Source of the DNA: Candidatus Daviesbacteria bacterium | GTDB lineage: Bacteria; Patescibacteriota; Microgenomatia; Daviesbacterales; UBA10151 | Direction: 5' to 3' | Length of the DNA stretch: 64,000 bases | NCBI GenBank assembly: GCA_016184225.1 | Contig: JACPDA010000005.1 | Coordinates: 67,590-131,589, forward strand | In this document: positions 1 through 64,000 of the stretch, in pieces | How positions within the stretch are numbered: position 1 is the stretch's first letter | How the letters are laid out: every line of letters starts with the position of its first letter | Made by a program: the position numbers and the translations under genes | The notes under the pieces: generated by a model | The model's database searches: none | The model's input: only the letters and a program-made list of their open reading frames with translations | What the model was told of the DNA's origin: nothing

Positions 1-1
1 T

Positions 2-877
2 AAAGATTGGAAAATAGATTTTGAGGAGTTGGAAACTTTGGCCAAAAAACACAAACCAAAACTAATCTGGGTAGGGACCACGGCTTATCCTTTTAAGCTG
101 GATTATAAAAAGTTTAGAAAAATTGCCGATATGGTGGATGCCACTTTGGTGGCAGATATTTCTCATATCACCGGTTTAATAATTGGCGGTGTTCATACCT
201 CGCCGGTGCCTGATGTAGATATCATTATGACAACAACGCATAAAACCTTAAGAGGCCCCAGGGGAGCGATTATTTTGGTAACCGAGCGGGGACTCGCGAG
301 GGATCCGGAAATAAAGGCAAAAATCGAAAGGGCAATAATCCCCGGCATTCAAGGAGGTCCGCATAATCACCAGACAGCAGCTATTGCGGTAAGTTTGGAA
401 GAAGCTTTGAGGCCTTCATTTAAAAAATATGCTATTGCAGTTGCCAAAAATGCAGCGGTTTTAGCTAAAGAGCTGGGGACTGTTTCAGAAACCCACTTGA
501 TACTTTTAAGTTTGACCAAATATGGATACGGGATGGGCTATCAGGCCCAATACGCGCTGGAGGAGGCGGGTATTACAGTCAATAAAAATACAATTCCCGG
601 AGAACCTGCTTCGCCTTTTTACCCTTCAGGTATTCGCCTTGGGACACCGGCATTAACTTCCAGGGGAATGAAAGAAGAAGATATGGTAAGAATTGCTGGA
701 TGGATTAAAAGAGTTTTAGAAGAAATCAAGGGGCTTGATTTGCCAAAAAAGCAAGAGGAAAGAAAAGATTTCTTAAAAGAAGTTAAAGAAAAGATCCACG
801 AAAACAAAAATTTAAAGCAAATTAGAAAAGAAGTGGAAAAATTTGCTGGAAAATTCCCCGTTCCCGGTATACAATGA
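2..877 (+). CDS. glyA: Serine hydroxymethyltransferase, C-terminal part (5' end cut by window edge)
   Basis: Translation continues from the window start in-frame. The PLP-enzyme C-terminal region (…TTTHKTLRGPRGAIIL…, HNHQTAAIAV) is typical of SHMT. Confidence 0.85.
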   Translation, partial: KDWKIDFEELETLAKKHKPKLIWVGTTAYPFKLDYKKFRKIADMVDATLVADISHITGLIIGGVHTSPVPDVDIIMTTTHKTLRGPRGAIILVTERGLARDPEIKAKIERAIIPGIQGGPHNHQTAAIAVSLEEALRPSFKKYAIAVAKNAAVLAKELGTVSETHLILLSLTKYGYGMGYQAQYALEEAGITVNKNTIPGEPASPFYPSGIRLGTPALTSRGMKEEDMVRIAGWIKRVLEEIKGLDLPKKQEERKDFLKEVKEKIHENKNLKQIRKEVEKFAGKFPVPGIQ

Positions 878-883
878 TCCTTC

Positions 884-1726
884 ATGAAAGTATCCGGTAA
901 GGTAGTTGCAGATGCTATTGCAAAAAAACTTCACGAAAAAGTAAAGAAATTAACAGTTCAACCCACCTTTGCCATAATTTTGGCTGGTAGTGATCCGGCT
1001 TCCCGAATTTATGTAAACTTTAAAATAAAGCGAGCTAATGAAATTGGAGTTAAGGTTAAATCCTTTGAATTTGCCGAAAACCAATTTGATAAGTGTGTAA
1101 AGACTATTGAGGAGCTAAATTCAGACAAAAATGTCCATGGAATGATTGTACAATACCCGATATATAAAAGTTGGAATTTTGATGAGTTAATCGGGAAAGT
1201 TGATCCTAAAAAAGATGTAGATGGGTTTAGCAAGGAGTCTCCTTACGGCAAGGCAACTGCTTTGGCTGTTTGGGAAATGCTGACGGCTTTTGCCTATTTG
1301 GAAGGTTTTTCAAAGACAGAAGATTTTCTAAGGGATAAAAAAATGGTTGTCCTTGGAAGAGGTAAAACAGCGGGAGGACCCATTAGAGAGCTTTTAGAAA
1401 AACATGGATTTGAAGTGACGGTGGTTGCCCGGGATACGGAAAATCCAAATGAAAAGATTAGAAGTTCTGATGTAGTAATTTCTGCAACCGGGGTGAAAAA
1501 TATTGTTAACGGATCAAATGTTAAAAAAGGAGCGTATATTGTAGGAGTTGGTGTAGGTAGGGAGACAGTTGAGGGAAGACATAAAATATATGGGGATATT
1601 AATGAAGAGGAAATCAGTAAAATAGCCAAGCTGTATTGTCCAACTATTGGAGGAATAGGACCTTTAACAATTGTCAGCTTGTTGGAGAATGTGATAGAAT
1701 CAGCGTATCGCTCTCTGTCATCCTGA
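884..1726 (+). CDS. folD: Bifunctional methylene-THF dehydrogenase/methenyl-THF cyclohydrolase
   Basis: 280 aa with FolD-like N-terminal and NAD(P)-binding regions (ILAGSDPASRIYV, VVLGRGKTAGGP). The last codons and the stop are supplied by a dispersed repeat copy. Confidence 0.85.
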   Translation: MKVSGKVVADAIAKKLHEKVKKLTVQPTFAIILAGSDPASRIYVNFKIKRANEIGVKVKSFEFAENQFDKCVKTIEELNSDKNVHGMIVQYPIYKSWNFDELIGKVDPKKDVDGFSKESPYGKATALAVWEMLTAFAYLEGFSKTEDFLRDKKMVVLGRGKTAGGPIRELLEKHGFEVTVVARDTENPNEKIRSSDVVISATGVKNIVNGSNVKKGAYIVGVGVGRETVEGRHKIYGDINEEEISKIAKLYCPTIGGIGPLTIVSLLENVIESAYRSLSS

Positions 1727-1741
1727 GCGAAGCGAAGGATC
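1717..1741. repeat. Dispersed repeat family 1 (core TCCTGAGCGAAG[T]CGAAGGA), copy at the folD 3' end
   Basis: gtcatcctgagcgaagcgaaggatc; supplies the last folD codons (SS*). Confidence 0.7.
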
Positions 1742-1746
1742 TAATT

Positions 1747-2025
1747 ATGGGTTTAATGGACAATCTAAAACAACTGGGGGATCTTAAGAAAATGAGGGAT
1801 CAGGCCATGGAAGTGCAAAAAAGATTGGCCGGGATTAAGATTACTGTGGAACACAAAGGTGTGGTGGTGGTAATGACTGCCGATCAGAAGATAGTTTCTA
1901 TCTCAGGTGACAATGACCTAAATAAAGTTGCAGAAGCCGTTAATGAGGCTTTAAAACAATCCCAAAAAGTGGCAGCAGACGAGATGAAAGGTTTAATGGG
2001 CGGTATGGGAATCCCAGGGATGTGA
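1747..2025 (+). CDS. ybaB: YbaB/EbfC family nucleoid-associated protein
   Basis: About 93 aa (MGLMDNLKQL…GMGIPGM) with the conserved ybaB-recR pairing. The upstream extension of the tracked ORF overlaps folD in another frame and is discounted. Confidence 0.75.
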   Translation: MGLMDNLKQLGDLKKMRDQAMEVQKRLAGIKITVEHKGVVVVMTADQKIVSISGDNDLNKVAEAVNEALKQSQKVAADEMKGLMGGMGIPGM

Positions 2026-2040
2026 CCCGCCTTTGGCGAG

Positions 2041-2066
2041 GTCATCCTGAGCGAAGTCGAAGGATC
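2041..2066. repeat. Family 1 copy, intergenic ybaB-recR
   Basis: gtcatcctgagcgaagtcgaaggatc. Confidence 0.7.
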
Positions 2067-2086
2067 TATGTTAAAATCCTCTCATC

Positions 2087-2683
2087 ATGGCGCAAGTCCC
2101 AAAATCCGTCCAAAATTTAATTGAAGCTTTTGAGAGACTTCCCGGTATTGGGCCGAAAACTGCCCAGAGGTTAACTTATTATCTTTTACACGCTCCTATT
2201 GAAGAAGCTAAGGCGTTAGCTGAGGCAGCCATTGGGATGAAAGAGAAAACCAAAATCTGTTCAATTTGTTTTAACATCGGAGAAGTTGACCCTTGCCAGA
2301 TTTGTTCTGATCAGAGCCGCGATAAAGAAATTGTTGCAGTGGTGGAAAATCCACTAGATGTGCTGGCTTTGGAGAAAGCCAATTTTAAAGGTCTTTATCA
2401 TGTTTTACATGGGGTAATTTCACCCTTAGAAAATATCGGACCATCAGAAATTCATATAAAAGAACTGTTGCCGAGATTAAAAGACGGCATTGTTAAAGAA
2501 ATTATTTTGGCTACCAATCCGACTATGGAGGGAGAAGCCACTGCCATGTATATACAAAGATTGATTGCTCCACTGGGAGTTAAGGTTACCAGAATAGCCA
2601 GGGGGTTGCCGGTTGGGTCGGACTTGGAATATGCAGATGAAACCACACTGTCCCGGGCACTGGAAGGTAGGAAGGAATATTAG
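2087..2683 (+). CDS. recR: Recombination protein RecR
   Basis: HhH motif (LPGIGPKTAQRL), a C4 zinc finger (CSICFNIGEVDPCQIC) and a Toprim domain. Confidence 0.9.
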   Translation: MAQVPKSVQNLIEAFERLPGIGPKTAQRLTYYLLHAPIEEAKALAEAAIGMKEKTKICSICFNIGEVDPCQICSDQSRDKEIVAVVENPLDVLALEKANFKGLYHVLHGVISPLENIGPSEIHIKELLPRLKDGIVKEIILATNPTMEGEATAMYIQRLIAPLGVKVTRIARGLPVGSDLEYADETTLSRALEGRKEY

Positions 2684-2701
2684 TTATGCTAGAATGTATC
2701 A

Positions 2702-3118
2702 ATGGCAAATCGTGGAAATGTTATTGGAAAATTCAGTGAGGAAGTTCAAGAAGCGGCGAGTGAAGTTGCAGAGGATGTTAAAGACTCGGTAGGCGAGGCA
2801 ATTGAACAAGGTGTTCAATTCGCAGCAGCATCCCAGCTTACTCCTCAACAACTGCAACAAAAGCAGCAAACAGACCAAAAAAAAGAAGTAGACAGACAAA
2901 AACAGCTGAGTTATACCAGAAACTGGTTGAGTAATTTAGAGGCGGCACAAGCAAAAGTAAGGGCAGAGAATAAACAAAAAGAACAGCAAAGACTGCAAGC
3001 AGAGCAACAGGAAAAACAAGTTGTGGAAATGAAAAAAGAAGAAAAGAAGAAGAGGCCTGTTAATCCGGCCGTAGCTTATGCCGGCAAAGTAGAATTTAAA
3101 AGAGGAGTAGGAGGTTAA
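2702..3118 (+). CDS. Hypothetical Q/E/K-rich coiled-coil protein
   Basis: 138-aa ORF in an operon position between recR and cysS. Its stop overlaps the cysS ATG. Low-complexity sequence, no recognisable domain. Confidence 0.45.
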   Translation: MANRGNVIGKFSEEVQEAASEVAEDVKDSVGEAIEQGVQFAAASQLTPQQLQQKQQTDQKKEVDRQKQLSYTRNWLSNLEAAQAKVRAENKQKEQQRLQAEQQEKQVVEMKKEEKKKRPVNPAVAYAGKVEFKRGVGG

Positions 3119-4458
3119 TGTTAAAACTTTACAATTTTTTATCCCGTAAATTAGAAGATTTTAACCCGATTAATCCTCCTAATGTCGGACTCTACACATG
3201 CGGGCCAACAACCTATGATTTTGTTCACATCGGTAATTTACGGACTTTTATTTTTGAGGATGTTTTGCAGCGGGTATTGGAAGCGAATGGTTATAAAGTT
3301 AAAAGAGGGATGAATATAACAGATATTGACGATAAAATTATTAAAGGCGCAAAAGAAAAAAATTTACCGATTGATGAATTCTCGGCACCTTTCGAGCGGG
3401 CATTTTTTCAGGATCTGGAAAAGTTAAATATAAAATCTGCCGATGTTTACCCCAAAGCAACAGAACATATTGGTCACATGATTAGGTTTATTGAGGAGCT
3501 AATCAAAAAAGATTTGGCTTACGCGGAAAAAGATGGTTCGGTTTATTTTGATATTTCAAAATTTCCCAACTATGGAAAATTATCCGGATTAGATAACCGT
3601 ATTTTAAAACATGGAACCAGAGTTTTGGCAGATGAATATTCCAAAGATGATGTACAGGATTTTGCCCTTTGGAAAGCTACTGAGGCAGATGAGGTCGGCT
3701 ATGATAGCCCTTGGGGGTTTGGCAGGCCAGGTTGGCATATTGAGTGTTCAGTCATGAGCCAGGAAAATTTAGGTGAAACTTTTGATATTCACGGCGGGGG
3801 AGTAGATTTGATCTTCCCTCATCATGAAAACGAGATTGCACAATCTGAGGGAAAAACCGGCAAGAAATTTGTTAACTATTTTGTGGAAGCAGAACACCTG
3901 CTGGTCAATAACCAAAAAATGGCCAAGTCTGCAGGCAATTTTTTTACTTTGCGGGATATTGAAGAAAAAGGCTTTGATCCGCTGGCTTTCCGTTATCTGG
4001 TTTTAACTGCTCATTATCGGGATAAGTTAAATTTTACCTGGGAATCATTAACTGGTGCCCAAAACGCTTTGAATAATTTAAGGGAAATTATCAGAGACTT
4101 CGATGAGCCGAAAATTGGCTGTGCCCAATATGAGCAGGATTTTATGGAAGCTGTAAATAATGATTTAAATATGCCACAAGCTTTGGCAGTAATGTGGGAT
4201 ATGTTCAAATCTGATTACCCCAGCTCTGCTAAAGCCAAAACACTTTTGGAAATGGATAAAGTCTTAGGATTAAAATTAGATGAGTATCTAGGAAAAAAGG
4301 TGGAGGTTCCGGCAGAAGTACAAAGATTGGTTGACCAAAGAGAGCAAACCAGAAGATCCGGAGACTTCAAAAAATCAGACGGATTGCGTAAGAAAATCAA
4401 AAAACTAGGTTTTGAAATTGAAGATACCCCGGTTGGACCCAGATTCAAAAGAGGCTAA
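3118..4458 (+). CDS. cysS: Cysteinyl-tRNA synthetase
   Basis: Class I aaRS HIGN-type motif (HIGNLRT), a KMAKS (KMSKS) motif and a GGAGG RBS upstream. Confidence 0.9.
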   Translation: MLKLYNFLSRKLEDFNPINPPNVGLYTCGPTTYDFVHIGNLRTFIFEDVLQRVLEANGYKVKRGMNITDIDDKIIKGAKEKNLPIDEFSAPFERAFFQDLEKLNIKSADVYPKATEHIGHMIRFIEELIKKDLAYAEKDGSVYFDISKFPNYGKLSGLDNRILKHGTRVLADEYSKDDVQDFALWKATEADEVGYDSPWGFGRPGWHIECSVMSQENLGETFDIHGGGVDLIFPHHENEIAQSEGKTGKKFVNYFVEAEHLLVNNQKMAKSAGNFFTLRDIEEKGFDPLAFRYLVLTAHYRDKLNFTWESLTGAQNALNNLREIIRDFDEPKIGCAQYEQDFMEAVNNDLNMPQALAVMWDMFKSDYPSSAKAKTLLEMDKVLGLKLDEYLGKKVEVPAEVQRLVDQREQTRRSGDFKKSDGLRKKIKKLGFEIEDTPVGPRFKRG

Positions 4459-4509
4459 TTGACTTTTTGCATCCTAAAAATATAGAATACTAAAACTGTC
4501 TCTAATAAT

Positions 4510-4845
4510 ATGGAAGTGATACCAGTAGAAACACCTCAAACAACAGATTTAGAGTGGAGATATTGGGCAGAGGGTAGTAATCTTGCTTCGGCAGTTGCAT
4601 GGCAAACTATTATGAATTTAAATAAAGGGTATGCAACACCTGGTTTCCTCTCAGCAGCTTTAAACGGTTCGGATGGGGAGAAAATTGCACAAGCCGTAAT
4701 GCAAGAATACATCTTAAATCAATTTATACTTCCGTCTTCAGGGTCAGTAGATCTAGATAATCCACGAGTTGCCTTGGCACTAAAAGTACGGGATTTTGCA
4801 GCTGCGCAATTTAGAGCAGGAATGCTTGAACTATTACAAAACTAA
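4510..4845 (+). CDS. Hypothetical protein (111 aa)
   Basis: ORF only. A TTGACT…TAGAAT promoter-like sequence lies upstream. No recognisable motif. Confidence 0.4.
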   Translation: MEVIPVETPQTTDLEWRYWAEGSNLASAVAWQTIMNLNKGYATPGFLSAALNGSDGEKIAQAVMQEYILNQFILPSSGSVDLDNPRVALALKVRDFAAAQFRAGMLELLQN

Positions 4846-4901
4846 TAAGGGTTTATTCCACAGAGTGTTTTGGGCTGCCAAATTGTGGTAAACTTGGGGA
4901 T

Positions 4902-5567
4902 GTGGAAAATGTAGTCACGATAGATGGGCCAACTTCCTCCGGCAAAAACAGCGTCGGATTTTTATTGGCCCAAAAGTTGGGCTACCAATATATTGACTCC
5001 GGTTCTATTTATCGGGCCGGATGCATTTTTATTCTAAGAAACGATATCTCTATAAATGATTTGGAAAAAGTGGTAGAAGTTTATAAAAACCTGCAGATAG
5101 AAATTAAATTGAGTGATCATGAGCCGAGGTTTTTTGCCAACGGGGAAGATGTCACAGATCATTTGCATAATCCGGAAGTGACCAAAATAGTGCCGGCAGT
5201 CTCTGCTATTAAAGAAGTTAGGGAAGCGACTAAAGTTATTCAATACAGATTAGTTAACTCCCGAAACACTGTTATGACAGGCCGTGATATTGGTTCGGAA
5301 ATTTTTCCGGAGGCAAAACACAGATTTTTTCTGACAGCTTCTGTAGAAACTAGAGCCAAGAGACGATTTAAACAGCTTGCGGAAAAAGACTCTACCGTAA
5401 GATATGAAGATGTACTGTCGTCCATGGAAGAGCGGGACAAACAAGACGAAACGCGTGAGGTTTCACCCCTGCGGATCCCGGAAGGCGCAACTGTGATTGA
5501 TAATTCTAGTCTTACAGTCGAACAGACAGTAGAGGAAATGTTAAAACACATCAATGCATCAAATTAA
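4902..5567 (+). CDS. cmk: Cytidylate kinase
   Basis: GTG start and a P-loop (GPTSSGKNS). The length and NMP-kinase layout fit Cmk. Confidence 0.8.
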   Translation: MENVVTIDGPTSSGKNSVGFLLAQKLGYQYIDSGSIYRAGCIFILRNDISINDLEKVVEVYKNLQIEIKLSDHEPRFFANGEDVTDHLHNPEVTKIVPAVSAIKEVREATKVIQYRLVNSRNTVMTGRDIGSEIFPEAKHRFFLTASVETRAKRRFKQLAEKDSTVRYEDVLSSMEERDKQDETREVSPLRIPEGATVIDNSSLTVEQTVEEMLKHINASN

Positions 5568-6819
5568 AACTTTATCAAACGGATTGACTTTAATTACTGT
5601 AAACCGCCCACATCTTGATTCGGTAACGACTCTGGTTGCCGTCGGCGCCGGCTCCAGGTATGAAACGAAAAAAATCAACGGCATTTCCCACTTTCTCGAG
5701 CATATGTTTTTTAAAGGGTCAACAAAATTTCCATCTGCTGAAAAAATCTCCACTTTAGTTGACGGTATTGGAGCAGTTAATAACGCTATCACAGATAAAG
5801 AAGTGACATATTATTGGATCAAGTCTTCTGCCAAACATATTAAATTATCCTCAGATATTTTATCTTCCATGATTAAAGAATCCTTGTTTAGCCAGGAGGA
5901 AATTGACAGGGAAAAGGGAGTAATTGTAGAGGAACTGCGGATGTACCGGGATAATCCGGCCAGATATGTTTGGGAATTATATGAAAGGTTGCAATACGGC
6001 AACCAGCCTTTGGGTTGGGATACTGGTGGGGAAGAAAAAATTGTTAATTCACTAAACCGCGAAGATTTTATTTCTTACATGGACTCTCTCTATGCACCGG
6101 AAAATATGGCATTAGTTTATGTGGGAAAAATACCGGCCAGTATTGAAGAAGTTGCCAAAGAGTTTTTTTTGAGCTTACCAAAAAGGAAACAATATCCCTT
6201 TAAACCTTTCAAAAAGATAGAACAAAAAAAAGCTAAAGTGGATGTTTTTTATAAAGATACCGACCAGGTTAATTTAGTTTTGGGTATGGAAGGTTTTGAT
6301 AGATATGATGATAGAAAATATGTTGGTAGGGTACTCTCTTGTCTTTTAGGTGAAGGAATGTCTTCCAGGCTATTTATTCAAGTTCGGGAACGAAGGGGTT
6401 TGGCTTACAGCATAGGTGCCCATAGCGGCAGTTACAAAGATACCGGTGCTTTTACTGTTTATGGCGGGTTGAAGTTGGAGAAAATTTATGAGGGAATGGA
6501 AGTAATTTTAGCGGAACTTCAAATGATGGCCAGCGAAAAAGTGACAGATAAGGAGCTTAAGAAAGCCAAAGAAATGATCAGGGGTAGAATTGCCCTGCAA
6601 TCCGAATCAACAAATTTTCTGGCAGAATATTTTGGTACCAGTTTTGTGTTAGATAGAAAAATAGAAACCTTTGAAGAGATTTTACAAAAGATAGACAAAG
6701 TCAGCAAGGAAGATTTACAAAATTTGGCAAAGGAGTTATTCGTCAGACAAAAATATAACCTGCAAATCATTGGTCCTTTTAAAAATGCATCTAAATTTGA
6801 GGATATTTTAAATCTTTAA
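5554..6819 (+). CDS. M16 family zinc peptidase (pitrilysin/insulinase-like)
   Basis: Inverted zinc motif HFLEH with a downstream E, 421 aa and the two-domain M16 layout. Confidence 0.75.
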   Translation: MHQIKTLSNGLTLITVNRPHLDSVTTLVAVGAGSRYETKKINGISHFLEHMFFKGSTKFPSAEKISTLVDGIGAVNNAITDKEVTYYWIKSSAKHIKLSSDILSSMIKESLFSQEEIDREKGVIVEELRMYRDNPARYVWELYERLQYGNQPLGWDTGGEEKIVNSLNREDFISYMDSLYAPENMALVYVGKIPASIEEVAKEFFLSLPKRKQYPFKPFKKIEQKKAKVDVFYKDTDQVNLVLGMEGFDRYDDRKYVGRVLSCLLGEGMSSRLFIQVRERRGLAYSIGAHSGSYKDTGAFTVYGGLKLEKIYEGMEVILAELQMMASEKVTDKELKKAKEMIRGRIALQSESTNFLAEYFGTSFVLDRKIETFEEILQKIDKVSKEDLQNLAKELFVRQKYNLQIIGPFKNASKFEDILNL

Positions 6820-7335
6820 GAAAAGCTTCTCCAAAATTTTTCCGATCGCTAGAGCAATTACTAAGGAAGCCACTGCCGTAATAAATCCTCCTAAAATATC
6901 CAACGGATAATGTACACCTACATAGATCCTTGATATACCTATCCAAAGCATAAGGAATAACAGAAGAGCTGACCATTTAGACTTGAAATAAGTATAGGCA
7001 AAAGCTAAAACTGCGGCAATAGTTGCATGCCTTGATGGGAAAGAGGCGCTATCCGCCGCCTCAGCGACAATTGGAATAAAATGAAAAGTTACAAAAGGTC
7101 GGTTTTCAAATAAAAAAAGATGAATTACCTTGATAAGTAAGAATGAAATGGGTAGCCCTAAGATAATAAGCAGCAAAGCTTTTTTTTCTTTTGTTCCACC
7201 TTTTACAGCTAACACAAAAACGAGTAAAAATGTTAGATAAATTAAGGAGATGGTCCCAAAAACCATTAATTTGTCTAGAGCCCAAAAGCGACCGTTTAAG
7301 TTAAGTACAGAAAAGAATAAACCTACATTATCCAT
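6808..7335 (-). CDS. PAP2 family phosphatase (undecaprenyl-diphosphatase/phosphatidate phosphatase-like)
   Basis: PAP2 signature motifs (SFPSRH and SRIYVGVHYPLD) in a multi-TM protein. Confidence 0.8.
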   Translation of the reverse strand: MDNVGLFFSVLNLNGRFWALDKLMVFGTISLIYLTFLLVFVLAVKGGTKEKKALLLIILGLPISFLLIKVIHLFLFENRPFVTFHFIPIVAEAADSASFPSRHATIAAVLAFAYTYFKSKWSALLLFLMLWIGISRIYVGVHYPLDILGGFITAVASLVIALAIGKILEKLFLKI

Positions 7336-7697
7336 TGTTTAATATACGGAAGAAAAATGATGATCCCGACGACTAATGAGGTTAAGGCGGCCACTAAAAC
7401 CGCCCCTGCTGAAATATCTTTAGCCAGCTTTGCACCAGGATGCTCTTTATCTGTAAATGCATCAACTACAGCTTCTATAGCGGTATTGGTTAATTCAACT
7501 GAAATGACAAATCCGATGAGAAAGATTACTATCATCCAATCAGTCCGGGAAAGACTTAAAATAAAGGAAAGAAGAATTACCAGTAATGCTGCCACAAAGT
7601 GGAATTTTAAATTTGGCTCTTCTTTTAAAGCACTAACAACTCCCACCAAGGCATATTTAAAAGAAAGCACCCGGTGATTATTAGCTAAATTTTCCAT
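7323..7697 (-). CDS. dgkA: Diacylglycerol kinase / undecaprenol kinase family
   Basis: About 124 aa with three TM segments, prokaryotic DAGK-like and adjacent to the PAP2 gene. Confidence 0.7.
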   Translation of the reverse strand: MENLANNHRVLSFKYALVGVVSALKEEPNLKFHFVAALLVILLSFILSLSRTDWMIVIFLIGFVISVELTNTAIEAVVDAFTDKEHPGAKLAKDISAGAVLVAALTSLVVGIIIFLPYIKQWIM

Positions 7698-7719
7698 TAG
7701 TTTAAGTATACCATGTTAC

Positions 7720-7748
7720 TTGACTTTCGAGCTTCGAATAGTTATATT
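7720..7748 (+). promoter_or_regulatory. Sigma70-like promoter TTGACT-17-TATATT for purF; the ATG lies about 6 nt after the -10, so the mRNA is probably leaderless
   Basis: Hexamers with 17-nt spacing were read directly from the sequence. Confidence 0.5.
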
Positions 7749-7753
7749 AAGCT

Positions 7754-9172
7754 ATGGGAAGCAAGATAGGCGAAAAATGTGGGATATTTGGAAGTTTCGG
7801 CAAGGGATTTGAGGCAGCTAGGTTGGTTCACCCAGGGCTTTGGGCCCTGCAACATCGGGGTCAGGAATCTTCAGGAATTTCTTCATCTGACGGAAAAAAG
7901 ATTTATCTTCACAAGGGAATGGGTTTAGTTTCACATGTTTTCGGGGAAGAAGATTTAAGAAAATTAAAAGGTCACTTGGCAGTCGGCCATAACCGTTATT
8001 CTACTTCAGGTGATTCAGTCATTTCTCATGCTCAACCAATTTTAGAAAAGGTTAGTGGCGGTAAGTTTATTGCCTTAGTTCATAATGGCAATCTCCCGTC
8101 AATGAAAAAGTTAGAAGAATTCTTAAAAAGCAAGGTAATTTCTATCAAAGATCTTAATGATTCCGAAATGATTGCCAAAGCAATTGCAGTTTTAATGAAT
8201 GAGGATTTAAGTTTGGAAGAAGCCATCAAAAAAGTCTACCCTTTGCTTACCGGAGTATTTTGTTTGCTTGTTATGGATGAGAAAAAACTTATTGCTGTTA
8301 GGGATAGTTTCGGCATCAGGCCACTTTGCCTGGGAAAGTTAAACGGCGGGTTTATTGTAGCATCGGAAACTTGTGCGCTAGATATTGTCGGGGCAAAGTT
8401 TTTACGGGAAGTTAAGCCTGGGGAAATGGTGGTAATTGATGATGTGGGTTTGCAGAGTATTCAGATAGAAAAAGGCAAACAAAAGTTGGATGTGTTTGAA
8501 TATGTCTATTTTGCCAGACCGGACAGTATAATCTTGGGAAAAAGTGTTGATCTGGTCCGGCAAAATTTAGGGAAAGAACTGGCGAAAGAAAACCTGATTA
8601 AAGCCGATATCGTCATCCCCATCCCTGACTCCGCGATCCCGGCAGCGATTGGATTTTCCAGGCAGTCCAACATTCCTTTTGAAATGGGTCTGATTAAAAA
8701 CCGTTACATCCACCGGACTTTTATTTCTCCGGAGCAGCATACCCGCCACAGAATTGTCCAGCTAAAACTTAATCCAATGAAACACATTATTGCCGGGAAA
8801 AGGGTCATTGTGATTGATGATTCAATTGTGAGAGGTACCACTTCAAAACAAATTATGAAAATGTTAAAAGATGCCGGTGCAAAAGAAATCCACCTTTTGG
8901 TTTCATCGCCACCGATTAAGTTTCCGGATTTTTACGGCATTGATACTCCAGACCAAAATGAATTGATTGCCGCTGTAAAAAACATTAAAGAGATAGAAAA
9001 AGAATTAGGAGTTGATTCACTGCATTATTTATCTTACGGTGGTTTGATAAGAGCGATTGGTTTACCGGAAAGCTTACTTTGTACGGCTTTATTTAATGGA
9101 AATTATCCGGTGGACATTGGCGAGCGGAGTAAAGAAATCACCTATGAAAAAAATAGCGGTATTAATATCTAA
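7754..9172 (+). CDS. purF: Amidophosphoribosyltransferase
   Basis: N-terminal nucleophile Cys (M..CGIFG), a Ntn glutaminase domain and a PRTase domain. Confidence 0.9.
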   Translation: MGSKIGEKCGIFGSFGKGFEAARLVHPGLWALQHRGQESSGISSSDGKKIYLHKGMGLVSHVFGEEDLRKLKGHLAVGHNRYSTSGDSVISHAQPILEKVSGGKFIALVHNGNLPSMKKLEEFLKSKVISIKDLNDSEMIAKAIAVLMNEDLSLEEAIKKVYPLLTGVFCLLVMDEKKLIAVRDSFGIRPLCLGKLNGGFIVASETCALDIVGAKFLREVKPGEMVVIDDVGLQSIQIEKGKQKLDVFEYVYFARPDSIILGKSVDLVRQNLGKELAKENLIKADIVIPIPDSAIPAAIGFSRQSNIPFEMGLIKNRYIHRTFISPEQHTRHRIVQLKLNPMKHIIAGKRVIVIDDSIVRGTTSKQIMKMLKDAGAKEIHLLVSSPPIKFPDFYGIDTPDQNELIAAVKNIKEIEKELGVDSLHYLSYGGLIRAIGLPESLLCTALFNGNYPVDIGERSKEITYEKNSGINI

Positions 9173-11039
9173 TATTGGCACCGGCACAAATTTACAAGCC
9201 ATTATTGATGGGGTTAAGTCCGGGCAAATTACTGCCAGTATTGTAGCTGTTATAAGCGATACCCCGGATGCCAAAGGCTTAGAGCGGGCAAAAAAATACA
9301 AGTTACCGATTGAAGTAGTTTCCAAAAAAGAAAACCTGTTGCCTCTTTTGAAAAAATTAGATCCGGATTATGTCTGCCTGGCCGGATGGAAGCAGATTAT
9401 TCTAGACAGCGTGATTGATGCATTTCCCAACCGGATTTTAAATACCCATCCGGGGTTAATACCAGACAGTATGGATGGGGTTGTAAAAAACCCGGATGAA
9501 ACCGAGGCATTGTGGAATAAAGGAAAAATGACCGATAAAGCGGTACGAAATTTTCTGGAAACTAAAGCCACTTACGCCGGATGCACGAATCACTTTTTAT
9601 CGCTTGAATTTGATTTTGGCCCGGTGTTGGGCAGGTGTTTTGAAAAAATCAAAAAAGGAGACACAATTGAATCTTTATATAAAAGATTAAAGGTAAAGGA
9701 AAATAAATTATATGTGGATGTTTTAGCTAAGTTAGTGCTTTCCAAAACAGTTATGGTCATTGACGGTGGAGGCAGAGGGGCGGCGTTAGTTGATAAATAT
9801 GCTCAGTCTAAAAAGGTATCTAGAATACTGGTTGTACCAGGTAATGATTTGATGCAAGTAAATACTAAAAAGCCGGTTATCACATACCAAAATCTTAAAA
9901 CCACCAGTATTCCTGAAATTCTAAAAATTTGTCAAAAAGAGAAAGTAGATTTGGTAGATGTAGCTCAAGATAATGCAGTAGAAGCTGGGTTGGTAGATCG
10001 ATTGGCGGAAATTGGTATTAATGTATTCGGTCCTACAAGAAAAGCAGGACAGATTGAATGGGATAAGGCCTGGGCCAGGAAATTCATGGTTAAATATCAA
10101 ATTCCAACTCCGAAGTTTCACGCTTTTAATTCAACAAAAGAAGGAATAGATTTTGTCAAAAAATATCCTGATTCAAAATGGTTTGTCAAAGCATCTGGGT
10201 TAGCAGAAGGAAAAGGGGCGATACCGGCATCAACTATTAATGAAGCCATTACAGCTATTGAACAAATGCAAAAGTTTGGAAAGTCCGGAGAAACTTATCT
10301 TTTAGAAGAGTGGTTGATCGGGGAGGAATTTTCCGCATTTGCCCTAAGTGATGGAAAAGAATTTAAAATGGTCGGTTTTGCACAGGACCATAAAAGAGTA
10401 AATGATGGGGACCAGGGAGAAAATACAGGAGGGATGGGTTGTGTTTCCAATCCTTTAATAATTGACAAAAATATCAGAAAACAAACAGAAAACATTTTCA
10501 TAAAAGTAATAGATGGGTTAAAAGAAGAGGGACGGCCATATAAAGGAGTTTTGTATTTGGGAGGGATTGTGGTTGAAGGAAAGGTGTTTATTATAGAATT
10601 CAATGCCAGATGGGGAGATCCTGAGGCAGAGGCGGTACTACCTTCAATACAAAATAATCTTTTTGATTTAGCAAACACAATTAATCTGGGCGGATTAAAG
10701 AAATTAAAAATAAGAATTGATAAAAAAGTAAGAGTGGTGATTGCAGCAACAGCAAAAGGTTATCCGGTAGATTATAAATCAGTGAGGGGTAAAAAAGTTT
10801 TAGGGATTGATAAGGTAAAGGAGACCGGAGTAAAAATTTATGGATCAGGTATTAAAAAAGTGGATTCAGGTTATACAGTTAATGGCGGAAGAGTTTTGTA
10901 TATAGTTGGCGAAGGGAAAAATGTTATAGAGGCAAGAGAAAGAGCTTACAAGGCAATGAGGCTGATTAGCATTGAAGGAAATAACTTGCATTACAGAACA
11001 GACATTGGCTGGCGTGACCTAGAAAGGATAAAAAGATGA
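9144..11039 (+). CDS. purN-purD: Fused GAR transformylase (PurN) and GAR synthetase (PurD)
   Basis: N-terminal PurN (KIAVLISNIGTGTNLQAI, NTHPGLIP, EFDFGPVLG) runs straight into PurD ATP-grasp (VMVIDGGGRGAALVDKY). Start moved to the MKKIAVL methionine at 9144. Confidence 0.8.
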   Translation: MKKIAVLISNIGTGTNLQAIIDGVKSGQITASIVAVISDTPDAKGLERAKKYKLPIEVVSKKENLLPLLKKLDPDYVCLAGWKQIILDSVIDAFPNRILNTHPGLIPDSMDGVVKNPDETEALWNKGKMTDKAVRNFLETKATYAGCTNHFLSLEFDFGPVLGRCFEKIKKGDTIESLYKRLKVKENKLYVDVLAKLVLSKTVMVIDGGGRGAALVDKYAQSKKVSRILVVPGNDLMQVNTKKPVITYQNLKTTSIPEILKICQKEKVDLVDVAQDNAVEAGLVDRLAEIGINVFGPTRKAGQIEWDKAWARKFMVKYQIPTPKFHAFNSTKEGIDFVKKYPDSKWFVKASGLAEGKGAIPASTINEAITAIEQMQKFGKSGETYLLEEWLIGEEFSAFALSDGKEFKMVGFAQDHKRVNDGDQGENTGGMGCVSNPLIIDKNIRKQTENIFIKVIDGLKEEGRPYKGVLYLGGIVVEGKVFIIEFNARWGDPEAEAVLPSIQNNLFDLANTINLGGLKKLKIRIDKKVRVVIAATAKGYPVDYKSVRGKKVLGIDKVKETGVKIYGSGIKKVDSGYTVNGGRVLYIVGEGKNVIEARERAYKAMRLISIEGNNLHYRTDIGWRDLERIKR

Positions 11040-13858
11040 TACAGAAGATAAGAGTGCAAACAATTGGACAACCCAATATTAAAGTTTACCGGTTGGAAGG
11101 GATATCAGTAAAAGATGCTAAAATTCTGGCTGAAAAATTATTGTCAGAGCGAATTAATCAAAAATACACAATAAATCAGCCTATTGCCCGCGGCAAAGTT
11201 ATTGAAATCGCCTATAAACCTGGTGTGATGAATCCGGAGGTGGTATCGATAACCAAAGCTGCATCTGATTTGGGGATTAAACTTATTTCCTGCGACAGTT
11301 CCATTGAATACCTCAGTCAAAAAGTTTCCTTTAATCCTTTAACAGAACACATAATTACAGAAGAACCAAAAACTCTGATTTTAAAAGCTAAACCCGGAAA
11401 GACACAAATTATTTCTATAAGAAATTTGACTGACCAGCAGTTGTTGGATTTATCCAAAGATACGCTTTTCCTTAATTTGGAAGAGATGAAAAAAGTCCAG
11501 AAGTATTTCCAAAAAATAAAAAGAGATCCGTCAGATTTGGAGCTTGAGACTTTAGCCCAAACTTGGAGTGAGCATTCCGGCCATAAAACTTTTAAAGCGG
11601 ATTTAATAATAGACGGTAAGGAAAAAGAACCCCTGATGACTCGGCTGAAAAAGGAAGCCTTAAAACATGATAAAAATATTGTTTCTGCCTTTGTTGATAA
11701 TTCCGGTGTGATGGATTTTTACGACGGTTTTGGGATTTGCGGTAAAGTAGAAACTCATAATGCCCCTTCAGCAATCGAACCTTACGGCGGGGCCATGACT
11801 GGTTCAGGCGGAGTATTCCGGGATATTGCTGCTACTGGTAAAGGCGCAAAAAACATTGCCTCAACAGATGTCTTTTGTTTTGCTCCATTGGATTTATCAG
11901 CTAATGAATTGCCCATGGGGTGTTTGCCGCCTGAATATTTACTAAAAAGGGTTGTGGCCGGTGTCAGGGATTATGGTAATAGGATGGGAATTCCCACTAA
12001 TAATGGCTCAGTTCATTTTCACAAAGATTTCCGGGCCAAGCCTTCGGTGATTGTAGGGGCCTTTGGAATTGTTCCCAAAAAATATGCCAAAAAGGAAAAG
12101 CCAAAAGTGGAAGATCTGATAATTACAATCGGCGGCAGAACAGGTAGGGATGGAATTCATGGGGCTACATTTTCTTCCGGAGAAATGACTGAGAAAACAA
12201 TTGAAGTGCATTCTTCCGCAGTCCAAATTGGCAATGCTATTGAAGAAAAAAGGATGTTTGATGCGCTATTGGAGGCGCGTGATCAGGATTTAATAAGGTT
12301 GGTGCAGGATTGCGGCGGAGGAGGATTTTCCTCAGCAATTGGGGAAATAGGTGAGGAGTTGGGGGTCTTGATTGACCTTAAAAATGCTCCTTTAAAATAT
12401 CAGGGTTTAGCTCCTTGGGAAATTTGGATGTCAGAGTCACAAGAGCGGATGATTGTGGTTTTAGAAAAAATAAACCTGAAGAAATTTGAGGATATTTGTA
12501 AAAAGTACAATGTGGAATTTGCAGTTTTGGGAAAGTTTGATGGAAGTAAGAAATTGAATGTGACTTTTGAAGGTAAAGTAGCTGGTGATTTAGACATGCA
12601 ATTTCTTCATCATGGGTTACCAAAAAGGATTCTAATAGCAAAAAAATCAAATCGTCATTCTGGGGAGCAAAGCGACTCCAGAATCAAAAAAGGATCCTGG
12701 ACAAGCCAGGATGACAGAGTGGAACAGCCTAAGACTGAAAGAGAATGGATAAAGGTTTTAGAAAAAGTGCTAGCTCATGGAAATGTTAATTCCAAAGAAC
12801 CAATTGTTAGATTGTATGATCATTCAGTTCAAGGGACAAATGATCTGCAGTCTTATTCGGGAACTAATTTAGATGGGCCAAATGATTCACCGGTTCTCCG
12901 CCCTTTTCTTGATAAGAAGTATGGCATGGTAATTTCCCATGGATTAAATCCTGTCTTAAATAATATAGATCCGTATTGGGGGAGCATCTGGGCGGCAACA
13001 GAAGCACTCTCCAATTTTGTAGCAGTCGGAGGGAATTACAAAGAAGCTTGCTTAATTAATAATTATATTTGGCCATTTCCGGATGAGCAGTCTCTTTGGT
13101 CTTTAGATAGGTCGGTTGATGCGGTTGTAGATTTTATGAAAACTTTCAAGATTCCTGTAATTTCTGGGAAAGACAGTTTGTCCTCGTCTTACAGAAGCAA
13201 AGATGGAAAAGTAATTAAAATCCCACCTGTACTTTGTATCTCCGTTTTGGGAAAAATTCCTGATGCCGGAAAAACTGTTACTGCAGATTTTAAACGCAGT
13301 GGTTCAACAATTGTTTTAGTAGGTAAAATGGATAAGAATCTTGGAGGCTCTGTTTATTATCAAGTACTTTACCCTGAGCGAGCGGAGCAAGTCGAAGGGC
13401 CAAAAGTTGATTTGAAGATTTTGCCAAAGACTTTTGATGCAATTTGCAAAGGGATACAGACTGGTAAGATTCTATCTTCCCATGATGTTTCGGAAGGTGG
13501 CGTAATTGGGGCTATTTTTGAAATGTGTGTAGGCGGAGGAATGGGAGCGACCATTCACCTCGGAGGAGTAACTTCGTCACACCTCCGAGGTGACCGAATG
13601 GGCTCCTCGGAGGTGGAATTCTTGTTTAATGAAACAGCAGGGTGTTTTATTGTGGAGGTGGAAAATGAAAGTATGGCAAAACAACTTTTTAAGAATGTGC
13701 CATTTAGGATTTTAGGTAAAACAAAAGAAGGAAATAAAATGGAAATATATGGAAATAAGACAAGCTTGCCGCTTCGCGATAAAAAGAAATTATTTGTTGT
13801 GGATGTAAATGATTTGAAGAAAGTTTGGCAGGAACCAATGAGGAGGTTATTCCCATGA
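11036..13858 (+). CDS. purL: FGAM synthase synthetase subunit PurL with a PurS-like N-terminal domain
   Basis: The AIRS-like PurL core (HSGHKTFKA…NAPSAIEPYGGAMTG) is preceded by about 170 aa resembling the PurS / large-PurL N-terminus (YKPGVMNPEVVSITKAASDLGI). It contains an in-frame repeat-element insert (RHSGEQSDSRIKKGSWTSQDD). Confidence 0.85.
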   Translation: MIQKIRVQTIGQPNIKVYRLEGISVKDAKILAEKLLSERINQKYTINQPIARGKVIEIAYKPGVMNPEVVSITKAASDLGIKLISCDSSIEYLSQKVSFNPLTEHIITEEPKTLILKAKPGKTQIISIRNLTDQQLLDLSKDTLFLNLEEMKKVQKYFQKIKRDPSDLELETLAQTWSEHSGHKTFKADLIIDGKEKEPLMTRLKKEALKHDKNIVSAFVDNSGVMDFYDGFGICGKVETHNAPSAIEPYGGAMTGSGGVFRDIAATGKGAKNIASTDVFCFAPLDLSANELPMGCLPPEYLLKRVVAGVRDYGNRMGIPTNNGSVHFHKDFRAKPSVIVGAFGIVPKKYAKKEKPKVEDLIITIGGRTGRDGIHGATFSSGEMTEKTIEVHSSAVQIGNAIEEKRMFDALLEARDQDLIRLVQDCGGGGFSSAIGEIGEELGVLIDLKNAPLKYQGLAPWEIWMSESQERMIVVLEKINLKKFEDICKKYNVEFAVLGKFDGSKKLNVTFEGKVAGDLDMQFLHHGLPKRILIAKKSNRHSGEQSDSRIKKGSWTSQDDRVEQPKTEREWIKVLEKVLAHGNVNSKEPIVRLYDHSVQGTNDLQSYSGTNLDGPNDSPVLRPFLDKKYGMVISHGLNPVLNNIDPYWGSIWAATEALSNFVAVGGNYKEACLINNYIWPFPDEQSLWSLDRSVDAVVDFMKTFKIPVISGKDSLSSSYRSKDGKVIKIPPVLCISVLGKIPDAGKTVTADFKRSGSTIVLVGKMDKNLGGSVYYQVLYPERAEQVEGPKVDLKILPKTFDAICKGIQTGKILSSHDVSEGGVIGAIFEMCVGGGMGATIHLGGVTSSHLRGDRMGSSEVEFLFNETAGCFIVEVENESMAKQLFKNVPFRILGKTKEGNKMEIYGNKTSLPLRDKKKLFVVDVNDLKKVWQEPMRRLFP
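12654..12715. repeat. Dispersed palindromic repeat family 2 (GTCATTCTGG…GACTCCAGAATC…GATYCTGGACAAGCCAGRATGAC), in-frame in purL
   Basis: gtcattctggggagcaaagcgactccagaatcaaaaaaggatcctggacaagccaggatgac. Confidence 0.75.
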
Positions 13859-14637
13859 AGCCCAAAGTATTAGTTTTAAAAGCAGATGGGACAAATCGGG
13901 ATTACGAGATGTCATATGCTTTCAATGTTGCCGGGGGGAATCCCAAAATAGTGCATGTAAATGAACTTAGAAACGGATCTGAAAAAATGAGTGATTATCA
14001 AATCCTTGCTTTGCCCGGTGGATTTGCCTATGGGGATGATATTGTTTCCGGAAAAATCCTGGCAATAGAACTTACCTCTTTTTTAGGTCAGGAAATGAGA
14101 AAGTTTATTGACAGAAAAGATACGGCAATAATTGGAGTGTGCAACGGGTTTCAGGTTTTAGTCAGAACCGGACTTTTGCCGTTTAGAAAAATCGGGGAAA
14201 TGGATGTGACTTTAACTAACAATGATTCAGGACATTTTGAATGCCGGTGGATTAAGTTAAAAGTTAACGGTAAAAACAACAGCAAATTCCTTCAGGGAAT
14301 AGATGGAATAATGTGGCTTCCCATAGCGCATGGAGAAGGAAAATTCCTTACCGATCAGAAAACTTTAAAAGAAATAGAAAATAAAAATCTGGTAGCCTTT
14401 AGGTATGTAGATGATAATGGCAGCCCGACACAAAAGTATCCGGATAATCCGAACGGTTCCTTAAATGCCATAGTCGGGATAACAGATGAGACGGGAAGAA
14501 TTTTAGGGATGATGCCGCATCCGGAGTGTTTTATTAGAGCAGAGCAACACCCAAACTGGAGACGTGGTACAGTGAAAGTTGACGGCTTACCAATTTTTGA
14601 AAATATAGTGAAATTTGCGAAGGAGAATAAAAAATGA
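13855..14637 (+). CDS. purQ: FGAM synthase glutaminase subunit
   Basis: Class I GATase with the catalytic Cys in GVCNGFQ and an ATGA overlap with purL. Confidence 0.85.
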   Translation: MKPKVLVLKADGTNRDYEMSYAFNVAGGNPKIVHVNELRNGSEKMSDYQILALPGGFAYGDDIVSGKILAIELTSFLGQEMRKFIDRKDTAIIGVCNGFQVLVRTGLLPFRKIGEMDVTLTNNDSGHFECRWIKLKVNGKNNSKFLQGIDGIMWLPIAHGEGKFLTDQKTLKEIENKNLVAFRYVDDNGSPTQKYPDNPNGSLNAIVGITDETGRILGMMPHPECFIRAEQHPNWRRGTVKVDGLPIFENIVKFAKENKK

Positions 14638-16193
14638 TTTTATTAATTGATTTCGGATCACAGACAACACATTTAATAGCAAGAAGGGTTAGAGAACTGG
14701 GGTCAGAGGTTGAGATTGCAACTCCCGAAGTTGCCGTACAAAAAATTAGAGCAGAGGAAATACAGGGAATAATTTTATCCGGAGGGCCGGCAGCGGTTTT
14801 TGAAAAACAGTCCCCGACAGTTAACCCGGAGATTTTTGAGTTAGGTATTCCGGTTTTAGGGATTTGTTACGGACAACAATTAATGTGTCATTTATTAGGA
14901 GGAGAAGTAGTGGCTGGTAGAAAAAGAGAGTATGGACCGGCGGTAGTTAGGCAACAGGCAACAGGCGATAAGCGGAGCTTGCGACCTAGCGGTCTTAGGC
15001 CACAGTTTTTGGAAGGGATACCGGATGAGTTTACCGCTTGGATGAGTCACGGGGATCAGGTAATTAAGATACCGGAAGGGTTTGTGACATATGGCACAAC
15101 GGAGACAATACCACACGCTATTATTGCTAATGAAAAAAGAAAATTTTATGGAATTCAGTTTCATCCTGAAGTGGTCCATACCGAATTTGGGGAACAAATC
15201 CTTAAAAACTTTTTAGAAATTTGTGGAATAAAAATAAAGAAACAAGAAATTGACGGCGAGTTTGTAGAAAATCTTATTAAAAATATCAGGGATTCGCTGG
15301 GAGAGGAAAAAGCGATTTGCGCTTTGTCCGGAGGAGTTGATTCTTCTGTGGTAGCGCTTTTGGTGCACAAAGCCATCGGTAAAAATTTAACATCTGTTTA
15401 TGTTGACTCCGGATTAATGAGGGAAGGCGAGACGGAAACTCTGAGGAGTGTTTTCCAACAGCATTACAAAATGAATGTTGATATAGTTGATGCAAAAAAA
15501 GAATTTCTCAAAGCATTAAAGAAAGTTGTGGATCCGGAGCAAAAAAGAAAAGCTATTGGCAAAACTTTTATAGAAGTTTTTGATAATGTGGCAAAAAAAA
15601 TTTATGCCAAGTTTTTGGTCCAGGGAACTATTTATCCGGATGTGATAGAGTCCGCCGGCAGCAAGCACTCGCAAAAAATAAAATCACACCACAATGTTGG
15701 AGGTTTGCCGGAAGAGATGAATTTAATTTTAATTGAACCTTTAAGAAATTTTTATAAAGATGAAGTAAGAAAAATTGGTAGGATTTTAGGACTCCCTGAT
15801 GAGATTATAGAAAGGCAACCTTTTCCCGGTCCGGCCCTTGCAGTAAGAATTATTGGTGAGGTGACAGAAGAAAAGTTAGAGATTTTAAGGAAAGCAGATA
15901 AAATTGTACTAGAGGAAATAGAAAAAGCCGGGTTAGGTAAAAAACTTTGGCAATATTTTGCAGTTTTTACCGGCATTAAAACTACCGGCGTCCGGGGAGA
16001 CCAGAGGTTTTACGGTGAAACAATTGCCATCCGGGCAATTGAAGCAACCGATGCCATGAGTGCCAGCTTTGCCAAACTGCCTTATGATTTACTTGATAAA
16101 ATTTCCACCAGGATTGTCAATGAGGTTCCCGAAGTGAACCGCGTAGTTTATGACATTACCAATAAACCCCCAGCCACTATGGAATGGGAGTAG
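14634..16193 (+). CDS. guaA: GMP synthase (glutamine-hydrolysing)
   Basis: GATase domain, ATP-PPase SGGVDSSV motif and a C-terminal dimerisation domain. Confidence 0.9.
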   Translation: MILLIDFGSQTTHLIARRVRELGSEVEIATPEVAVQKIRAEEIQGIILSGGPAAVFEKQSPTVNPEIFELGIPVLGICYGQQLMCHLLGGEVVAGRKREYGPAVVRQQATGDKRSLRPSGLRPQFLEGIPDEFTAWMSHGDQVIKIPEGFVTYGTTETIPHAIIANEKRKFYGIQFHPEVVHTEFGEQILKNFLEICGIKIKKQEIDGEFVENLIKNIRDSLGEEKAICALSGGVDSSVVALLVHKAIGKNLTSVYVDSGLMREGETETLRSVFQQHYKMNVDIVDAKKEFLKALKKVVDPEQKRKAIGKTFIEVFDNVAKKIYAKFLVQGTIYPDVIESAGSKHSQKIKSHHNVGGLPEEMNLILIEPLRNFYKDEVRKIGRILGLPDEIIERQPFPGPALAVRIIGEVTEEKLEILRKADKIVLEEIEKAGLGKKLWQYFAVFTGIKTTGVRGDQRFYGETIAIRAIEATDAMSASFAKLPYDLLDKISTRIVNEVPEVNRVVYDITNKPPATMEWE

Positions 16194-16346
16194 AGAATTT
16201 TCAATATTAATTAATTTTTATCTTGACATTTCATTGCGATTTTTCGAATAATCACTACAAAGTCGTTACAATTAAATTCTTCAGTAAAAGCAAATTTGCA
16301 ATAGAAGCCTTTATATTGTATACTATCGGATTATTTTAATAAAATT

Positions 16347-16778
16347 ATGGGAAGATCTGAAAATAAAGGGGAACGTACACATGAAGGTAAACCTTATCAA
16401 GGTACTATGATAAGAGAATTACGTCATGGTGTAGATAAATCACTTAAAGAATTTGCAGAAGAAGTCGGAATAGTCTCTGCTTCTCTCTCTAAGATAGAAA
16501 CAAATAGAGCTAGAGCAGGAAAAGAGCTTTTATCCAAAATTGCAGACAAGGTAGGTATTCTTGGGGGTGAATTATCAAAAACACCAATACACCCCAGATT
16601 GATAGAAATACAAAGGAAACCACGACAGACTTGTAGTTTACTGAGTGTAGGAGATCAAGTTAATGAAATGGTTATGAAGGCTAATTTATTGCCAGTTCAA
16701 CTCCAGTTAGCAGAACAGTTAATTTTAGATACTAGCAGAGCCATAATTCTGAGATTAGGTGTTTCTAACAAGCCTTAA
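16347..16778 (+). CDS. XRE-family helix-turn-helix transcriptional regulator
   Basis: HTH segment (IRELRHGVDKSLKEFAEEVGIVSASLSKIETN) with a TTGCAA-17-TATACT promoter upstream. Confidence 0.55.
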   Translation: MGRSENKGERTHEGKPYQGTMIRELRHGVDKSLKEFAEEVGIVSASLSKIETNRARAGKELLSKIADKVGILGGELSKTPIHPRLIEIQRKPRQTCSLLSVGDQVNEMVMKANLLPVQLQLAEQLILDTSRAIILRLGVSNKP

Positions 16779-16781
16779 ATT

Positions 16782-18164
<1,383 letters not shown>

Positions 18165-18166
18165 TT

Positions 18167-19183
18167 ATGGGAATTATAAAATACACAATTGTTACTTTAG
18201 GTTCTCACTCCGCCCTGCAAATCCTCAAAGGGGCAAAAGATGAAGGCTTTAAAACTGGCGTAGTAGCTACTCCGGATAGATTAACACTTTATAACTCCTA
18301 CAATAATTTTATTGATGAGATTTTAGAAATAGACTCCTGGAAAAATTTCCCCAGATTAGAAAAAGAGTTACTTAAAAGAAATGCCATTATAATTCCACAC
18401 GGCTCGTTTGTGGCATACCTTGGGATGGAACAAAATAAAAATATGAAAGTGGCATATTTTGGCAATAAGAAGGTTTTGGATTGGGAAGAAAACCGCAAAA
18501 TGCAAAGAAACTGGATGGAAGAGGCTAGAGTAAAAGTTCCACACCGGTTTAAAAGGGGAGACAAAATAGACCGACCGGTAATTGTTAAATCATATGGGGC
18601 TTCCGGTGGCAAAGGTTATTTTACTGCCAGAAACCAAAAAGAATTCGACGAAAAGTTAAAAGGTTACAATGAAGAACGATTTATGGTTCAAGAATATGTT
18701 ATTGGGGTGCCGCTCTATTTCCACTTTTTCTATTCGCCTTTGACCAAAAAAGTAGAATTAATGAGTGTTGATAAACGTTATGAAACAAATGTTGACTCAT
18801 TAGGCCGAATTCCGGCTAAAAATCAAAAAGGATTAAATATTGAACCGTCATTTGAGGTGGTGGCAAACATTCCATTGGCTGTTAGGGAGTCTATGATGGC
18901 GGAAGCAGTAGCAATGGCAGAGAGGGTGGTAAAAGCTTCTCAAAAACTTATACCAAGCAAAGGGCTTTTTGGTCCGTTTTGTTTGGAGACAATTATTACC
19001 TCATCTGAGGAAATTTATGTGATAGAAATCTCGGCCAGAATTGTAGCCGGGACAAATTGTTTTATAAATGGATCTCCTTATACTTACTTAAATTATGATG
19101 AACCAATGTCAACAGGAAGACGTATTGCCAGGGAGATAAAGAATGCAATAAACGCAAAGAAGCTTAAGGAGGTGCTGGATTGA
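18167..19183 (+). CDS. purP: FAICAR synthetase, archaeal type (PurP, ATP-grasp, formate-dependent)
   Basis: Strong resemblance to archaeal PurP (…TLGSHSALQILKGAK, IIPHGSFVAYLG, SGGKGYF, FFYSP…VELMSVDKRYETN). Confidence 0.8.
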   Translation: MGIIKYTIVTLGSHSALQILKGAKDEGFKTGVVATPDRLTLYNSYNNFIDEILEIDSWKNFPRLEKELLKRNAIIIPHGSFVAYLGMEQNKNMKVAYFGNKKVLDWEENRKMQRNWMEEARVKVPHRFKRGDKIDRPVIVKSYGASGGKGYFTARNQKEFDEKLKGYNEERFMVQEYVIGVPLYFHFFYSPLTKKVELMSVDKRYETNVDSLGRIPAKNQKGLNIEPSFEVVANIPLAVRESMMAEAVAMAERVVKASQKLIPSKGLFGPFCLETIITSSEEIYVIEISARIVAGTNCFINGSPYTYLNYDEPMSTGRRIAREIKNAINAKKLKEVLD

Positions 19184-20271
19184 AAAATAAACAATATACC
19201 ATTGCTGTTTTAGGTTCTCATTCTGCTTTAGATGTATGCCGTGGGGCTAAGGATTTAGGATTTAAGACACTAGTTATTTGTAAGAAGGGTAGAGAAAAAA
19301 CATACAAAGATTATTTTGCATCTGAAGGGGAACTGGGTTGTGTAGATGAAGTGATTGTGTTGGATGAATTCAAGGATATATTAAGCGAGAAAGTCCAGCA
19401 AGAACTTCTTAAGAGAAATTGTATTTTTATTCCACACAGATCTTTTGAAGTTTACATAAATGACTATAATGCGATTGAGAAAAAGTTTAAGGTGCCGATG
19501 TTCGGCAACAGGTTTTTGCTTAAAGCGGAAGAGCGGGGAGTGAAACCAAACCAGTATGATCTGCTCGACGCTGCCAAGATTCGTTACCCAAAGCAGTATA
19601 AGGATCCCAAGGAAATAGATAGACTTTGTATCGTTAAAGTGTTGGAAAAAGAACGCGGTTTTGAAAGGGCATTTTTCTTGGCCGAAAATTATGAGGACTT
19701 TGTTATGCATGCATCAAATGCAATTTCAGCTAATAGAATTACAAAACAACAATTAGAAAAAGCTGTCATTGAGGAGTTTATTTTTGGGGTGCAAGTTAAT
19801 TTTAATTTCTTTTATGACCCTATTAATAATAGGTTAGAATTAATTGGAACAGATACTAGAAGGCAAACAAATATTGAAGGGCTTATTAAAACTCCCGCTC
19901 CTTACCAGCAATCTATTATGGCAAGAACGCAGATCAAATATGAGGAAGCAGGTCATATTGCCGTTACAGTTTTGGAGTCTATGCTTGAGGATGCATTTGC
20001 CATAGGGGAAAGATTTGTTGAAGCTACTCAGAAGTTGTTTAAACCAGGAGTCATTGGGCCGTTTGGTTTACAAACAGTTATAACCGCCGGCCCGCCCAAA
20101 AAAGAGATTATTGTTTTTGATGTTTCCCCGAGAATGCCGGGATCTCCCGGGATATTGGCCACACCTTACAGTGGATATTTATATGGACAAAATATTTCTA
20201 TGGGAAAAAGAGTAGCCATGGAGATTAAGGAAGCGATTGAAAGAGGTCAGCTGGAAAGGATATTAACTTAA
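19180..20271 (+). CDS. purP: Second PurP-like paralog (FAICAR synthetase family)
   Basis: Same family as the upstream gene (LGSHSALDVCRGAK, FIPHRSF, NFFYDP…ELIGTDTRRQTN), in tandem with a 4-nt overlap. Confidence 0.75.
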   Translation: MKNKQYTIAVLGSHSALDVCRGAKDLGFKTLVICKKGREKTYKDYFASEGELGCVDEVIVLDEFKDILSEKVQQELLKRNCIFIPHRSFEVYINDYNAIEKKFKVPMFGNRFLLKAEERGVKPNQYDLLDAAKIRYPKQYKDPKEIDRLCIVKVLEKERGFERAFFLAENYEDFVMHASNAISANRITKQQLEKAVIEEFIFGVQVNFNFFYDPINNRLELIGTDTRRQTNIEGLIKTPAPYQQSIMARTQIKYEEAGHIAVTVLESMLEDAFAIGERFVEATQKLFKPGVIGPFGLQTVITAGPPKKEIIVFDVSPRMPGSPGILATPYSGYLYGQNISMGKRVAMEIKEAIERGQLERILT

Positions 20272-20272
20272 T

Positions 20273-21802
20273 ATGGAAAAATATGCCTTACTCTCGGTAT
20301 ATAATAAGGAAGGTATATCTGACTTTGCAAAGGTATTAGAGAAGTTGGGATACAAAATTATCTCCACTGGCGGTACTTATGAACAGTTAAAAAAGAACGG
20401 TATTGATGTTACCCCAATTGATGAGATAACCGGTAACCCCAGAGACTCCTTTGACGGCCGGATGAAAACTATTAGTTTTCAAATTGAGTCGGGAATTTTG
20501 TTTGACCGGAGAAATCCTAAGCATGTAGAAGAGGCCCAAAAATTGGGGGTACCGCAAATAAACATTGTGATATGCAACCTTTATCCGTTTGAAGAAAAGC
20601 CTGGCATTGAAACAATCGATGTCGGAGGGCCAACCATGATTAGGGCTGCAGCTAAAAATCATGTAAATGTTTTGGTGGTGGTTAGTCCTGCTGATTATGG
20701 TATGGTGGCAGATGCTTTAGAAAAGGGGAAAGTTACAGAAAAATTAAGGAAAGAATTGGCTGCTAAAGCTTTTTATCATCTATCTTTTTACGATTCTCAA
20801 ATCGGTAACTTTTTCAGTAGCGAGAGGTTTCCCAAAGAACTCACTATACCTCTTAGAAAAACTAATGTTCTCCGCTATGGGGAAAATCCCCATCAAGAAG
20901 GAGCCCTCTATCTTATGCCAAAAACCAATTCTCCTTTTGCAAAATTAAAACACCTTTGGGGAAGGGAACTTTCCGGCACCAACATTGGTGATATTCAAGC
21001 AGGACTGGAAACTGTCAGACAATTTAAGGAACCGGCAGCCGCAGTTATAAAACATTTAAGCCCTTGCGGAATAGCTACCGGCAAAGATGCTTTCGAGGCT
21101 CTGTACCGGGCAACCGAAGCAGACCCTGTTTCCGCATTTGGAGGGGTAGTGGTATTAAATAAGCCCATGGATTTAGAGGCTGCAAAGAATATTGCCACGT
21201 TTAAAAATGAAAGAGAAGGAAATACTGATATTGTGGCAGTTCCATCAATTTCGCCTGATGCTTTGGAATTACTGAAAAAAGTCAGAAAGAGTATGGGAGT
21301 TTATACATTTGGTGAAATTCCAAGGGAAAGAACTGAAAGATGGGACTTAAAATATTTTGCCGGAGCAGTATTACTTCAGGATTTTGATGATGATGTTGAC
21401 AAAAGTTTTAAGGCCTGGAAAGTTGTAACTAGAAATAAACCGACAGAGAAACAACTTGAGCAAATGAAATTTGGTTTTAAAGCAGTGAAAGCTGTCAGGT
21501 CTAATGCCGTGATAGTAATTGATAAAGATATTCCGATGACCCGCGGGATTGGTTCCGGACAAACTTCACGCGTAGGTGCTACCAAGATTGCCCTGGAGCA
21601 AGCAGGAAAATTAGCAAAAGGTGGTATCCTAATAAGTGACAGCTTTTTTCCGTTTGAAGATTCAGTGGAAATGGCAGCAAAATACGGAATCGGAGCCATT
21701 CTGGAGCAAGGGGGTTCTGTTAATGATCAGGCATCTGTGACGGCCGCAGATAAGGCAGGTATCCCGATGGTATTTACCGGAAGGAGGGCATTCAGACACT
21801 AA
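20273..21802 (+). CDS. purH: Bifunctional AICAR transformylase / IMP cyclohydrolase
   Basis: MGS-like N-domain (ALLSVYNKEGI) plus an AICARFT C-domain, about 509 aa. Confidence 0.85.
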   Translation: MEKYALLSVYNKEGISDFAKVLEKLGYKIISTGGTYEQLKKNGIDVTPIDEITGNPRDSFDGRMKTISFQIESGILFDRRNPKHVEEAQKLGVPQINIVICNLYPFEEKPGIETIDVGGPTMIRAAAKNHVNVLVVVSPADYGMVADALEKGKVTEKLRKELAAKAFYHLSFYDSQIGNFFSSERFPKELTIPLRKTNVLRYGENPHQEGALYLMPKTNSPFAKLKHLWGRELSGTNIGDIQAGLETVRQFKEPAAAVIKHLSPCGIATGKDAFEALYRATEADPVSAFGGVVVLNKPMDLEAAKNIATFKNEREGNTDIVAVPSISPDALELLKKVRKSMGVYTFGEIPRERTERWDLKYFAGAVLLQDFDDDVDKSFKAWKVVTRNKPTEKQLEQMKFGFKAVKAVRSNAVIVIDKDIPMTRGIGSGQTSRVGATKIALEQAGKLAKGGILISDSFFPFEDSVEMAAKYGIGAILEQGGSVNDQASVTAADKAGIPMVFTGRRAFRH

Positions 21803-23214
21803 TGAAAGTGCAAAGTGCAAAGTGCAAAGTGCAAAGTTATGATAGTTACCAATCACCATTTTCTTGGAGATATGGATCAGAAAAAATGAGAGAGATATTC
21901 TCAGAAGAGAAGAAATATAAACTTTGGAGAAAGATTTGGGTAGCTCTTGCAAAAGCACAAGCAAAAGAAGGTTTGGTATCAAAAGAAGAACTGGCAGACC
22001 TGGAAAAAAATCAAGACAACATAGATATCGAACGGATTTGGGAAATTGAAAAAGATACCTGGCATGACACCGTAGCGGCAATAAAAGAATTTGCTGAGAA
22101 AGCCAAAATCGGCGGCGGCAAAATACACCTCGGTGCCACTTCCATGGATATTTCCGATAATGCTGAAACTATTAGGATTAGGGAAGCCTTGGATATAGTT
22201 GAAAAAAGACTCGTAGCTTTGCTACTCGCGCTTTCTTCGAAAGTAAAAAAATATGCTAACTTTCCCTGTATGGGGTATACCCATCTGCAGCCGGCAGAAC
22301 CAACAACCTTAGGATATAGATTTGCTTTCTACGCCCAGGATCTTTTAATGGATCTGGAACTTTTAAGATTTGTTAAGAAGAATTTAAAGAGTAAAGGTTT
22401 AAAGGGCGCAGTCGGAACATCAGCCAGTTATGTTAAATTGTTGGATAGGAAAAAAGCAGAAGAGATGGAAGTTAGGATTTTAAGGGAGTTAGGGGTAGAA
22501 GCATTTGAAATTACCAATCAAACTGCGTCCAGAAAGATAGAATTTTGGGTAGCCAGCTTACTCGCGGGAGTTGCACAGTCCTTGAATAAATTTGCCTTTG
22601 ATTTAAGGATTATGCAGTCACCCGGGTTTGGTGAATGGCAGGAGCCGTTTGGAGTTTTGCAGGTTGGTTCATCCGCAATGCCTTTTAAGAAAAATCCTAT
22701 TAAAGCAGAACAAATTTGTTCTTTGTCCAGGCTGGTGGTGAATTTATCAAAGACTGCCTGGGATAATGCTTCCATGATGTTACTTGAGCGGACTCTGGAT
22801 GATTCGGCTAACAGAAGAGTAGTAATTCCGGAAATGTTTTTGGCAATTGATGAAATGCTAAATTCTACCGCAAATATTGTTGAAGGATTAATTGTAAATG
22901 ACAAACAAATAATGAGAAATTTGGAAAAATATTGGCCTTTTTCTGCAACAGAAGGAATTATTCTGGAAGCAGTAAAACAGGGGGCAGACAGACAAAAAAT
23001 GCATGAGGCGCTCAGAGAAATTGCCATGAGAGCGTGGAAGTCTATCCAAGAAGGGAATCCAAATCCAATACAGGATTTATTAGAAGAAAATTCCACTATT
23101 AAACAGTACTTAAAACCAATAGAAATAATAGAAGTTCTGGATGCAAAAAATCATGTTGGTAATGCAAAAGAAAAAGCTTTGACTTTGGCGGATCAAATTG
23201 ATAGATTGACATAA
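21802..23214 (+). CDS. purB: Adenylosuccinate lyase
   Basis: Fumarate-lyase family with a PurB N-terminus (SWRYGSEKMREIF). The first codons are a heptanucleotide tandem repeat (MKVQSAKCKVQS). Confidence 0.85.
   Translation: MKVQSAKCKVQSYDSYQSPFSWRYGSEKMREIFSEEKKYKLWRKIWVALAKAQAKEGLVSKEELADLEKNQDNIDIERIWEIEKDTWHDTVAAIKEFAEKAKIGGGKIHLGATSMDISDNAETIRIREALDIVEKRLVALLLALSSKVKKYANFPCMGYTHLQPAEPTTLGYRFAFYAQDLLMDLELLRFVKKNLKSKGLKGAVGTSASYVKLLDRKKAEEMEVRILRELGVEAFEITNQTASRKIEFWVASLLAGVAQSLNKFAFDLRIMQSPGFGEWQEPFGVLQVGSSAMPFKKNPIKAEQICSLSRLVVNLSKTAWDNASMMLLERTLDDSANRRVVIPEMFLAIDEMLNSTANIVEGLIVNDKQIMRNLEKYWPFSATEGIILEAVKQGADRQKMHEALREIAMRAWKSIQEGNPNPIQDLLEENSTIKQYLKPIEIIEVLDAKNHVGNAKEKALTLADQIDRLT
21804..21838 (+). 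repeat. Heptanucleotide tandem repeat (CAAAGTG x about 5) within the first codons of purB
   Basis: gaaagtgcaaagtgcaaagtgcaaagtgcaaagtt. Confidence 0.8.
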
Positions 23215-23389
23215 ATATGGAAAAAACGGCTTATCACCACAGTACAAAAAATCGCTCGTACGGTAGAGACTTACTCACTTGTGAGTATTTTGTGGATACC
23301 AATAATCACGTATCGTTGAGACATTCAACACAAAATCCTCAACATTTTTTGTTACTTTGTGACTTCGCCGTTTTTATGGAGGAATTTTC

Positions 23390-23881
23390 ATGAAAGTCCT
23401 GATTATTACAGGTTCTGATTCTGATTTATCTGTTATGAAAGAGGCTGCAGAGGTGCTGGAAGAATTTGGTGTAGAGTATGAAATGACTATTTCTTCGGCA
23501 CACAGATCTCCCGAGAGAACTAAAGAATTAGTGGAAAAGGCCAAGAGGGATGGGGTAAAGGTGATAATTGCCGGAGCGGGGATGGCTGCTCATCTAGCAG
23601 GGGCGGTAGCAGCAGATTTTCCGTTACCGGTGATTGGAGTACCACTACAAAGCGGGATATTAAAGGGGATGGATGCATTTCTGTCAACCATACAAATGCC
23701 ACCGGGAGTGCCGGTAGCAACAGTGGCCATCAACGGGGCAAAAAATGCCGGACTGCTAGCAGTGCAAATTTTGGCAATCTCTGATAAACAGTTAGAGCAG
23801 AGATTGATGGACTATAAAAAAAAATTGGCAAATGATATTTGGAAGAAGTCAGAAAAGTTAAGAAGAATAACGAGAGCATGA
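23390..23881 (+). CDS. purE: AIR carboxylase / N5-CAIR mutase
   Basis: PurE fold (ITGSDSDLSVM…SAHRSPE…AGAGMAAHL). Confidence 0.9.
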   Translation: MKVLIITGSDSDLSVMKEAAEVLEEFGVEYEMTISSAHRSPERTKELVEKAKRDGVKVIIAGAGMAAHLAGAVAADFPLPVIGVPLQSGILKGMDAFLSTIQMPPGVPVATVAINGAKNAGLLAVQILAISDKQLEQRLMDYKKKLANDIWKKSEKLRRITRA

Positions 23882-24834
23882 TTGACAGGAAAACTATTAT
23901 TGGGAATATTCCCTTTTCTCTTAAATCCGTAAACCTCCCTAAGTTGGGTAAAAAATATCAAGGCAAAGTCCGTGATAGTTATGTACTTAACGACAAAAGA
24001 ATTATTGTCACAACTGACCGGCAATCTGCATTTGACCGTGTCCTGGGTTTCATTCCATTCAAAGGACAAGTCCTTACTAAACTTTCTGAATTTTGGTTTC
24101 AAAAAACTGCTGATATTATTCAGAATCACTTGCTTTCTGTTCCGGATCCTAATGTGATGGTGGTAAAAAACTGTCAGGTTATTCCGATTGAAATGGTGGT
24201 CCGGGGTTATATCACCGGAGTGACTGATACTTCCATTTGGGGTTCATATGAAAAAGGGGACAGGGTAATTTATGGTGTTAAATTTCCAGAAGGTTTGCAA
24301 AAAAACCAGAAACTTTCTGAGCCGGTGATTACTCCTACTACCAAAGCAGAAGCCGGCCACGATGAAAGGTTAACTGAAAAAGAAATTATCCAGAGAAAGA
24401 TTGTATCCCCGGCGATATGGAAACAGATGAAAAAAACTGCTCTGGATCTTTTTGAGCGAGGACAGGAAATTTGTGATAAGGCAGGGATAATTTTGGTGGA
24501 TACAAAATATGAATTTGGATTGGATAAACAGGGGAAGCTTATATTGGTTGATGAGATCCATACCCCTGACTCTTCAAGATACTGGATAAAAAAAACTTAT
24601 CCAGAAAGATTTAAAAAAGGCGTAGAGCCGGAAAGCTATGATAAAGAACCACTCCGGATTTGGTTTAAGGAGAGAGGTTTTACCGGTAAGGGTAAAATTC
24701 CCAAAATGCCCCCAAGTTTTATTGCCAAATTGAGCAGGCTGTATATGGGAATTTATGAAAAAATCACTGGCAAAAAATTTGTCCCTGAACTTTCAAAAAA
24801 CGTTAATCAAAGAATTATAAAGAACCTCTCCTGA
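23878..24834 (+). CDS. purC: SAICAR synthetase (long form)
   Basis: Conserved SAICAR-synthase blocks (GKVRDSY, TDRQSAFDRV); start moved to the ATG at 23878, which forms an ATGA overlap with purE. Confidence 0.85.
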   Translation: MIDRKTIIGNIPFSLKSVNLPKLGKKYQGKVRDSYVLNDKRIIVTTDRQSAFDRVLGFIPFKGQVLTKLSEFWFQKTADIIQNHLLSVPDPNVMVVKNCQVIPIEMVVRGYITGVTDTSIWGSYEKGDRVIYGVKFPEGLQKNQKLSEPVITPTTKAEAGHDERLTEKEIIQRKIVSPAIWKQMKKTALDLFERGQEICDKAGIILVDTKYEFGLDKQGKLILVDEIHTPDSSRYWIKKTYPERFKKGVEPESYDKEPLRIWFKERGFTGKGKIPKMPPSFIAKLSRLYMGIYEKITGKKFVPELSKNVNQRIIKNLS

Positions 24835-24912
24835 TTTAGGTTTATCCTGATAAACGATTGTTCCCGGCATCATGCTTATATTTTAGCATATTTGGAATTC
24901 AACTCTAGTCAA

Positions 24913-24941
24913 ACTTGACGATCGGCCCCAATAAGTATAGT
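24913..24941 (+). promoter_or_regulatory. Promoter-like TTGACG…TATAGT with an embedded GACGATCGGCCCC half-palindrome upstream of PaaX-like gene 1
   Basis: The CGATCGG motif sits inside the promoter spacer. Confidence 0.4.
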
Positions 24942-24955
24942 CTGAAAATATACCG

Positions 24956-25456
24956 ATGATAAAGAAAAATTCATTAAGTTATTTTTTGCTTCTTGGTTTG
25001 GAGAAATCGATTCAGAGTGGCGTTTTGCTAATTGATTTTGCCTACAATTCCCACTGGTATGTTTATCCCGGGCGAGACCCAAGAGATATAAATTACGGCG
25101 CTCTTTATCAGGCAGTTAGGGATTTGCGTGAGAAAGGCTTTATTGAAACCGAAAAAGACGGCAGAAAAATTATGTTGAAATTAACAGATAAAGGTAGGGA
25201 AGAGGCAATAGTAAAAAAGCTCTTAGCAGAAGAGAAATGGGATAGGAAGTGGAGAATTGTTATTTTCGATGTTCCGGAAAAGCACCGGAAATTAAGAAAA
25301 ATCTTGCGGAGTAAACTTAGGGAGTGGGAATTTGAGCCTTGGCAGAAAAGTGTTTGGGCAGGTAAAAAGGATGTAACAAGTCCATTGCGAAATTTTATTA
25401 AAGAGGTTGGTTTATCTGATTGGGTAAGGGTGGTAGTCGGTGCTGATGTAGCTTAG
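24956..25456 (+). CDS. Short PaaX-family-like transcriptional regulator (wHTH plus WDGKW-motif domain)
   Basis: Matches the PaaX N-terminus/middle region (…KWDRKWRIVIFDVPEKHRKLRKILRSKL…QKSVWAG). Paralog of 59013..59507. Confidence 0.6.
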   Translation: MIKKNSLSYFLLLGLEKSIQSGVLLIDFAYNSHWYVYPGRDPRDINYGALYQAVRDLREKGFIETEKDGRKIMLKLTDKGREEAIVKKLLAEEKWDRKWRIVIFDVPEKHRKLRKILRSKLREWEFEPWQKSVWAGKKDVTSPLRNFIKEVGLSDWVRVVVGADVA

Positions 25457-25477
25457 GATCTCTCACTTTAGACAAAT

Positions 25478-25491
25478 AGGCCGATCGGCCT
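25478..25491. promoter_or_regulatory. Perfect palindrome AGGCCGATCGGCCT just downstream of PaaX-like gene 1
   Basis: 14-bp perfect inverted repeat. Confidence 0.5.
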
Positions 25492-25576
25492 AAACGAGTA
25501 AAGTTGTGTTACCAGAATAATCAAACCGAATGATTGATATTTGACGATAACTATAAGGTATAGTATTATTTGCTGT

Positions 25577-26356
25577 ATGGTTGAGAGAATCAATTTTTCA
25601 ACAAAGGATTTGACCTTTCAATCCGTTACTAATCAACATAGTTTTGATAATTTTTCTGGTGAGCGAGTGTGGTTCAGTAAAAACAATTGGGGCGATGTCA
25701 GATTAGCGAGAGAAGGAAATTCTTCTGTTTTAAGGTGGGTTGATAACCGCATTATATGTTTAGATCCAGGATTTTCTTTCTACTATGATCATAACTACTG
25801 GGTTCAACCTTTTGGTATGGGTTTCCAACCTAAAGAATTAGCTGGTTCATATCCAGCAGTGATCAGTGCTGAGTCTGCAACCGAAGCGGAAGATGGAAGG
25901 ATAGTTGGCGCCATACAATACGGAACATTTTGGTATAACCCGGAAGGCGCTTTAACTGCCATAAGATGTGGAGGATTAACACGCGGAGGGTTTGAGATGA
26001 ATAATCCCTTTTTAGATCTGGTCAGGTTAGACCAGAGTGTGTGGCAAATCTATCGACTGGAAGACGTAACTCAATACACCTATGAGTATTTTCTTAAACA
26101 TAAAGAGAAGCTGCCAGAAGAAGTATTGTTAAAAGATGGGAAGGATATAATTTTTGATGAATTGATTACAAATATCACAGATGACGGTAAGGTTGTAACT
26201 CTTACGCAGAGTACAATTACCGGCCACAAACAAAAAGTTATCCAAGTTCCTTCGCATATAGATATTCTTAAATGGCGGGAAACTTTAGGTAAGCTTGAAG
26301 GTGCATGGGTGCAGGTCTTGAAGGATTTTCCCACGCAAATCGAACTCGTGGTATAA
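25577..26356 (+). CDS. Hypothetical cytoplasmic protein (about 260 aa)
   Basis: ORF with no recognisable motif; the track start at 25541 is also possible. Confidence 0.4.
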   Translation: MVERINFSTKDLTFQSVTNQHSFDNFSGERVWFSKNNWGDVRLAREGNSSVLRWVDNRIICLDPGFSFYYDHNYWVQPFGMGFQPKELAGSYPAVISAESATEAEDGRIVGAIQYGTFWYNPEGALTAIRCGGLTRGGFEMNNPFLDLVRLDQSVWQIYRLEDVTQYTYEYFLKHKEKLPEEVLLKDGKDIIFDELITNITDDGKVVTLTQSTITGHKQKVIQVPSHIDILKWRETLGKLEGAWVQVLKDFPTQIELVV

Positions 26357-26374
26357 TAATTTAACTTAACCTTT

Positions 26375-27352
26375 ATGGCAACGACTAATGGTTTTGTACT
26401 TTTAACAGGGACTGCTAATTTAAAACTTGCCAAAGATATTGCTAAAGTTTTGGGAAAAGATGCTGATGAAACCGTGAGCGTTTTTGCTGACGGCGAAAAG
26501 AGAATTGTTATCCCCGAGAATTTAAGGAAAAGAGATGTTTTTATAATCCAACCCACTTGTCCGCCGGTTGATGCAAACATTATGGAACTGCTTTTGATAA
26601 TAGACGCTGCAAAAAGATCATCCGCCTCAGAAGTAACAGCCATAATTCCTTATTTTGGATACTCCAGGCAGGACCGCAAAGATCGACCGCGAGTTCCCAT
26701 ATCAGCGTCTTTGGTTGCCAGGTTAATTGAATTTTCCGGGGCAGACAGAATTTTGACGGTTGATATCCACTCGGAGCAAGAGCCCGGATTTGTGGAAATC
26801 CCTTGGGATAATTTATACAGCAGTTACTCTTTTCTTCCCCAGCTAAAAAAATATTTCGGATCAAACTTAATTGTTGCCTCGCCTGATAAAGGCGGAGTTT
26901 TAAAAGCTGCATTTTATGCGGATCTGCTTGACGCTGATGGAGTGGCGATTGTTTTTAAGGAAAGGGATGTGATGAAAAAGAATGAAAGCAAGGCTTTGGA
27001 TATGATTGGTGACGTTAAGGGCAAAGACGTATTAATTGTGGATGATATGATTGATACGGCCGGAACGATTTGTGAAGCTGCTAAATTGATTAAGGGAAAA
27101 GGGGCAAAAAGCGTATCTGCTGCTGCTGCTCATGGGCTTTTTTCCGACCCTGCCATAGAACGGATTAACGACTCACCCCTAGATAAGATTTTTATCACAG
27201 ATACAGTGCCGCTTAGGAAGGAAGTTTTGGAGAGCCAAAAGTTTATTGTAATATCAGTGGCTAACCTTTTGGCAGAAGCTATAAACTGTATTCACAATGG
27301 TGATTCAATTTCTGAAAAATTAATCCCCAAAACTCACGAAGAAAGAAACTAG
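26375..27352 (+). CDS. prs: Ribose-phosphate pyrophosphokinase
   Basis: PRPP-binding motif (VLIVDDMIDTAGT) and the Prs N-domain. Confidence 0.9.
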   Translation: MATTNGFVLLTGTANLKLAKDIAKVLGKDADETVSVFADGEKRIVIPENLRKRDVFIIQPTCPPVDANIMELLLIIDAAKRSSASEVTAIIPYFGYSRQDRKDRPRVPISASLVARLIEFSGADRILTVDIHSEQEPGFVEIPWDNLYSSYSFLPQLKKYFGSNLIVASPDKGGVLKAAFYADLLDADGVAIVFKERDVMKKNESKALDMIGDVKGKDVLIVDDMIDTAGTICEAAKLIKGKGAKSVSAAAAHGLFSDPAIERINDSPLDKIFITDTVPLRKEVLESQKFIVISVANLLAEAINCIHNGDSISEKLIPKTHEERN

Positions 27353-27372
27353 CCCTTCGACTACGCTCAGGG
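27353..27372. repeat. Family 1 variant core between convergent prs and purM
   Basis: cccttcgactacgctcaggg. Confidence 0.55.
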
Positions 27373-27374
27373 TT

Positions 27375-28478
27375 TTAACGGACCTCTAAAGTTTCTGCCC
27401 CAAAACTGATTTTGATCGGTTCAATAATAACCTCTTTTGGTCCTTCCTGAACTACTCCGGCATTCCAGGATTTTAAGTTATGTTTTTCTGCTATGGCTTG
27501 GGCTTTTTCTACTTGGGTTACTGGCAAATATATCGCAAACCCGGCACCCATATTAAAGTTGCCGTACATATCTTTGTCACTGCTGCCCGATTGATTTTGG
27601 ATAAACTTAAAAGTTTGGGGAATTGGGGGGATTTGGGTAAGGAGGTAAGTAAAAGCTCTGTTTGCCCGCATTAGTTTTCTCCAACCATGGCCGGTAATGT
27701 TGACCAGGTAGTGTATTTCCACTCCGGCCTCAAATAAGTCTTTGATTAAATTTACATATATATAGGTAGGTGTAAGTAAGAAATCTCCGTATATTGTTCC
27801 GTCAGGTAATTTAGTGGTATAGCCTTCCGGTAGTTTTTCCGCAATAGCCCTGGCCAATGATAATCCATTAGCATGAACACCGCTGCTCTCTATTAGTAAA
27901 ATTGCATCGCCTGCCGTAAGTTTGTCTCCGAGAGTCAGTCTTTCTTTTGGTTTGATAATTCCGATACAAGCACCAGCCAGGTCTATTGTGTTTGGATTGA
28001 TGATTCCGGCCAGTCCCGGAGTTTCACCGCCGCCCCAGGTGGCCCCTGCCAGCTGGCAGGCTTTGGTCCAGCCTTCTACTAAAGCTTTGGAGCGATCACT
28101 GTTTGTGAACCACTCCGGACCTCCTGACCCGAAGTAAGCATTTATCACTTGTGGCATGGCTCCAACAGTAATGATATCGTTTACTATCATGGCAATGGTG
28201 TCTTGGGCAATGGCGCCATAATAACTTTGGCCGGTGGTTTTTTCCATTTCATCAGCCACTAAATTCTTCGTCCCCAAACCTTCAATAACAAATGCCCGGT
28301 ATGAATCTTCTTCTTCCCAGACAAAAGCTGATTCGCCCCGGCTTTCTGCTACTTCTTTTGCTCCAAAATTAAGCAGGTTTTGTGAAGTTTGTTTACCCAT
28401 TTGTTGGGCTAGTTTTTTAAGGGGATCCATGACATTGTAATTAACACCGGTGGAAGAGTAAGTGATTGTCTTGCTCAT
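27375..28478 (-). CDS. purM: AIR synthetase (phosphoribosylformylglycinamidine cyclo-ligase)
   Basis: AIRS N/C domains (GLGTK, ITGHG, FNMGAGF), 367 aa. Confidence 0.8.
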   Translation of the reverse strand: MSKTITYSSTGVNYNVMDPLKKLAQQMGKQTSQNLLNFGAKEVAESRGESAFVWEEEDSYRAFVIEGLGTKNLVADEMEKTTGQSYYGAIAQDTIAMIVNDIITVGAMPQVINAYFGSGGPEWFTNSDRSKALVEGWTKACQLAGATWGGGETPGLAGIINPNTIDLAGACIGIIKPKERLTLGDKLTAGDAILLIESSGVHANGLSLARAIAEKLPEGYTTKLPDGTIYGDFLLTPTYIYVNLIKDLFEAGVEIHYLVNITGHGWRKLMRANRAFTYLLTQIPPIPQTFKFIQNQSGSSDKDMYGNFNMGAGFAIYLPVTQVEKAQAIAEKHNLKSWNAGVVQEGPKEVIIEPIKISFGAETLEVR

Positions 28479-28532
28479 TTTATTAATATACTATAATTAT
28501 ATATCATACATAACCCTGATATAATTTTTAGT

Positions 28533-29447
28533 ATGCCTGAACGTAGGAAAAAAAGAAAAAAACGCAGTGCATCGAAGCAATCCGGCGTATCTTTATTTGT
28601 TATAGTAATTTTGTTATTTAGTGCGGCGCTCCTAATTGTTAAAGGATCAGGTTTTAATAAACCAATTCCGGATGTTGTCGAAATACCTAAAGAAGTGCAG
28701 GAATCAATTAAAAATGTAAAACCGCAAAAGTATCTACGAGTACCAATTCTTTTATATCACTATGTAGAGTATGTGAAAGACCCGAAGGATACAATCAGGA
28801 AATCGCTAAACTTAGAACCTCATGCTTTTGATTTGGAGGTGAAAACTTTGCAGGAAGCAGGATATAGCTTCATCACTTTAGCTGATTTGGCTGATGGTCT
28901 GGATGACAAAAGGACTTTGCCTGCAAAATCCGTTATTTTAACTTTTGATGACGGATACAGGGATTTTTATACGGACGTATTCCCGATCCTTAAAAAATAC
29001 CAAATAAAAGCAGTCGTTTTTGTCATTCCTAATTTTATAGACAGGCCGGATAATTTAACTACTTGGATGATTTCTGAAATTATCAAAAGCGGGTTAGTAG
29101 AAATAGGTGCACATACCATGAATCATACATATTTGCGCGGGCTATCTTTGAACCAAGTCCGGTATGAGATAGAGCAGAGCAAGAGCTACCTTGAGAAGAG
29201 TTTCGGCATCCAGGTTATCTCTTTCGCTTATCCTTATGGAGCTTTTGATAACGGGGCTATTGATGAAGTTAAAAAGGCGGGATTCAGGACTGCTGTAACT
29301 ACCATCCCCGGTACTTTCAGCATGGATGTTAATAGGTTTTTTCTTTATAGAGTTAGGCCGGGAGGAAGAGTGGGCCCGGATCTTTTGGAACTGTTAGAGA
29401 GAACAAAAGTTACCTCCATTCCTAAAAATGAAAATATCTTATCTTGA
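28533..29447 (+). CDS. Polysaccharide deacetylase (NodB homology domain) with an N-terminal TM anchor
   Basis: NodB motifs (TFDDGY, HTMNH). Confidence 0.8.
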   Translation: MPERRKKRKKRSASKQSGVSLFVIVILLFSAALLIVKGSGFNKPIPDVVEIPKEVQESIKNVKPQKYLRVPILLYHYVEYVKDPKDTIRKSLNLEPHAFDLEVKTLQEAGYSFITLADLADGLDDKRTLPAKSVILTFDDGYRDFYTDVFPILKKYQIKAVVFVIPNFIDRPDNLTTWMISEIIKSGLVEIGAHTMNHTYLRGLSLNQVRYEIEQSKSYLEKSFGIQVISFAYPYGAFDNGAIDEVKKAGFRTAVTTIPGTFSMDVNRFFLYRVRPGGRVGPDLLELLERTKVTSIPKNENILS

Positions 29448-30064
29448 ATGATAAAACCGGATTTTTTTATCAGATCCTCCAATTGGTTGTGGTGGAAAGG
29501 ATGAAGATGGGCATTTCTCCATACTCTGCCCTTTGTATTTTCCCAAATAAACCACACAATTCGAAAAAGTAGGCTTCCGGAATCCATCGTCAAAATTAAA
29601 GTGCCGTTTTCCTTAAGCACTCTACGAATTTCTTTTAAACACTTATCCGGTTTTTCAACATGTTCGATTGTTTCATAAAAAAGAATTAAGTCAAAAAAGG
29701 TTTTTTTATAAGGTATCCTCTCGGCTGATGCAATTTTAAAATCTATCCCGGGATAGGTTTTCTTTGCGGAATCGATAGCCTTATCGTAGACGTCTACACC
29801 ATAATAGGAAGCGCCGGGGAATGCTTTGGCAATTTCCGAGACCATAAAACCCGAGGCACAGCCGACATCCAGGCAGTTATTAAATTCCAGATCTTTAATA
29901 ATTTTTTTGGCAAGCTTAATTTTAGTATCGTGCCAGAGCCACTGGAAGAAATTATTTTTGACTCCATTTTGATAATAATTTACCGGGACCTTGCTCCAAG
30001 TGTTATATAGCCTGTGGTTTTGCATATTTTTGGACCGTGAAGCCGCCGATAGTTTTTTCTTCAA
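29345..30064 (-). CDS. Class I SAM-dependent methyltransferase
   Basis: Motif I (LDVGCASG) and a post-I acidic residue. An alternative start near 30025 is possible. Confidence 0.7.
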   Translation of the reverse strand: MKKKLSAASRSKNMQNHRLYNTWSKVPVNYYQNGVKNNFFQWLWHDTKIKLAKKIIKDLEFNNCLDVGCASGFMVSEIAKAFPGASYYGVDVYDKAIDSAKKTYPGIDFKIASAERIPYKKTFFDLILFYETIEHVEKPDKCLKEIRRVLKENGTLILTMDSGSLLFRIVWFIWENTKGRVWRNAHLHPFHHNQLEDLIKKSGFIIQDKIFSFLGMEVTFVLSNSSKRSGPTLPPGLTL

Positions 30065-31559
30065 TTAATTCGCCTTTTTCCTTTGCCCAGGTTCTGCCTA
30101 TATTTTTGTAAATCTCGGGGATGCGGTTGGTTTCCGAGATTAACATATAGAAATATTTTTCCTTGTTTGTTGTTTTAGGAAGCAGGTCATAAGGGTGGAG
30201 TTGATCTCCGCCCAGCCAGCCGGGTACATATCCAAAGTTTTCTTTACCGTACCAATTATAAAGATATGCCCACATGCCGTTATAGTAAAGCGGATAGGTG
30301 ACTGCGTTAATAGCAAACGGCAGCCCAGCTGCACTTTTATAAGTATAATCAACTACCTGCAATTGATAATTCATATAGGAAGTGGAGTCATATATGGAAT
30401 TAAACAGCTGATAAGCTTTAGACGGCCTGTTCAGTATTATGGTTGCATTGCTTGAAACTATTGCCAGTATGGCTAACAGGATTAAAAACCTAAATTTTAG
30501 TTTTGATATGGCATAGCCGGAGATAAGCGCTATAGCAGGAGGCAGTCCTATTAAAAACCAGGGTTTTTGATGATACCCCAAAATCAGCGTGACAACAGGA
30601 GAGAAAAGATATAGCAGCAGGAAGTAGATTGCAGATTTTTCCTGTTTTGCCAGTTTAGGTCTAAACAGGAAATACAGGGTAATTAGGATTATGATTGCTG
30701 CTATAAAAATGCCAAGGTCCGGCCTGGTAGGAAATAAATTATTTGAAAAATTTATCCCAAAATCTTGTAAAAACAATTGCAATCTTTGGCCATAAGGCAA
30801 TTTTGTTTCACCAAAGTTTGAAGAAAAATTAAGCAGGGTTTTAACTCCGGCAAAGTTTAGTTTTATTTCGGTCAAAATCATAGTTGCGGTAGCGGCTGCA
30901 AAGGCGGCAAGAGAAAGCAAAGATAACTTTAAGGTTAAAATCTGGGGCTTAAAAATGAGCAAATAAATTATAAATACCGGAATAAGGTATAGAAAAGTAA
31001 GATCTGCCTGTATGGACAGACCCAAACTTACGGCGGAAAGTATTAGTCCCCATCCTCTCTTTATAACAATAAGCCAAAGCCCCAGGTAAAAAAGGGGGAC
31101 TGTAAAAATTGTCACCGTATCAATGGTTAACCAGTTTGAGAATTTAATAAATTCAAAAGAAGCGGCTATGATAATTGCCGAAAGAATCCCCGGTAATACC
31201 TTTTTGAACATTAACCAGGAAAGGACAAAGATTACAAATAAGGTGGCAGCATTGAAGAAGCTATTCCAGTAGGCGCTTGCCAGCGGGCTGCCGTTGCCGG
31301 CAAGAAAGGGAATCAGATTGTAGTAATAATAGAATACTCCGTGATGGATTCGGGGGTCGCCATAAATTGCCCGTCCAATAATCGGGAGCTCGTGATCAAC
31401 GGCAATTTTGTATGTATAGAATAAGTCTTCATACTGGTCGAAATCTAAAACAATGTTACCCCCTTTAATATTTTCATGCCTTAACCAAAAACCAAAAATA
31501 AAAGTGCAAAGTAAAATTAAAAACACAAGTAATTTGCTTTTTGGGATAAACTTAAACAC
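30003..31559 (-). CDS. Polytopic membrane protein, putative GT-C fold glycosyltransferase (ArnT/PMT-like)
   Basis: More than 10 predicted TM segments and an aromatic-rich N-terminal loop; assignment by architecture only. Confidence 0.45.
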   Translation of the reverse strand: MFKFIPKSKLLVFLILLCTFIFGFWLRHENIKGGNIVLDFDQYEDLFYTYKIAVDHELPIIGRAIYGDPRIHHGVFYYYYNLIPFLAGNGSPLASAYWNSFFNAATLFVIFVLSWLMFKKVLPGILSAIIIAASFEFIKFSNWLTIDTVTIFTVPLFYLGLWLIVIKRGWGLILSAVSLGLSIQADLTFLYLIPVFIIYLLIFKPQILTLKLSLLSLAAFAAATATMILTEIKLNFAGVKTLLNFSSNFGETKLPYGQRLQLFLQDFGINFSNNLFPTRPDLGIFIAAIIILITLYFLFRPKLAKQEKSAIYFLLLYLFSPVVTLILGYHQKPWFLIGLPPAIALISGYAISKLKFRFLILLAILAIVSSNATIILNRPSKAYQLFNSIYDSTSYMNYQLQVVDYTYKSAAGLPFAINAVTYPLYYNGMWAYLYNWYGKENFGYVPGWLGGDQLHPYDLLPKTTNKEKYFYMLISETNRIPEIYKNIGRTWAKEKGELIEEKTIGGFTVQKYAKPQAI

Positions 31560-31640
31560 ACCCTTGATTATATATACTTATTTGTCATTTGACTACTTGA
31601 CTTTAAGGAGTTATAGAAATATCCTGAATACAGGATTATT

Positions 31641-32102
31641 ATGAATAATCAAGATGGTAGTTACGGAAAAAGACCGCTTTGGCAGTGGGTATTAATTTAC
31701 GTAGTTATTGGTTTGGTAGTTTATGGCTTGATTTATTATTTTATATTGGCTAGAAAAGGTGGATCCACCTACGGCCCTCCTTCAACTGCCCCTGCTAACA
31801 GTACACCTGCTACTTCTTCTGCATCAGAAAATCAGCAAGATACAATTGTTCTAACAGCAGATGGTTTTTCACCGGCAACGTTAACTGTGAAAACAGGTAC
31901 AAAGGTTATTTTGTCTAATCAAAGCGGAATTGATGCTACCGTAAATTCCAGCCCGCATCCTACTCATACGGATTATCCGCCGCTCAACTTAGGAAGTTTG
32001 CCTGTTGGGGGAACAGTATCTATGACATTTGATAAACCCGGTACATACAAATACCATAACCACCTTAAACCGAGCCAATTCGGGACAATTGTTGTAGAGT
32101 AG
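31641..32102 (+). CDS. Membrane-anchored cupredoxin-like protein lacking the Cys ligand
   Basis: N-terminal TM, a PT-rich linker and a C-terminal beta-sandwich-like region (HPTHTDYPP…YKYHNH…GTIVV). Confidence 0.35.
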   Translation: MNNQDGSYGKRPLWQWVLIYVVIGLVVYGLIYYFILARKGGSTYGPPSTAPANSTPATSSASENQQDTIVLTADGFSPATLTVKTGTKVILSNQSGIDATVNSSPHPTHTDYPPLNLGSLPVGGTVSMTFDKPGTYKYHNHLKPSQFGTIVVE

Positions 32103-32116
32103 TTTTCTTCATAGTC

Positions 32117-33637
32117 ATGATCGGATTCGTGGATGATTTTTTAAACGGTATTACCATGTACCGTTTGATTTTTTATTTTTTGACCTTTCTTTCACTGGTG
32201 GCAGTGGCCTTCAGCGCTTTGGGGATTTTGCCCTTTAACCCGATAGCCTTAATTTTTTCAGTTGCTTTCTTAACTTTAGCCTGCTGGATATCAAATACCT
32301 TTTTTGCCAGAGTTTTTAGGGTGCAGACTAACTTAGAATCGGTCTATATTACAGCCCTGATTTTGGCACTGATCGTGACTCCGGTACGTAACCTTCAAGA
32401 TGCATTGCTGCTGGGCCTGGTGGCGGTTTTATCACAGGGGAGCAAATATATTTTGGCTGTAAACAAAAAACATATTTTTAATCCGGCGGCTTTTGCAGTA
32501 GCCATGGGAGCCTTAGCTTTTAAGGAAGGGGCCAGTTGGTGGGTGGGGACATCCTGGATGGCACCCTTTGTTTTAGTAGGCGGCCTTTTAATAGTTAGAA
32601 AGATAAGACGGTTTAGTTTGGTATTGAGCTACCTCATTGTCAGCATAATTGCTATTTTAGGATCCAGTGCATTTTCAAGCAATAATCCGTTAATAATTAT
32701 TAAAAATCTTATTCTTGATTCTCCGATAATATTCTTTTCTTTGGTGATGTTGACAGAGCCGCAAACAACTCCGCCCGGAAAGTTTTTACAGATAACTTAT
32801 GGGGGTTTAGTGGGATTTTTATTTGCTCCGTTTGTTCGTCTTGGTACATTTTCCTTCTCCCCGGAAATGGCGCTTTTGGCCGGAAATATTTTTTCTTACC
32901 TCCTCAGCCCCAAAGAAAAATTATTGTTAAAAATAAAAGAGAAAATACAAATTGCCCCGGATATTTATGATTTTGTATTTGATCAGGATAGAAAATTGGT
33001 ATATCTTCCCGGACAATATATGGAGTGGACCCTGGGCCACAAAAACCCTGACAGGAGAGGGACGAGGAGGTATTTTACTATCGCTGCATCACCAACTGAA
33101 GAAAACCTTCGTATCGGTGTTAGGTTTTCCCAGAATGGAAGTTCTTTTAAAAAAGCATTAATTTCCATGAGTTCTGGAGATTCAATCATTGCATCCCAGC
33201 TCTCCGGGGAGTTTACTTTGCCAAGAGATCCAAGCAGAAAACTGGTTTTTATTGCCGGAGGGATCGGGGTAACACCTTACCGAAGTATGATTAAATATTT
33301 GTTAGATACTGAGCAAAAGAGAGATATGGTTTTATTTTATGCTAGTAAGAAAGAGGCGGACTTTGTTTACAGTGATATATTTGATAAAGCTGAAAAAAGT
33401 TTGGGGATGAAAACAGTTTATGTCTTAACGGAAAGTGAAAATGTCCCTAAGAGTTGGCAGGGAAAAGTTGGTCAGATTGATAAGAAGATGATTGCGGAAG
33501 AAGTCCCAGATTATCATGATAGGATTTTCTATATTTCCGGCCCGCATTCAATGGTAGATGTTTTTGAGAAGGTACTTAAAGGGCTGGGCATTGCTGGTAA
33601 CCAGATCAAAATAGACTTCTTTCCCGGCTATGCATAA
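32117..33637 (+). CDS. Membrane oxidoreductase with a C-terminal FNR-like FAD/NAD(P)-binding domain
   Basis: N-terminal multi-TM domain plus an RxYT-type FAD motif (RRYFTIAS) and an NAD-binding GGIGVTP. Confidence 0.55.
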   Translation: MIGFVDDFLNGITMYRLIFYFLTFLSLVAVAFSALGILPFNPIALIFSVAFLTLACWISNTFFARVFRVQTNLESVYITALILALIVTPVRNLQDALLLGLVAVLSQGSKYILAVNKKHIFNPAAFAVAMGALAFKEGASWWVGTSWMAPFVLVGGLLIVRKIRRFSLVLSYLIVSIIAILGSSAFSSNNPLIIIKNLILDSPIIFFSLVMLTEPQTTPPGKFLQITYGGLVGFLFAPFVRLGTFSFSPEMALLAGNIFSYLLSPKEKLLLKIKEKIQIAPDIYDFVFDQDRKLVYLPGQYMEWTLGHKNPDRRGTRRYFTIAASPTEENLRIGVRFSQNGSSFKKALISMSSGDSIIASQLSGEFTLPRDPSRKLVFIAGGIGVTPYRSMIKYLLDTEQKRDMVLFYASKKEADFVYSDIFDKAEKSLGMKTVYVLTESENVPKSWQGKVGQIDKKMIAEEVPDYHDRIFYISGPHSMVDVFEKVLKGLGIAGNQIKIDFFPGYA

Positions 33638-33755
33638 GGCCATACCAAAATGGCAAGGGAGCTGCAAGTCCAATTCCATCTGCCCAAAGGCAACCCCAAA
33701 AGACCCAAAAGACAGGGGTTGACACCGAAAGGATAATTTGTAACAATGTATAAGA

Positions 33756-34526
33756 ATGCATAAGATCTGTTCAAAGCTTATTCCGGCTTTATTTTTATTT
33801 GTTGCGGCAATTTTTTTAAGTGTCTTTTATCCTTCCGAAGCCTTAGCTAGTCATTCCTGGGGCGGATACCATTGGGCCAGGACCAGCAATCCTTTTAATT
33901 TGAAATTAGGTGATAATGTTTCAGGTGTCTGGGATTCAATTCTCGGTACTACTTCTTTTGATTGGACTGCTTCCTCTATTTTGGATACGTCAATTGTGGC
34001 CGGCGGTACAAAAGCGCGCAATTGCCGGCCAACCTCGGGCCGGGTGGAAGTCTGCAACTCCAAGTATGGAAATAACGGCTGGTTGGGTTTAGCCCAAATT
34101 TGGGCTAGCGGCCTGCATATTGTGCAAGGAGTGACCAAAGTGAATGACACTTATTTCAACACTTCAACTTACAATACTACTGCCTGGCGGAACCTAGTCA
34201 TGTGCCAGGAGGTAGGTCATACTTTGGGACTGACCCATCAGGATGAGAATTTTAACAATAGCAATTTAGGCAGCTGTATGGATTATACCAGTAATCCGGA
34301 GACCAATCAGCATCCTAATCAACATGATTACGATGAACTGGAGCTAATCTATTCTCATCTTGATGCCATCACTACTATCAGCCAAACACTGCAATCGGGT
34401 CAAGGCAACTTCGAGAACCCGTCAGAGTGGGGCAGATTAGTTAAAAAACAGGGTCGTGTAGCAGTTTTTGAAAGGGATTTTGGTTTGGGGAATAAATTAT
34501 TTACCTTCGTCATTTACGCCGACTAA
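33756..34526 (+). CDS. Secreted metzincin-like metalloprotease homolog with a variant motif QEVGHTLGLTH
   Basis: Signal peptide and an xExxHxxGxxH block whose first His is replaced by Gln. Confidence 0.45.
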   Translation: MHKICSKLIPALFLFVAAIFLSVFYPSEALASHSWGGYHWARTSNPFNLKLGDNVSGVWDSILGTTSFDWTASSILDTSIVAGGTKARNCRPTSGRVEVCNSKYGNNGWLGLAQIWASGLHIVQGVTKVNDTYFNTSTYNTTAWRNLVMCQEVGHTLGLTHQDENFNNSNLGSCMDYTSNPETNQHPNQHDYDELELIYSHLDAITTISQTLQSGQGNFENPSEWGRLVKKQGRVAVFERDFGLGNKLFTFVIYAD

Positions 34527-35554
34527 TTCTGCATCTGAACGGATAAAACTGTTAACGAGAGGGCAGTGCCTACAGGAACTAATAAGTTATCATCTATCAA
34601 AAAAGAAAACTGATCTAAAACAGCGGTTAGTAAAGAAGCGGAAAGAATCAGGGAGAGAGAAAGGTCTAGTGGAGTTAAGGATTTAAGGAATAGTCCTGCG
34701 GTTACAGAAGTAAAAATATAGATTCCTGCTCCGCCGAGCGTTTTTTCCTTTATTAAAGGAATGGATAGAAAGTGCTGGCCTATGGGAACAAGAGAATCCC
34801 CCAAAAGGAAGGCAGTTAAAGAGAGCACGGCGATTTCTTTGGGAAACAACCCAATGGTTAGGAGCATACTCAAAAAGAGTAGGGTAGCACCGGAAGGTTG
34901 AAATCTTTCTTTTTGTTTGGCAAAGATTGACAGGAGCAAATAACGCTGATTGATCTTTGGCGCAAGGAAACGTACAGCGTCAAAGACGGCAAAAACTAAA
35001 AAGAGCGCAGCGATAATCGGAATGACAAATTCTCTGGGCAGCCAGATTGCTCCCAAGGGTAGAGCGATCACACCCAGCTTTAAAATTTGGCGCAAAGGGT
35101 GCGCAAAAGCCAATTTTTTGGAAACAGCGATGGCATAGGTGGTGGTTAATATTAAAAGTGCCAAAGCATAAATTGATCTGGTATAGAAAATTGTCACTGC
35201 AGTGAGGCCCCAAAGGGAAGCTACACCTTTCCCTCCTTTAAACTGAAGATAAAAAGGTTTGATCTGACCAACCACGACTGCCAATCCTGCAAGGATAGCC
35301 AGATCAGGGGTTACTGGTTTAAAAGGAAAGAGGCCGGAAACTGCCAAAAAATAAACAAAAGGAGCTTTTAGAAAATCAAAAATGCCTGTCAGGATACCAA
35401 AAACAGGCCCTACAATTTGATAAGTATTAGTGGCTCCGGTGTTTTTATTGCCAAACTCTCGGATATCAATATGTTTGACAAGTTGTCCGAAAAAATAACC
35501 GGGGGAAAGAGAGCCTATCAGGTAGCCTAAAAATAGTATTAGACCCAAACTCAT
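34523..35554 (-). CDS. plsY: PlsY (acyl-phosphate:glycerol-3-phosphate acyltransferase) fused to a C-terminal CTP-transferase-like membrane domain
   Basis: N-terminal PlsY motifs (FGNKNTGATN, GGKGVAS) over about 200 aa, then about 140 extra aa carrying GDSLVPIG…PLIKEKTLGGAG, which resembles the CdsA/dolichol-kinase superfamily signature. Confidence 0.65.
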   Translation of the reverse strand: MSLGLILFLGYLIGSLSPGYFFGQLVKHIDIREFGNKNTGATNTYQIVGPVFGILTGIFDFLKAPFVYFLAVSGLFPFKPVTPDLAILAGLAVVVGQIKPFYLQFKGGKGVASLWGLTAVTIFYTRSIYALALLILTTTYAIAVSKKLAFAHPLRQILKLGVIALPLGAIWLPREFVIPIIAALFLVFAVFDAVRFLAPKINQRYLLLSIFAKQKERFQPSGATLLFLSMLLTIGLFPKEIAVLSLTAFLLGDSLVPIGQHFLSIPLIKEKTLGGAGIYIFTSVTAGLFLKSLTPLDLSLSLILSASLLTAVLDQFSFLIDDNLLVPVGTALSLTVLSVQMQN

Positions 35555-35581
35555 ATAGATAATTTGAGTATACCAGCTTTC

Positions 35582-37513
35582 TTAGATGCGGGTGACGGTG
35601 CGGAACGTTTGACTGCCGGAGGTGGAGGAAACGATTACATAACTTGGAGCTCGAGATACCCCATCTTTAACTAGTTCATAAGATGAAGAACTTGGTATAT
35701 AAGTCATAGTACCGTAATTTTTGACGGCTAAAGTAGCTTTGCCTAAAGAAGTACTGGTAGCTTTTACTATTAATTGCCTTTTGGAAGTAGAATAGGTAGC
35801 TGAGGTGATTTTGACTATATCCTTAATCACTTTTACTATTGTGGTATCTTGAGCGCTGGCGCCTGCTGCGTCTTTAACTGTTAAAATCACTGTGAAAGTA
35901 CCTGTTTTGCTATAGGTTTTATTGACTGTTTGTCCGGCTCCGGTAGTACCATCACCAAAGCTCCAGCTGTAGGTGTAAGGACCTTGCCCGCCGGTAGCTC
36001 CGCCAGAGAAAGTAACGGAAGTTTTTAAGAACTCTATTTTATCCGCTCCGGCGTCAGCTTTTAAGGGAGCCGGAACAGGGGTTGGTGTAGGAGTCGGTGA
36101 TGGAATAGGTGTCGGAGTGGGAGTAGGGCTTGGGGTAGGTGCCGGCATGGTATTGCCTAGATTTAACCTTTTTCCGCTAAGTGTTTTTCCTGTCAGTGCT
36201 GCTGTCGGATCAGAAGAGGTAAGAAGTTTGTCTTTAATCTGGAGGTGAGACAAAGAGTTTGATATCCCCCAAAGATAAGCTGCTGCGCCGGATACATGGG
36301 GGGTGGCCATAGAAGTACCGCTCATTAAACGATAGCCACTAGGGTCGCAACTACCACAGGCGCCTTTTGGTACGGTGGAAAAAATACTGACTCCCGGAGC
36401 GCCTATATCCACTGTGGCGGCACCGTAGTTGGAGAATGAGGCTAAATTATCATATTTATCAGTGGCTGCTACCGAGATAATATTTGGCAGGTCATATGAA
36501 GCAGGATAGAAGTAAGTTGCATCATTATTATTGGCAGCATTTCCTGCCGCAGCTATAAACAAGGAACCGGCATTATTGGCAGCAGAAATGGCATCATAAA
36601 GGGCTTGGGAATACCCGCCTCCGCCCCAGCTATTGTTAGTGATTTTAAAGTTCATCACAGTGGCATATTGGATGGCTCTAATTGCGCCGTCTATAGTGCC
36701 TGCGCCTGAAGCATTTAAAAATTTCAAAGCAGCAACTTTACCCGGGTAATTTACCCCGGCGACTCCTACCCCGTTATTACCTACAGCTGCAATTGTGCCT
36801 GCAACATGGGTTCCGTGACCATGGTCATCTATCGGGTCAGGGTCGTTATTGACAAAATCATAGCCGTAAATATCATCTACAAAACCGTTTCCGTCATCAT
36901 CCACTCCTGCCTGACCAACTGCTTCGGCGCTATTTTTCCACATATTGGCGCTTAAGTCTTCATGGTTATAATCGATCCCGGTATCAATTACACCTGTAGT
37001 AACGCTACTGCCGTAAGGGGTATCCCAGGCCTCGGGAGCATCAATATCTGCATCTGTGGTTCCACCGGATTGACCGGTATTATTAAGGCCCCATAAATTA
37101 ACGAACAAGGGATCGTTTGGAAGTTGGCTGGTGTGAAGAATGAAATTAGGTTCGGCATATTCTATTTCAGGATCGCTTTTTAGTTTTTGCAAAAGCTCGG
37201 GCAGCTTTTGTTCGTCGGTGGAGGCCACATAGAGCTTATCCAAGCCTTTGTCTTTAAAGGCTTGGATTTTCTCCTGGCGTTTTTGAGCACGGTCTAACTC
37301 CCGCAAGATCTTTCTGGCTGAGCGGAGTTGGAATTTGTTTACTACTTCTTCTTCCGCCGGACTGACAGTTTTGAACTTAATAATTAATTCACCCGGGACA
37401 TATTCAAAAGATGATGGTAAGTTTTGTGGAGACTGCGCAAAAGCAGTCCCAAAACTAAGTGCGGAAAGAGAAAAAATAAGGAGGAATGATAAAAATTTGA
37501 GGCAGTTTTTCAT
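35582..37513 (-). CDS. Secreted subtilisin-like serine protease (S8) with I9 propeptide, PT-rich linker and PKD-like domain
   Basis: D/H/S catalytic blocks (VIDTGID, HGTHVAG, GTSMATPHVSG), a PAPTPSPTPTP linker and YTYSWSFGDG. Confidence 0.85.
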   Translation of the reverse strand: MKNCLKFLSFLLIFSLSALSFGTAFAQSPQNLPSSFEYVPGELIIKFKTVSPAEEEVVNKFQLRSARKILRELDRAQKRQEKIQAFKDKGLDKLYVASTDEQKLPELLQKLKSDPEIEYAEPNFILHTSQLPNDPLFVNLWGLNNTGQSGGTTDADIDAPEAWDTPYGSSVTTGVIDTGIDYNHEDLSANMWKNSAEAVGQAGVDDDGNGFVDDIYGYDFVNNDPDPIDDHGHGTHVAGTIAAVGNNGVGVAGVNYPGKVAALKFLNASGAGTIDGAIRAIQYATVMNFKITNNSWGGGGYSQALYDAISAANNAGSLFIAAAGNAANNNDATYFYPASYDLPNIISVAATDKYDNLASFSNYGAATVDIGAPGVSIFSTVPKGACGSCDPSGYRLMSGTSMATPHVSGAAAYLWGISNSLSHLQIKDKLLTSSDPTAALTGKTLSGKRLNLGNTMPAPTPSPTPTPTPIPSPTPTPTPVPAPLKADAGADKIEFLKTSVTFSGGATGGQGPYTYSWSFGDGTTGAGQTVNKTYSKTGTFTVILTVKDAAGASAQDTTIVKVIKDIVKITSATYSTSKRQLIVKATSTSLGKATLAVKNYGTMTYIPSSSSYELVKDGVSRAPSYVIVSSTSGSQTFRTVTRI

Positions 37514-37590
37514 TCAGGGGCACAAGAGTGGATATAATAACTAATAAGAATCAATTTGTCAAGGTCCCGCTTAATTAGTGAAAAGAAGGA

Positions 37591-37878
37591 CTATTTAGTA
37601 AAACCGCCGTGGGACTGAATGTTTTTATAAGTTTGGGTTAATTTTTCCTTCACTTTTTCCAGGCTTTGGGAAGTAGATATATTCATAGTGTATTTTCTGT
37701 AATTTAACCATTCCGCTTCTGTAATTTTATTTAAGGATTTAACAACAACACTATCCAGCGAGCCTGATTCCCAGCTAATTATTTTAACTACTAGTTTAAA
37801 CAGTTTATCTTTTGCTGCTTGGGCTTTTAAGAGGGCCAGTTTTCTTTCATCTTGTGTTTTTGAGGGGCTTATTATCAT
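37591..37878 (-). CDS. Hypothetical protein (95 aa)
   Basis: ORF only. Confidence 0.3.
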   Translation of the reverse strand: MIISPSKTQDERKLALLKAQAAKDKLFKLVVKIISWESGSLDSVVVKSLNKITEAEWLNYRKYTMNISTSQSLEKVKEKLTQTYKNIQSHGGFTK

Positions 37879-37977
37879 AAAAAGACATGTGCTACTTAAA
37901 AAGTTTTAAATAGACCACTATTATAGCAGGATATAGAAGAAATAACAACTTCCCGTATTGTTTGGAGGTGGTGGGAT

Positions 37978-38676
37978 TTAGGGTTTGCAGAGGGTGGATT
38001 GGGAGCCGCTTATTGAATCTGCAGGTGGGAGGCTTTTGACCTTGGATGAGTCCTCGGGTGGTAATAGATCAAACCAGCAGATGGCATTTTCCCGAGGACT
38101 TGAGAAAATTTTCCCCCTCATATCATATACCCCAAAATCTACAAAAACGTTGTTGTTTTGTCTGAACCCAACCGCTGTAGCAATAATTTCCCCCTTGGTA
38201 ACACTTATCTTTTGGCTAAGTCTGGAAGTTCTTGAATCATGTTCTTTGGCCGCCGACAGCTCTTCTATTACTTTGGCAAATTTAGGGGTAAGTGTTAATA
38301 GGTGATCAAAACGGTACATTATTCCGCAAGAGGTTCTAAAATCAAGCAGATATTGTACTTCTCCTTGTTCGATATATCTGCTGGCACTATCAAATTCTGC
38401 ATCTATTGGAGCTTTAACCTCGATTTCATCAGTTCTAGAGTTATCAAAACGGAATCCTCCGTGTGGTTTAAAATCCCCGCCCCTGACTTGGCCAGGATAA
38501 AGGATGGAAGTGACTTTGTTCATATCAACTGGAGTCTGTAGAACGAGAGGGCTTGGACAATCCGGTGTACTCTTCGATTCCCAAGGCGCAGGTCCAGCCG
38601 GCTTACGAAAGAAGAATCCAAAGCCCAAAATAGCAACTACAATAAGCACTGCAATTACTAAAATCTTGGGCAGCAT
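37978..38676 (-). CDS. Hypothetical membrane-anchored protein (232 aa)
   Basis: N-terminal TM helix and a soluble domain with no recognisable motifs. Confidence 0.4.
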   Translation of the reverse strand: MLPKILVIAVLIVVAILGFGFFFRKPAGPAPWESKSTPDCPSPLVLQTPVDMNKVTSILYPGQVRGGDFKPHGGFRFDNSRTDEIEVKAPIDAEFDSASRYIEQGEVQYLLDFRTSCGIMYRFDHLLTLTPKFAKVIEELSAAKEHDSRTSRLSQKISVTKGEIIATAVGFRQNNNVFVDFGVYDMRGKIFSSPRENAICWFDLLPPEDSSKVKSLPPADSISGSQSTLCKP

Positions 38677-38746
38677 ACTTTAAGTTTAGCATATATTACA
38701 CCAACCAGAACTTGACTCAAAGTTTAAATTTAAATATAGTATAAAT

Positions 38747-38974
38747 ATGGGGAAAATAGCAATTATTGTTGCCTTAATCCTTATTCTTGGCGGTGGGGCA
38801 TATGTCTTTTTAAACAGTGGCAAGATTCCAGGTATTGGCAAAAAATCACAAGCACCATCCTTAGGTGAACAAATTTATAATCAGCAAAATCCTCTTGGGG
38901 ATAAATTGCCCGAAACCAACCCGTTTGCTAAGGTGAATCCATTTAAAGGGGTATATAAAAATCCATTTCAATAA
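38747..38974 (+). CDS. Small TM protein (75 aa)
   Basis: ORF with an N-terminal TM segment, immediately upstream of the Cys-rich protein. Confidence 0.3.
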   Translation: MGKIAIIVALILILGGGAYVFLNSGKIPGIGKKSQAPSLGEQIYNQQNPLGDKLPETNPFAKVNPFKGVYKNPFQ

Positions 38975-38977
38975 ATT

Positions 38978-40378
38978 ATGAAACTTAAGAATTTCATTTT
39001 TCTTATTGCAACATTCATATCATTTTTGATAGGGGCCCAGGTATCTCCGGCAGTTTTTGGTGCAACGCCCACACAGTATGGCTTTACATTTCCAGTTGGC
39101 GAGCTGAATAACTGTGCAACTGTGGCAGAATGCGGAAATTACTGTGAGAAAGACGGTAATCTTCCGGCGTGCATGGCATTTGTGAAAAAGTACAAAATTA
39201 CCAAAGATGATGTATTAACATTCACTATTGATGAACTGGGTAATTGTCAGATGGGTTCTGATTGCCGCAATTTTTGCAACCGTGACGAAAATATTACCAA
39301 ATGCATTGATTTTGCCGATAAATATGACCTGCTTTCTACCAGCAATCTTGAACTGGCGCAGAAATTTGCCAAAGCAGTTGGTTCCGGAGGTGGGCCGGGG
39401 GGCTGCAGGAGCCTTGAGCAGTGTGACCGCTATTGTGACATAAGTGAACATACCAACGAATGTCTTGACTATGTGGGCAAGAAGGATTTATTACCACGTA
39501 ATGAATTGGCACAAGTTCGCAAAGTGGCAGAGGGTTTTAGACAGGGAATAGAAACCCCGGGTAAGTGTCGTGATTACACGGAGTGCAATGTTTATTGTAC
39601 TGATTCTAGCCACTCTAACGAGTGCGGAGTTTATGCTGTAAAGGTTGGTTTTATCACAACCGAGGAGGCAGAACAGGCCAAAAAATATGGCGGAACCGGT
39701 CCTGGAGGTTGTAAATCAGAGCAAGAATGTAGCGCTTTTTGTCAACAGCCATATAATCAGAGAGTCTGCTTAAGTTATGCAAACGAACATAATATAAAAG
39801 TAGATTTTAAAGGACCCGGCGGTTGTAGTGATATTTCATCCTGCACATCTTACTGTACTAAAAGTAAGTCTGATCCAGAGTGTCAAAAGTACGCTAGTCA
39901 ATACCAAGGATTTAAAGGGCCTGGCGGGTGTGAGGATGAAGCCTCCTGCAAAACTTATTGTCAGGCTAATCCTGCTGATGCGGAATGTAAACAATATGCC
40001 GGTCAATATGGCGGATTTTCCGGACCTGGAGGGTGTAGTGATGTAGGATCTTGTACTGCCTATTGTAAAGATCACTATCAAGATCAAGAATGTCAAAAAT
40101 ACTCAAGCCAGTATGGTGGAGGATTTTCCGGGCCTGGCGGGTGTAATTCAGAAAGCTCATGTAAAGCTTACTGCACTGCCAACTCTGGGGATGCAGCCTG
40201 TAAACAATATGCCGGTCAATATGGCGGATTTTCCGGACCTGGTGGGTGTACGGATGAGGCTTCTTGTACCTCTTACTGTAAGTCAAACCCCAAAGATTCA
40301 GCTTGTGCCCCATATGTTGGCCAGTATAAAGATCAATACCAACAGCAAAATCAGCAACAACAACCTCAACCACAATAG
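38978..40378 (+). CDS. Secreted cysteine-rich tandem-module protein (about 10 modules of GPGGC-x5-C-x3-C-x8-C…QYGGF, Q-rich tail)
   Basis: Signal peptide; about 30-aa modules with 4 Cys each repeated head-to-tail, ending QQQNQQQQPQPQ. Confidence 0.6.
   Translation: MKLKNFIFLIATFISFLIGAQVSPAVFGATPTQYGFTFPVGELNNCATVAECGNYCEKDGNLPACMAFVKKYKITKDDVLTFTIDELGNCQMGSDCRNFCNRDENITKCIDFADKYDLLSTSNLELAQKFAKAVGSGGGPGGCRSLEQCDRYCDISEHTNECLDYVGKKDLLPRNELAQVRKVAEGFRQGIETPGKCRDYTECNVYCTDSSHSNECGVYAVKVGFITTEEAEQAKKYGGTGPGGCKSEQECSAFCQQPYNQRVCLSYANEHNIKVDFKGPGGCSDISSCTSYCTKSKSDPECQKYASQYQGFKGPGGCEDEASCKTYCQANPADAECKQYAGQYGGFSGPGGCSDVGSCTAYCKDHYQDQECQKYSSQYGGGFSGPGGCNSESSCKAYCTANSGDAACKQYAGQYGGFSGPGGCTDEASCTSYCKSNPKDSACAPYVGQYKDQYQQQNQQQQPQPQ
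39380..40335 (+). repeat. Tandem roughly 90-bp coding repeats inside the Cys-rich protein gene
   Basis: Recurrent ggacctggnggntg…caatatggcggattttccgg blocks seen directly. Confidence 0.6.
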
Positions 40379-40404
40379 TTAATTTCCTGCTATAATTTCC
40401 AAAT

Positions 40405-41529
40405 ATGAGCTTGAAAGTAGGAATAGTTGGACTTCCAAACGTTGGGAAATCAACTCTGTTCAATGCGTTATTAAAAAAGAGAGTTGCATTATCTGCAAAT
40501 TATCCATTTGCTACTGTTGAACCAAATGTCGGGGTGGTGGCTGTTCCGGACGGCAGATTACAAGTGCTAAGTGAGTTAGTGCAAAGGGAAGAGTCAAAGG
40601 AAAACCCGCCGCCGATTGTGCCGGCGGTTGTTGAATTCGTGGATATTGCCGGGTTGGTTAAGGGGGCTTCTACCGGAGCAGGGTTGGGAAACCAGTTCCT
40701 GTCCCATATCCGTGAAGTTGATGCCATTGTCCATGTGCTGCGGGATTTTGAGGATGCCAGTATTATTAGGGAGGGATCTGAAAATCCTGATTCGGATAAA
40801 TTGACTGTTGAAACAGAGTTAGGGTTGGCAGATCTACAAGTAATAGACAAACTGATTGATAATTTGAAGAAGGAAGCAAAACCGGTACCAAATTTACGCA
40901 ATAGCGAAAAAATGGTACCGATTTTGGAAGAGATTAAACGAAATCTTGAGCAAGGAGAGGTAACCAGTAAACTTGAATTGGAAGACCGAGACCTCAAAAA
41001 ATGGTTCGAGACGCTACCGCTGCTGACCATCAAGCCGGTTTTGTATGTCTACAATGTGGATGAGGCAAGGTTACAGGCCTTCGGCTCTGAGGCTCAGGCT
41101 CGAAGAGTTACAGGGGACAGTGGACAGGAAAATTCACTCACAATCTGTGCCAAATTGGAGGAAGAATTAGCAGATCTGGATGAGGCAGAGCGGCTGGAAT
41201 ATCTTAAATCTGTGGGTGTTGAGCAAACAGGACTGGAGCGGCTGATTAAAAAAGCTTACAGTCTTTTGGGTCTAATTTCCTTTTTAACTGCCGGGGTAAA
41301 GGAGGTCAGGGCCTGGACTATTAAGAAAGGAACTCTGGCTCCCCAAGCTGCCGGAGTAATCCACACTGATTTTGAGAGAAAGTTTATCCGGGCTCAGGTG
41401 ATTGAATATGAAAAGTTAATTGAGGCCGGATCTTATGGTCTGGCCAAGCAAAAAGGCTGGATTAGGACTGAAGGGAAGGATTATGAGGTTGAGGATGGTG
41501 ATGTAGTAGAATTTTTAGTAGGCAGTTAG
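40405..41529 (+). CDS. ychF: Ribosome-binding ATPase YchF (Obg family) with TGS domain
   Basis: G1 motif (GLPNVGKST) and a C-terminal TGS domain. Confidence 0.85.
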   Translation: MSLKVGIVGLPNVGKSTLFNALLKKRVALSANYPFATVEPNVGVVAVPDGRLQVLSELVQREESKENPPPIVPAVVEFVDIAGLVKGASTGAGLGNQFLSHIREVDAIVHVLRDFEDASIIREGSENPDSDKLTVETELGLADLQVIDKLIDNLKKEAKPVPNLRNSEKMVPILEEIKRNLEQGEVTSKLELEDRDLKKWFETLPLLTIKPVLYVYNVDEARLQAFGSEAQARRVTGDSGQENSLTICAKLEEELADLDEAERLEYLKSVGVEQTGLERLIKKAYSLLGLISFLTAGVKEVRAWTIKKGTLAPQAAGVIHTDFERKFIRAQVIEYEKLIEAGSYGLAKQKGWIRTEGKDYEVEDGDVVEFLVGS

Positions 41530-41568
41530 TTTGAAAATACTATAGGTATATAGTAGAATACTACAAAT

Positions 41569-42693
41569 ATGGCAATTGAAATAGATCCATTAGCTTATTT
41601 TAAAGCACTTGGAGAGAGATTTAGCGGGGAGAATTTACTTTCTAGAAGAACTAGGGCAGAACCGGATACAGAATCTAAGGAGATTGTTGATCCGTTGCAG
41701 ACTATTGCCGGCCTTCAAAAAAAAGCAGGTATTATGGTTAAGATGATTGAATCCGGTGAAGTTGAGCAACCTTATATTGAGGAAACGCGTAAGTGGTTTA
41801 GGTTATATGTTAGCAATCTTGTATGGGATGGAGGAGTAGAAGGATTGGATAACTTACAACGTGCCATAACTCAAGCTAGAAGTGAAAAGAAGAGGTTAGT
41901 TTTTACCCCTTCCCATTTGGCTGATGCTGACCATCCAATAGCAACCTACCTGATGGAGTATGAAGGCCGAGGTCTGGGGGTGCAGGATGAATTAGTTTGG
42001 ATGGCAGGAGTTAATATGTTGAGACGCCCGAAAATTGAGAGATATATGCGGGCAGAGAATCTTCTTTATAATGTGACACCCCGCGATACGGATCACCTCC
42101 AAGAGTTGAAAGATCATAAATACAATCTTGATGAGTCACAAATAGATACATTAGAAGAGATTAAAAAGATATTTAATAGAATGAATTTTGCGGCAATGAG
42201 AAGACTTGTAGAAACTTGTATTAAAGGGAAGAATCCTTTAGTAGTTTATATTGAAGGGGGGAGGTCTTATGATCCTGATGGTTTTCTTTATCCTCCTTTA
42301 CTACACTTCTCTGGATTTTTCCCTAAAGATGACAGTGTTATTGTTGTTCCTTACAGAGTTTATGGATCAAGGGAATTAAATCCACCTGGCAAAGAACCTC
42401 CATTCCTAAGAAAAGAACTAATACCAGGGTTTAGACAAAGGGTTAGTATGATAGTCGGCGAATCTTATCCGTCTTCTGAAATTTGGGAGGTTCAGAAACA
42501 AAGAGAAGCAGAAGCTACAGTGGTGGATGGAAAGAAAGTTGAAATAAATCCAATGGATTGGGTAATGGCAAATATTGCCAACCTTGATCCATCGTATGTA
42601 AGACCGGAAGAGCAACGTTATTATGGGGATCTTATGAAGAGGTTTGCTCCTTTGCGCAATAGAATAGTGATCCCGGATGAAGTAGCCACATAA
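41569..42693 (+). CDS. PlsC/GPAT-family acyltransferase-like protein
   Basis: HX4D motif (HLADAD) and a second block YIEGGRS (cf. FPEGTRS). Confidence 0.5.
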   Translation: MAIEIDPLAYFKALGERFSGENLLSRRTRAEPDTESKEIVDPLQTIAGLQKKAGIMVKMIESGEVEQPYIEETRKWFRLYVSNLVWDGGVEGLDNLQRAITQARSEKKRLVFTPSHLADADHPIATYLMEYEGRGLGVQDELVWMAGVNMLRRPKIERYMRAENLLYNVTPRDTDHLQELKDHKYNLDESQIDTLEEIKKIFNRMNFAAMRRLVETCIKGKNPLVVYIEGGRSYDPDGFLYPPLLHFSGFFPKDDSVIVVPYRVYGSRELNPPGKEPPFLRKELIPGFRQRVSMIVGESYPSSEIWEVQKQREAEATVVDGKKVEINPMDWVMANIANLDPSYVRPEEQRYYGDLMKRFAPLRNRIVIPDEVAT

Positions 42694-42734
42694 GCTATTG
42701 AATTATCCGAACCTTCCTAGTACAATTACCCGAG

Positions 42735-43016
42735 ATGAATTCATATTATTTAACTTTAGTTTTAAGACCTGATTTGGAAGAAAAAGAGAGAAAGGTACTC
42801 CTAGATTCCATTAGCAAAAAGGTCAGTGGAACTGAAGGCAAGATTGAAAAGGAAGACCTTTGGGGGGTACGTACTTTAACCTATCCAATTAAGAGAAATA
42901 CCTCGGGTTACTTTGCCCACTTTGAAATCTCCGGCGATCCAAAGAATGTAAAAGGTCTTGACAAAAGTTTGAAAGTAGAAGAAGATATCTTACGTTATCT
43001 TCTAATTCGAAAATAG
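42735..43016 (+). CDS. rpsF: 30S ribosomal protein S6
   Basis: 93 aa with S6-like sequence and the S6-ssb-S18 gene order. Confidence 0.85.
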   Translation: MNSYYLTLVLRPDLEEKERKVLLDSISKKVSGTEGKIEKEDLWGVRTLTYPIKRNTSGYFAHFEISGDPKNVKGLDKSLKVEEDILRYLLIRK

Positions 43017-43020
43017 AAAA

Positions 43021-43581
43021 ATGGCCTCAAGATCTTGGAATAGAGTAGAACTAATAGGTAATTTAACCAGGGACCCGGAACTTCGATATACCCCTAATGG
43101 TGCTGCTGTTTGTACTTTTGGCATGGCCACCAACCGCACTTATGTGACTGAGGGCGAGAGAAAAGAAGAAGCAGATTTTCACAGATTAGTGGCCTGGAAT
43201 AAACTGGCTGAACTTTGTAATCAACTTTTGAAAAAGGGCAACCGGGTTTTTGTTTCCGGAAGGCTGCAGACCCGGTCCTGGGAAGGCCAAGATGGTCAAA
43301 CCAGAAACGTTACGGAGATTGTGATAGAGGATATGATTTTGCTGACTCCTAAAAGTAACGGAGATTATACACCGGTACCGGAAGATGTGGGGGTAGAGCC
43401 GGTTAAAGTAAAAGAGTCGAAGGAGTCAGAGGAGCCGGAAGAATCAAAGGCAGAGAAAAAGACAGAAATTCAAAAAGAAGAGCCTAAAGAAAAAGAAGAA
43501 CCAAAGACAGAATCCTTCGACTCCGCTCAGGACAAGAAAGCCGCCCCCAAAGAAGAAGTAGAGGATGATCTTCCATTCTAA
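43021..43581 (+). CDS. ssb: Single-stranded DNA-binding protein
   Basis: OB fold (VELIGNLTRDPELRYTPNGAAV) and an acidic tail ending DDLPF. The tail includes a dispersed-repeat core (ESFDSAQDK). Confidence 0.9.
   Translation: MASRSWNRVELIGNLTRDPELRYTPNGAAVCTFGMATNRTYVTEGERKEEADFHRLVAWNKLAELCNQLLKKGNRVFVSGRLQTRSWEGQDGQTRNVTEIVIEDMILLTPKSNGDYTPVPEDVGVEPVKVKESKESEEPEESKAEKKTEIQKEEPKEKEEPKTESFDSAQDKKAAPKEEVEDDLPF
43514..43533. repeat. Family 1 core in-frame in the ssb C-terminal tail
   Basis: tccttcgactccgctcagga, translated SFDSAQD. Confidence 0.6.
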
Positions 43582-43705
43582 TTTTTTGGACTAATTCGGT
43601 ATGTGCCTTGGACTGTTATAGAGAACATCTGCCGAATTGTCCACTACGACCTTAATCCCGCAATCTATTGATGTAAAAGAGAATTTAATATATAATCTTA
43701 CGATT

Positions 43706-44014
43706 ATGGCCGAGAAAAAAATCACCAGAAAAGTAATATCCAAAGCTCCTTCGGAAGAAGTAGCAAAGGAAGAGGCAATAAATGTATCAAAGACAGAGGA
43801 GGCAGGCAGGCCTAAAAGGGTTTGCTTTTTTTGTAATGGCAAAACAAGTCCTTCTTATACAGACATCAATACTCTGCGCCGTTTTACAACAGATAGAGCT
43901 AAGATTGTAGCCCGGGCAAAAAGTAATCTTTGTAGCAGTCACCAGCGGGCGGTTACAAGACAGATCAAATATGCCCGCCATCTGGCCCTGCTTCCTTTTG
44001 TACCCAAGGTTTAG
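43706..44014 (+). CDS. rpsR: 30S ribosomal protein S18
   Basis: S18 core (FCNGKTSPSYTDINTLRRFTTDRAKI); start moved to MAEKK. Confidence 0.85.
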   Translation: MAEKKITRKVISKAPSEEVAKEEAINVSKTEEAGRPKRVCFFCNGKTSPSYTDINTLRRFTTDRAKIVARAKSNLCSSHQRAVTRQIKYARHLALLPFVPKV

Positions 44015-44017
44015 TAC

Positions 44018-44097
44018 TATAGAATAGTGACTAGTCGCTAGAGTCTAGAGTCAAGTAATTATTTTCTAGACTCTAGATTCTAGACACTTGACTCTAA
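44018..44097. repeat. Intergenic repeat family 4 (ATAGTGACTAG…GAGTCAAG…TCTAGACTCTAGA…ACTCTA), copy A after rpsR
   Basis: About 80 bp, partly palindromic and rich in tctaga/gagtc. Confidence 0.6.
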
Positions 44098-44099
44098 CT

Positions 44100-44768
44100 A
44101 TGCCCAAACTGCCCGGACTTTTTGACAGCTTTGATAACCTGGATCAAATTTCACCGGAGGATATAGCTCTAGGTTTAAAACCCATACCCCAAGCTAACCT
44201 CTTAGAAAATTACCTGGGAAATAGGATTTTATACCCGGGGACTCTTCCTTTAACCGAGCAGGATATGAAAATAGACTTAAGTATTCTGCGGGAGGCCTTA
44301 AAACAAACCAATCCAAAACCTCCACACCAGAAGCTGAATGCTTTACTTGGGGATAACCCTTTTCTCAATACGACACTTAGGAAAGTACTTATACCTGTAA
44401 GATTCCTTGATTTCGTTCCGGATCTTAAGAGTTTAGTGCTTACTTTCATTGATGCGCTGCTTTTGGGACGCGAAAGACAAGACTTTTTTGAGGATTTATG
44501 GACCATTGTTTTAACCGATGATATTGATGAGGTAGCCGGTTCACTGCTTCTGCCGCAATTTGATGGTAGCAGCGGAGTAATGAATCTAAGGTTACAGGGA
44601 GAGAGATACGAGATTAATCAGGGAAGCTTCAAGATTATATCTTGTCCGAAAGAGCGGTGCGAGATAGCGTATAAGCTTCAAAAAGGCCGGATGCTGGGAA
44701 AACAAGAGAGTGCAGTTGAAATTTATGGAGGAAAGCTAGGGTTGGTGGTTGACGGGAGATCAGTATGA
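44100..44768 (+). CDS. Hypothetical protein (about 222 aa)
   Basis: ORF translationally coupled to the next gene. Confidence 0.4.
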   Translation: MPKLPGLFDSFDNLDQISPEDIALGLKPIPQANLLENYLGNRILYPGTLPLTEQDMKIDLSILREALKQTNPKPPHQKLNALLGDNPFLNTTLRKVLIPVRFLDFVPDLKSLVLTFIDALLLGRERQDFFEDLWTIVLTDDIDEVAGSLLLPQFDGSSGVMNLRLQGERYEINQGSFKIISCPKERCEIAYKLQKGRMLGKQESAVEIYGGKLGLVVDGRSV

Positions 44769-45907
44769 AGCATTTTGCTCCTGCAAGAATGCGGGTAGAA
44801 AGGGATGTAGTCACCAGGGTGACAAGGGTTTTGAAGGGGAAAGGCAAACTTAATATAAACGTAGGCCAGCAAGTTACACCACCGGAAATTATAGGCGAGG
44901 CCAGGATTTCTTCCGGATTTAGGACCTTAAATCTTTCCGAGTTGCTTTCTGTTTCCCCCCGTGATGTTGACAAGTTCCTTGTCGGAAAGCTGCATCAGCG
45001 AATATATAAAGGCGAGCTTTTGGCTTTTAAAAAAGAATGGCTCGGCGGTAAAAAGGTGGTAACGGCACCTACGGATGGCGTGTTAGATTTTTTAAATACA
45101 GAAACCGGGGAGCTTAAGATTGCCTTCCTGCCGAAAAATGCCAAACTGCCCGCAGGGGTTTACGGAATCGTGGAGGAGGTTGACGAAGAGCGGGGGCAAG
45201 CGGTAATCCGGACCGAAGTTACCAGGATATACGGCATGTTTGGTTCAGGGCATAGTCGTGACGGCACCTTGCATATTTTAAGGAAAAACGATGACTTAAT
45301 TGGAAAAAGCGAAATACAAACAGGCTACGAGGGGTATGTGCTGGTTGGGGGCAGTTTATTTTTTAAAGATACAATTTCAGCCGCTATCTCAGACGGGGTC
45401 AGCGGCATTATTATAGGGGGAATAGATGCCGGAGATTACAGAGGAATGGCCGGCGGGCGTTTAGTCTTTCCCAGAAAACTGGATAATGATATAGGCATCT
45501 CGGTTGTAGTTTGTGAGGGATTTGGTTCAATACCTATAGGTGATGATATTTTTAAAGTTTTATCTGAATATGATGGGAAATTTGTTTTTATTGATGGGAA
45601 TAAAGCAGTTGTTAGCCTTCCTTCACCGCACTCATCCAGTCTGGTAAGGATCAAAAATACTAAGTTGCCAAGTTTGCAATCTTTCGGCTTAAAAATAGGG
45701 AGGGAGCGTGAAGAAGCCTTAGAGCTAAAAATTGGCTTAAGGGTGAGGGTAGTGGGCAACTCTTATCAAGGGGAACAGGGGAAACTGGTAGCAATTGATG
45801 ACTCTTTGACACTTTTGCCATCCGGCCTCCGTACCTACCTTGCTACAATAGAGACAGCAAGGAGAAAACTTCAGATCCCAGTTGCTAATCTGGAAATAAT
45901 AGGGTAA
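44765..45907 (+). CDS. Hypothetical protein with a C-terminal KOW-like segment (380 aa)
   Basis: 4-nt overlap with the upstream ORF; C-terminal RVRVVGNSYQGEQGKLVAID. Confidence 0.4.
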   Translation: MKHFAPARMRVERDVVTRVTRVLKGKGKLNINVGQQVTPPEIIGEARISSGFRTLNLSELLSVSPRDVDKFLVGKLHQRIYKGELLAFKKEWLGGKKVVTAPTDGVLDFLNTETGELKIAFLPKNAKLPAGVYGIVEEVDEERGQAVIRTEVTRIYGMFGSGHSRDGTLHILRKNDDLIGKSEIQTGYEGYVLVGGSLFFKDTISAAISDGVSGIIIGGIDAGDYRGMAGGRLVFPRKLDNDIGISVVVCEGFGSIPIGDDIFKVLSEYDGKFVFIDGNKAVVSLPSPHSSSLVRIKNTKLPSLQSFGLKIGREREEALELKIGLRVRVVGNSYQGEQGKLVAIDDSLTLLPSGLRTYLATIETARRKLQIPVANLEIIG

Positions 45908-45919
45908 AGTTTACTTTTT

Positions 45920-47140
45920 ATGAGAGTTTTCTTTCAAAATATCAACGCAAAGTTAGTTCTAATCGTAATACTTTCTTTCCTGTTGGGCTGGCAGGTAGCC
46001 CATCGGGAAGTGCAAATCAGATGGGCTACTTACAAGCCTACTGTTTCGGTAAAAAATAAAATTCCCCCTGAGAATATTAAGGTGGATTTCAAATTATTTT
46101 GGGATACATGGGACCTGCTATCCCGTTCTTACTTCGATAAGAAGACCATTGATCCTAATAAGTTATTTTACGGGGCTATTTCAGGCATGGTCGCTGCTTT
46201 GGGAGACCCTTATACGGTATTTTTGCCACCGGAACAACAAAAGTTCTCCCAGGATGAGTTAAACGGCAGTTTTGAGGGTGTAGGTATTCAACTTGGATTC
46301 AATAAGGATAAAAGACTGGTAGTGATAGCTCCGCTTTCAGGAACTCCTGCAGAAAAAGCCGGAATTAAACCGGAGGATGAGATTGTCAAAATTGAAGATA
46401 AAGATACTACCAATATGACGCTTCCGGAGGCAGTGGGATTAATAAGAGGTGCTAAAGGGACACAAGTTACGTTGACCATTTTTAGGGAAGGAGATTCGGA
46501 TACAAGAGAGATTAGTCTGATGCGGGATACCATTATTGTCAAAAGCGTGGAAGTTTCTTTCAAAAATACCCAGTCGGATAAAAAGGTGGCAGTGGTGAAG
46601 CTGTCGAGGTTTGGGGAAAGAACCCAGGATGAGTGGAATAAAGCAGTTAACAGCCTGATTTTAGCTAATTCAAAGGCTTTGGTTTTGGACTTAAGGAATA
46701 ATCCCGGCGGGTTTTTGGAGGGGGCCGTATTTATTGCATCGGAATTTTTAGAAGGAGAAGAGGTAGTTTTACAAGAAAATAGTGACGGGGAAAGAGCTTC
46801 TTTTAAAGTTACGAGAGCAGGAAAGTTGACGGAAATTCCGCTTGTGGTATTGATTAATAAAGGTTCTGCCTCTGCCTCAGAGATTGTGGCAGGTGCGCTG
46901 CAGGATAGAAGAAGAGGTCAACTGGTGGGAGAAAAATCATTTGGCAAAGGCACCATTCAGGAAGCACAAAATCTCTCGGGCGGAACAGGGATCCATATTA
47001 CTGTGGCAAAGTGGTTGACCCCCAGCGGCAGATGGGTTAATGATACTCAAGGTTTTGAACCTGATGTTAAAATAGAAGGCGACAAAGATGATGTAACTAA
47101 AGATCCACAGTTGGATAAGGCAATGGAACTGCTGGAGTGA
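45920..47140 (+). CDS. ctpA: Carboxyl-terminal processing protease (S41) with PDZ
   Basis: PDZ domain plus S41 catalytic blocks (NNPGG; GSASASEIVAGALQD). Confidence 0.85.
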   Translation: MRVFFQNINAKLVLIVILSFLLGWQVAHREVQIRWATYKPTVSVKNKIPPENIKVDFKLFWDTWDLLSRSYFDKKTIDPNKLFYGAISGMVAALGDPYTVFLPPEQQKFSQDELNGSFEGVGIQLGFNKDKRLVVIAPLSGTPAEKAGIKPEDEIVKIEDKDTTNMTLPEAVGLIRGAKGTQVTLTIFREGDSDTREISLMRDTIIVKSVEVSFKNTQSDKKVAVVKLSRFGERTQDEWNKAVNSLILANSKALVLDLRNNPGGFLEGAVFIASEFLEGEEVVLQENSDGERASFKVTRAGKLTEIPLVVLINKGSASASEIVAGALQDRRRGQLVGEKSFGKGTIQEAQNLSGGTGIHITVAKWLTPSGRWVNDTQGFEPDVKIEGDKDDVTKDPQLDKAMELLE

Positions 47141-47146
47141 AACGCT

Positions 47147-48271
47147 ATGGATAATTCGAAATTACCAAAACTTAATACTGCCGGCATAGTTGTAGCGATA
47201 CTGCTGGGAGTAGTGGTGGCTGTAGGGGTGTATCAAGCTCAAGCGAGGGGTTTGATACCAGCATTTCCTGGGAACTTCCCTAAACTGGAAACCAGGGAAA
47301 CTAGGACAGTTATCCAAGAAGAGAATGCAGTTGTTTCCACAGTTGAAAAAGTCTCCCCTTCTGTGGTGGCAATTGGCGCCACTATCAGAACTTTTAATCC
47401 TTTTGATCCTTTTTCGCTGCCACGGAGCCAAAATAGTACTATCGGTACAGGTTTTGTTGTATCAGAGAAAGGGATTATTGTAACCAATAAGCATGTGGTG
47501 GATGATCCTGATATTAAATACAATGTAGTTACAAAAGACGGTCAAAAGTATGAAATCAGGAAAATTTACCGGGATCCGGTTTTGGACTTGGCGATTGTCC
47601 AAGTGGATGCAGGCGACTTAAAGGCTTTGGAGCTTGGCGATTCTTCCAAGCTTAAGGTTGGTCAAACAGTCATAGCTATTGGGAATGCTTTGGGCAGGCT
47701 TACCAACACTGTTACAACAGGTGTTGTATCAGGAGTGGGCAGAAGGGTAGTGACCGGGGATCCTTTCTCGGGAACAGCCGAGAGTTTAGATGATTTGATC
47801 CAAACAGATGCGGCTATTAATCCGGGTAATTCGGGAGGGCCGCTTTTAAATTCCGCCGGTCAGGTGATTGGAGTGAATGTTGCTGTGACAGAGGGGGCGC
47901 AAAATATCGGCTTTGCCATCCCGATCAATTCGGTGAAGAAAATTACCGATGAATTTATCCAAACAGGCTCAGTTTCCCGGCCATTTTTGGGTATTTCTTA
48001 CAGGTTTATTTCTAAAGATGTAGCCATTATGAATGAAGTTCCTCAAGGAGCTTATATCCAGGAGGTAGTGGTAAACTCATCTGCCGATAAAGCCGGAATA
48101 AGAGTTGGGGATATTATTACTAAAGTGGACGGCCAATCGGTTGATTCTGAAACCAAAATCTCTCAAGTGATTGGGAGTAAAAAAATGGGGGGTAATTTAA
48201 ATTTGACTGTTTGGAATGACGGAAAAGAAAGAAGTGTAACTGCCACTTTACAAGAGCTGCCAAATCAGTAA
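47147..48271 (+). CDS. htrA: HtrA/DegP-family serine protease with PDZ
   Basis: Trypsin-like H/D/S blocks (TNKHVV; DLAIV; GNSGGPL) and a PDZ domain. Confidence 0.85.
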   Translation: MDNSKLPKLNTAGIVVAILLGVVVAVGVYQAQARGLIPAFPGNFPKLETRETRTVIQEENAVVSTVEKVSPSVVAIGATIRTFNPFDPFSLPRSQNSTIGTGFVVSEKGIIVTNKHVVDDPDIKYNVVTKDGQKYEIRKIYRDPVLDLAIVQVDAGDLKALELGDSSKLKVGQTVIAIGNALGRLTNTVTTGVVSGVGRRVVTGDPFSGTAESLDDLIQTDAAINPGNSGGPLLNSAGQVIGVNVAVTEGAQNIGFAIPINSVKKITDEFIQTGSVSRPFLGISYRFISKDVAIMNEVPQGAYIQEVVVNSSADKAGIRVGDIITKVDGQSVDSETKISQVIGSKKMGGNLNLTVWNDGKERSVTATLQELPNQ

Positions 48272-48300
48272 TAATTCATTTAAAGAAAGGAGGGAAAATA

Positions 48301-48552
48301 ATGGTAACTAAAGAAAATGGGGAAAAATTGGAAAGGGTTATTTCTTTAAAGGAGACATTAGGGGCAGAATTAAATAGAATTAAAAGGGAGAAGGAAATGG
48401 GCGTACCATTGGAAGATTCCTTTGAAAGCTTACTGAGAGTAGTTGAAGTATTAGTTGGGCAGATCAAAGACGAAAATCCATTTGGTCAAATATCGAAGGT
48501 AGACCCACTGAAGCCGCGGGTTGGTGGGTTCATACCGCCGGAACATCATTGA
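48301..48552 (+). CDS. Hypothetical small protein (83 aa)
   Basis: ORF only; its end overlaps prmC on the opposite strand. Confidence 0.25.
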   Translation: MVTKENGEKLERVISLKETLGAELNRIKREKEMGVPLEDSFESLLRVVEVLVGQIKDENPFGQISKVDPLKPRVGGFIPPEHH

Positions 48553-49279
48553 TAATAAGTACCCTTTGTTTTTTGGCAAGGTCGGTTTTGACCTCTACTT
48601 TTGCTTGGGGAAAATATTTTTGGGCTTCATTTGCTGCCAGTTCTCCGTGGGTATAGTCAATTTCTCCGATAATCAATTTAGGTTTCCAACCTACACTCCA
48701 GGAGTGTAAGTTCGAATTCACTCCTGGAGTGGAAAGCTGTTTGATCTGTTGGAAAAGTTTCCGGTAAAGTTCAAAGCCATCTTCTCCGCCGTCCAAGGCA
48801 ACATGTGGTTCAAAGTCTTTGACTGAAGAGTCTAAATAAGGAATCCTGGCAGAAGGGATGTAAGGTAAGTTAGTGACAATGACTAGGTTACAGGTTTCAG
48901 GGTACAGGTTACAGTTTAACCCGGAAAGCAAATTACTTTTTAAAAAAGTGATTTTATCTTCAACTCCATGGAGTTTGGCATTTTGTCTGGCTACTTTTAA
49001 AGCTTTCTGGGAAATATCTGAAGCAATAATAGTTACGTTTACACCCTTGGGGTGGAGGCTTAGGTTTTTGGCAATGGAAATGGCAATGTTGCCGGAGCCG
49101 GTGCCAAGGTCTAAAATGAGGTTACAGGTTTCAGGGTACAGGTTACAATAATTTAAAACTTCATCTACTAAAAGTTCTGTTTCCGGGCGGGGGATTAGAA
49201 CATCAGGAGTGACTTTGAAACGTAATTTGTAAAATTCAACCCAACCTTTAATGTACCCAGAGGGCTTTGATGATGTCAT
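48530..49279 (-). CDS. prmC: Release-factor glutamine N5-methyltransferase
   Basis: SAM motif (LDLGTGSG) and an NPPY-type motif (TNLPY). Carries two in-frame copies of a 29-bp repeat ([10 protein letters not shown]). Confidence 0.8.
48886..48914. repeat. Repeat family 3 (GGTTACAGGTTTCAGGGTACAGGTTACAG), in-frame in prmC
   Basis: Translated on the minus strand as [10 protein letters not shown]. Confidence 0.7.
49120..49147. repeat. Family 3 second copy, in-frame in prmC
   Basis: ggttacaggtttcagggtacaggttaca, translated [10 protein letters not shown]. Confidence 0.7.
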
Positions 49280-50198
49280 CCATATCTCCTTCTAAGATCC
49301 TATCCAGATTATGCCAGGATTTACCAATCCGGTGGTCAGTCACCCTGTTTTGGGGGAAGTTATAAGTTCTGATTTTTTCACTTCGCTCACCGCTTCCCAC
49401 TTGGGCAGACCTTTGAGCCTCAATATTTCCCACCTTTTTCTGTTGCTCCATTTCCCAAAGTTTAGCCCGCAAAAGCGATAGGGCGTTTTCCCTGTTTTGC
49501 AGTTGGGATCTTTCAGTTTGGGCTGTGACTACAGTTCCTGTTGGGATATGCTTAAGCCTGACGGCAGTGGAGACTTTATTAACATTCTGGCCTCCGGCAC
49601 CGCCGGAGCGGAAAGCTTCAAATTCTATATCAGATGGGTTAACAATAACTTGAGTTTTATTAACTTCCGGAAGCACTGCTACTGTTGCAGTTGAAGTATG
49701 GATTCTCCCCGAAGATTCTGTAACAGGTACTCTTTGTACCCGGTGTACACCGGACTCAAACTTTAGGCTGTTGTATGAATCTTTGCCGGAGATTTTGAGT
49801 ACAAGTTCTTTAATTTGTCCAAGGTTGCCCTCTGACCTGTTTAACTCCTCAACTTTCCACTTGCGGTTTTGAGCAAATCTGGTATACATCCTGCTTAAAT
49901 CCCCGGCAAACAGCCCGGCCTCATCTCCGCCGGCAGCGCTCCTTATTTCCAAAATACAGCTATCAGCATTCAGTATCGCTTCGCTGTCAGCTGTCAGACT
50001 TTCTGAATTCTCTGACGACTGACGACCGGTACCAACCGAAGGTTGGTGGACTGACGACTCTAGTTCACTTTTTTGTTTCTCAAGTTCAACAATTTCCTCC
50101 CTGGCCAATTCAGCCATGTCAGGATCCTCGGTTAAAGACTTAAGGTCTTGAATTTTTTTGTTTATTTGATCAATTTGGTCTTTTAGGTAATCGTTCAT
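49248..50198 (-). CDS. prfA: Peptide chain release factor 1
   Basis: PVT tripeptide motif and GGQ. It has an extra N-terminal segment ([12 protein letters not shown]) encoded by a palindrome flanked by direct repeats. Confidence 0.85.
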
Positions 50199-50203
50199 AA
50201 AAG

Positions 50204-50272
50204 TTTACAGGGTACAGGTTTTAGGTTACAGATAGGTGAAGCTACTGTCAACTGTTCACTGTAACCTGTCAC
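50204..50272. repeat. Family 3 variant copy plus an inverted partial copy in the rpmE-prfA spacer, ending 6 nt upstream of the prfA start codon
   Basis: tttacagggtacaggttttaggttacag … ctgtaacctgtcacc. Confidence 0.55.
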
Positions 50273-50599
50273 CTAACTAGAGGCTTGTTTGCGGGCTTGC
50301 ATCAACAAATCCTTTAGTGATGGCCGTTCTTTCTTTTTCTCTTCAACTTTAGATTTTCTAGCTTCCAGAATTCTCATTCTTTCTTCCTGTTTAACTTTAG
50401 AGCTTTCGGTTTTCTTCACAAACCTGTCAACTTGTCCTAAAGTGTCAACAAACTTCTGCTGACCGCTGAAAAAGGGATGGCAGGCACTGCAAATTTCCAC
50501 GCGAATTGCCGGCACTGTTGAGCCGGTGGTAAAAGTATTTCCGCAAGCACAAGTAACCTTAGCCTCCGGATACCAAGTTGGATGAATATCTGCTTTCAT
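50273..50599 (-). CDS. rpmE: 50S ribosomal protein L31 with a basic C-terminal extension
   Basis: L31 core with a CxxC…C zinc ribbon (CACGNT…CSACHPF). Confidence 0.85.
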
Positions 50600-50605
50600 A
50601 ATGGA

Positions 50606-50697
50606 GCATAGTATAGCAAAAATAGTGACTAGAGTCGAGAGTCAAGAGTCTAGACTTAAAAATTCCTAAACTCTAGAACCTAGCAACTAGACTCTAT
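50606..50697. repeat. Family 4 copy B between eamA and rpmE
   Basis: Shares the atagtgactag / gagtcaag / tctagac / actctaga / actcta blocks with copy A. Confidence 0.6.
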
Positions 50698-51625
50698 GAG
50701 CCTTATGAATCTTATGGTGGGCTTCTTTGGCCAGTGTTCCCAAATAGGCTCCCACGGCAATCAGGACTGCGCCAATTAGAAACTGGTTAGACATTTGCTC
50801 ACCCAGGATTAAAACAGCCAGTCCTATTGCCGCAAAAGGTTCAATATAGTGGAAAAGGTCAGCTATGGTAACCGATGTTTTAGACAAACCCCACTCAAAA
50901 AGAAAATAAGCGGAGATGGAGGAAAGCAGGACCATAAAGGTCAGCCCCAGGACTCCTAAAATAGTGATTTGGCTGGCCCAGCCCGGGTTGTGGATATATT
51001 CAAGGGCAGCCGGAATAAAAAAGGCAACAGTCCCTACTAAAAAAGCCACTGCCGTGATAATTAAAGAAGAGTATTTACTTAAGATCTTTTTGGAAATGGT
51101 GGCCCCGAAAACCCAGGAAACGGAAGCTAAAATTATTAATAAATTGCCGGTTAACATCTGAGAAGAAACTGTGCCGGTGATGACTTGGGGTAAGCCAACA
51201 ATAACTAAGGCTCCTGCAAACCCTAAGGCCACACCTAAAAGATTAACCAAGTAAACTTTTTCCTTCAAAAACCACCAGCCGAAAAGTACCGATAATATGG
51301 GTACTGTTAAGGAGAGGATAGAAGCATCAATTGCGCTGGTGCGTTTAATCCCTTCAAAGAAGAAGGTGATATTTAAAACAATAATAAAAACTCCAATCGC
51401 TACCAATTTTGGAAGGTCAGCTTTCTCAATTTTAACTTTTGTTGTTTCTGCCAAAAAAAATGGGGCCAAAAGCAGGGAAGCTATGGCAAACCTCAGAAGG
51501 GCTAAGCTCATCGGGGGAAATTCCTGCAAAGTAATCTTGGCCACTACAAAATTAGCCCCCCAAATTAAGTGGGCAATAATGAGGGCAATGTAGGGAATAG
51601 GCTTTTTAAGTATTTGAGATGACAT
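50687..51625 (-). CDS. EamA/DMT-family transporter
   Basis: Ten TM segments with a two EamA-repeat architecture. Confidence 0.7.
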   Translation of the reverse strand: MSSQILKKPIPYIALIIAHLIWGANFVVAKITLQEFPPMSLALLRFAIASLLLAPFFLAETTKVKIEKADLPKLVAIGVFIIVLNITFFFEGIKRTSAIDASILSLTVPILSVLFGWWFLKEKVYLVNLLGVALGFAGALVIVGLPQVITGTVSSQMLTGNLLIILASVSWVFGATISKKILSKYSSLIITAVAFLVGTVAFFIPAALEYIHNPGWASQITILGVLGLTFMVLLSSISAYFLFEWGLSKTSVTIADLFHYIEPFAAIGLAVLILGEQMSNQFLIGAVLIAVGAYLGTLAKEAHHKIHKAHRV

Positions 51626-51631
51626 ATTGAG

Positions 51632-52045
51632 TTAAGAGTTACGAGTTAAGAGTGCAGAATTATTTCTGGATTTCTTCAGAATCGTAACCAGTATTCTTAT
51701 TATTTCATCATTTTCCTTTAAAAGTAAACCTAACTTCTTAGAGGGAATTAGTTGTGATCGGGAAAGAATCGTTAACCAATAATAGGTTTCCCTTGCTTCT
51801 TTTAAGGAGATGTTGACTAAGTGTATAAAATCTTTTCTGGAGGCAGCACTTTGAGCTTCTTGTAAGTTTGCTCCAATAGATGTTCCGGACCTTACTACTT
51901 GTGATGCTAAAGCATAACCAGCAGGAGTTTTCGGTAAGGAGTTAACCATGTAAACAATTCTTACTGCAAATTCTATGGATCTTTCTGCGATTCCAATTCT
52001 TAACTCTTCACTCTGCACTCTGAATTCTCCTGATGGCTTCGTCAA
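51632..52045 (-). CDS. Four-helix-bundle protein (23S rRNA intervening-sequence protein family)
   Basis: Family-typical sequence (…SIGANLQEAQSAASRKDFIHLVNISLKEARETYYWL…). The N-terminal region overlaps the hisS 3' end by about 37 nt. Confidence 0.65.
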   Translation of the reverse strand: MTKPSGEFRVQSEELRIGIAERSIEFAVRIVYMVNSLPKTPAGYALASQVVRSGTSIGANLQEAQSAASRKDFIHLVNISLKEARETYYWLTILSRSQLIPSKKLGLLLKENDEIIRILVTILKKSRNNSALLTRNS

Positions 52046-53300
52046 GTGTAATCAGTTTGTCTTGGGTTTGGCTCGCTAGATTTTTCAGTGTTACTTTATT
52101 TGATTCAGCTTCCTCAGGGCCAATGATCACAACATAAGGGATGCCTTTTTGGTCAGCATATTTGAGTTGCTTTTCCAATTTAGTCTCCGGATCCAGCCAA
52201 AGCTCAGTATTTATATTGTTCGAGCGAAGCTGAGAACATACCTCGATCGATTTTTGTTCAAACTCTTTAGACCCGCCTGCATCGCTATGCGAAGCATTGC
52301 GGGCAGGAAATACTGTCACCAAAACTTTGACAGTAGCTAAATCAGCCGGAAATAAATTCAGCTCCGTCATAGCCTCTACAATCCTGTCAAAGCCAAAGGC
52401 AAATCCGACGGCTGGGATTTGTTTATCTGCAAAAATACCAATTAGATTATCAAACCTGCCTCCGCCTCCGACCGACCCAACAGTATATCCTTCCACTTCC
52501 ACTTCAAAAATCATTCCTGTGTAATAATCCAAACCCCGGGCTAAAGTCGGTGAGAACTTATACACTGAAGAAGGAATACCAAACTTTTCCAGGTAAGTAA
52601 ATATTTGCTGAAGGTTTTCAGTAGGACTGAAGTATTCAATCTGCTGGACAATATAAGTGGCTTTTTCCGAACCGTAACCTTTTTCTATTAGTTCATTTAA
52701 TACTCCCTCTCTGCCAATTTTTTTAAGCTTATCAATAGAACGTATGATGGACGTAAGATCTTTTTCCGGTACAACACCTCTTTTAACCATCATGGAAAAA
52801 ATATTGCGGTCGTTAATAATAATCTTAAAGTTTTTAAATCCTAATTGTTTTAAGGATTCGACCACTGTGGCAATTATTTCCACATCAGCTAGGGGAGAGT
52901 TGGTACCCACGGTGTCAATGTCACACTGCAAAAATTCCCTGAACCGGCCTTTTTGTGGATTTTCCGCCCGCCAGACCGGTTGGATTTGATAGCGCTTGAA
53001 TGGAATGGGTAACTGGTTCTGATACTGTGCTACAACGCGGGCCAAAGGTACAGTCTGGTCGTAGCGGAGAGCCACTTTACGGCCACCGTTGTCGGTAAAA
53101 CGATACATCAGCTTATCGCCTTCCTCGCCGTATTTGCCCAAAAGTACTTCTTCATACTCCAAAGCCGGTGTTTCCAATGGTTCAAAACCAAAAGACTCAA
53201 AGACACTTTTAAGCTTATTTATGACAAACTGCCGCTTCCTCGATTCTCGAGGCAAAAAATCCCGAAATCCCTTTAATGTCTGTGCTTTAATTTTGTTCAT
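52008..53300 (-). CDS. hisS: Histidyl-tRNA synthetase
   Basis: Class II aaRS motifs and a HisRS anticodon-binding C-domain, 430 aa. Confidence 0.9.
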   Translation of the reverse strand: MNKIKAQTLKGFRDFLPRESRKRQFVINKLKSVFESFGFEPLETPALEYEEVLLGKYGEEGDKLMYRFTDNGGRKVALRYDQTVPLARVVAQYQNQLPIPFKRYQIQPVWRAENPQKGRFREFLQCDIDTVGTNSPLADVEIIATVVESLKQLGFKNFKIIINDRNIFSMMVKRGVVPEKDLTSIIRSIDKLKKIGREGVLNELIEKGYGSEKATYIVQQIEYFSPTENLQQIFTYLEKFGIPSSVYKFSPTLARGLDYYTGMIFEVEVEGYTVGSVGGGGRFDNLIGIFADKQIPAVGFAFGFDRIVEAMTELNLFPADLATVKVLVTVFPARNASHSDAGGSKEFEQKSIEVCSQLRSNNINTELWLDPETKLEKQLKYADQKGIPYVVIIGPEEAESNKVTLKNLASQTQDKLITLDEAIRRIQSAE

Positions 53301-53329
53301 AGATTAATATTAACAGGGGAATACGTATT

Positions 53330-53350
53330 AAAAAAGACCCTGGTGGGTCT
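53330..53350 (-). terminator. Rho-independent terminator (GACCC-ACCA-GGGTC followed by a U-run) about 40 nt upstream of hisS
   Basis: GC stem with a T-tract on the minus strand. Confidence 0.55.
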
Positions 53351-53490
53351 CTGGACTAAACGTACCATTTTAGTTCAGCTCCGTATTCCGACACTGACTG
53401 TTTCATTTTACGGTTAAACTTCCGTAGAGTATTTGGCTCTCGACTCCCGAATCGTGACTTCGGTACAAACGTCTTTGGTTATTAAGTTGT
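53336..53490 (-). ncRNA. Candidate small RNA or cis-acting leader of hisS (about 155 nt), bounded by a promoter and an intrinsic terminator
   Basis: A TTGACA-16-TATACT promoter (53497..53524, minus strand) and a gaccc-acca-gggtc hairpin plus U-run (about 53330..53350) bracket a non-coding stretch ending about 40 nt upstream of the hisS ATG. The RNA class was not determined. Confidence 0.4.
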
Positions 53491-53496
53491 AAATAC

Positions 53497-53524
53497 AGTA
53501 TACCACAAAAATTTCTGTTGTCAA
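53497..53524 (-). promoter_or_regulatory. Sigma70-like promoter TTGACA-16-TATACT (minus strand)
   Basis: Hexamers read on the reverse complement. Confidence 0.5.
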
Positions 53525-53611
53525 ATTTACTATCGGTTAATAAATTACCTGGGGTGGCAACCTACACCCACCCCTAGGGTGTCCTGGGTGTCCAAGGCAT
53601 GTCCAACATAA

Positions 53612-54199
53612 TTAAGCTGCTTTTTTAAGATCAATTGGCTGTAGGTAGGGATTATTTTCTAATTGTGAATCCGGAGTGGAATTTGGAAATATTGCGGGGG
53701 TTTCTTGTTGGGAAACATTGATTCCTTCTACAACTTCTATCATTTGTTCTTGAGGTTTCTCAATGGTGGCTAAATCATTAAATACGATTACCATCTCCTG
53801 GCCGGTAATTGAAACCGGAGCAGGTAATTCAGCTGTGACGGGAACTTTTTCGCCTCTGGTTTGCCAGGCCAGTATTTTGCCTGAATCTTCATTCATTCCG
53901 GAACCCGGATCCTGCCAGCCTGTCTGAAGAGGTGCATCTACTTCATTAACAATGACTGCGTCTCCTAAATGATCTCCAGCGTTGGCGATGTGTTTAAAAG
54001 GCATTTTTGCCAATGCATATGCCTTAACTGTTTTGACATACTGAGTAAAGTCATGTGTTCGGGTTCTAATTTTAAATGCCAGGGCCCTGATTATTGAGTA
54101 TTCAGTTGAGGTTTTGGTTGCTGCCTTCTGACCTGGAAAAATAATAACGTTTTCTTTCATATAAGAGCGGAGTGTAATATGAATAAGTCCAAATTGCAA
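53612..54199 (-). CDS. Hypothetical protein (195 aa)
   Basis: ORF only; a loose resemblance to GreA/Rnk C-domains was not convincing. Confidence 0.35.
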   Translation of the reverse strand: MQFGLIHITLRSYMKENVIIFPGQKAATKTSTEYSIIRALAFKIRTRTHDFTQYVKTVKAYALAKMPFKHIANAGDHLGDAVIVNEVDAPLQTGWQDPGSGMNEDSGKILAWQTRGEKVPVTAELPAPVSITGQEMVIVFNDLATIEKPQEQMIEVVEGINVSQQETPAIFPNSTPDSQLENNPYLQPIDLKKAA

Positions 54200-54250
54200 A
54201 TTTAATTCAGGACTTTCTTAAGTGTAGTGTGGTATGTTATATATTTACTT

Positions 54251-54958
54251 ATGGTAAAGGTAGCAATAATTTTGGCAGGGGGAAAAGGGGAGAGGCTTAG
54301 GCCTTATACCAATGACCGGCCCAAGGTCATGGTAGAGATTTCCGGCAAGCCTATTTTAGCCTGGCAAATAGAATGGCTTAAATCCCACGGAATTACGAAA
54401 TTTGTTTTAACAGTCAGTTACATGTATCACGTAGTCCAGGAGTATTTTGGGGACGGTTCAAAATTCGGCATTGAAGTTGATTATTCGATTGAAGAAACTC
54501 CGCTGGGCAGAGGCGGAGGTATCAAAAAAGCTTTCAAAAGCCCCTTACTTTCCGGTGAAACAGATGTGGTAGTTTGCAATGGTGACATCATTACCAAACT
54601 TAATTTAACCAATATGATCAAAAATCACCTGGACCAACAAGCCCTGGTCAGCCTGCTCTTGGTGCCTTATATTTCCAGATGGGGAGTGGTGAAAGTTGAC
54701 GAAGACGACCATATTACCGGCTTTGAAGAAAAACCCAAACTGCCTTATTGGATAAACGGCGGCATATATTTATTTAATAAGGATATAGAACCGCTTTTGC
54801 CTGAAGTAGGCGACCATGAAAAGGAAACCTTTCCCAAAATCCCCAAGGAAAAATTTGTGGGGTTTAAGGATGAGGGTTTTTGGCGGGCGGTTGATGTGGT
54901 GAAAGACAAATCCGAAGCAGAAGAGTTTTTAAGCAATGGCAAGCAAGATTTTAGTTAG
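54251..54958 (+). CDS. Sugar-phosphate nucleotidyltransferase (NTP_transferase family)
   Basis: N-terminal AIILAGGKGERLRP motif; start moved to MVKVAII. Confidence 0.75.
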   Translation: MVKVAIILAGGKGERLRPYTNDRPKVMVEISGKPILAWQIEWLKSHGITKFVLTVSYMYHVVQEYFGDGSKFGIEVDYSIEETPLGRGGGIKKAFKSPLLSGETDVVVCNGDIITKLNLTNMIKNHLDQQALVSLLLVPYISRWGVVKVDEDDHITGFEEKPKLPYWINGGIYLFNKDIEPLLPEVGDHEKETFPKIPKEKFVGFKDEGFWRAVDVVKDKSEAEEFLSNGKQDFS

Positions 54959-55006
54959 TATTCGATTTTTGACAAAAGGCTTATAAAGATATATGATCGC
55001 ACTATT

Positions 55007-55441
55007 ATGAGCGCAGAAGCAATAACTAATATGCAGGATTTGATTGAACAAACCGTTACTGGTACGGCTGGATATTTACCAAATCCTAATTTTGAATGCG
55101 TAGAAAGGCATGCTGTTAAGTGTGGACCTGAAGAAAGAGATGCATTAGATTTGCAAACTCACTTAGGTTTTATGGAAGTGATACGAAAGGCGGTACAATT
55201 TAATCTTCATCCTCAGTATGTGTGGTGGTTTGTAGCAGATGCGGCTGTAGTCAGGCAGGCTAGTTCAGGCTATCTAAGTAGTCCTAAGTCGGGAATACAG
55301 GCATGGAAAAGGTTAGAGCGAGATCCGGAGTGGAAAGGTGTAGTCTATAGGCGGGAGTGTGATTTTGCGGGTGATATGGCAACGATCAGGGTACTAAAAC
55401 GTTCTATTGCCCGGATGGAGAAGTCAGAAGTAGCAGTTTAA
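55007..55441 (+). CDS. Hypothetical protein (144 aa)
   Basis: ORF only. Confidence 0.35.
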   Translation: MSAEAITNMQDLIEQTVTGTAGYLPNPNFECVERHAVKCGPEERDALDLQTHLGFMEVIRKAVQFNLHPQYVWWFVADAAVVRQASSGYLSSPKSGIQAWKRLERDPEWKGVVYRRECDFAGDMATIRVLKRSIARMEKSEVAV

Positions 55442-55443
55442 CC

Positions 55444-56169
55444 TTATTTTTTCTTTCCAGTGGGAGTGGCAGACTGGGTGGCTACCTTTTTGGGTTTTAT
55501 TATTCCGCCTTGAGGTATCACATAAACAAATCCAGCTTCGAAAATTTCATTCTTATTTTTGCTTCCCGTGAGTATCACAAAATCTTTTAACTTTACCGTC
55601 GCTGAGGTGGGCAAACTGACGGCTACATTTTGGAAGTTTTTATCCTTGAGGGTAATTAGCTCGTCAGAGATAGAGATTACCTGGCCCCAAAAGTAAGTTT
55701 TTGGTTCTAAGTTAGGAGTTGGCAGTAAGATAATTTTTTTAGCTGTCAGTACGCCTGTTTCGTCAATATCGCCCAAAGCCGCAATATAGTCATCTTCCGC
55801 AATTGCCTTCAGAGAGAATTTAGTTTTTCCTTTAATTTTGCTTTCAAAAACAGTATCCTGATTGATGCTGATTATTTTGGGTCCGGATGCGGCTGCTAAA
55901 GTTAGGGAAGTTTCCGAACTTGCTTTAACCATGCCTGTGTAAGCTTTATCTTTCAGTTTGTGGTTAACCTCTTGTTTTAATTTAGCGGCCTTTGAAGCAA
56001 TTTCCTTTTTTAGTTCCTCCAGTTTGGCCTTAATGTCGGCAGAAGGGGTGGAATCAGCAGCATAGGTAGGGTATAGGGTATAGGGTATAGGGTATAGGAA
56101 AACAAAAAATACAAAAAATAAGGCAATTATTTTACTAGTGGCTAACCCCCAAACCCTAAACCCTCTCAT
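55444..56169 (-). CDS. Hypothetical secreted/anchored protein (241 aa)
   Basis: N-terminal hydrophobic segment. The N-terminal codons include a heptanucleotide tandem repeat (YPIPYTLYPTY). Confidence 0.4.
   Translation of the reverse strand: MRGFRVWGLATSKIIALFFVFFVFLYPIPYTLYPTYAADSTPSADIKAKLEELKKEIASKAAKLKQEVNHKLKDKAYTGMVKASSETSLTLAAASGPKIISINQDTVFESKIKGKTKFSLKAIAEDDYIAALGDIDETGVLTAKKIILLPTPNLEPKTYFWGQVISISDELITLKDKNFQNVAVSLPTSATVKLKDFVILTGSKNKNEIFEAGFVYVIPQGGIIKPKKVATQSATPTGKKK
56063..56098. repeat. Heptanucleotide tandem repeat (GGGTATA x about 4.5) inside the N-terminal coding region of ORF 55444..56169
   Basis: taggtagggtatagggtatagggtatagggtatagg. Confidence 0.8.
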
Positions 56170-56618
56170 AGTTTTTCCTTCGAATAATACACTGTCCGCT
56201 CCGCTGACCTGGAATCTCCTGTTGAATCAAAGGTTGCAGCAGTGATCTTATTTACCCCTTCGTCTAAACTTAAAACAGTGGAAAAGGAGCCATCAGGTTT
56301 TGATTTAATGACCGAATCAAAATTTTCTGTGGAGATTAAAACCAAACTCCCCGGCCCGGTTTTGCCGGAAACCAATACTTCCGGCGAATAAAATAAACTA
56401 TCCTGCTCAGGCTGGTCAAGATCCAGCCGCAGAGTCTTAGGGGCAGTGGTAATCGGCCCGGCCAAAAAGGGGCCTTTGGGTTTTTGATACTGGATATTTA
56501 AAATGTAATAAAGTCCTGCAAGAAATATTAAACCAAAACTTAAAAGTAAAATCTGGGAAATGAAAAACTGTTTGGTGGAGAGTTTTTTGGTTAATTTCAT
56601 TTGACAGCATTTTAACAT
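56166..56618 (-). CDS. Hypothetical membrane-anchored protein (150 aa)
   Basis: TM segment; 4-nt overlap with the downstream gene. Confidence 0.35.
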   Translation of the reverse strand: MLKCCQMKLTKKLSTKQFFISQILLLSFGLIFLAGLYYILNIQYQKPKGPFLAGPITTAPKTLRLDLDQPEQDSLFYSPEVLVSGKTGPGSLVLISTENFDSVIKSKPDGSFSTVLSLDEGVNKITAATFDSTGDSRSAERTVYYSKEKL

Positions 56619-56676
56619 ATATCTTAAGTTTTGGTGGATTGTCTCGTTAACTTATTTTTGATAGTATTTCGAAACG

Positions 56677-57333
56677 ATGGATATATATTGGTACGGACAA
56701 GCATGTTTTAAATTAAAAGGCAAAAATGCGACTGTCGTCATCGATCCATTTGACCCTGATTTTACCGGTCTTAAACTTCCCAAGGATTTGCAATCTGATG
56801 CAGTTTTAACAACCCATGGCCACCGCGACCACAACTTTGTATCGGGTACCACTACATCCTCAGGTGCTAAACCCCCGGTTTTTGATAAACCAGGGGAATA
56901 TGAAGTTTCCGGGGTAGTCATGACCGGGATAAATTCTTTCCATGACAACTCCCAGGGTACAGAGCGGGGGACGAACACTATTTTCCATTTACTTTTTGAT
57001 AATTTGGATATTATTCATTTGGGGGATTTAGGACAAAGCAAATTAACTGAAGAGCAGGTTGCCCAAATTGGCCAGACGGATATTCTGCTGGTTCCTGTAG
57101 GGTCTATCTATACAATAGACTCTAAGGCTGCCTCGGAAATAGTTTCACAGCTTGAACCGAAAATTATCATCCCGATGCATTACAGGATAGATGGGTTAAA
57201 GTTTGAACTTGAAGGGGTTGAGAGCTTCTTAAAAGAAATGGGAGCAGAAGGGGTGGTTCCGGTGCCAAAGCTGTCAATTACTAAGGAAAAACTGCCGGAG
57301 GAACTGCAGGTAGTGGTATTAGGTAAGAGTTAG
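56677..57333 (+). CDS. Metallo-beta-lactamase-fold hydrolase
   Basis: HxHxDH motif (THGHRDH). Confidence 0.7.
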   Translation: MDIYWYGQACFKLKGKNATVVIDPFDPDFTGLKLPKDLQSDAVLTTHGHRDHNFVSGTTTSSGAKPPVFDKPGEYEVSGVVMTGINSFHDNSQGTERGTNTIFHLLFDNLDIIHLGDLGQSKLTEEQVAQIGQTDILLVPVGSIYTIDSKAASEIVSQLEPKIIIPMHYRIDGLKFELEGVESFLKEMGAEGVVPVPKLSITKEKLPEELQVVVLGKS

Positions 57334-57376
57334 TTTTCGGTTTTCTGTTTTCGGTTTTCAGATTCTGGTTTTTCAG
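57334..57376. repeat. Heptanucleotide tandem repeats (GTTTTCN x about 6) that form the left arm of a long imperfect inverted repeat upstream of dnaB
   Basis: ttttcggttttctgttttcggttttcagattctggtttttcag; right arm ccgaaaactggcaaac…ccgaaaactgacc. Confidence 0.7.
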
Positions 57377-57452
57377 TTGTCTGTTGACCGGTTAACCGAA
57401 AACTGGCAAACTAATATCCGAAAACTGACCACTGAGAACTGATAACCGAACT

Positions 57453-58811
57453 ATGGCGCAGCTAACGACTAAGCTTCCCCCACAAAATATAGATGCTGAA
57501 CAATCCCTTTTGGGCGCGCTCCTCATTGACAAAGATGCAATTGTGCGGATTTCGGAAATCCTGCACCCTTCAAACTTTTATAGATCCGAACAACATGGAG
57601 CTATCTTTGAAGCGATACAAAGCTTATTTGAAAGGCGTGAACCGATAGATTTGGTCACTGTTACGGAAGAGCTTAAAAGAAAAAGCGTTTACGACAAAAT
57701 TGGAGGGTCGGCATATTTAACTTCCCTGATAAATGTTGTTCCTACATCTGCTCATATTGAACATTATGCCAAAATAATTAGAGACCATGCTGTCAGGAGA
57801 AACTTAATTACACAAGCTACTTCTTTGATACAGCAGGCCTATAATGAAGGCGAGTCGGTGGAGGAGCTTTTGGAGACGGCCGAGGCGGGTATATTTGCCC
57901 TGTCGCAAGAACATGTCAGCCGGGATTTTTTGCCGATTAAAGATGCGTTAACAGAGTCTTTTGACAGACTTGATGAGCTGCAAAAATCTTCCGGAAAACT
58001 GCGGGGTATACCAACCGGTTTCCGGGATCTTGATGCCAAGTTGGCCGGCATGCAAAACTCCAACCTGTTAATTCTAGCTTCCCGTCCGGGGCAGGGTAAA
58101 ACTTCCATGGCTTTAAACATTGCCCAATATGTGGCAGTTACGGCAGGACTCCCGGTGGGAATTTTTTCTTTGGAAATGAGCCAGGAAGAGTTGGTAGATA
58201 GGTTGTTGGTGGGACAAGCAGACATAGACGCTTGGAAGCTAAAAACAGGCAGGTTAGATGAGAAGGACTTTGATAAGTTGTCTTTGGCCATGGGAGAGTT
58301 GGCAGAGGCGCCGATATTTATTGATGATACCCCGGGAATCACAATTTCCGAGATGAGGACAAAGGCGCGAAGATTGCAGATTGAGCATGGTTTAAAGTTT
58401 TTAATTGTAGATTATCTGCAGCTTATAAAGGGGCGGAATTTGGAAAATAGGGTCCAGGAAGTTTCAGAAATTTCCCAGAATTTAAAGAATTTGGCCAGAG
58501 AGCTGAAAATTCCGGTTTTAGCTATCTCACAGCTTTCCCGGGCAGTAGAGCAGCGGGGGACAAAAAAGCCGCAGCTGGCCGACCTTCGGGAGTCGGGGGC
58601 GATTGAACAGGATGCCGATGTGGTGATGTTTATCTGGCGGGAAGATAGTGAACATCCGGAACAGGTCACATTAGATATTCAAAAACACCGCAACGGTCCA
58701 ACCGGAGAAATAAACATGATCTTTAGGGCTGATCGGACTAAGTTTTATGGCATGGAAAAAACCAGAGGCAGACCAAAAGAAGAAACTAAAGAATTAGCCT
58801 CCGCTGCATAG
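57453..58811 (+). CDS. dnaB: Replicative DNA helicase
   Basis: DnaB N-domain, Walker A (SRPGQGKTS) and a RecA-like C-domain. Confidence 0.9.
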   Translation: MAQLTTKLPPQNIDAEQSLLGALLIDKDAIVRISEILHPSNFYRSEQHGAIFEAIQSLFERREPIDLVTVTEELKRKSVYDKIGGSAYLTSLINVVPTSAHIEHYAKIIRDHAVRRNLITQATSLIQQAYNEGESVEELLETAEAGIFALSQEHVSRDFLPIKDALTESFDRLDELQKSSGKLRGIPTGFRDLDAKLAGMQNSNLLILASRPGQGKTSMALNIAQYVAVTAGLPVGIFSLEMSQEELVDRLLVGQADIDAWKLKTGRLDEKDFDKLSLAMGELAEAPIFIDDTPGITISEMRTKARRLQIEHGLKFLIVDYLQLIKGRNLENRVQEVSEISQNLKNLARELKIPVLAISQLSRAVEQRGTKKPQLADLRESGAIEQDADVVMFIWREDSEHPEQVTLDIQKHRNGPTGEINMIFRADRTKFYGMEKTRGRPKEETKELASAA

Positions 58812-58818
58812 GTCAAAG

Positions 58819-58902
58819 TGCCGAGGGAGGGAGTCGAACCCTCATGATCTTTAGGACCAAAGGTTTTTGAGACCTTCGCGTCTGCCATTCCGCCACCTCG
58901 GC
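58819..58902 (-). tRNA. tRNA-Leu (anticodon CAA), type II with a long variable arm; CCA not encoded
   Basis: The reverse complement folds into a cloverleaf: acceptor GCCGAGG/CCUCGGC, anticodon loop CUCAAAA, T-arm GAGGG-UUCGACU-CCCUC, discriminator A. Confidence 0.8.
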
Positions 58903-58974
58903 AATAAAAGTACTTGAGGTATTATATCAAGTTTAACTTGATGAAAAAAGGATAAAGAGGAAATTAAAGTCTGT

Positions 58975-59004
58975 ACAAATGTCCTCCGATCGTGGTACAT
59001 TTGT
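58975..59004. promoter_or_regulatory. Palindrome ACAAATGT-CCTCCGATCGTGGT-ACATTTGT overlapping the promoter (TGtGATAAT) of PaaX-like gene 2
   Basis: 8-bp arms around a CGATCG core; the ATG follows within about 9 nt. Confidence 0.5.
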
Positions 59005-59012
59005 GATAATAT

Positions 59013-59507
59013 ATGGCACGACCACCAAGCAAGCGAAAGGTTCTAACAGATTTAGTTCTTTTAGCTTTAGAGAAATCAATTGACGGGTATGTAGCGTTTG
59101 AAGATTTCATTTACAATCCACTGCTAGAAAGACCTGTTAAAAAATCAGTCCTTTCTCAGGTTATAAAAAGACTTCGGGATCAAGGTTTAGTGGAGTTTAT
59201 TAGTGATAATGAGTTAATTTTAAGATTGACTGATTCTGGTAGAGATAAAGCGCTATGGAAGAAGATGGCTCTCGGAGATGAGAAATGGGATGGGAAATGG
59301 CGGCTGGTAATATGGGATGTGCCGGAAAAAAGGAGATTGGCTAGGGATTTACTAAGGTTTAAACTTAAACAGTTAGGTTTTAAACAGTGGCAAAAAAGTG
59401 TTTGGGCTTCAAAGATAAACTGTACTAAGTTATTACGAGATTTTATCAAGCAAGTAGGAATAGAGGATTGGGTGATGGTGATTGAATCCGATAACGTAGG
59501 AGTTTAA
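59013..59507 (+). CDS. Short PaaX-family-like transcriptional regulator (paralog of 24956..25456)
   Basis: KWDGKWRLVIWDVPEKRRLARDLL…QKSVWASK; N-terminal wHTH. Confidence 0.6.
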   Translation: MARPPSKRKVLTDLVLLALEKSIDGYVAFEDFIYNPLLERPVKKSVLSQVIKRLRDQGLVEFISDNELILRLTDSGRDKALWKKMALGDEKWDGKWRLVIWDVPEKRRLARDLLRFKLKQLGFKQWQKSVWASKINCTKLLRDFIKQVGIEDWVMVIESDNVGV

Positions 59508-59508
59508 A

Positions 59509-59538
59509 CATTTGTCCTCCGATCGTGGTACAAATGTG
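59509..59538. promoter_or_regulatory. Near-identical palindrome ACATTTGT-CCTCCGATCGTGGT-ACAAATGT immediately downstream of PaaX-like gene 2
   Basis: Same 14-nt core in direct orientation with the arms swapped. Confidence 0.5.
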
Positions 59539-59590
59539 ACAAACAATGCAATCTAGACTTTTTTAACCGATTTATGTATAAGTTACTTCT

Positions 59591-62263
59591 ATGAATAAAT
59601 CTACAAAAAATGAAGTCAGGCTTCCGGTGCATGTTAAGCCTGAGCGGTACAGGATTATGCTCCGGCCGGATCTGGAGGGGTTTACATTTTACGGCGAAGA
59701 AACAATTTTTTTGGTTTTAGAAAAGCCCACCAAACAAATTACCCTGCATGCTGCTGAGCTGGAGATAGAATCGGCAGAATTTATACATGGTAACAAAGAG
59801 GTATGGGCTGGGAGGATTAATTATGATAAAAAAGCGGAAACTGCTACATTTACTTTTGCTAAAAATATTCAAAAAGGCAAAGGACAATTAAAGCTTGCTT
59901 TTAAGGGAATCTTGAATGATAAAATGCGGGGCTTTTACCGTTCCCGCTATGAAGTGAGTGGAGTATCAAAGCATCTGGCTACTACCCAGTTTGAATCAAC
60001 TGATGCCAGGAGGGCTTTTCCCAGCTTTGATGAACCCGCTCAAAAGGCTGTTTTCGATGTGACTTTAGTGGTTCCTGCCAAGACTGTGGCTATCTCCAAC
60101 ACCATTGAATCTAACATCCGAGAACATGAAAGCGGTTACAAGGTAATAGAGTTTGCCCCAACCCCGAAAATGTCTACTTATCTTTTAGCCTTTATTGTGG
60201 GGGAGTTTGAGAGTGTAGAAGTGCAAAGTGCAAAGGGCAAAGTGATAAGGGTTTTTACCACACCGGGTAAAAAAGAACAAGCCAGATTTGCCCTTGATGT
60301 AGCCGGAAAATGCTTGGATTTCTATGAACAATACTTTGGTATCTCTTACCCTTTGCCGGTGTTGGATCTTATTGCAATACCTGATTTTGCTGCCGGGGCC
60401 ATGGAAAACTGGGGAGCAGTGACATATCGCGAATCTTTGCTGTTAATTGATGAGGAGGCTTCCTCCACTGCCAATAAACAATGGGTGGCTTTAGTGATTG
60501 CCCATGAGCTGGCTCACCAGTGGTTTGGCAATTTAGTCACTATGGAGTGGTGGACCCACCTTTGGTTAAATGAAGGTTTTGCCTCATTTATTGAATTCTT
60601 GGCTATTGACCATATTTTCCCGGAGTGGGATATCTGGACCCAATTTGTAGGGAGCGAAATGGGTGAAGCTTTCTCGCTGGACGGCTTAAAAAACACCCAC
60701 CCGATTGAGGTGGAGGTGGGCCATCCGGCCGAGATTTCCGAGATTTTTGATAAGGTCAGCTATTCCAAAGGAGCCTCAATTCTGCGTATGCTTATGTCTT
60801 ATCTGGGGGAAAAAGATTTTCAAAAAGGGTTGCAATTTTATCTTAAAAAACATGCTTATGGAAATGCGGAGACCCAGGATTTGTGGAAAGCATTGGAAGA
60901 AGTTTCCGGGAAACCTGTTGGCAAGCTGATGAAAAACTGGACCTCAAAGCCCGGACATCCGGTGATAAGGTTACAGTCAACAGGCAGCAGGCTACAGTTA
61001 ACACAAAGCAGGTTTTTCTCCTCTCCAATTTCTAAAAGAAAGACGAAAGATGGTGCTGTCTGGAGTATTCCTATCACTGTCATTCTGGGGAGTTCTGCAA
61101 GGCAGAACGACTCCAGAATCGATTCTGGACAAGCCAGAATGACTAATCTATTAATGAATAAAAAATCCATGACTATTTCAGGAATTAAAGATAACGAGTG
61201 GATTAAATTAAATGCCGGGGAGGCGTCATTAGTTAGAGTTGATTATCCGCAGGAATATCTCAAGAAGCTGGAAGAGGCGGTTAAGAATGGAAAACTGCCT
61301 GCAGTGGACAGGTTGGGCCTAATCAGAGATTCTTTCTCTTTGGCAGAGTCAGGTCAAAGCCCAACCACTTTATCTTTGGAGCTGACTCAAAGTTACATGG
61401 GTGAAGAAGATTATACTGTTTGGGCTGAGCTGACGGGAAAACTGCTGCAGCTTGATTCTCTTTTAGCTCTGGAACCATTTTATCCGGATTTCAAAAAATA
61501 CGGCATAAAGATTTATCAAGATATAGGGGGTAAGCTAGGCTGGAAAGCAAGAAAAGGAGAAAAGCATACAGATTCCCTGCTGCGGGGTATGGTTTTAAAT
61601 ATGCTGGGAGGGTTTGGAGATGGGGAGACTATAAAGGTGGCTCAGGAATTATTTAGAGCTTATGTAGTACGTCATTCTGGGGAGCGCAGCGACTCCAGAA
61701 TCAAAGGGGGGGATTCTGGACAAGCCAGAATGACAAGTAGTCACGGCATTCATCCTGATTTAAAGGGAGTTGTTTACAATTTGGTGGCGGAAAACGGTGG
61801 AAAAAAAGAATTCGATACTTTGATGAAGATGTACAAGCAAGAGGAAAATCAACAGGAAAAAGATCGGATTGGCCGGGCTTTGGGGAAGTTTAAAATTAAA
61901 GCCCTTCTTTCTAAAACCCTGGATTTTTCTATTTCCAAGCATGTGAGATTCCAAAACAGTCTGCAAATTATTGCAGCTGTTTGGGCTAATCCGGTCGGCC
62001 GTTATCTGGCCTGGGAGTTTGTAAAAAAGAATTGGAAATTGTTAAAAGATAGGTATGCAGGGGGCCATTATTTTACCAAAGTTTTTGGACCGGCCGGAAG
62101 CTTTACCAAAAAAGTTGATGCCAAAGATATTGAATCCTTTGTCAAGAAAAATCCTGTCCCGGAAGCCAAAAGAACCATTGCCCAAGCCTTGGAACAGATT
62201 TATTCCAATGCAGAGTGGCTAAAAAGGGATAGACAGAAAATCAAAGATTTTCTGTTAAGATAA
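59591..62263 (+). CDS. pepN: Aminopeptidase N (M1 family)
   Basis: GAMEN and HELAHQW…E zinc motifs. Carries two in-frame palindromic repeat inserts (SSARQNDSRIDSGQARMT; RHSGERSDSRIKGGDSGQARMTS). Confidence 0.9.
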   Translation: MNKSTKNEVRLPVHVKPERYRIMLRPDLEGFTFYGEETIFLVLEKPTKQITLHAAELEIESAEFIHGNKEVWAGRINYDKKAETATFTFAKNIQKGKGQLKLAFKGILNDKMRGFYRSRYEVSGVSKHLATTQFESTDARRAFPSFDEPAQKAVFDVTLVVPAKTVAISNTIESNIREHESGYKVIEFAPTPKMSTYLLAFIVGEFESVEVQSAKGKVIRVFTTPGKKEQARFALDVAGKCLDFYEQYFGISYPLPVLDLIAIPDFAAGAMENWGAVTYRESLLLIDEEASSTANKQWVALVIAHELAHQWFGNLVTMEWWTHLWLNEGFASFIEFLAIDHIFPEWDIWTQFVGSEMGEAFSLDGLKNTHPIEVEVGHPAEISEIFDKVSYSKGASILRMLMSYLGEKDFQKGLQFYLKKHAYGNAETQDLWKALEEVSGKPVGKLMKNWTSKPGHPVIRLQSTGSRLQLTQSRFFSSPISKRKTKDGAVWSIPITVILGSSARQNDSRIDSGQARMTNLLMNKKSMTISGIKDNEWIKLNAGEASLVRVDYPQEYLKKLEEAVKNGKLPAVDRLGLIRDSFSLAESGQSPTTLSLELTQSYMGEEDYTVWAELTGKLLQLDSLLALEPFYPDFKKYGIKIYQDIGGKLGWKARKGEKHTDSLLRGMVLNMLGGFGDGETIKVAQELFRAYVVRHSGERSDSRIKGGDSGQARMTSSHGIHPDLKGVVYNLVAENGGKKEFDTLMKMYKQEENQQEKDRIGRALGKFKIKALLSKTLDFSISKHVRFQNSLQIIAAVWANPVGRYLAWEFVKKNWKLLKDRYAGGHYFTKVFGPAGSFTKKVDAKDIESFVKKNPVPEAKRTIAQALEQIYSNAEWLKRDRQKIKDFLLR
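61079..61143. repeat. Family 2 copy, in-frame in pepN (variant left arm)
   Basis: gtcattctggggagttctgcaaggcagaacgactccagaatcgattctggacaagccagaatgac. Confidence 0.75.
61671..61734. repeat. Family 2 copy, in-frame in pepN (near-perfect palindrome)
   Basis: gtcattctggggagcgcagcgactccagaatcaaagggggggattctggacaagccagaatgac. Confidence 0.8.
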
Positions 62264-62306
62264 TTAGTGGATTAGTGAATCGGTGAGTTAGATCTAATTT
62301 ACTTTT

Positions 62307-62554
62307 ATGGCGAAAAGCTTTGAGGAGCTTGAAATTTGGAAAAAAGCACATGAGTTATCTATGAAACAATTCATTTCCTATACGACTCTCGTGCTTCAGC
62401 ACAGGAAGTCAGGAACTGTTTAATGTTAGCCAAGGATTTAAAAGAGATCGCTATGAGGATTGAAGAATTTGCTGTTTTTGATGTAGAATACATAGGATTA
62501 ATTAAAGGAATTAATGGGTTTGTGAGTTATCTGAGAAATAAAAACTCTAGTTAA
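62307..62554 (+). pseudogene. Internally deleted/frameshifted four-helix-bundle (23S IVS protein family) gene remnant
   Basis: N-terminal MAKSFEELEIWKKAHEL, then a stop; a second frame continues with LAKDLKEI…IGLIKGINGFVSYLRNK, which matches the family C-terminus. The middle of the protein is missing. Confidence 0.5.
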
Positions 62555-62581
62555 CTAATCAACCAATTAACTAATTTACTT

Positions 62582-63154
62582 ATGTTGAATGTAACTGACC
62601 TTAGAAATGGCACTTTTTATAAAGAGGGGAAAGATATTCTTTTGGTTTTAACTTATGAGCATGTCAAAACCGGCCGGGGTTCCGGCAACATCAAGCTTAA
62701 GACCAGGAATATCAGGACGGGAGCTGTAACGGAAAAATCTTTTATTACCGGAGCCAGGGTTGATGAGGCTAATGTAGAAAAGGAAAAGGCTCAGTTTCTC
62801 TACAGAGATGGAGATTCGCCGGTTGGCGAATTTTATTTCATGGATCCAGTGAGTTTCGAACAGTTTGCAATCCCCGCGCAAGTGATAGGCGATCAGGCAA
62901 AATATTTAAAAGAGGGATTAGAAGTAATTTTGATTGTCTCGGATGGTGAAGCATTAGGACTAGAGCTTCCCATGAGCCTGGTTTATACCATATCTGAAAC
63001 CGGCCCGGGGGAAAAAGGCAATACTGTTTCCAATGTTTTTAAGGAAGCAACCTTGGACAATGGCCTAGTGGTTAAAGTTCCCATGTTCATGAATGTGGGG
63101 GAAAAGGTGAAAGTGGATACTAGGAGTGGGGAATATATAGAGAGAGTTAAATAA
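62582..63154 (+). CDS. efp: Elongation factor P
   Basis: EF-P KOW/OB domains (KTGRGSGNIKLK). Confidence 0.9.
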   Translation: MLNVTDLRNGTFYKEGKDILLVLTYEHVKTGRGSGNIKLKTRNIRTGAVTEKSFITGARVDEANVEKEKAQFLYRDGDSPVGEFYFMDPVSFEQFAIPAQVIGDQAKYLKEGLEVILIVSDGEALGLELPMSLVYTISETGPGEKGNTVSNVFKEATLDNGLVVKVPMFMNVGEKVKVDTRSGEYIERVK

Positions 63155-63243
63155 ATTAACCTAATTACTAATTGACCTAATTTCTAAATAATGTCTAATG
63201 ACTTAATAACCAAATTTTAGACATTAGATCATTGGTGCTTGTT

Positions 63244-63271
63244 TAGAAATTAGAAATTAAAAATTAGAAAT
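63244..63271. repeat. Heptanucleotide tandem repeat (TAGAAAT x 4) in the galU promoter region
   Basis: tagaaattagaaattaaaaattagaaat, followed by an extended -10 TGtTATACT and then the ATG. Confidence 0.7.
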
Positions 63272-63294
63272 TCTGCTCATGTTATACTTACACT

Positions 63295-64000
63295 ATGTCC
63301 AAAAAGATTACTAAAGCATTAATACCTGCGGCCGGGTTTGGCACCAGATTCCTTCCCCAAACCAAGGCCATGCCCAAGGAGATGCTGCCTATTGTGGATA
63401 AACCGGTTATCCAGTATGTGGTAGAAGAAATAGTGGGTTCCGGGATAGACAATATTATTATTGTGACCGGTGCCACCAAAAGAGCGATTGAAGACCACTT
63501 TGATGTGCCGAACGAAGATTTGGTTCAGAATTTAATGAATGGGAAAAAAGCCGAGATCCTGGAGCAGATCAAGCATATTTCCGATATGGCAAACTTCATT
63601 TATATCAGGCAGAAAGGTCCATATGGTAACGGTACGCCGGTGCTGTCCGGGGAATCGGTGATTGAAGATGAGCCGTTTGCTGCTATCTGGGGAGATGAGT
63701 TTATTTTAGCCGAGCCGCCAAGATTAAAACAGATGATTGATGTTTTTGAAAAATACGGCGGCATGGTGATTTCCGGAGTGAGAATCGAAAAAAAGGAGGA
63801 CTTAAGCCGCTACGGTATAGCAGATCTCGAGCCGGTGGAAGGCAATGTTTACAAAATCAAATCAATTGTAGAAAAACCGGATCCGGATAAAGCTCCCTCT
63901 AACCTGGCTACTCACGGCGCGTATATTTTGCCACCGGAAATCTTTAGCGCCCTAAAGCGGCTGACACCGGGTCAAAACGGGGAGATTTGGCTGGTTGATG
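63295..64000 (+). CDS. galU: UTP-glucose-1-phosphate uridylyltransferase (3' end beyond window)
   Basis: ALIPAAGFGTRFLPQTKAMPKEMLPIVDKP; no stop before the window end. Absent from the ORF track because it is open-ended. Confidence 0.85.
   Translation, partial: MSKKITKALIPAAGFGTRFLPQTKAMPKEMLPIVDKPVIQYVVEEIVGSGIDNIIIVTGATKRAIEDHFDVPNEDLVQNLMNGKKAEILEQIKHISDMANFIYIRQKGPYGNGTPVLSGESVIEDEPFAAIWGDEFILAEPPRLKQMIDVFEKYGGMVISGVRIEKKEDLSRYGIADLEPVEGNVYKIKSIVEKPDPDKAPSNLATHGAYILPPEIFSALKRLTPGQNGEIWLVD

Follow-up and report, generated by a model that had tools for sequence, protein, structure and literature searches.

Relation to described systems

The DNA sites of PaaX are inverted repeats with a wide spacing (TGATTC-N27-GAATCA), and the protein represses its own promoter in that it keeps RNA polymerase away (PMC9493321). 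The PaaX proteins of E. coli and Pseudomonas respond to phenylacetyl-CoA (structures 8a39 and 3l09) and consist of an N-terminal winged helix followed by PaaX_M, a Cas2-like domain. The same order of domains is found in a 164-aa protein of an ultra-small CPR bacterium, encoded in the 64-kb window analysed here (by which we mean the whole stretch of 64,000 nucleotides). However, this protein is half the size of E. coli PaaX (316 aa) and lacks the C-terminal effector-binding (aryl-CoA) domain. At the Cas2 catalytic position it carries Asp-x-Pro-Glu, whereas PaaX has Ser-Glu-Gly. No paa gene was found among the neighbours examined, and other loci of the family have housekeeping neighbours. We also know of no description of a second operator copy abutting the stop codon for PaaX.

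The C-terminal domain has the ferredoxin-like fold of Cas2 and VapD, with a motif of the form xxVxWDVPE...QxSVW. Cas2 models match the protein at E ~1e-5, its fold matches include 5xvn, 5zyf, and 3exc, and public records often label members of the family as 'CRISPR-associated endonuclease Cas2'. In contrast to Cas2, the protein is fused to a winged helix and scores below the Cas2 cutoffs, and the 64-kb window contains no CRISPR-like array. The repeats flanking the gene form a single pair around it rather than an array.

Lambda CI (OL/OR), coliphage 186 CI with its flanking sites, LacI, GalR, and DeoR are all looping repressors. In lambda-type immunity, the repressor gene is bracketed by cognate operators, one of which lies over the promoter while a distant auxiliary site enables cooperative looping. 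Such a repressor and its operators form an exchangeable specificity module. The present locus differs in having no phage context (IMG/VR), a single site on each side of the gene, a distance of ~530 bp, and a second site fixed at the stop codon.

Genes flanked by palindromic protein-binding sites also occur as compact insertion sequences, REP/RAYT units, and Xer-dependent pdif modules. The left end of an insertion sequence often holds the promoter, such that the encoded protein autoregulates. Unlike these elements, the locus described here has neither a recombinase domain nor, in the window and the loci scanned, dispersed copies, and its paralogs are old and syntenic. Here the sites co-vary with the gene between them and not with a common recombinase. 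Our analysis indicates that the palindromes are probably the cognate operator pair of an autorepressor encoded between them, inherited as one module.

The encoded protein

The gene of the proposed autorepressor (59013-59507, plus strand) was identified by its match to PaaX_M (PF20803; E 1.2e-21, 77 bits against a cutoff of 24). A second gene of the same architecture, paralog 1 (24956-25456, plus strand; 166 aa), adjoins SAICAR synthetase. Its PaaX_M domain scored 64.4 bits, and the two proteins are 45% identical. The original prediction of a second PaaX-like paralog was thus correct.

An AF2 monomer model (pLDDT 74.6) placed a winged helix (helices 7-20 and 44-56, strands 60-62 and 68-72) before a beta-alpha-beta-beta-alpha-beta domain. 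Fold matches included PaaX, MarR-type, and other winged-helix proteins, while Pfam sequence matches to winged-helix families fell below threshold. Comparison of the model with the PDB placed E. coli PaaX first (8a39, E 1.6e-5), ahead of PaaX-like and Cas2 chains. The protein stops at residue 164, right past PaaX_M, and gave no match to the C-terminal ligand-binding domain of PaaX. The PaaX equivalog model TIGR02277 scored 25.7 bits against a cutoff of 264.55 and covered only residues 51-152. Cas2 models also remained below their cutoffs (TIGR01573, 23.4 against 24.5; PF09827, 14.2 against 23.8); some Parcubacteria relatives have precomputed PF09827 matches. D102, P104, and E105 are invariant across the aligned family. 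D102, the last residue of beta-1, falls on the Asp of the YDV motif when aligned with Cas2; E. coli PaaX has Glu at this position.

No cas genes were present among the called genes around four related loci. Profile searches of the 164-aa protein matched no transposase, HUH, or tyrosine-recombinase domain. Membership in a defence system was considered and rejected, as PADLOC returned only sub-threshold matches (Cas2, winged-helix, and CARF-linked). A phage origin was rejected as well: IMG/VR held no relatives, and PHROGs gave generic winged-helix matches for paralog 1 only.

Two palindromes bracket the gene

Two imperfect 30-nt palindromes, neither assigned to a strand, flank the gene as proposed operators 1 and 2. 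The upstream copy, ACAAATGTCCTCCGATCGTGGTACATTTGT, lies at 58975-59004 and is centred on CGATCG, between 58989 and 58990. Eight nucleotides separate it from the ATG at 59013, close to the ~9 nt first estimated. The downstream copy, ACATTTGTCCTCCGATCGTGGTACAAATGT, occupies 59508-59537 and begins at the first base past the TAA stop of the reading frame, in agreement with the earlier placement of a second palindrome after the stop. The original prediction had drawn the unit from 58975 to 59538, of which the start holds and the end is one base too far.

The two copies are identical at 26 of 30 positions, and the description of the gene as flanked by near-identical palindromes stands. They share a central 14-mer in direct orientation, and their four mismatches are AA/TT swaps in the arms, which bears out the swapped arms seen originally at this locus. 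As 15-nt arms, each 30-mer is 80% complementary, with a perfect outer 8 nt. The swap was rejected as a designed or conserved feature since it is lineage-specific. The left arm of the downstream copy has a W-tract of AAAT, ATTT, or AATT in close relatives, and the arm itself is ACAAATG in orthologs L001, L002, and L005 and ACAATTA in L192.

A search for further copies, as originally suggested, matched the 30-mer only at these two positions of the 64-kb window when up to three mismatches were allowed; matches appeared in 0 of 100 shuffles. The central 14-mer alone also occurs only twice in the window. Two copies in 64 kb do not amount to dispersal of the REP/RAYT or MITE kind. When the window was scanned for CGRYCG palindromes, scores of at least 10 of 17 were reached only at four paralog-flanking sites. 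In the same scan, the W1 upstream copy scored 8 and an unrelated site at 52246 scored 9.

The palindromes could also act in RNA, as hairpins that terminate the transcript, stabilise it, or bind the ferredoxin-fold Cas2-like domain. Relatives of Cas2 and VapD can indeed be RNases (PDB titles 3exc and 3ui3), the downstream copy would lie at the 3' end of the mRNA, and a modest hairpin was predicted (-11.7 kcal/mol). However, folding was weak relative to shuffled sequences, with z-scores of -0.9 downstream and -2.3 upstream (37 and 8 of 200 shuffles, respectively, folded at least as well). A terminator scan found none at the downstream palindrome, there is no adjacent U-tract, and no Rfam family matched. 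Across the family, symmetry peaks at the core (positions 1-4) and again over positions 12-15, and the stretch between reaches only ~55%; the middle of the would-be stem pairs in only that share of copies. Mismatches in downstream copies were mostly not of the wobble type (200 other against 60 wobble). Symmetry extends through the centre, which leaves no loop, and both arms are common to the two copies even though the upstream one precedes the predicted start of transcription. Together, the symmetry, the mismatch pattern, and the weak folding appear to suit a protein-DNA site better than a hairpin, and we regard a role in RNA as extremely unlikely. The 164-aa protein probably binds as a symmetric dimer.

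The upstream palindrome lies over a predicted promoter

The family profile of upstream copies predicts a promoter within the upstream palindrome (58972-59001, plus strand). It comprises a -35-like TGTACA (58972-58977), an 18-nt spacer containing the CGATCG core, and an extended -10, TGgTACATT (58993-59001). Transcription is predicted to start near 59008, leaving a leader of ~5 nt. The gene is probably leaderless, because the embedded promoter consensus ends at the ATG. Within the window, many starts lack a Shine-Dalgarno sequence and have an extended -10 a short way ahead of the ATG.

Promoter-like bases were specific to the upstream position. The profile of 58 upstream copies contains TTGACA at c-18 to c-13 and TGnTAtAAt at c+4 to c+12. 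In downstream copies, the stop codon takes the place of TTG and the TG is absent. G at +5 was found in 35 of 58 upstream copies versus 7 of 39 downstream copies. The downstream palindrome of the window gene likewise has no promoter features. The locus thus presents two matched sites, one of them over a promoter recognised by consensus matches only.

The original prediction had named a different -10, of the form TGnGATAAT. This sequence, TGTGATAAT, is present at 59002-59010. With just 2 nt between its end and the ATG, and no conservation among orthologs, it is unlikely to be the -10 of the 164-aa gene.

The layout recurs across the family

Paralog 1 is bracketed in the same manner. Its upstream palindrome (24902-24941, no strand assigned) is centred on CGATCG and has arms that differ from those of paralog 2. 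Its downstream palindrome (25465-25504, likewise unstranded) has the core GGCCGATCGGCC and outer arms ACTTTA...TAAAGT. The family set examined had 82 genes, comprising the best 80 genome loci and the two window genes. A CGRYCG-centred site was found upstream in 74 of the 82 and just past the stop in 60. Upstream centres lay mostly at -17 to -21, or as far as -23, from the ATG. Downstream centres lay mostly at +14 to +17 past the stop, or at +5; 29 loci fell at +14 to +17, with 19 at exactly +15. The ~560-bp repeat-gene-repeat unit of the original prediction is therefore a real, discrete module, as its layout recurs at paralog 1 and in most family members examined. About one quarter of the loci have no detectable downstream copy, which counts against a pair of operators.

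The family is large, with 3,060 clusters at 50% identity (E <= 1e-10), and genomes carry at least 3-5 paralogs as counted among the best 80 loci. The loci add up to 625 kb, in which family genes are flanked by 102 strongly palindromic CGRYCG sites (60 upstream, 42 downstream). Eight further strong sites lie inside called genes, and 12 of 122 are away from family genes. For a metagenome scan aimed at regulon copies, the 16-mer TCCTCCGRYCGTGGTA proved too short a pattern: the matches listed were mostly chance hits, with three real elements among them, all beside family genes.

The (A)CGRYCG(T) core is shared across Microgenomates paralogs while the arms vary. This raises the alternative that another host factor recognises the core (a recombinase, a methyltransferase or restriction system, or a nucleoid protein) and that the gene is a passenger. 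The GATC within CGATCG would fit such a factor, and arm-core-arm layouts superficially resemble the core sites of recombinases. Against this, the elements are almost exclusive to the flanks of one gene family, their arms are paralog-specific and matched within each locus, and the upstream copy is the gene's own predicted promoter. Moreover, distant members from Saccharibacteria and Parcubacteria (L076, L079, L080, L202, L203, and L207) are bracketed by unrelated palindromes. The cores of distant members, GCTATCGC and CGCGATCGCG, are entirely different, and the bracketing is kept nonetheless. A separate host factor is therefore very unlikely. At L207, the downstream copy fits the upstream copy better as its reverse complement than directly. 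This is compatible with an autorepressor acting on paired operators, because a symmetric dimer site allows either orientation.

Copies are matched within each locus

Over 16 variable arm positions, the two copies of a locus share a mean of 11.1 bases, compared to 6.5 between loci. For 25 of 53 loci, the best-matching downstream copy was uniquely the locus's own; it ranked among the top three for 42, and the central RY dinucleotide agreed between copies in 48 of 53. Each family member appears to have a palindrome of its own, present once at the promoter and once more at the stop codon.

Some observations count against the operator interpretation. The copies agree better in direct than in inverted register (11.0 versus 8.5 of 16 positions), an asymmetry that is unexplained for a purely symmetric dimer site. 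Gene conversion, and not co-evolution with the protein, could also account for the matching, which extends even to the seemingly neutral central RY. When protein columns were compared with operator positions by mutual information, the outcome was phylogenetic noise at hypervariable columns, with no signal at the recognition helix.

The second site and the downstream gene

The downstream neighbour of the window gene encodes an M1 aminopeptidase (Peptidase_M1, pepN), starting at the ATG at 59591. Read from the sequence, a promoter-like block of pepN lies at 59554-59582 on the plus strand (TAGACT, 17 nt, TATAAG). It is separate from the downstream palindrome, 17 nt beyond it, and a similarly placed block is common to several orthologs (L002-L005 and L009).

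This arrangement could describe a small regulon, in which the upstream copy autoregulates and the downstream copy is an operator for the neighbour, here pepN. The downstream element ends 17 nt before the -35-like hexamer of pepN, and the neighbour is co-directional in 54 of 79 loci. Copies also occur at two promoters in L052/L048, those of an upstream 221-aa gene and of the regulator, and a similar element forms the dprA promoter in L020. However, the neighbour is convergent in the remaining 25 of 79 loci, and convergent loci (for example L024, L028, L034, and L044) still carry the palindrome pair. Because the pair persists beside convergent neighbours, the second site is not simply the operator of the next gene. 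It is placed by the stop codon of the regulator rather than by the start of the next gene, its spacing to the pepN promoter block varies among orthologs, and the neighbouring genes share no common function. A regulon of this kind is consequently unlikely. Apart from the dprA promoter of L020 and the L052/L048 copies, no extra sites were found within the 64-kb window or within ~4 kb of the other loci. A regulator whose only visible targets lie beside its own gene would have no obvious physiological output, and this too counts against the operator interpretation.

Stable synteny beside tRNA-Leu

The neighbours of the 164-aa gene are DnaB, tRNA-Leu, the M1 aminopeptidase, and EF-P. The tRNA-Leu(CAA) gene noted originally was located upstream at 58818-58902 on the minus strand, divergent from the regulator. 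It has its own extended -10, TGATATAAT, on the minus strand at ~58921-58929, and this promoter block is conserved in ortholog alignment A2.

Gene order was compared by pairwise DNA collinearity. Nearest-ORF homology was dropped, since with paralogs as much as 65-79% identical it was too coarse a measure. In all 13 related loci carrying a tRNA-Leu(CAA) (L001-L010, L012, L021, and L023; 61-87% protein identity), the tRNA gene lies upstream on the opposite strand. It is adjacent to the regulator in 11 of these. An insertion of ~870 bp separates the two in L002, and ~340 nt lie between them in L023. All 13 carry the palindrome-gene-palindrome unit downstream of the tRNA. Spacers were also aligned with eight orthologs upstream and eight downstream (nine regions on each side). 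The upstream palindrome is the only conserved block in the upstream spacers of the gene, which are otherwise diverged, and the downstream palindrome is likewise a conserved block in otherwise diverged downstream spacers.

The original prediction regarded the unit as a possible mobile insertion at a tRNA hotspot. In this scenario, a minimal selfish element of ~560 bp would have inserted beside tRNA-Leu, with a Cas2-type Asp kept in its Cas2-like domain. The palindromes of such a mobile or formerly mobile cassette would be end sites cut and joined by the encoded protein or by a host recombinase. Its architecture would resemble that of a compact insertion sequence, with protein-binding ends, a promoter inside the left end, and a right end just past the stop. 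The invariant D102 aligns with the Cas2 YDV Asp, unlike the Glu of E. coli PaaX, and several paralog groups lie beside tRNA genes. Between L072 and L073, a homology block spans from the outer edge of the upstream element to ~12-17 nt beyond the downstream element, and it is located on opposite sides of a conserved 108-nt proS 5' segment. Gene-content indels between close relatives often abut the unit, although this pairwise DNA collinearity comparison was uncontrolled.

More broadly, bracketed units might be autonomous DNA cassettes whose winged-helix and Cas2-like proteins, throughout the CPR, recognise and perhaps nick their own palindromes. Nicking through the retained Cas2-type Asp would then lead to duplication or relocation of the cassette, or to local genome rearrangement. 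In that case, the abutting indels and the L072/L073 rearrangement would be traces of cassette activity, and a Cas2-like protein with a pair of ~30-45-nt palindromes would represent an evolutionary relative of the protein-repeat recognition of CRISPR adaptation. We consider this broader proposal quite unlikely.

Several observations speak against mobility. The tRNA-Leu arrangement is kept by 13 relatives whose protein identity goes as low as 61%. The comparison of tRNA-Leu to pepN synteny that had been suggested as a check for insertion covered genomes with the gene and found the unit in every one of these loci. The unit lies towards the 5' (promoter) end of the tRNA gene, while integrases usually target the 3' end. 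No integrase or transposase was identified among the immediate neighbours, and the only gene within the unit is the winged-helix and PaaX_M gene. By eye, no target duplication was evident outside the palindromes in the locus sequence. We also found no near-identical extra copies or solo elements within the 64-kb window, and no relatives on IMG/VR viral contigs. The paralogs are old (~45-67% identical) and have group-specific syntenic neighbours (PBP2, CarB, and a GH1-type enzyme, identified by eye from translations). The palindromes behave as conserved footprints in aligned regions, and the two copies do not always face the same way relative to each other (L207). Given the synteny in 13 loci, the 5' position, the missing recombinase, and a palindrome that is not dispersed, insertion at a hotspot is not supported, and a mobile or formerly mobile cassette at this locus is quite improbable. 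The locus is most likely a conserved self-regulating unit, judging from its sequence and that of its relatives. Within the window, the palindrome is unique to this spot, an outcome that the original prediction had itself set against mobility, and operators are the preferred explanation. That prediction had also doubted a simple operator pair. Operators are favoured over a mobile module, and the doubt holds in that the pair is not simple, because family-wide its second site has no promoter and directly adjoins the stop codon.

A proposed model for autorepression from paired operators

From these patterns, we infer that the encoded protein binds the palindromes, represses its own gene, and acts in some manner through the second site. 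The upstream operator would be built into the promoter, with the -35 in its left arm, the CGATCG core in the spacer, and the extended -10 in its right arm. Transcripts would start ~5 nt before the ATG at this locus and at the ATG itself in most relatives. As the site overlaps the promoter and start, binding would block RNA polymerase and result in negative autoregulation, similar to E. coli PaaX at the Px promoter.

The downstream site may cooperate with the first by DNA looping over ~530 bp, which would require the encoded protein to bridge both sites as a tetramer or higher. Abutment of the second site on the stop codon is not demanded by looping and counts against it. Alternatively, the downstream site could insulate the 3' boundary of the gene or act as a road-block to transcription there. 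Operator, gene, and operator would travel together as one specificity module, each paralog with its own arms around the shared (A)CGRYCG(T) core.

Significance

CPR bacteria (Patescibacteria) have tiny genomes, and their regulation is poorly understood. Within the library searched, we found no description of this palindrome-bracketed family, no paper containing both PaaX and Cas2, and no mention of PaaX in the CPR papers listed. The bracketed family is large, unstudied, and often mislabelled as Cas2, an annotation that our finding corrects. It also raises the question of what purpose a promoter-less second operator serves at the 3' end of a repressor gene, with looping, transcriptional insulation in a leaderless genome, and cassette function as candidates. 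Finally, the family would offer candidate protein-operator pairs by the dozen, natural and apparently orthogonal, whose differences in specificity can be read. Winged-helix recognition codes could be tested on them, or they could become parts for synthetic biology.

Palindromes flanking the PaaX_M gene

The open reading frame at 59013-59507, which encodes a 164-aa PaaX_M-domain protein, is bracketed by two 30-mers that are 26/30 identical. Each is an imperfect palindrome with 15-nt arms that are 80% complementary. Their positions in the original prediction were confirmed, except that the second copy ends at 59537 and not 59538. The central 14-mer CCTCCGATCGTGGT was, as described, identical in both copies, with arm differences limited to AA/TT swaps. 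The downstream copy does follow the stop, its first base lying directly 3' of TAA, and the upstream copy is indeed close to the ATG, with a gap of 8 nt rather than about 9. Whether the palindrome occurs elsewhere was addressed within the window, where only two matches were found at ≤3 mismatches; none of 100 shuffles contained any match. Two further details were not borne out. The proposed extended -10, TGTGATAAT, ends 2 nt 5' of the ATG and is unconserved in the ortholog alignment. The swapped arms are lineage-specific, as the downstream left arm reads ACAAATG in orthologs and ACAATTA in the related locus L192.

Bracketing across the family

Paralog 1 (24956-25456), which is 45% identical to the 59013-59507 product, is likewise flanked on both sides by a pair of CGATCG-centred palindromes of ~40 nt each (24902-24941 and 25465-25504), whose arms differ from those at 59013-59507. 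We surveyed 80 loci from a collection with one genome per species, together with the two window genes (82 in total). CGRYCG-centred sites were present upstream of 74 of 82 family genes, mostly centred -17 to -21 from the ATG, and 3' of the stop in 60 of 82, most often centred at +15 (+5 in one group). Both sites were found at 59 of 82 genes. Family genes were flanked by 102 of the strongly palindromic CGRYCG sites in 625 kb of loci; 8 others lay within called genes and 12 elsewhere. In the window, scores of at least 10/17 occurred only at paralog-flanking sites; lower scores were 8 for the upstream copy of paralog 1 and 9 for an unrelated site at 52246. Palindrome-gene-palindrome bracketing is thus general in the family, and this layout is our key finding. 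It also bears out the idea of a discrete repeat-gene-repeat module, which recurs at paralog 1 and at most surveyed family genes.

The two copies of a locus resembled each other. At 16 variable arm positions, they shared a mean of 11.1 bases within a locus and 6.5 between loci. Of 53 loci, 25 had their own downstream copy as the best match to the upstream copy, 42 had it among the three best, and 48 had the same central RY in both copies.

Distant relatives were bracketed by palindromes unrelated to the CGRYCG-centred ones. These included a perfect 32-bp palindrome on each side of the gene in L076 (Saccharibacteria), a 40-nt pair with 98% identity in L079 (Saccharibacteria), and a 46-nt pair in L080 (Giovannonibacteria). 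Three of four Parcubacteria loci were bracketed (L202, L203, and L207), with the downstream copy of L207 matching its upstream copy better in reverse complement. Exceptions among distant members included L077 and L205.

Predicted promoter and symmetry of the sites

The profile of 58 upstream copies, T-t-g-a-C-A-A-A ... A-CGRYCG-T-G-g-T-A-t-A-a-a-T-G, combines TTGACA at c-18 to c-13 (c, palindrome centre), an 18-nt spacer containing the core, and an extended -10 (TGnTAtAAt) at c+4 to c+12. As the ATG lies at about c+18, this placement predicts a transcript start at or beside the ATG. For the 59013-59507 gene, the predicted promoter comprises a -35-like TGTACA (58972-58977) and an extended -10 TGgTACATT (58993-59001), with a predicted start near 59008. 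Only 11 of 58 genes (long ORFs) in the window had a Shine-Dalgarno-like motif, and many operon-first genes showed, by eye, a TGnTATAAT-type extended -10 shortly 5' of the ATG. These motifs suggest that leaderless or near-leaderless mRNAs are usual in this organism. Starts exemplifying this pattern are 18167, 26375, 34523 (minus strand), 40405, 41569, and 59591.

Downstream copies retained C-A at -14/-13, A at -4, T at +4, and T-G at +13/+14. The stop codon replaced TTG, TG and the T at +7 were missing, and G at +5 occurred in 7 of 39 copies versus 35 of 58 upstream copies. By these motifs, the downstream copies are operator-like yet promoter-less. Counting from the palindrome centre, symmetry was strong at positions 1-4, only ~55% further out, and strong again at 12-15; symmetry mismatches were mostly non-wobble. 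RNA folds of the elements were not clearly better than shuffles, no terminator was found at them, and no Rfam family matched. Together, these features point to a putative DNA site for a symmetric protein. Such a protein would touch the core and, further out, the CA/TG positions; those in between would be paralog-specific.

The 164-aa protein

The product matched Pfam PaaX_M ('PaaX central Cas2-like domain') with 77 bits; its matches to Cas2 and to winged helices of the MarR type stayed below threshold. Its score against the PaaX equivalog model (25.7) fell far below the cutoff of 264.55. In the AlphaFold model (pLDDT 74.6), a winged helix precedes a beta-alpha-beta-beta-alpha-beta domain, and the C-terminal effector domain of PaaX is absent. 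The closest solved structure was E. coli PaaX (8a39, E 1.6e-5), followed by the PaaX-like 3l09 and 3kfw and several Cas2 chains. Three residues at the end of beta-1 (D102, P104, and E105) were invariant across 79 aligned family sequences. In alignment, D102 falls on the Asp of the 'YDV' motif of Cas2; E. coli PaaX instead reads S-E-G there. The family comprises 3,060 clusters (50% identity, E ≤ 1e-10), and named matches were nearly all from Patescibacteria.

Many winged-helix + PaaX_M records at NCBI or JGI are named 'CRISPR-associated endonuclease Cas2' (e.g. P0076, P0118, P0271, P0288, P0297, P0315, and P0335), and others carry the phenylacetate repressor name. Neither name suits the family context, as there was no CRISPR array in the window and no paa genes among the family-gene neighbours examined.

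Proposed role of the two sites

E. coli PaaX recognises TGATTC-N27-GAATCA and keeps RNA polymerase from its own Px promoter, which is thereby repressed (PMC9493321). By analogy, the upstream site should mediate negative autoregulation. Three observations count against the downstream site being simply the operator of the next gene: the downstream neighbour was convergent in 25 of 79 loci, where the pairs were still present; site position was set by the stop codon of the regulator and not by the next gene; and pepN has its own promoter-like block at a variable distance from the downstream element. We therefore favour a second operator acting together with the first. It could support cooperative looping across ~530 bp, or insulate or road-block the 3' boundary of the gene.

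Variants were seen at related loci. In L020 (around 4889), a similar CGRYCG palindromic promoter element lies 19 nt 5' of the dprA start. In L052 (around 3089 and 3944; also L048), two near-identical elements at two promoters lie on either side of an upstream 221-aa gene that has no Pfam match, and the regulator follows the second copy. These variants suggest that the sites serve other promoters, or as ordinary operators, in some lineages.

Inheritance of the module

The original prediction placed a possible mobile unit at a tRNA hotspot, which was not supported. The gene lies beside tRNA-Leu(CAA) (58818-58902, minus strand), with DnaB further upstream and the M1 aminopeptidase ('pepN') and EF-P downstream. 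In all 13 related loci with tRNA-Leu(CAA) (L001-L010, L012, L021, and L023; 61-87% protein identity), the tRNA lay upstream, encoded on the strand opposite to the gene. It adjoined the gene in 11, L002 having an ~870-bp insertion between them and L023 a tRNA ~340 nt away. Conserved blocks in ortholog spacers were the elements, the tRNA and its promoter, and, in several orthologs, the pepN promoter-like block; the remaining spacer had diverged. Integrases usually target the 3' end of a tRNA; the window unit faces the 5' end of tRNA-Leu. No recombinase was identified among its immediate neighbours, inspection by eye found no target duplication at the unit, a window scan revealed no dispersed palindrome copies, and IMG/VR viral contigs contained no relatives.

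Other paralog groups had their own conserved neighbours, such as PBP2/DprA, CarB, a GH1-type enzyme (by-eye calls from translations), or tRNA-Pro/tRNA-Arg, indicating that the paralogs are old and vertically inherited. One group lies between tRNA-Pro(CGG, minus) and tRNA-Arg(CCT, plus) (L053, L055, L058, L065, and L070), and several others adjoin tRNA-Trp, tRNA-Cys, or tRNA-Arg genes; tRNA-adjacent family genes also include L041, L047, L052, L067, and L078. Family genes may be enriched beside tRNA genes.

We consider it improbable that the units act as a cassette or the protein as a nuclease. Consistent with such activity are the invariant Cas2-type Asp, the insertion-sequence-like architecture, and the parallel change of both copies of a locus, central RY included. 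In a comparison uncontrolled for background indel rate, gene-content differences between close relatives also frequently abut cassettes. Finally, two Curtissbacteria with 96% identical proteins (L072 2676-3430 and L073 3330-4653) share a homology block of 92% DNA identity that covers the cassette from the edge of one element to the edge of the other. A conserved 108-nt segment with the promoter and 5' end of proS lies on one side of this block in L072 and on the other side in L073, which additionally has a second 5' end of proS and a tRNA-binding-domain gene. By sequence comparison, this difference is an apparent local rearrangement at the cassette boundaries. Gene-sized indels directly beside the cassette, on either side, were observed in W1 (paralog 1)/L060, L014/L016, L059/L061, L063/L068, and W2 (59013-59507)/L002. 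At least one pair (W1/L060) showed higher DNA conservation in the cassette than in the neighbouring sequence (88.6% versus 74-80% identity).

Other repeats were present in the window. The aminopeptidase ORF (59591-62263) contains two in-frame copies of a ~64-nt palindromic element (61080-61143 and 61672-61734) with 10-nt terminal inverted repeats (GTCATTCTGG...CCAGAATGAC); a 16-bp palindrome, CCAGAATCGATTCTGG, lies within the first copy. The peptide inserts that result are ...DSRIDSGQARMT... and ...DSRIKGGDSGQARMT..., and the elements resemble the small palindromic elements of Rickettsia, which insert in frame into genes. An exact 23-nt piece recurs at 5175-5197 of L075, an unrelated Patescibacteria locus. 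A tandem repeat at 39983-40269 (period 108 nt, 2.7 copies, 64% match) inside ORF 38978-40378 is probably a repeated protein module.

Our searches of a paper library found no link of PaaX-like proteins to Cas2 or CPR, nor any account of such bracketing. Winged-helix repressors that regulate their own gene through a palindromic operator are a known kind of system. What appears new is the family-wide occurrence of a proposed operator-gene-operator module whose copy at the stop codon is promoter-less, and the pattern is strong and general across the family.

Follow-up and report, generated by a model that had tools for sequence, protein, structure and literature searches.

In-frame inverted dimers of CGTC-tagged hairpin modules in a pepN-like aminopeptidase gene of Candidatus Daviesbacteria

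Introduction

A pepN-like gene of Candidatus Daviesbacteria, a member of the Candidate Phyla Radiation (CPR), carries two short palindromic segments, and its reading frame remains open through both. What kind of element are these segments, how did they come to lie in the gene, and is it the DNA or the encoded peptide that is maintained? These questions were addressed in a 64,000-nt stretch of DNA (here called the window) from assembly GCA_016184225.1, contig JACPDA010000005.1, positions 67,590-131,589 of the forward strand.

In-frame palindromic elements in housekeeping genes were reportedly described in Rickettsia by Ogata and colleagues, in Science in 2000. The protein survives the insertion of a Rickettsia palindromic element (RPE), which gives it an additional short peptide at its surface; RPE-1 is about 100-150 bp long.

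Two further bodies of work concern small dispersed hairpins. CGTC REPs are defined by a CGTC/TGTC tag and AT-initial stems; they mostly form inverted dimers, their intragenic copies encode 20-30 aa, Rickettsia RPE-4/6 and Neisseria dRS3 are counted among them, and no RAYT flanked by CGTC repeats was found (Di Nocera, De Gregorio and Rocco 2013, BMC Genomics 14:522, PMC3733652). Ssn nucleases bind hairpins only if the DNA is single-stranded, and their cut falls a few nt upstream of the tag; GTC before the palindrome matters for cleavage and C after it for binding, an NTS-ssnA-NTS architecture was described, and the role demonstrated in Neisseria is the limitation of transformation, not transposition (Chenal et al. 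2025, Nat Commun 16:2388, PMC11893778).

Results

Host gene and anatomy of the elements

The predicted pepN product contains the Pfam domains Peptidase_M1_N, Peptidase_M1 and ERAP1_C and is closest to puromycin-sensitive aminopeptidase (PDB 8sw0, E 4e-238); an NCBI Candidatus Daviesbacteria protein is 100% identical to it. The initial annotation had placed two palindromic copies with shared arms, at 61079-61143 and 61671-61734, within the open frame of an M1 aminopeptidase gene. The copies can be read directly in the sequence, and one ORF spans both and yields exactly the peptides claimed, ...ITVILGSSARQNDSRIDSGQARMTN... through copy 1 and ...VVRHSGERSDSRIKGGDSGQARMTSS... through copy 2. Each insert is 66 nt, or 22 codons, long; the insert-spanning stretches of the predicted product read ...ITVILGSS... 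and ...DSGQARMTSSHG.... The arms of copy 1 are GTCATTCTGG (61079-61088), TCCAGAATC (61112-61120), GATTCTGGA (61121-61129) and CCAGAATGAC (61134-61143), and the four arms of copy 2 are the same. The third in-frame copy that had been counted in the window was found in purL, at a position corresponding to a gapped linker region in the comparison with T. thermophilus PurL 3viu. The coordinates are collected in Table 1.

Table 1. Positions of the host gene, the three element copies and their parts in the window
Feature	Position	Strand	Basis
pepN-like M1-family aminopeptidase, 890 aa	59591-62263	+	ORF; Pfam; PDB 8sw0
Copy 1, aa 497-518, VILGSSARQNDSRIDSGQARMT; inverted dimer of two hairpin modules, spacer 0	61078-61144	+	sequence, fold, structural scan
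Copy 1 left module: TGTC tag, ATTCTGG stem, loop with nested hairpin, CCAGAAT stem, C	61078-61120	+	sequence, structural scan, fold
Copy 1 right module: AGTC tag, ATTCTGG, loop CTTGT, CCAGAAT, C	61121-61144	-	structural scan
Copy 2, aa 694-715, RHSGERSDSRIKGGDSGQARMT	61670-61735	+	sequence, fold, structural scan
Copy 2 left module	61670-61702		
Copy 2 spacer, AAAGGGGGG	61703-61711		
Copy 2 right module	61712-61734(5)		
Copy 3, in frame in purL (FGAM synthase, ORF 11036-13858)	12653-12715	+	
Copy 3 left module	12653-12685		
Copy 3 spacer	12686-12692		
Copy 3 right module	12693-12715		

In each of these palindromic elements two hairpin modules are joined as an inverted dimer. Read on its own strand, a module starts with a [C/T/A]GTC tag, continues with the 7-bp stem ATTCTGG, a loop and CCAGAAT, and ends with C; the paired modules are opposed, with their tags pointing outward. 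The tags of the six window modules are TGTC, AGTC, CGTC, TGTC, CGTC and TGTC, and tag, AT-initial stem and trailing C are present in all six. The loop of the right module is 5 nt long (CTTGT), that of the left module is 8-21 nt long and contains a nested hairpin. In copy 1 the loop carries the nested 17-nt hairpin GTTCTGC-AAG-GCAGAAC (61092-61108); CGCAGCGA stands at this place in copy 2. The difference in the left inner arm, from which subfamilies had been proposed, is a difference in the left-module loop. Subfamilies do exist; this loop is hypervariable across copies.

The 23-nt right module, GATTCTGGACAAGCCAGAATGAC, occurs without mismatch at 61121-61143 and 61712-61734 and with two mismatches in copy 3, where the stem is a compensated ATCCTGG/CCAGGAT; it had no match in 100 dinucleotide shuffles. 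Both pepN copies fold far better than shuffled sequences on both strands (z -3.9 to -5.8). Besides only three copies of this family, the window contains a small number of modules from a related one; 64 kb is too little sequence to bear out the high genome-wide load proposed in the initial annotation. Searched with Rfam at gathering thresholds, the window as a whole returned one tRNA and nothing on the elements, and an NCBIfam scan of the inserts detected no RPE-type or other domain.

The insertion sites in orthologous genes

In most of 120 Daviesbacteria orthologues (arranged by UPGMA ordering) neither pepN site is filled, site 2 being most often an empty F-GKK-I, and both segments are gaps relative to PDB 8sw0. 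These observations bear out the claim that the inserts are a dispersed repeat and not native pepN sequence. The presence/absence polymorphism expected among close relatives was also seen: within the window's own clade filled and empty sites occur side by side, site 2 holding three different families and being empty in four members. Among the 120 orthologues about 37 long inserts of at least five repeat families were found in the two loops, alongside empty alleles, and lineages differ in the family held at the same two loops. In the AlphaFold model of the product (mean pLDDT 86) no internal segments other than the inserts fall below a pLDDT of 50. The low-confidence stretch of copy 1 covers aa 507-513 and is flanked by strands 493-501 and 516-522; that of copy 2 covers aa 699-717, with helices 678-695 and 722-734 on either side.

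No target-site duplication was detected at eight filled sites compared with empty sites; a GTAGT repeat around copy 2 was considered as one and rejected, as it was not reproduced at other filled sites. A sequence-specific insertion target was likewise discarded, because the insertion points vary by several nt between lineages within one three-codon loop. This scatter points to a tolerance filter acting at the level of the loop.

Distribution in other genomes

The 23-nt right module was found at more than 119 loci across many phyla, where the partner module lies mostly 20-60 nt upstream. In 130 copies from other genomes the variable stem position was GATT..A in 106 and GATC..G in 18, and the mismatched combination never occurred. 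Most of these copies (94/130) are intergenic; the intragenic share is about 45% in CPR versus 9% in Nitrospirota. A scan of viral contigs gave only five matches, of which two or three are real dimers, and thus no clear phage vector. At one locus (L119) two inverted copies stand 5.3 kb apart, with six ordinary-looking ORFs between them.

Association with a GIY-YIG gene

When 1,513 ORFs from 119 loci with the repeat were clustered all against all, a small GIY-YIG gene stood out. In related metagenomic CPR loci a single-domain GIY-YIG gene of about 95 aa is bracketed by these two modules (L047, L077, L082, L107, L124 and others); the bracketed ORFs of the pattern-selected loci match Pfam PF01541 (E 5e-12). 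L124 contains a complete unit (1442-1789) whose termini are the same as those of the window copies; its ORF lies at 1492-1788. The association was also seen in the opposite direction, in 80 loci picked only by GIY-YIG similarity, 71 of which had enough flank: the tag motif upstream together with its complement downstream was present in 50 of the 71, against a chance expectation of about 2%. The expected orientation was found in 50-52 of 64 loci versus 20-22 of 64 for the control orientations, and in 44 of 68 the flanks contained inverted repeats that beat all 20 shuffles and nearly always start with [CT]GTCAT. The catalytic spacing of the GIY-YIG protein, Y7/Y18/E65, equals that of SsnA, Y6/Y17/E64. 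The repeat-GIY-YIG association cannot be claimed as new, having been published by Chenal 2025 (PMC11893778).

By tblastn, neither the 64-kb window nor the closest relative's 22.7 kb yielded a GIY-YIG/Ssn gene, so a cognate nuclease in this genome is assumed. The published SRM pattern, HGTCWYN(0-2)YYVSBRHN(0-5)WNVSBRGN(0-2)RNCYNB, matched the NTS consensus, used as positive control, and gave no match in the whole window on either strand and none in the modules of the three copies.

Comparison with a close relative

The site 1 element is also present at the same site in a relative with two separate records, L120 (NCBI) and L121 (JGI). Between the window and L120, 65 of its 66 nt are identical, including all 22 third positions, and the sole difference falls in a loop; the immediate flanks show ordinary divergence, and whole pepN is 76.6% identical (third positions 56.7%). 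In a sliding-window control an ordinary pepN segment, aa 857-880, was also identical at 63 of 66 nt, which weakens the notion that no part of the gene is more conserved than the element. An intergenic dimer of L120 (about 14000-14072) is missing from the syntenic region of the window.

Discussion

The explanation that we consider probable is that the pepN and purL copies are gene-less inverted dimers of CGTC-tagged hairpins, dispersed by a nuclease and surviving in tolerant in-frame loops. As the same two modules bracket a GIY-YIG gene in related CPR loci, the 62-66-nt copies look like gene-less miniatures, and would be internal-deletion (MITE-like) derivatives of a module-GIY-YIG-module unit. 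The hairpins in single-stranded DNA may be acted on by a cognate Ssn-like nuclease whose gene lies elsewhere in the genome or in the community, and this, together with host repair or recombination, could disperse the dimers without target-site duplication. Strand transfer is not known for GIY-YIG enzymes, and the role of Ssn given in Chenal 2025 is to limit transformation. Mobilization by the GIY-YIG nuclease is what we infer from the loci described above.

Within genes, a copy would survive only if its length is a multiple of three, if it is read in a frame that avoids the TGA of its AATGAC end, and if the surface loop in which it lands is a tolerant one. All of this holds for the pepN loops, both of them, and for the purL linker. 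The initial annotation had taken the three in-frame copies as a sign of selection for frame-preserving insertions. A survivorship filter fits better: about three of the six element frames are free of stops, the spacer length varies, and most copies lie outside genes, although in CPR about 45% lie within them. From copy to copy the frame in which the DNA is read changes, the left module being read as VILGSS or RHSGE and the right module as DSGQARM or, in the purL copy, which differs in this from the pepN copies, as WTSQDD. The conserved entity is the DNA palindrome, not the peptide, and the 21-22 encoded residues, predicted to be disordered, would be a by-product.

The segments might be native pepN sequence or an assembly artefact, and the exact window protein is indeed on record from one contig only. 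[quoted passage not shown] It is also very unlikely that the inserts were selected for what they contribute to PepN, for example as an adaptive flexible loop or an interaction peptide. In favour of such a benefit, the frame is retained and two independent loops of one protein were repeatedly extended across lineages; against it, the same DNA gives unrelated peptides depending on the frame, one and the same loop is occupied by at least five peptide families without relation to each other, disorder is predicted for the segments, and conservation tracks the palindrome. Small dispersed palindromic dimers forming hairpins on both strands would suit a REP/REPIN moved by a RAYT (IS200/IS605-type) transposase or a TIR-MITE moved by a DDE transposase. 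We regard this origin as highly improbable, considering that the tag is CGTC/TGTC and not GTAG, that no target-site duplication was found, that the gene inside the full-length termini is neither Y1 nor DDE but GIY-YIG, and that Di Nocera 2013 found no CGTC-flanked RAYT (PMC3733652).

A further alternative, which overlaps the main explanation, is that the host keeps the hairpins for a function at the nucleic-acid level, e.g. as Ssn sites limiting recombination or transformation across essential genes, or as mRNA structures that pause translation between domains. The near identity of the site 1 element in a gene that has otherwise diverged, third positions included, speaks for it, and so do the stem changes, which are always compensated, the lone site 1 difference being in a loop, the identity of the 23-nt module across phyla, and the host-level role in Neisseria (Chenal 2025, PMC11893778). 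But most orthologues do well without any insert, the same loop holds different families in different lineages, a normal pepN segment comes close to the same identity, and recent gene conversion or re-insertion could also produce it; a host function is therefore unlikely, if worth keeping in mind. Slightly less likely still, in our judgement, is that the pepN loops are recurrent integration or exchange points, where hairpin families associated with Ssn are acquired or replace one another and are then maintained by selection at the nucleotide level. Were this true, essential CPR genes would contain functional recognition hairpins of a single-strand nuclease, and the dozens of independent filled and empty pepN alleles would be a natural assay of Ssn/hairpin movement.

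Returning to the dispersed gene-less dimers, the present case extends in-frame insertion of hairpin repeats, best known from Rickettsia, to the CPR, and connects the CGTC-REP/RPE and the Ssn nuclease literature, which deal with the same kind of repeat. New here are the CPR host, the failure of the SRM pattern, which overlooks the present variant, the high intragenic share in CPR, the five or more families at two pepN loops and the nearly identical orthologous copy. The 120 orthologues, with inserts and empty alleles side by side at two loops, are a data set for insertion rules, turnover and constraints. CPR protein sequences are inflated and diversified by such inserts, which can mislead annotation and alignment.

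Comparison with known systems

The element belongs to a known class, the CGTC-tagged REP/Ssn-nuclease hairpins, of which it is a clear new example and not a new kind. The classic in-frame case of this superfamily is Rickettsia RPE-4/6. As in RPEs, palindromic repeats lie in frame in conserved housekeeping genes, adding a short peptide in surface loops with the fold preserved; RPE-1 differs in that its sequence appears unrelated and its host is an obligate intracellular alphaproteobacterium, not an uncultured groundwater CPR lineage. With REPIN-RAYT systems (Bertels and Rainey 2011; Nunvar 2010) the element shares inverted REP dimers as the replicating unit, the lack of target-site duplication and a single-copy nuclease gene bracketed by the same repeats. 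Those systems have a GTAG tag, absent from the present modules, and a Y1 HUH transposase, whereas here the tag is CGTC and the nuclease GIY-YIG; the TIR-MITE (DDE) type is likewise contradicted by the lack of direct repeats around the eight filled sites.

The unpaired tag (CGTC or TGTC/CCTC), with one tag, AGTC, departing from the listed variants, the AT-initial stem and the 5-nt loop of the right module are those of CGTC REPs. So are the predominance of inverted dimers, dispersed here as three in the window and at more than 119 loci elsewhere, in-gene copies encoding 20-30 aa, and the absence of target-site duplication and, between the full-length termini, of a RAYT. Unlike families 1-4, with stems of 8-9 bp, the stem (ATTCTGG) has 7 bp, and unlike the 4-5-nt loops of the defined families the left-module loop is expanded by a nested mini-hairpin; the host group, CPR, was unsampled in 2013, and the intragenic fraction is high. 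The NTS/Ssn-related motifs of Chenal et al. 2025, a study that treats neither CPR genomes nor in-frame intragenic copies, share GTC before and C after the palindrome (6/6 modules here) and inverted modules flanking a single-domain GIY-YIG gene, of about 94 aa for Ssn, with identical Y/Y/E spacing. The gene-flanking arrangement was found in related loci and not within the window, whose copies, unlike NTS/SRM, stand apart from any ssn gene and from the published degenerate pattern.

Structure of the element and of its host genes

Three copies of the element are present in the window (G+C content 40.6%), all inside long plus-strand ORFs whose frame remains open throughout (see the table). Direct reading of the sequence found the same arms that the initial annotation had placed at 61079-61143 and 61671-61734, and its claim that the pepN frame is preserved was correct, as both copies are read through. 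The pepN product matches an NCBI protein of Candidatus Daviesbacteria (CPR, Microgenomates) at 100% identity. Its top PDB match is puromycin-sensitive aminopeptidase (8sw0, E 4e-238, nearly full-length alignment), and it is much closer to this eukaryotic enzyme than to the bacterial PepN models of NCBIfam, all of which stayed below cut-off with it. Sequence comparison hints at an odd evolutionary history for this CPR aminopeptidase gene.

Features of the window and of the closest relative's locus (L120)
Feature	Position	Strand	Remarks
pepN, M1 aminopeptidase, 890 aa	59591-62263	+	Pfam Peptidase_M1_N, Peptidase_M1, ERAP1_C; contains copies 1 and 2
Copy 1	61078-61144		in pepN, site 1
Copy 2	61670-61735		in pepN, site 2
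purL, FGAM synthase		+	contains copy 3; ORF reads through
Copy 3	12653-12715		in purL; right half 12693-12715
Direct repeat, 42 nt, 81% identical	58968-59009 and 59501-59542		internal palindrome ACAAATGT...ACATTTGT around CCTCCGATCGTGG
Intergenic dimer, CGTC-type	L120 14000-14072		between efp and galU; absent from window
Single ATTCTGG module	L120 15444-15468		further downstream; absent from window
Single dRS3-like module	L120 10645-10670		in frame, pepN site a213, predicted peptide IDSRFRGND; absent from window

Copies 1 and 2 have an identical 23-nt right half, GATTCTGGACAAGCCAGAATGAC, which recurs in copy 3 with two compensating changes; none of 100 dinucleotide shuffles contained a match to it. 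Rather than one palindrome, each element comprises two hairpin modules arranged as an inverted dimer. In the structural scan a module, read on its own strand, consists of [C/T/A]GTC, ATTCTGG, a loop, CCAGAAT and C. The loop of the right module is the 5-nt CTTGT, and that of the left module is longer and variable, with a nested 17-nt hairpin in copy 1 versus CGCAGCGA in copy 2. This is the difference in the left inner arm from which subfamilies had been proposed.

Each copy folded far better than shuffled controls on either strand, thus a DNA palindrome fits better than a strand-specific RNA, and an Rfam scan of the window gave no match on the elements. Predicted translations of the left module are VILGSS... 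(copy 1) and RHSGE... (copies 2 and 3); those of the right module are DSGQARM (pepN) and WTSQDD (purL). Because the two modules are read in different frames in different copies, the peptide is incidental to the DNA element. Three of the six frames of copy 2 are free of stops, and its AATGAC end gives TGA in one frame per strand.

Insertion into protein loops

In an alignment of 120 Daviesbacteria-type PepN orthologues (65-81% identity to the protein of the window), most members have no insert at either site (site 1, ...WSIPL-NG-KLMDKK...; site 2, ...AQELFKK-GKIDPDL...), whereas the window protein has 22 additional predicted residues at each. Both sites are also alignment gaps relative to the human enzyme, in keeping with the original description of the copies as insertions. 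An AlphaFold model built on this alignment (mean pLDDT 86, pTM 0.88) has its only internal segments with pLDDT below 50 within the two inserts (507-513 and 699-717). In the model, site 1 is the loop joining strands 493-501 and 516-522, and site 2 the loop joining helices 678-695 and 722-734. Copy 3 lies in a gapped linker in the alignment of PurL with the T. thermophilus enzyme. The elements are thus real, far beyond what chance would give, and the initial annotation was right to read them as insertions.

The per-site lists of the orthologue alignment give approximately 43 inserts that are 12 aa or longer, and 37 of these are at one of the two sites (16 at site 1, 21 at site 2). The DNA of the inserts at the two sites represents no fewer than five different GTCAT...ATGAC families: ATTCTGG, ATTCCTGCG (dRS3-like), ATCCTGAGCG, ATTGCGAGG and ATCCTGGAGGGAGCG. 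The comparison with close relatives proposed earlier gave a patchy distribution: in the window's own clade of eight, three repeat families occupy site 2 and four members are empty. Insertion points vary by a few nucleotides between filled sites, and no target-site duplication was seen when filled sites were compared with empty ones. Taking into account that the same loops are reused by differing families at shifted points without such duplication, these observations favour many independent gains, sieved by protein tolerance, over a sequence-specific target.

Intergenic DNA, too, differs between the window and L120 in the presence of elements: the efp-galU dimer is found in L120 only. The site 1 copy shared by the two is identical at 65 of 66 nt, the single difference being in a loop, and at 22 of 22 third positions; the whole gene is 76.6% identical (third positions 56.7%), and the immediate flanks show ordinary divergence. 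The copy is in the top 0.35% of 22-codon windows by identity. As a normal C-terminal pepN segment also reaches 63/66, this sequence comparison is suggestive of nucleotide-level constraint, not compelling.

A minor insertion site at aa ~210-221 of pepN, which carries KGK-rich or dRS3-like inserts in other orthologues, contains a segment (60219-60253) 86% identical to a short (AAGTGCA)n heptamer run at 21806-21835, upstream of an ORF start near 21.8 kb.

Other repeats and remnants

The 42-nt direct repeats enclose a PaaX_M/MarR-like gene (ORF 59013-59507) directly upstream of pepN; this MarR-like gene has a paralogue near 25.2 kb (related ORF region 25228-25359). The repeats may serve as operators or mark the termini of a small cassette. 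The pepN-efp gap holds, at 62308-62555, a frameshifted remnant of a 23S-rRNA-intervening-sequence (four-helix-bundle) protein gene, reading MAKSFEELEIWKKAHEL..., then ...EVRNCLMLAKDLKEI... in another frame; among relatives, L204 has an intact gene of this kind at the spot and L122 has no such gene there. A second CGTC-type family, GTCATCCTGAGCGAAG(T)CGAAGGATC, probably the 'family 1' of the initial annotation, occurs at 1717-1742, 2041-2067, 17014-17056, 43512-43533 and 27352-27373. Two of its copies are in or near intergenic DNA. The purA frame (minus-strand ORF 16785-18164) runs through a composite copy, and a half copy encodes ESFDSAQDK in the C-terminal tail of SSB (ORF 43006-43578). Unrelated short repeats at 44023-44103, 50616-50654 and 48885-49147 comprise CTAGAGTC/TCTAGAC-rich stretches and TACAGG-rich 29-mers, the latter in two identical copies 234 nt apart.

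Distribution and association with GIY-YIG genes

A scan of one genome per species (596 Gb) for CTGGACAAGCCAGRATGAC found at least 119 loci, with approximately 9 expected by chance. Among the matches listed, the hosts were Nitrospirota/Thermodesulfovibrionia, many Patescibacteria classes, MAGs labelled Gammaproteobacteria, Ignavibacteria and others. In these matches a tagged partner module usually lay 20-60 nt upstream (GTCATTCCCGCTTGTCGGGAATC in Nitrospirota; GTCATTCTGGGGAGC...GCGACTCCAGAATC in CPR, like the window copies), and the one variable stem position always co-varied (GATT..A, n=106; GATC..G, n=18; mixed, n=0). Most listed copies were intergenic; open stretches of at least 150 codons contained 23/51 in CPR versus 4/44 in Nitrospirota (Fisher p = 9e-5).

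Clustering of all ORFs from the 119 loci listed revealed a GIY-YIG ORF of ~95 aa between left and right module. In an independent set of 80 metagenomic loci, chosen solely by similarity to this protein, 50 of the 71 with enough flank had a tag upstream and its complement downstream (~2% by chance), and opposite-orientation controls were far lower than the expected orientation. Flanking inverted repeats, nearly always starting with [CT]GTCAT, were better than all shuffles in 44 of 68 loci, and different stem families occur, matched between the two sides of one gene. A complete unit, at 1442-1789 of locus L124, terminates in the same left and right modules as the window copies. Y7/Y18/E65 of the CPR protein have the same spacing as Y6/Y17/E64 of the nuclease SsnA; no ssn gene was found in the window or in L120-L123.

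Beside GIY-YIG genes, units of a module plus its flank were observed in tandem duplication (L107 5780-6300, L059 58-112, and L040). Examples are a 48-nt unit that terminates in GATTCTGGACAAGCCAGAATGACG, duplicated at the 3' end in L107, and, at the 5' end, a duplicated 52-nt unit that includes CGTCATCCTGGCTCCGCCCAGGATC; such duplications suggest local amplification at element ends.

A putative cognate Ssn probably acts on the window copies, and its activity together with host repair would spread the dimers; in-gene copies would be the survivors of a filter on frame, length and loop. To our knowledge, strand joining is not known for GIY-YIG enzymes.

Relation to known systems

The repeat class is already known from two papers. 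CGTC-tagged REPs have a CGTC/TGTC tag, AT-initial stems and 4-5-nt loops, form mostly inverted dimers without a dedicated transposase, include intragenic copies coding for 20-30 aa, and take in Neisseria dRS3 and Rickettsia RPE-4/RPE-6 (Di Nocera et al. 2013, PMC3733652). Members of the Ssn family (cd10448) are site-specific nucleases that bind NTS/SRM hairpin repeats (CGTCATTCCCGCGMAVGCGGGAATCYRG) on single-stranded DNA and cut a few nucleotides upstream; cutting depends critically on GTC, and binding on the C that follows the palindrome; the authors described the NTS-ssnA-NTS architecture and noted its likeness to insertion sequences (Chenal et al. 2025, PMC11893778). The association of repeat and GIY-YIG gene was thus already published in 2025. 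Since the same modules bracket GIY-YIG genes and in view of that architecture, the window elements are, judged by sequence, best described as gene-less miniature versions of the Ssn unit. The published SRM search pattern matched neither the window modules nor any other part of the window, so pattern-based censuses would miss the ATTCTGG variant. CPR hosts figure in neither paper, and the words 'Patescibacteria' and 'Candidatus' are absent from the main text of Chenal et al. The in-frame behaviour of the window elements is that of the Rickettsia RPE paradigm; they are of value for their CPR host, their variant module architecture and the striking way in which two pepN loops are reused, a combination well suited to comparative work.
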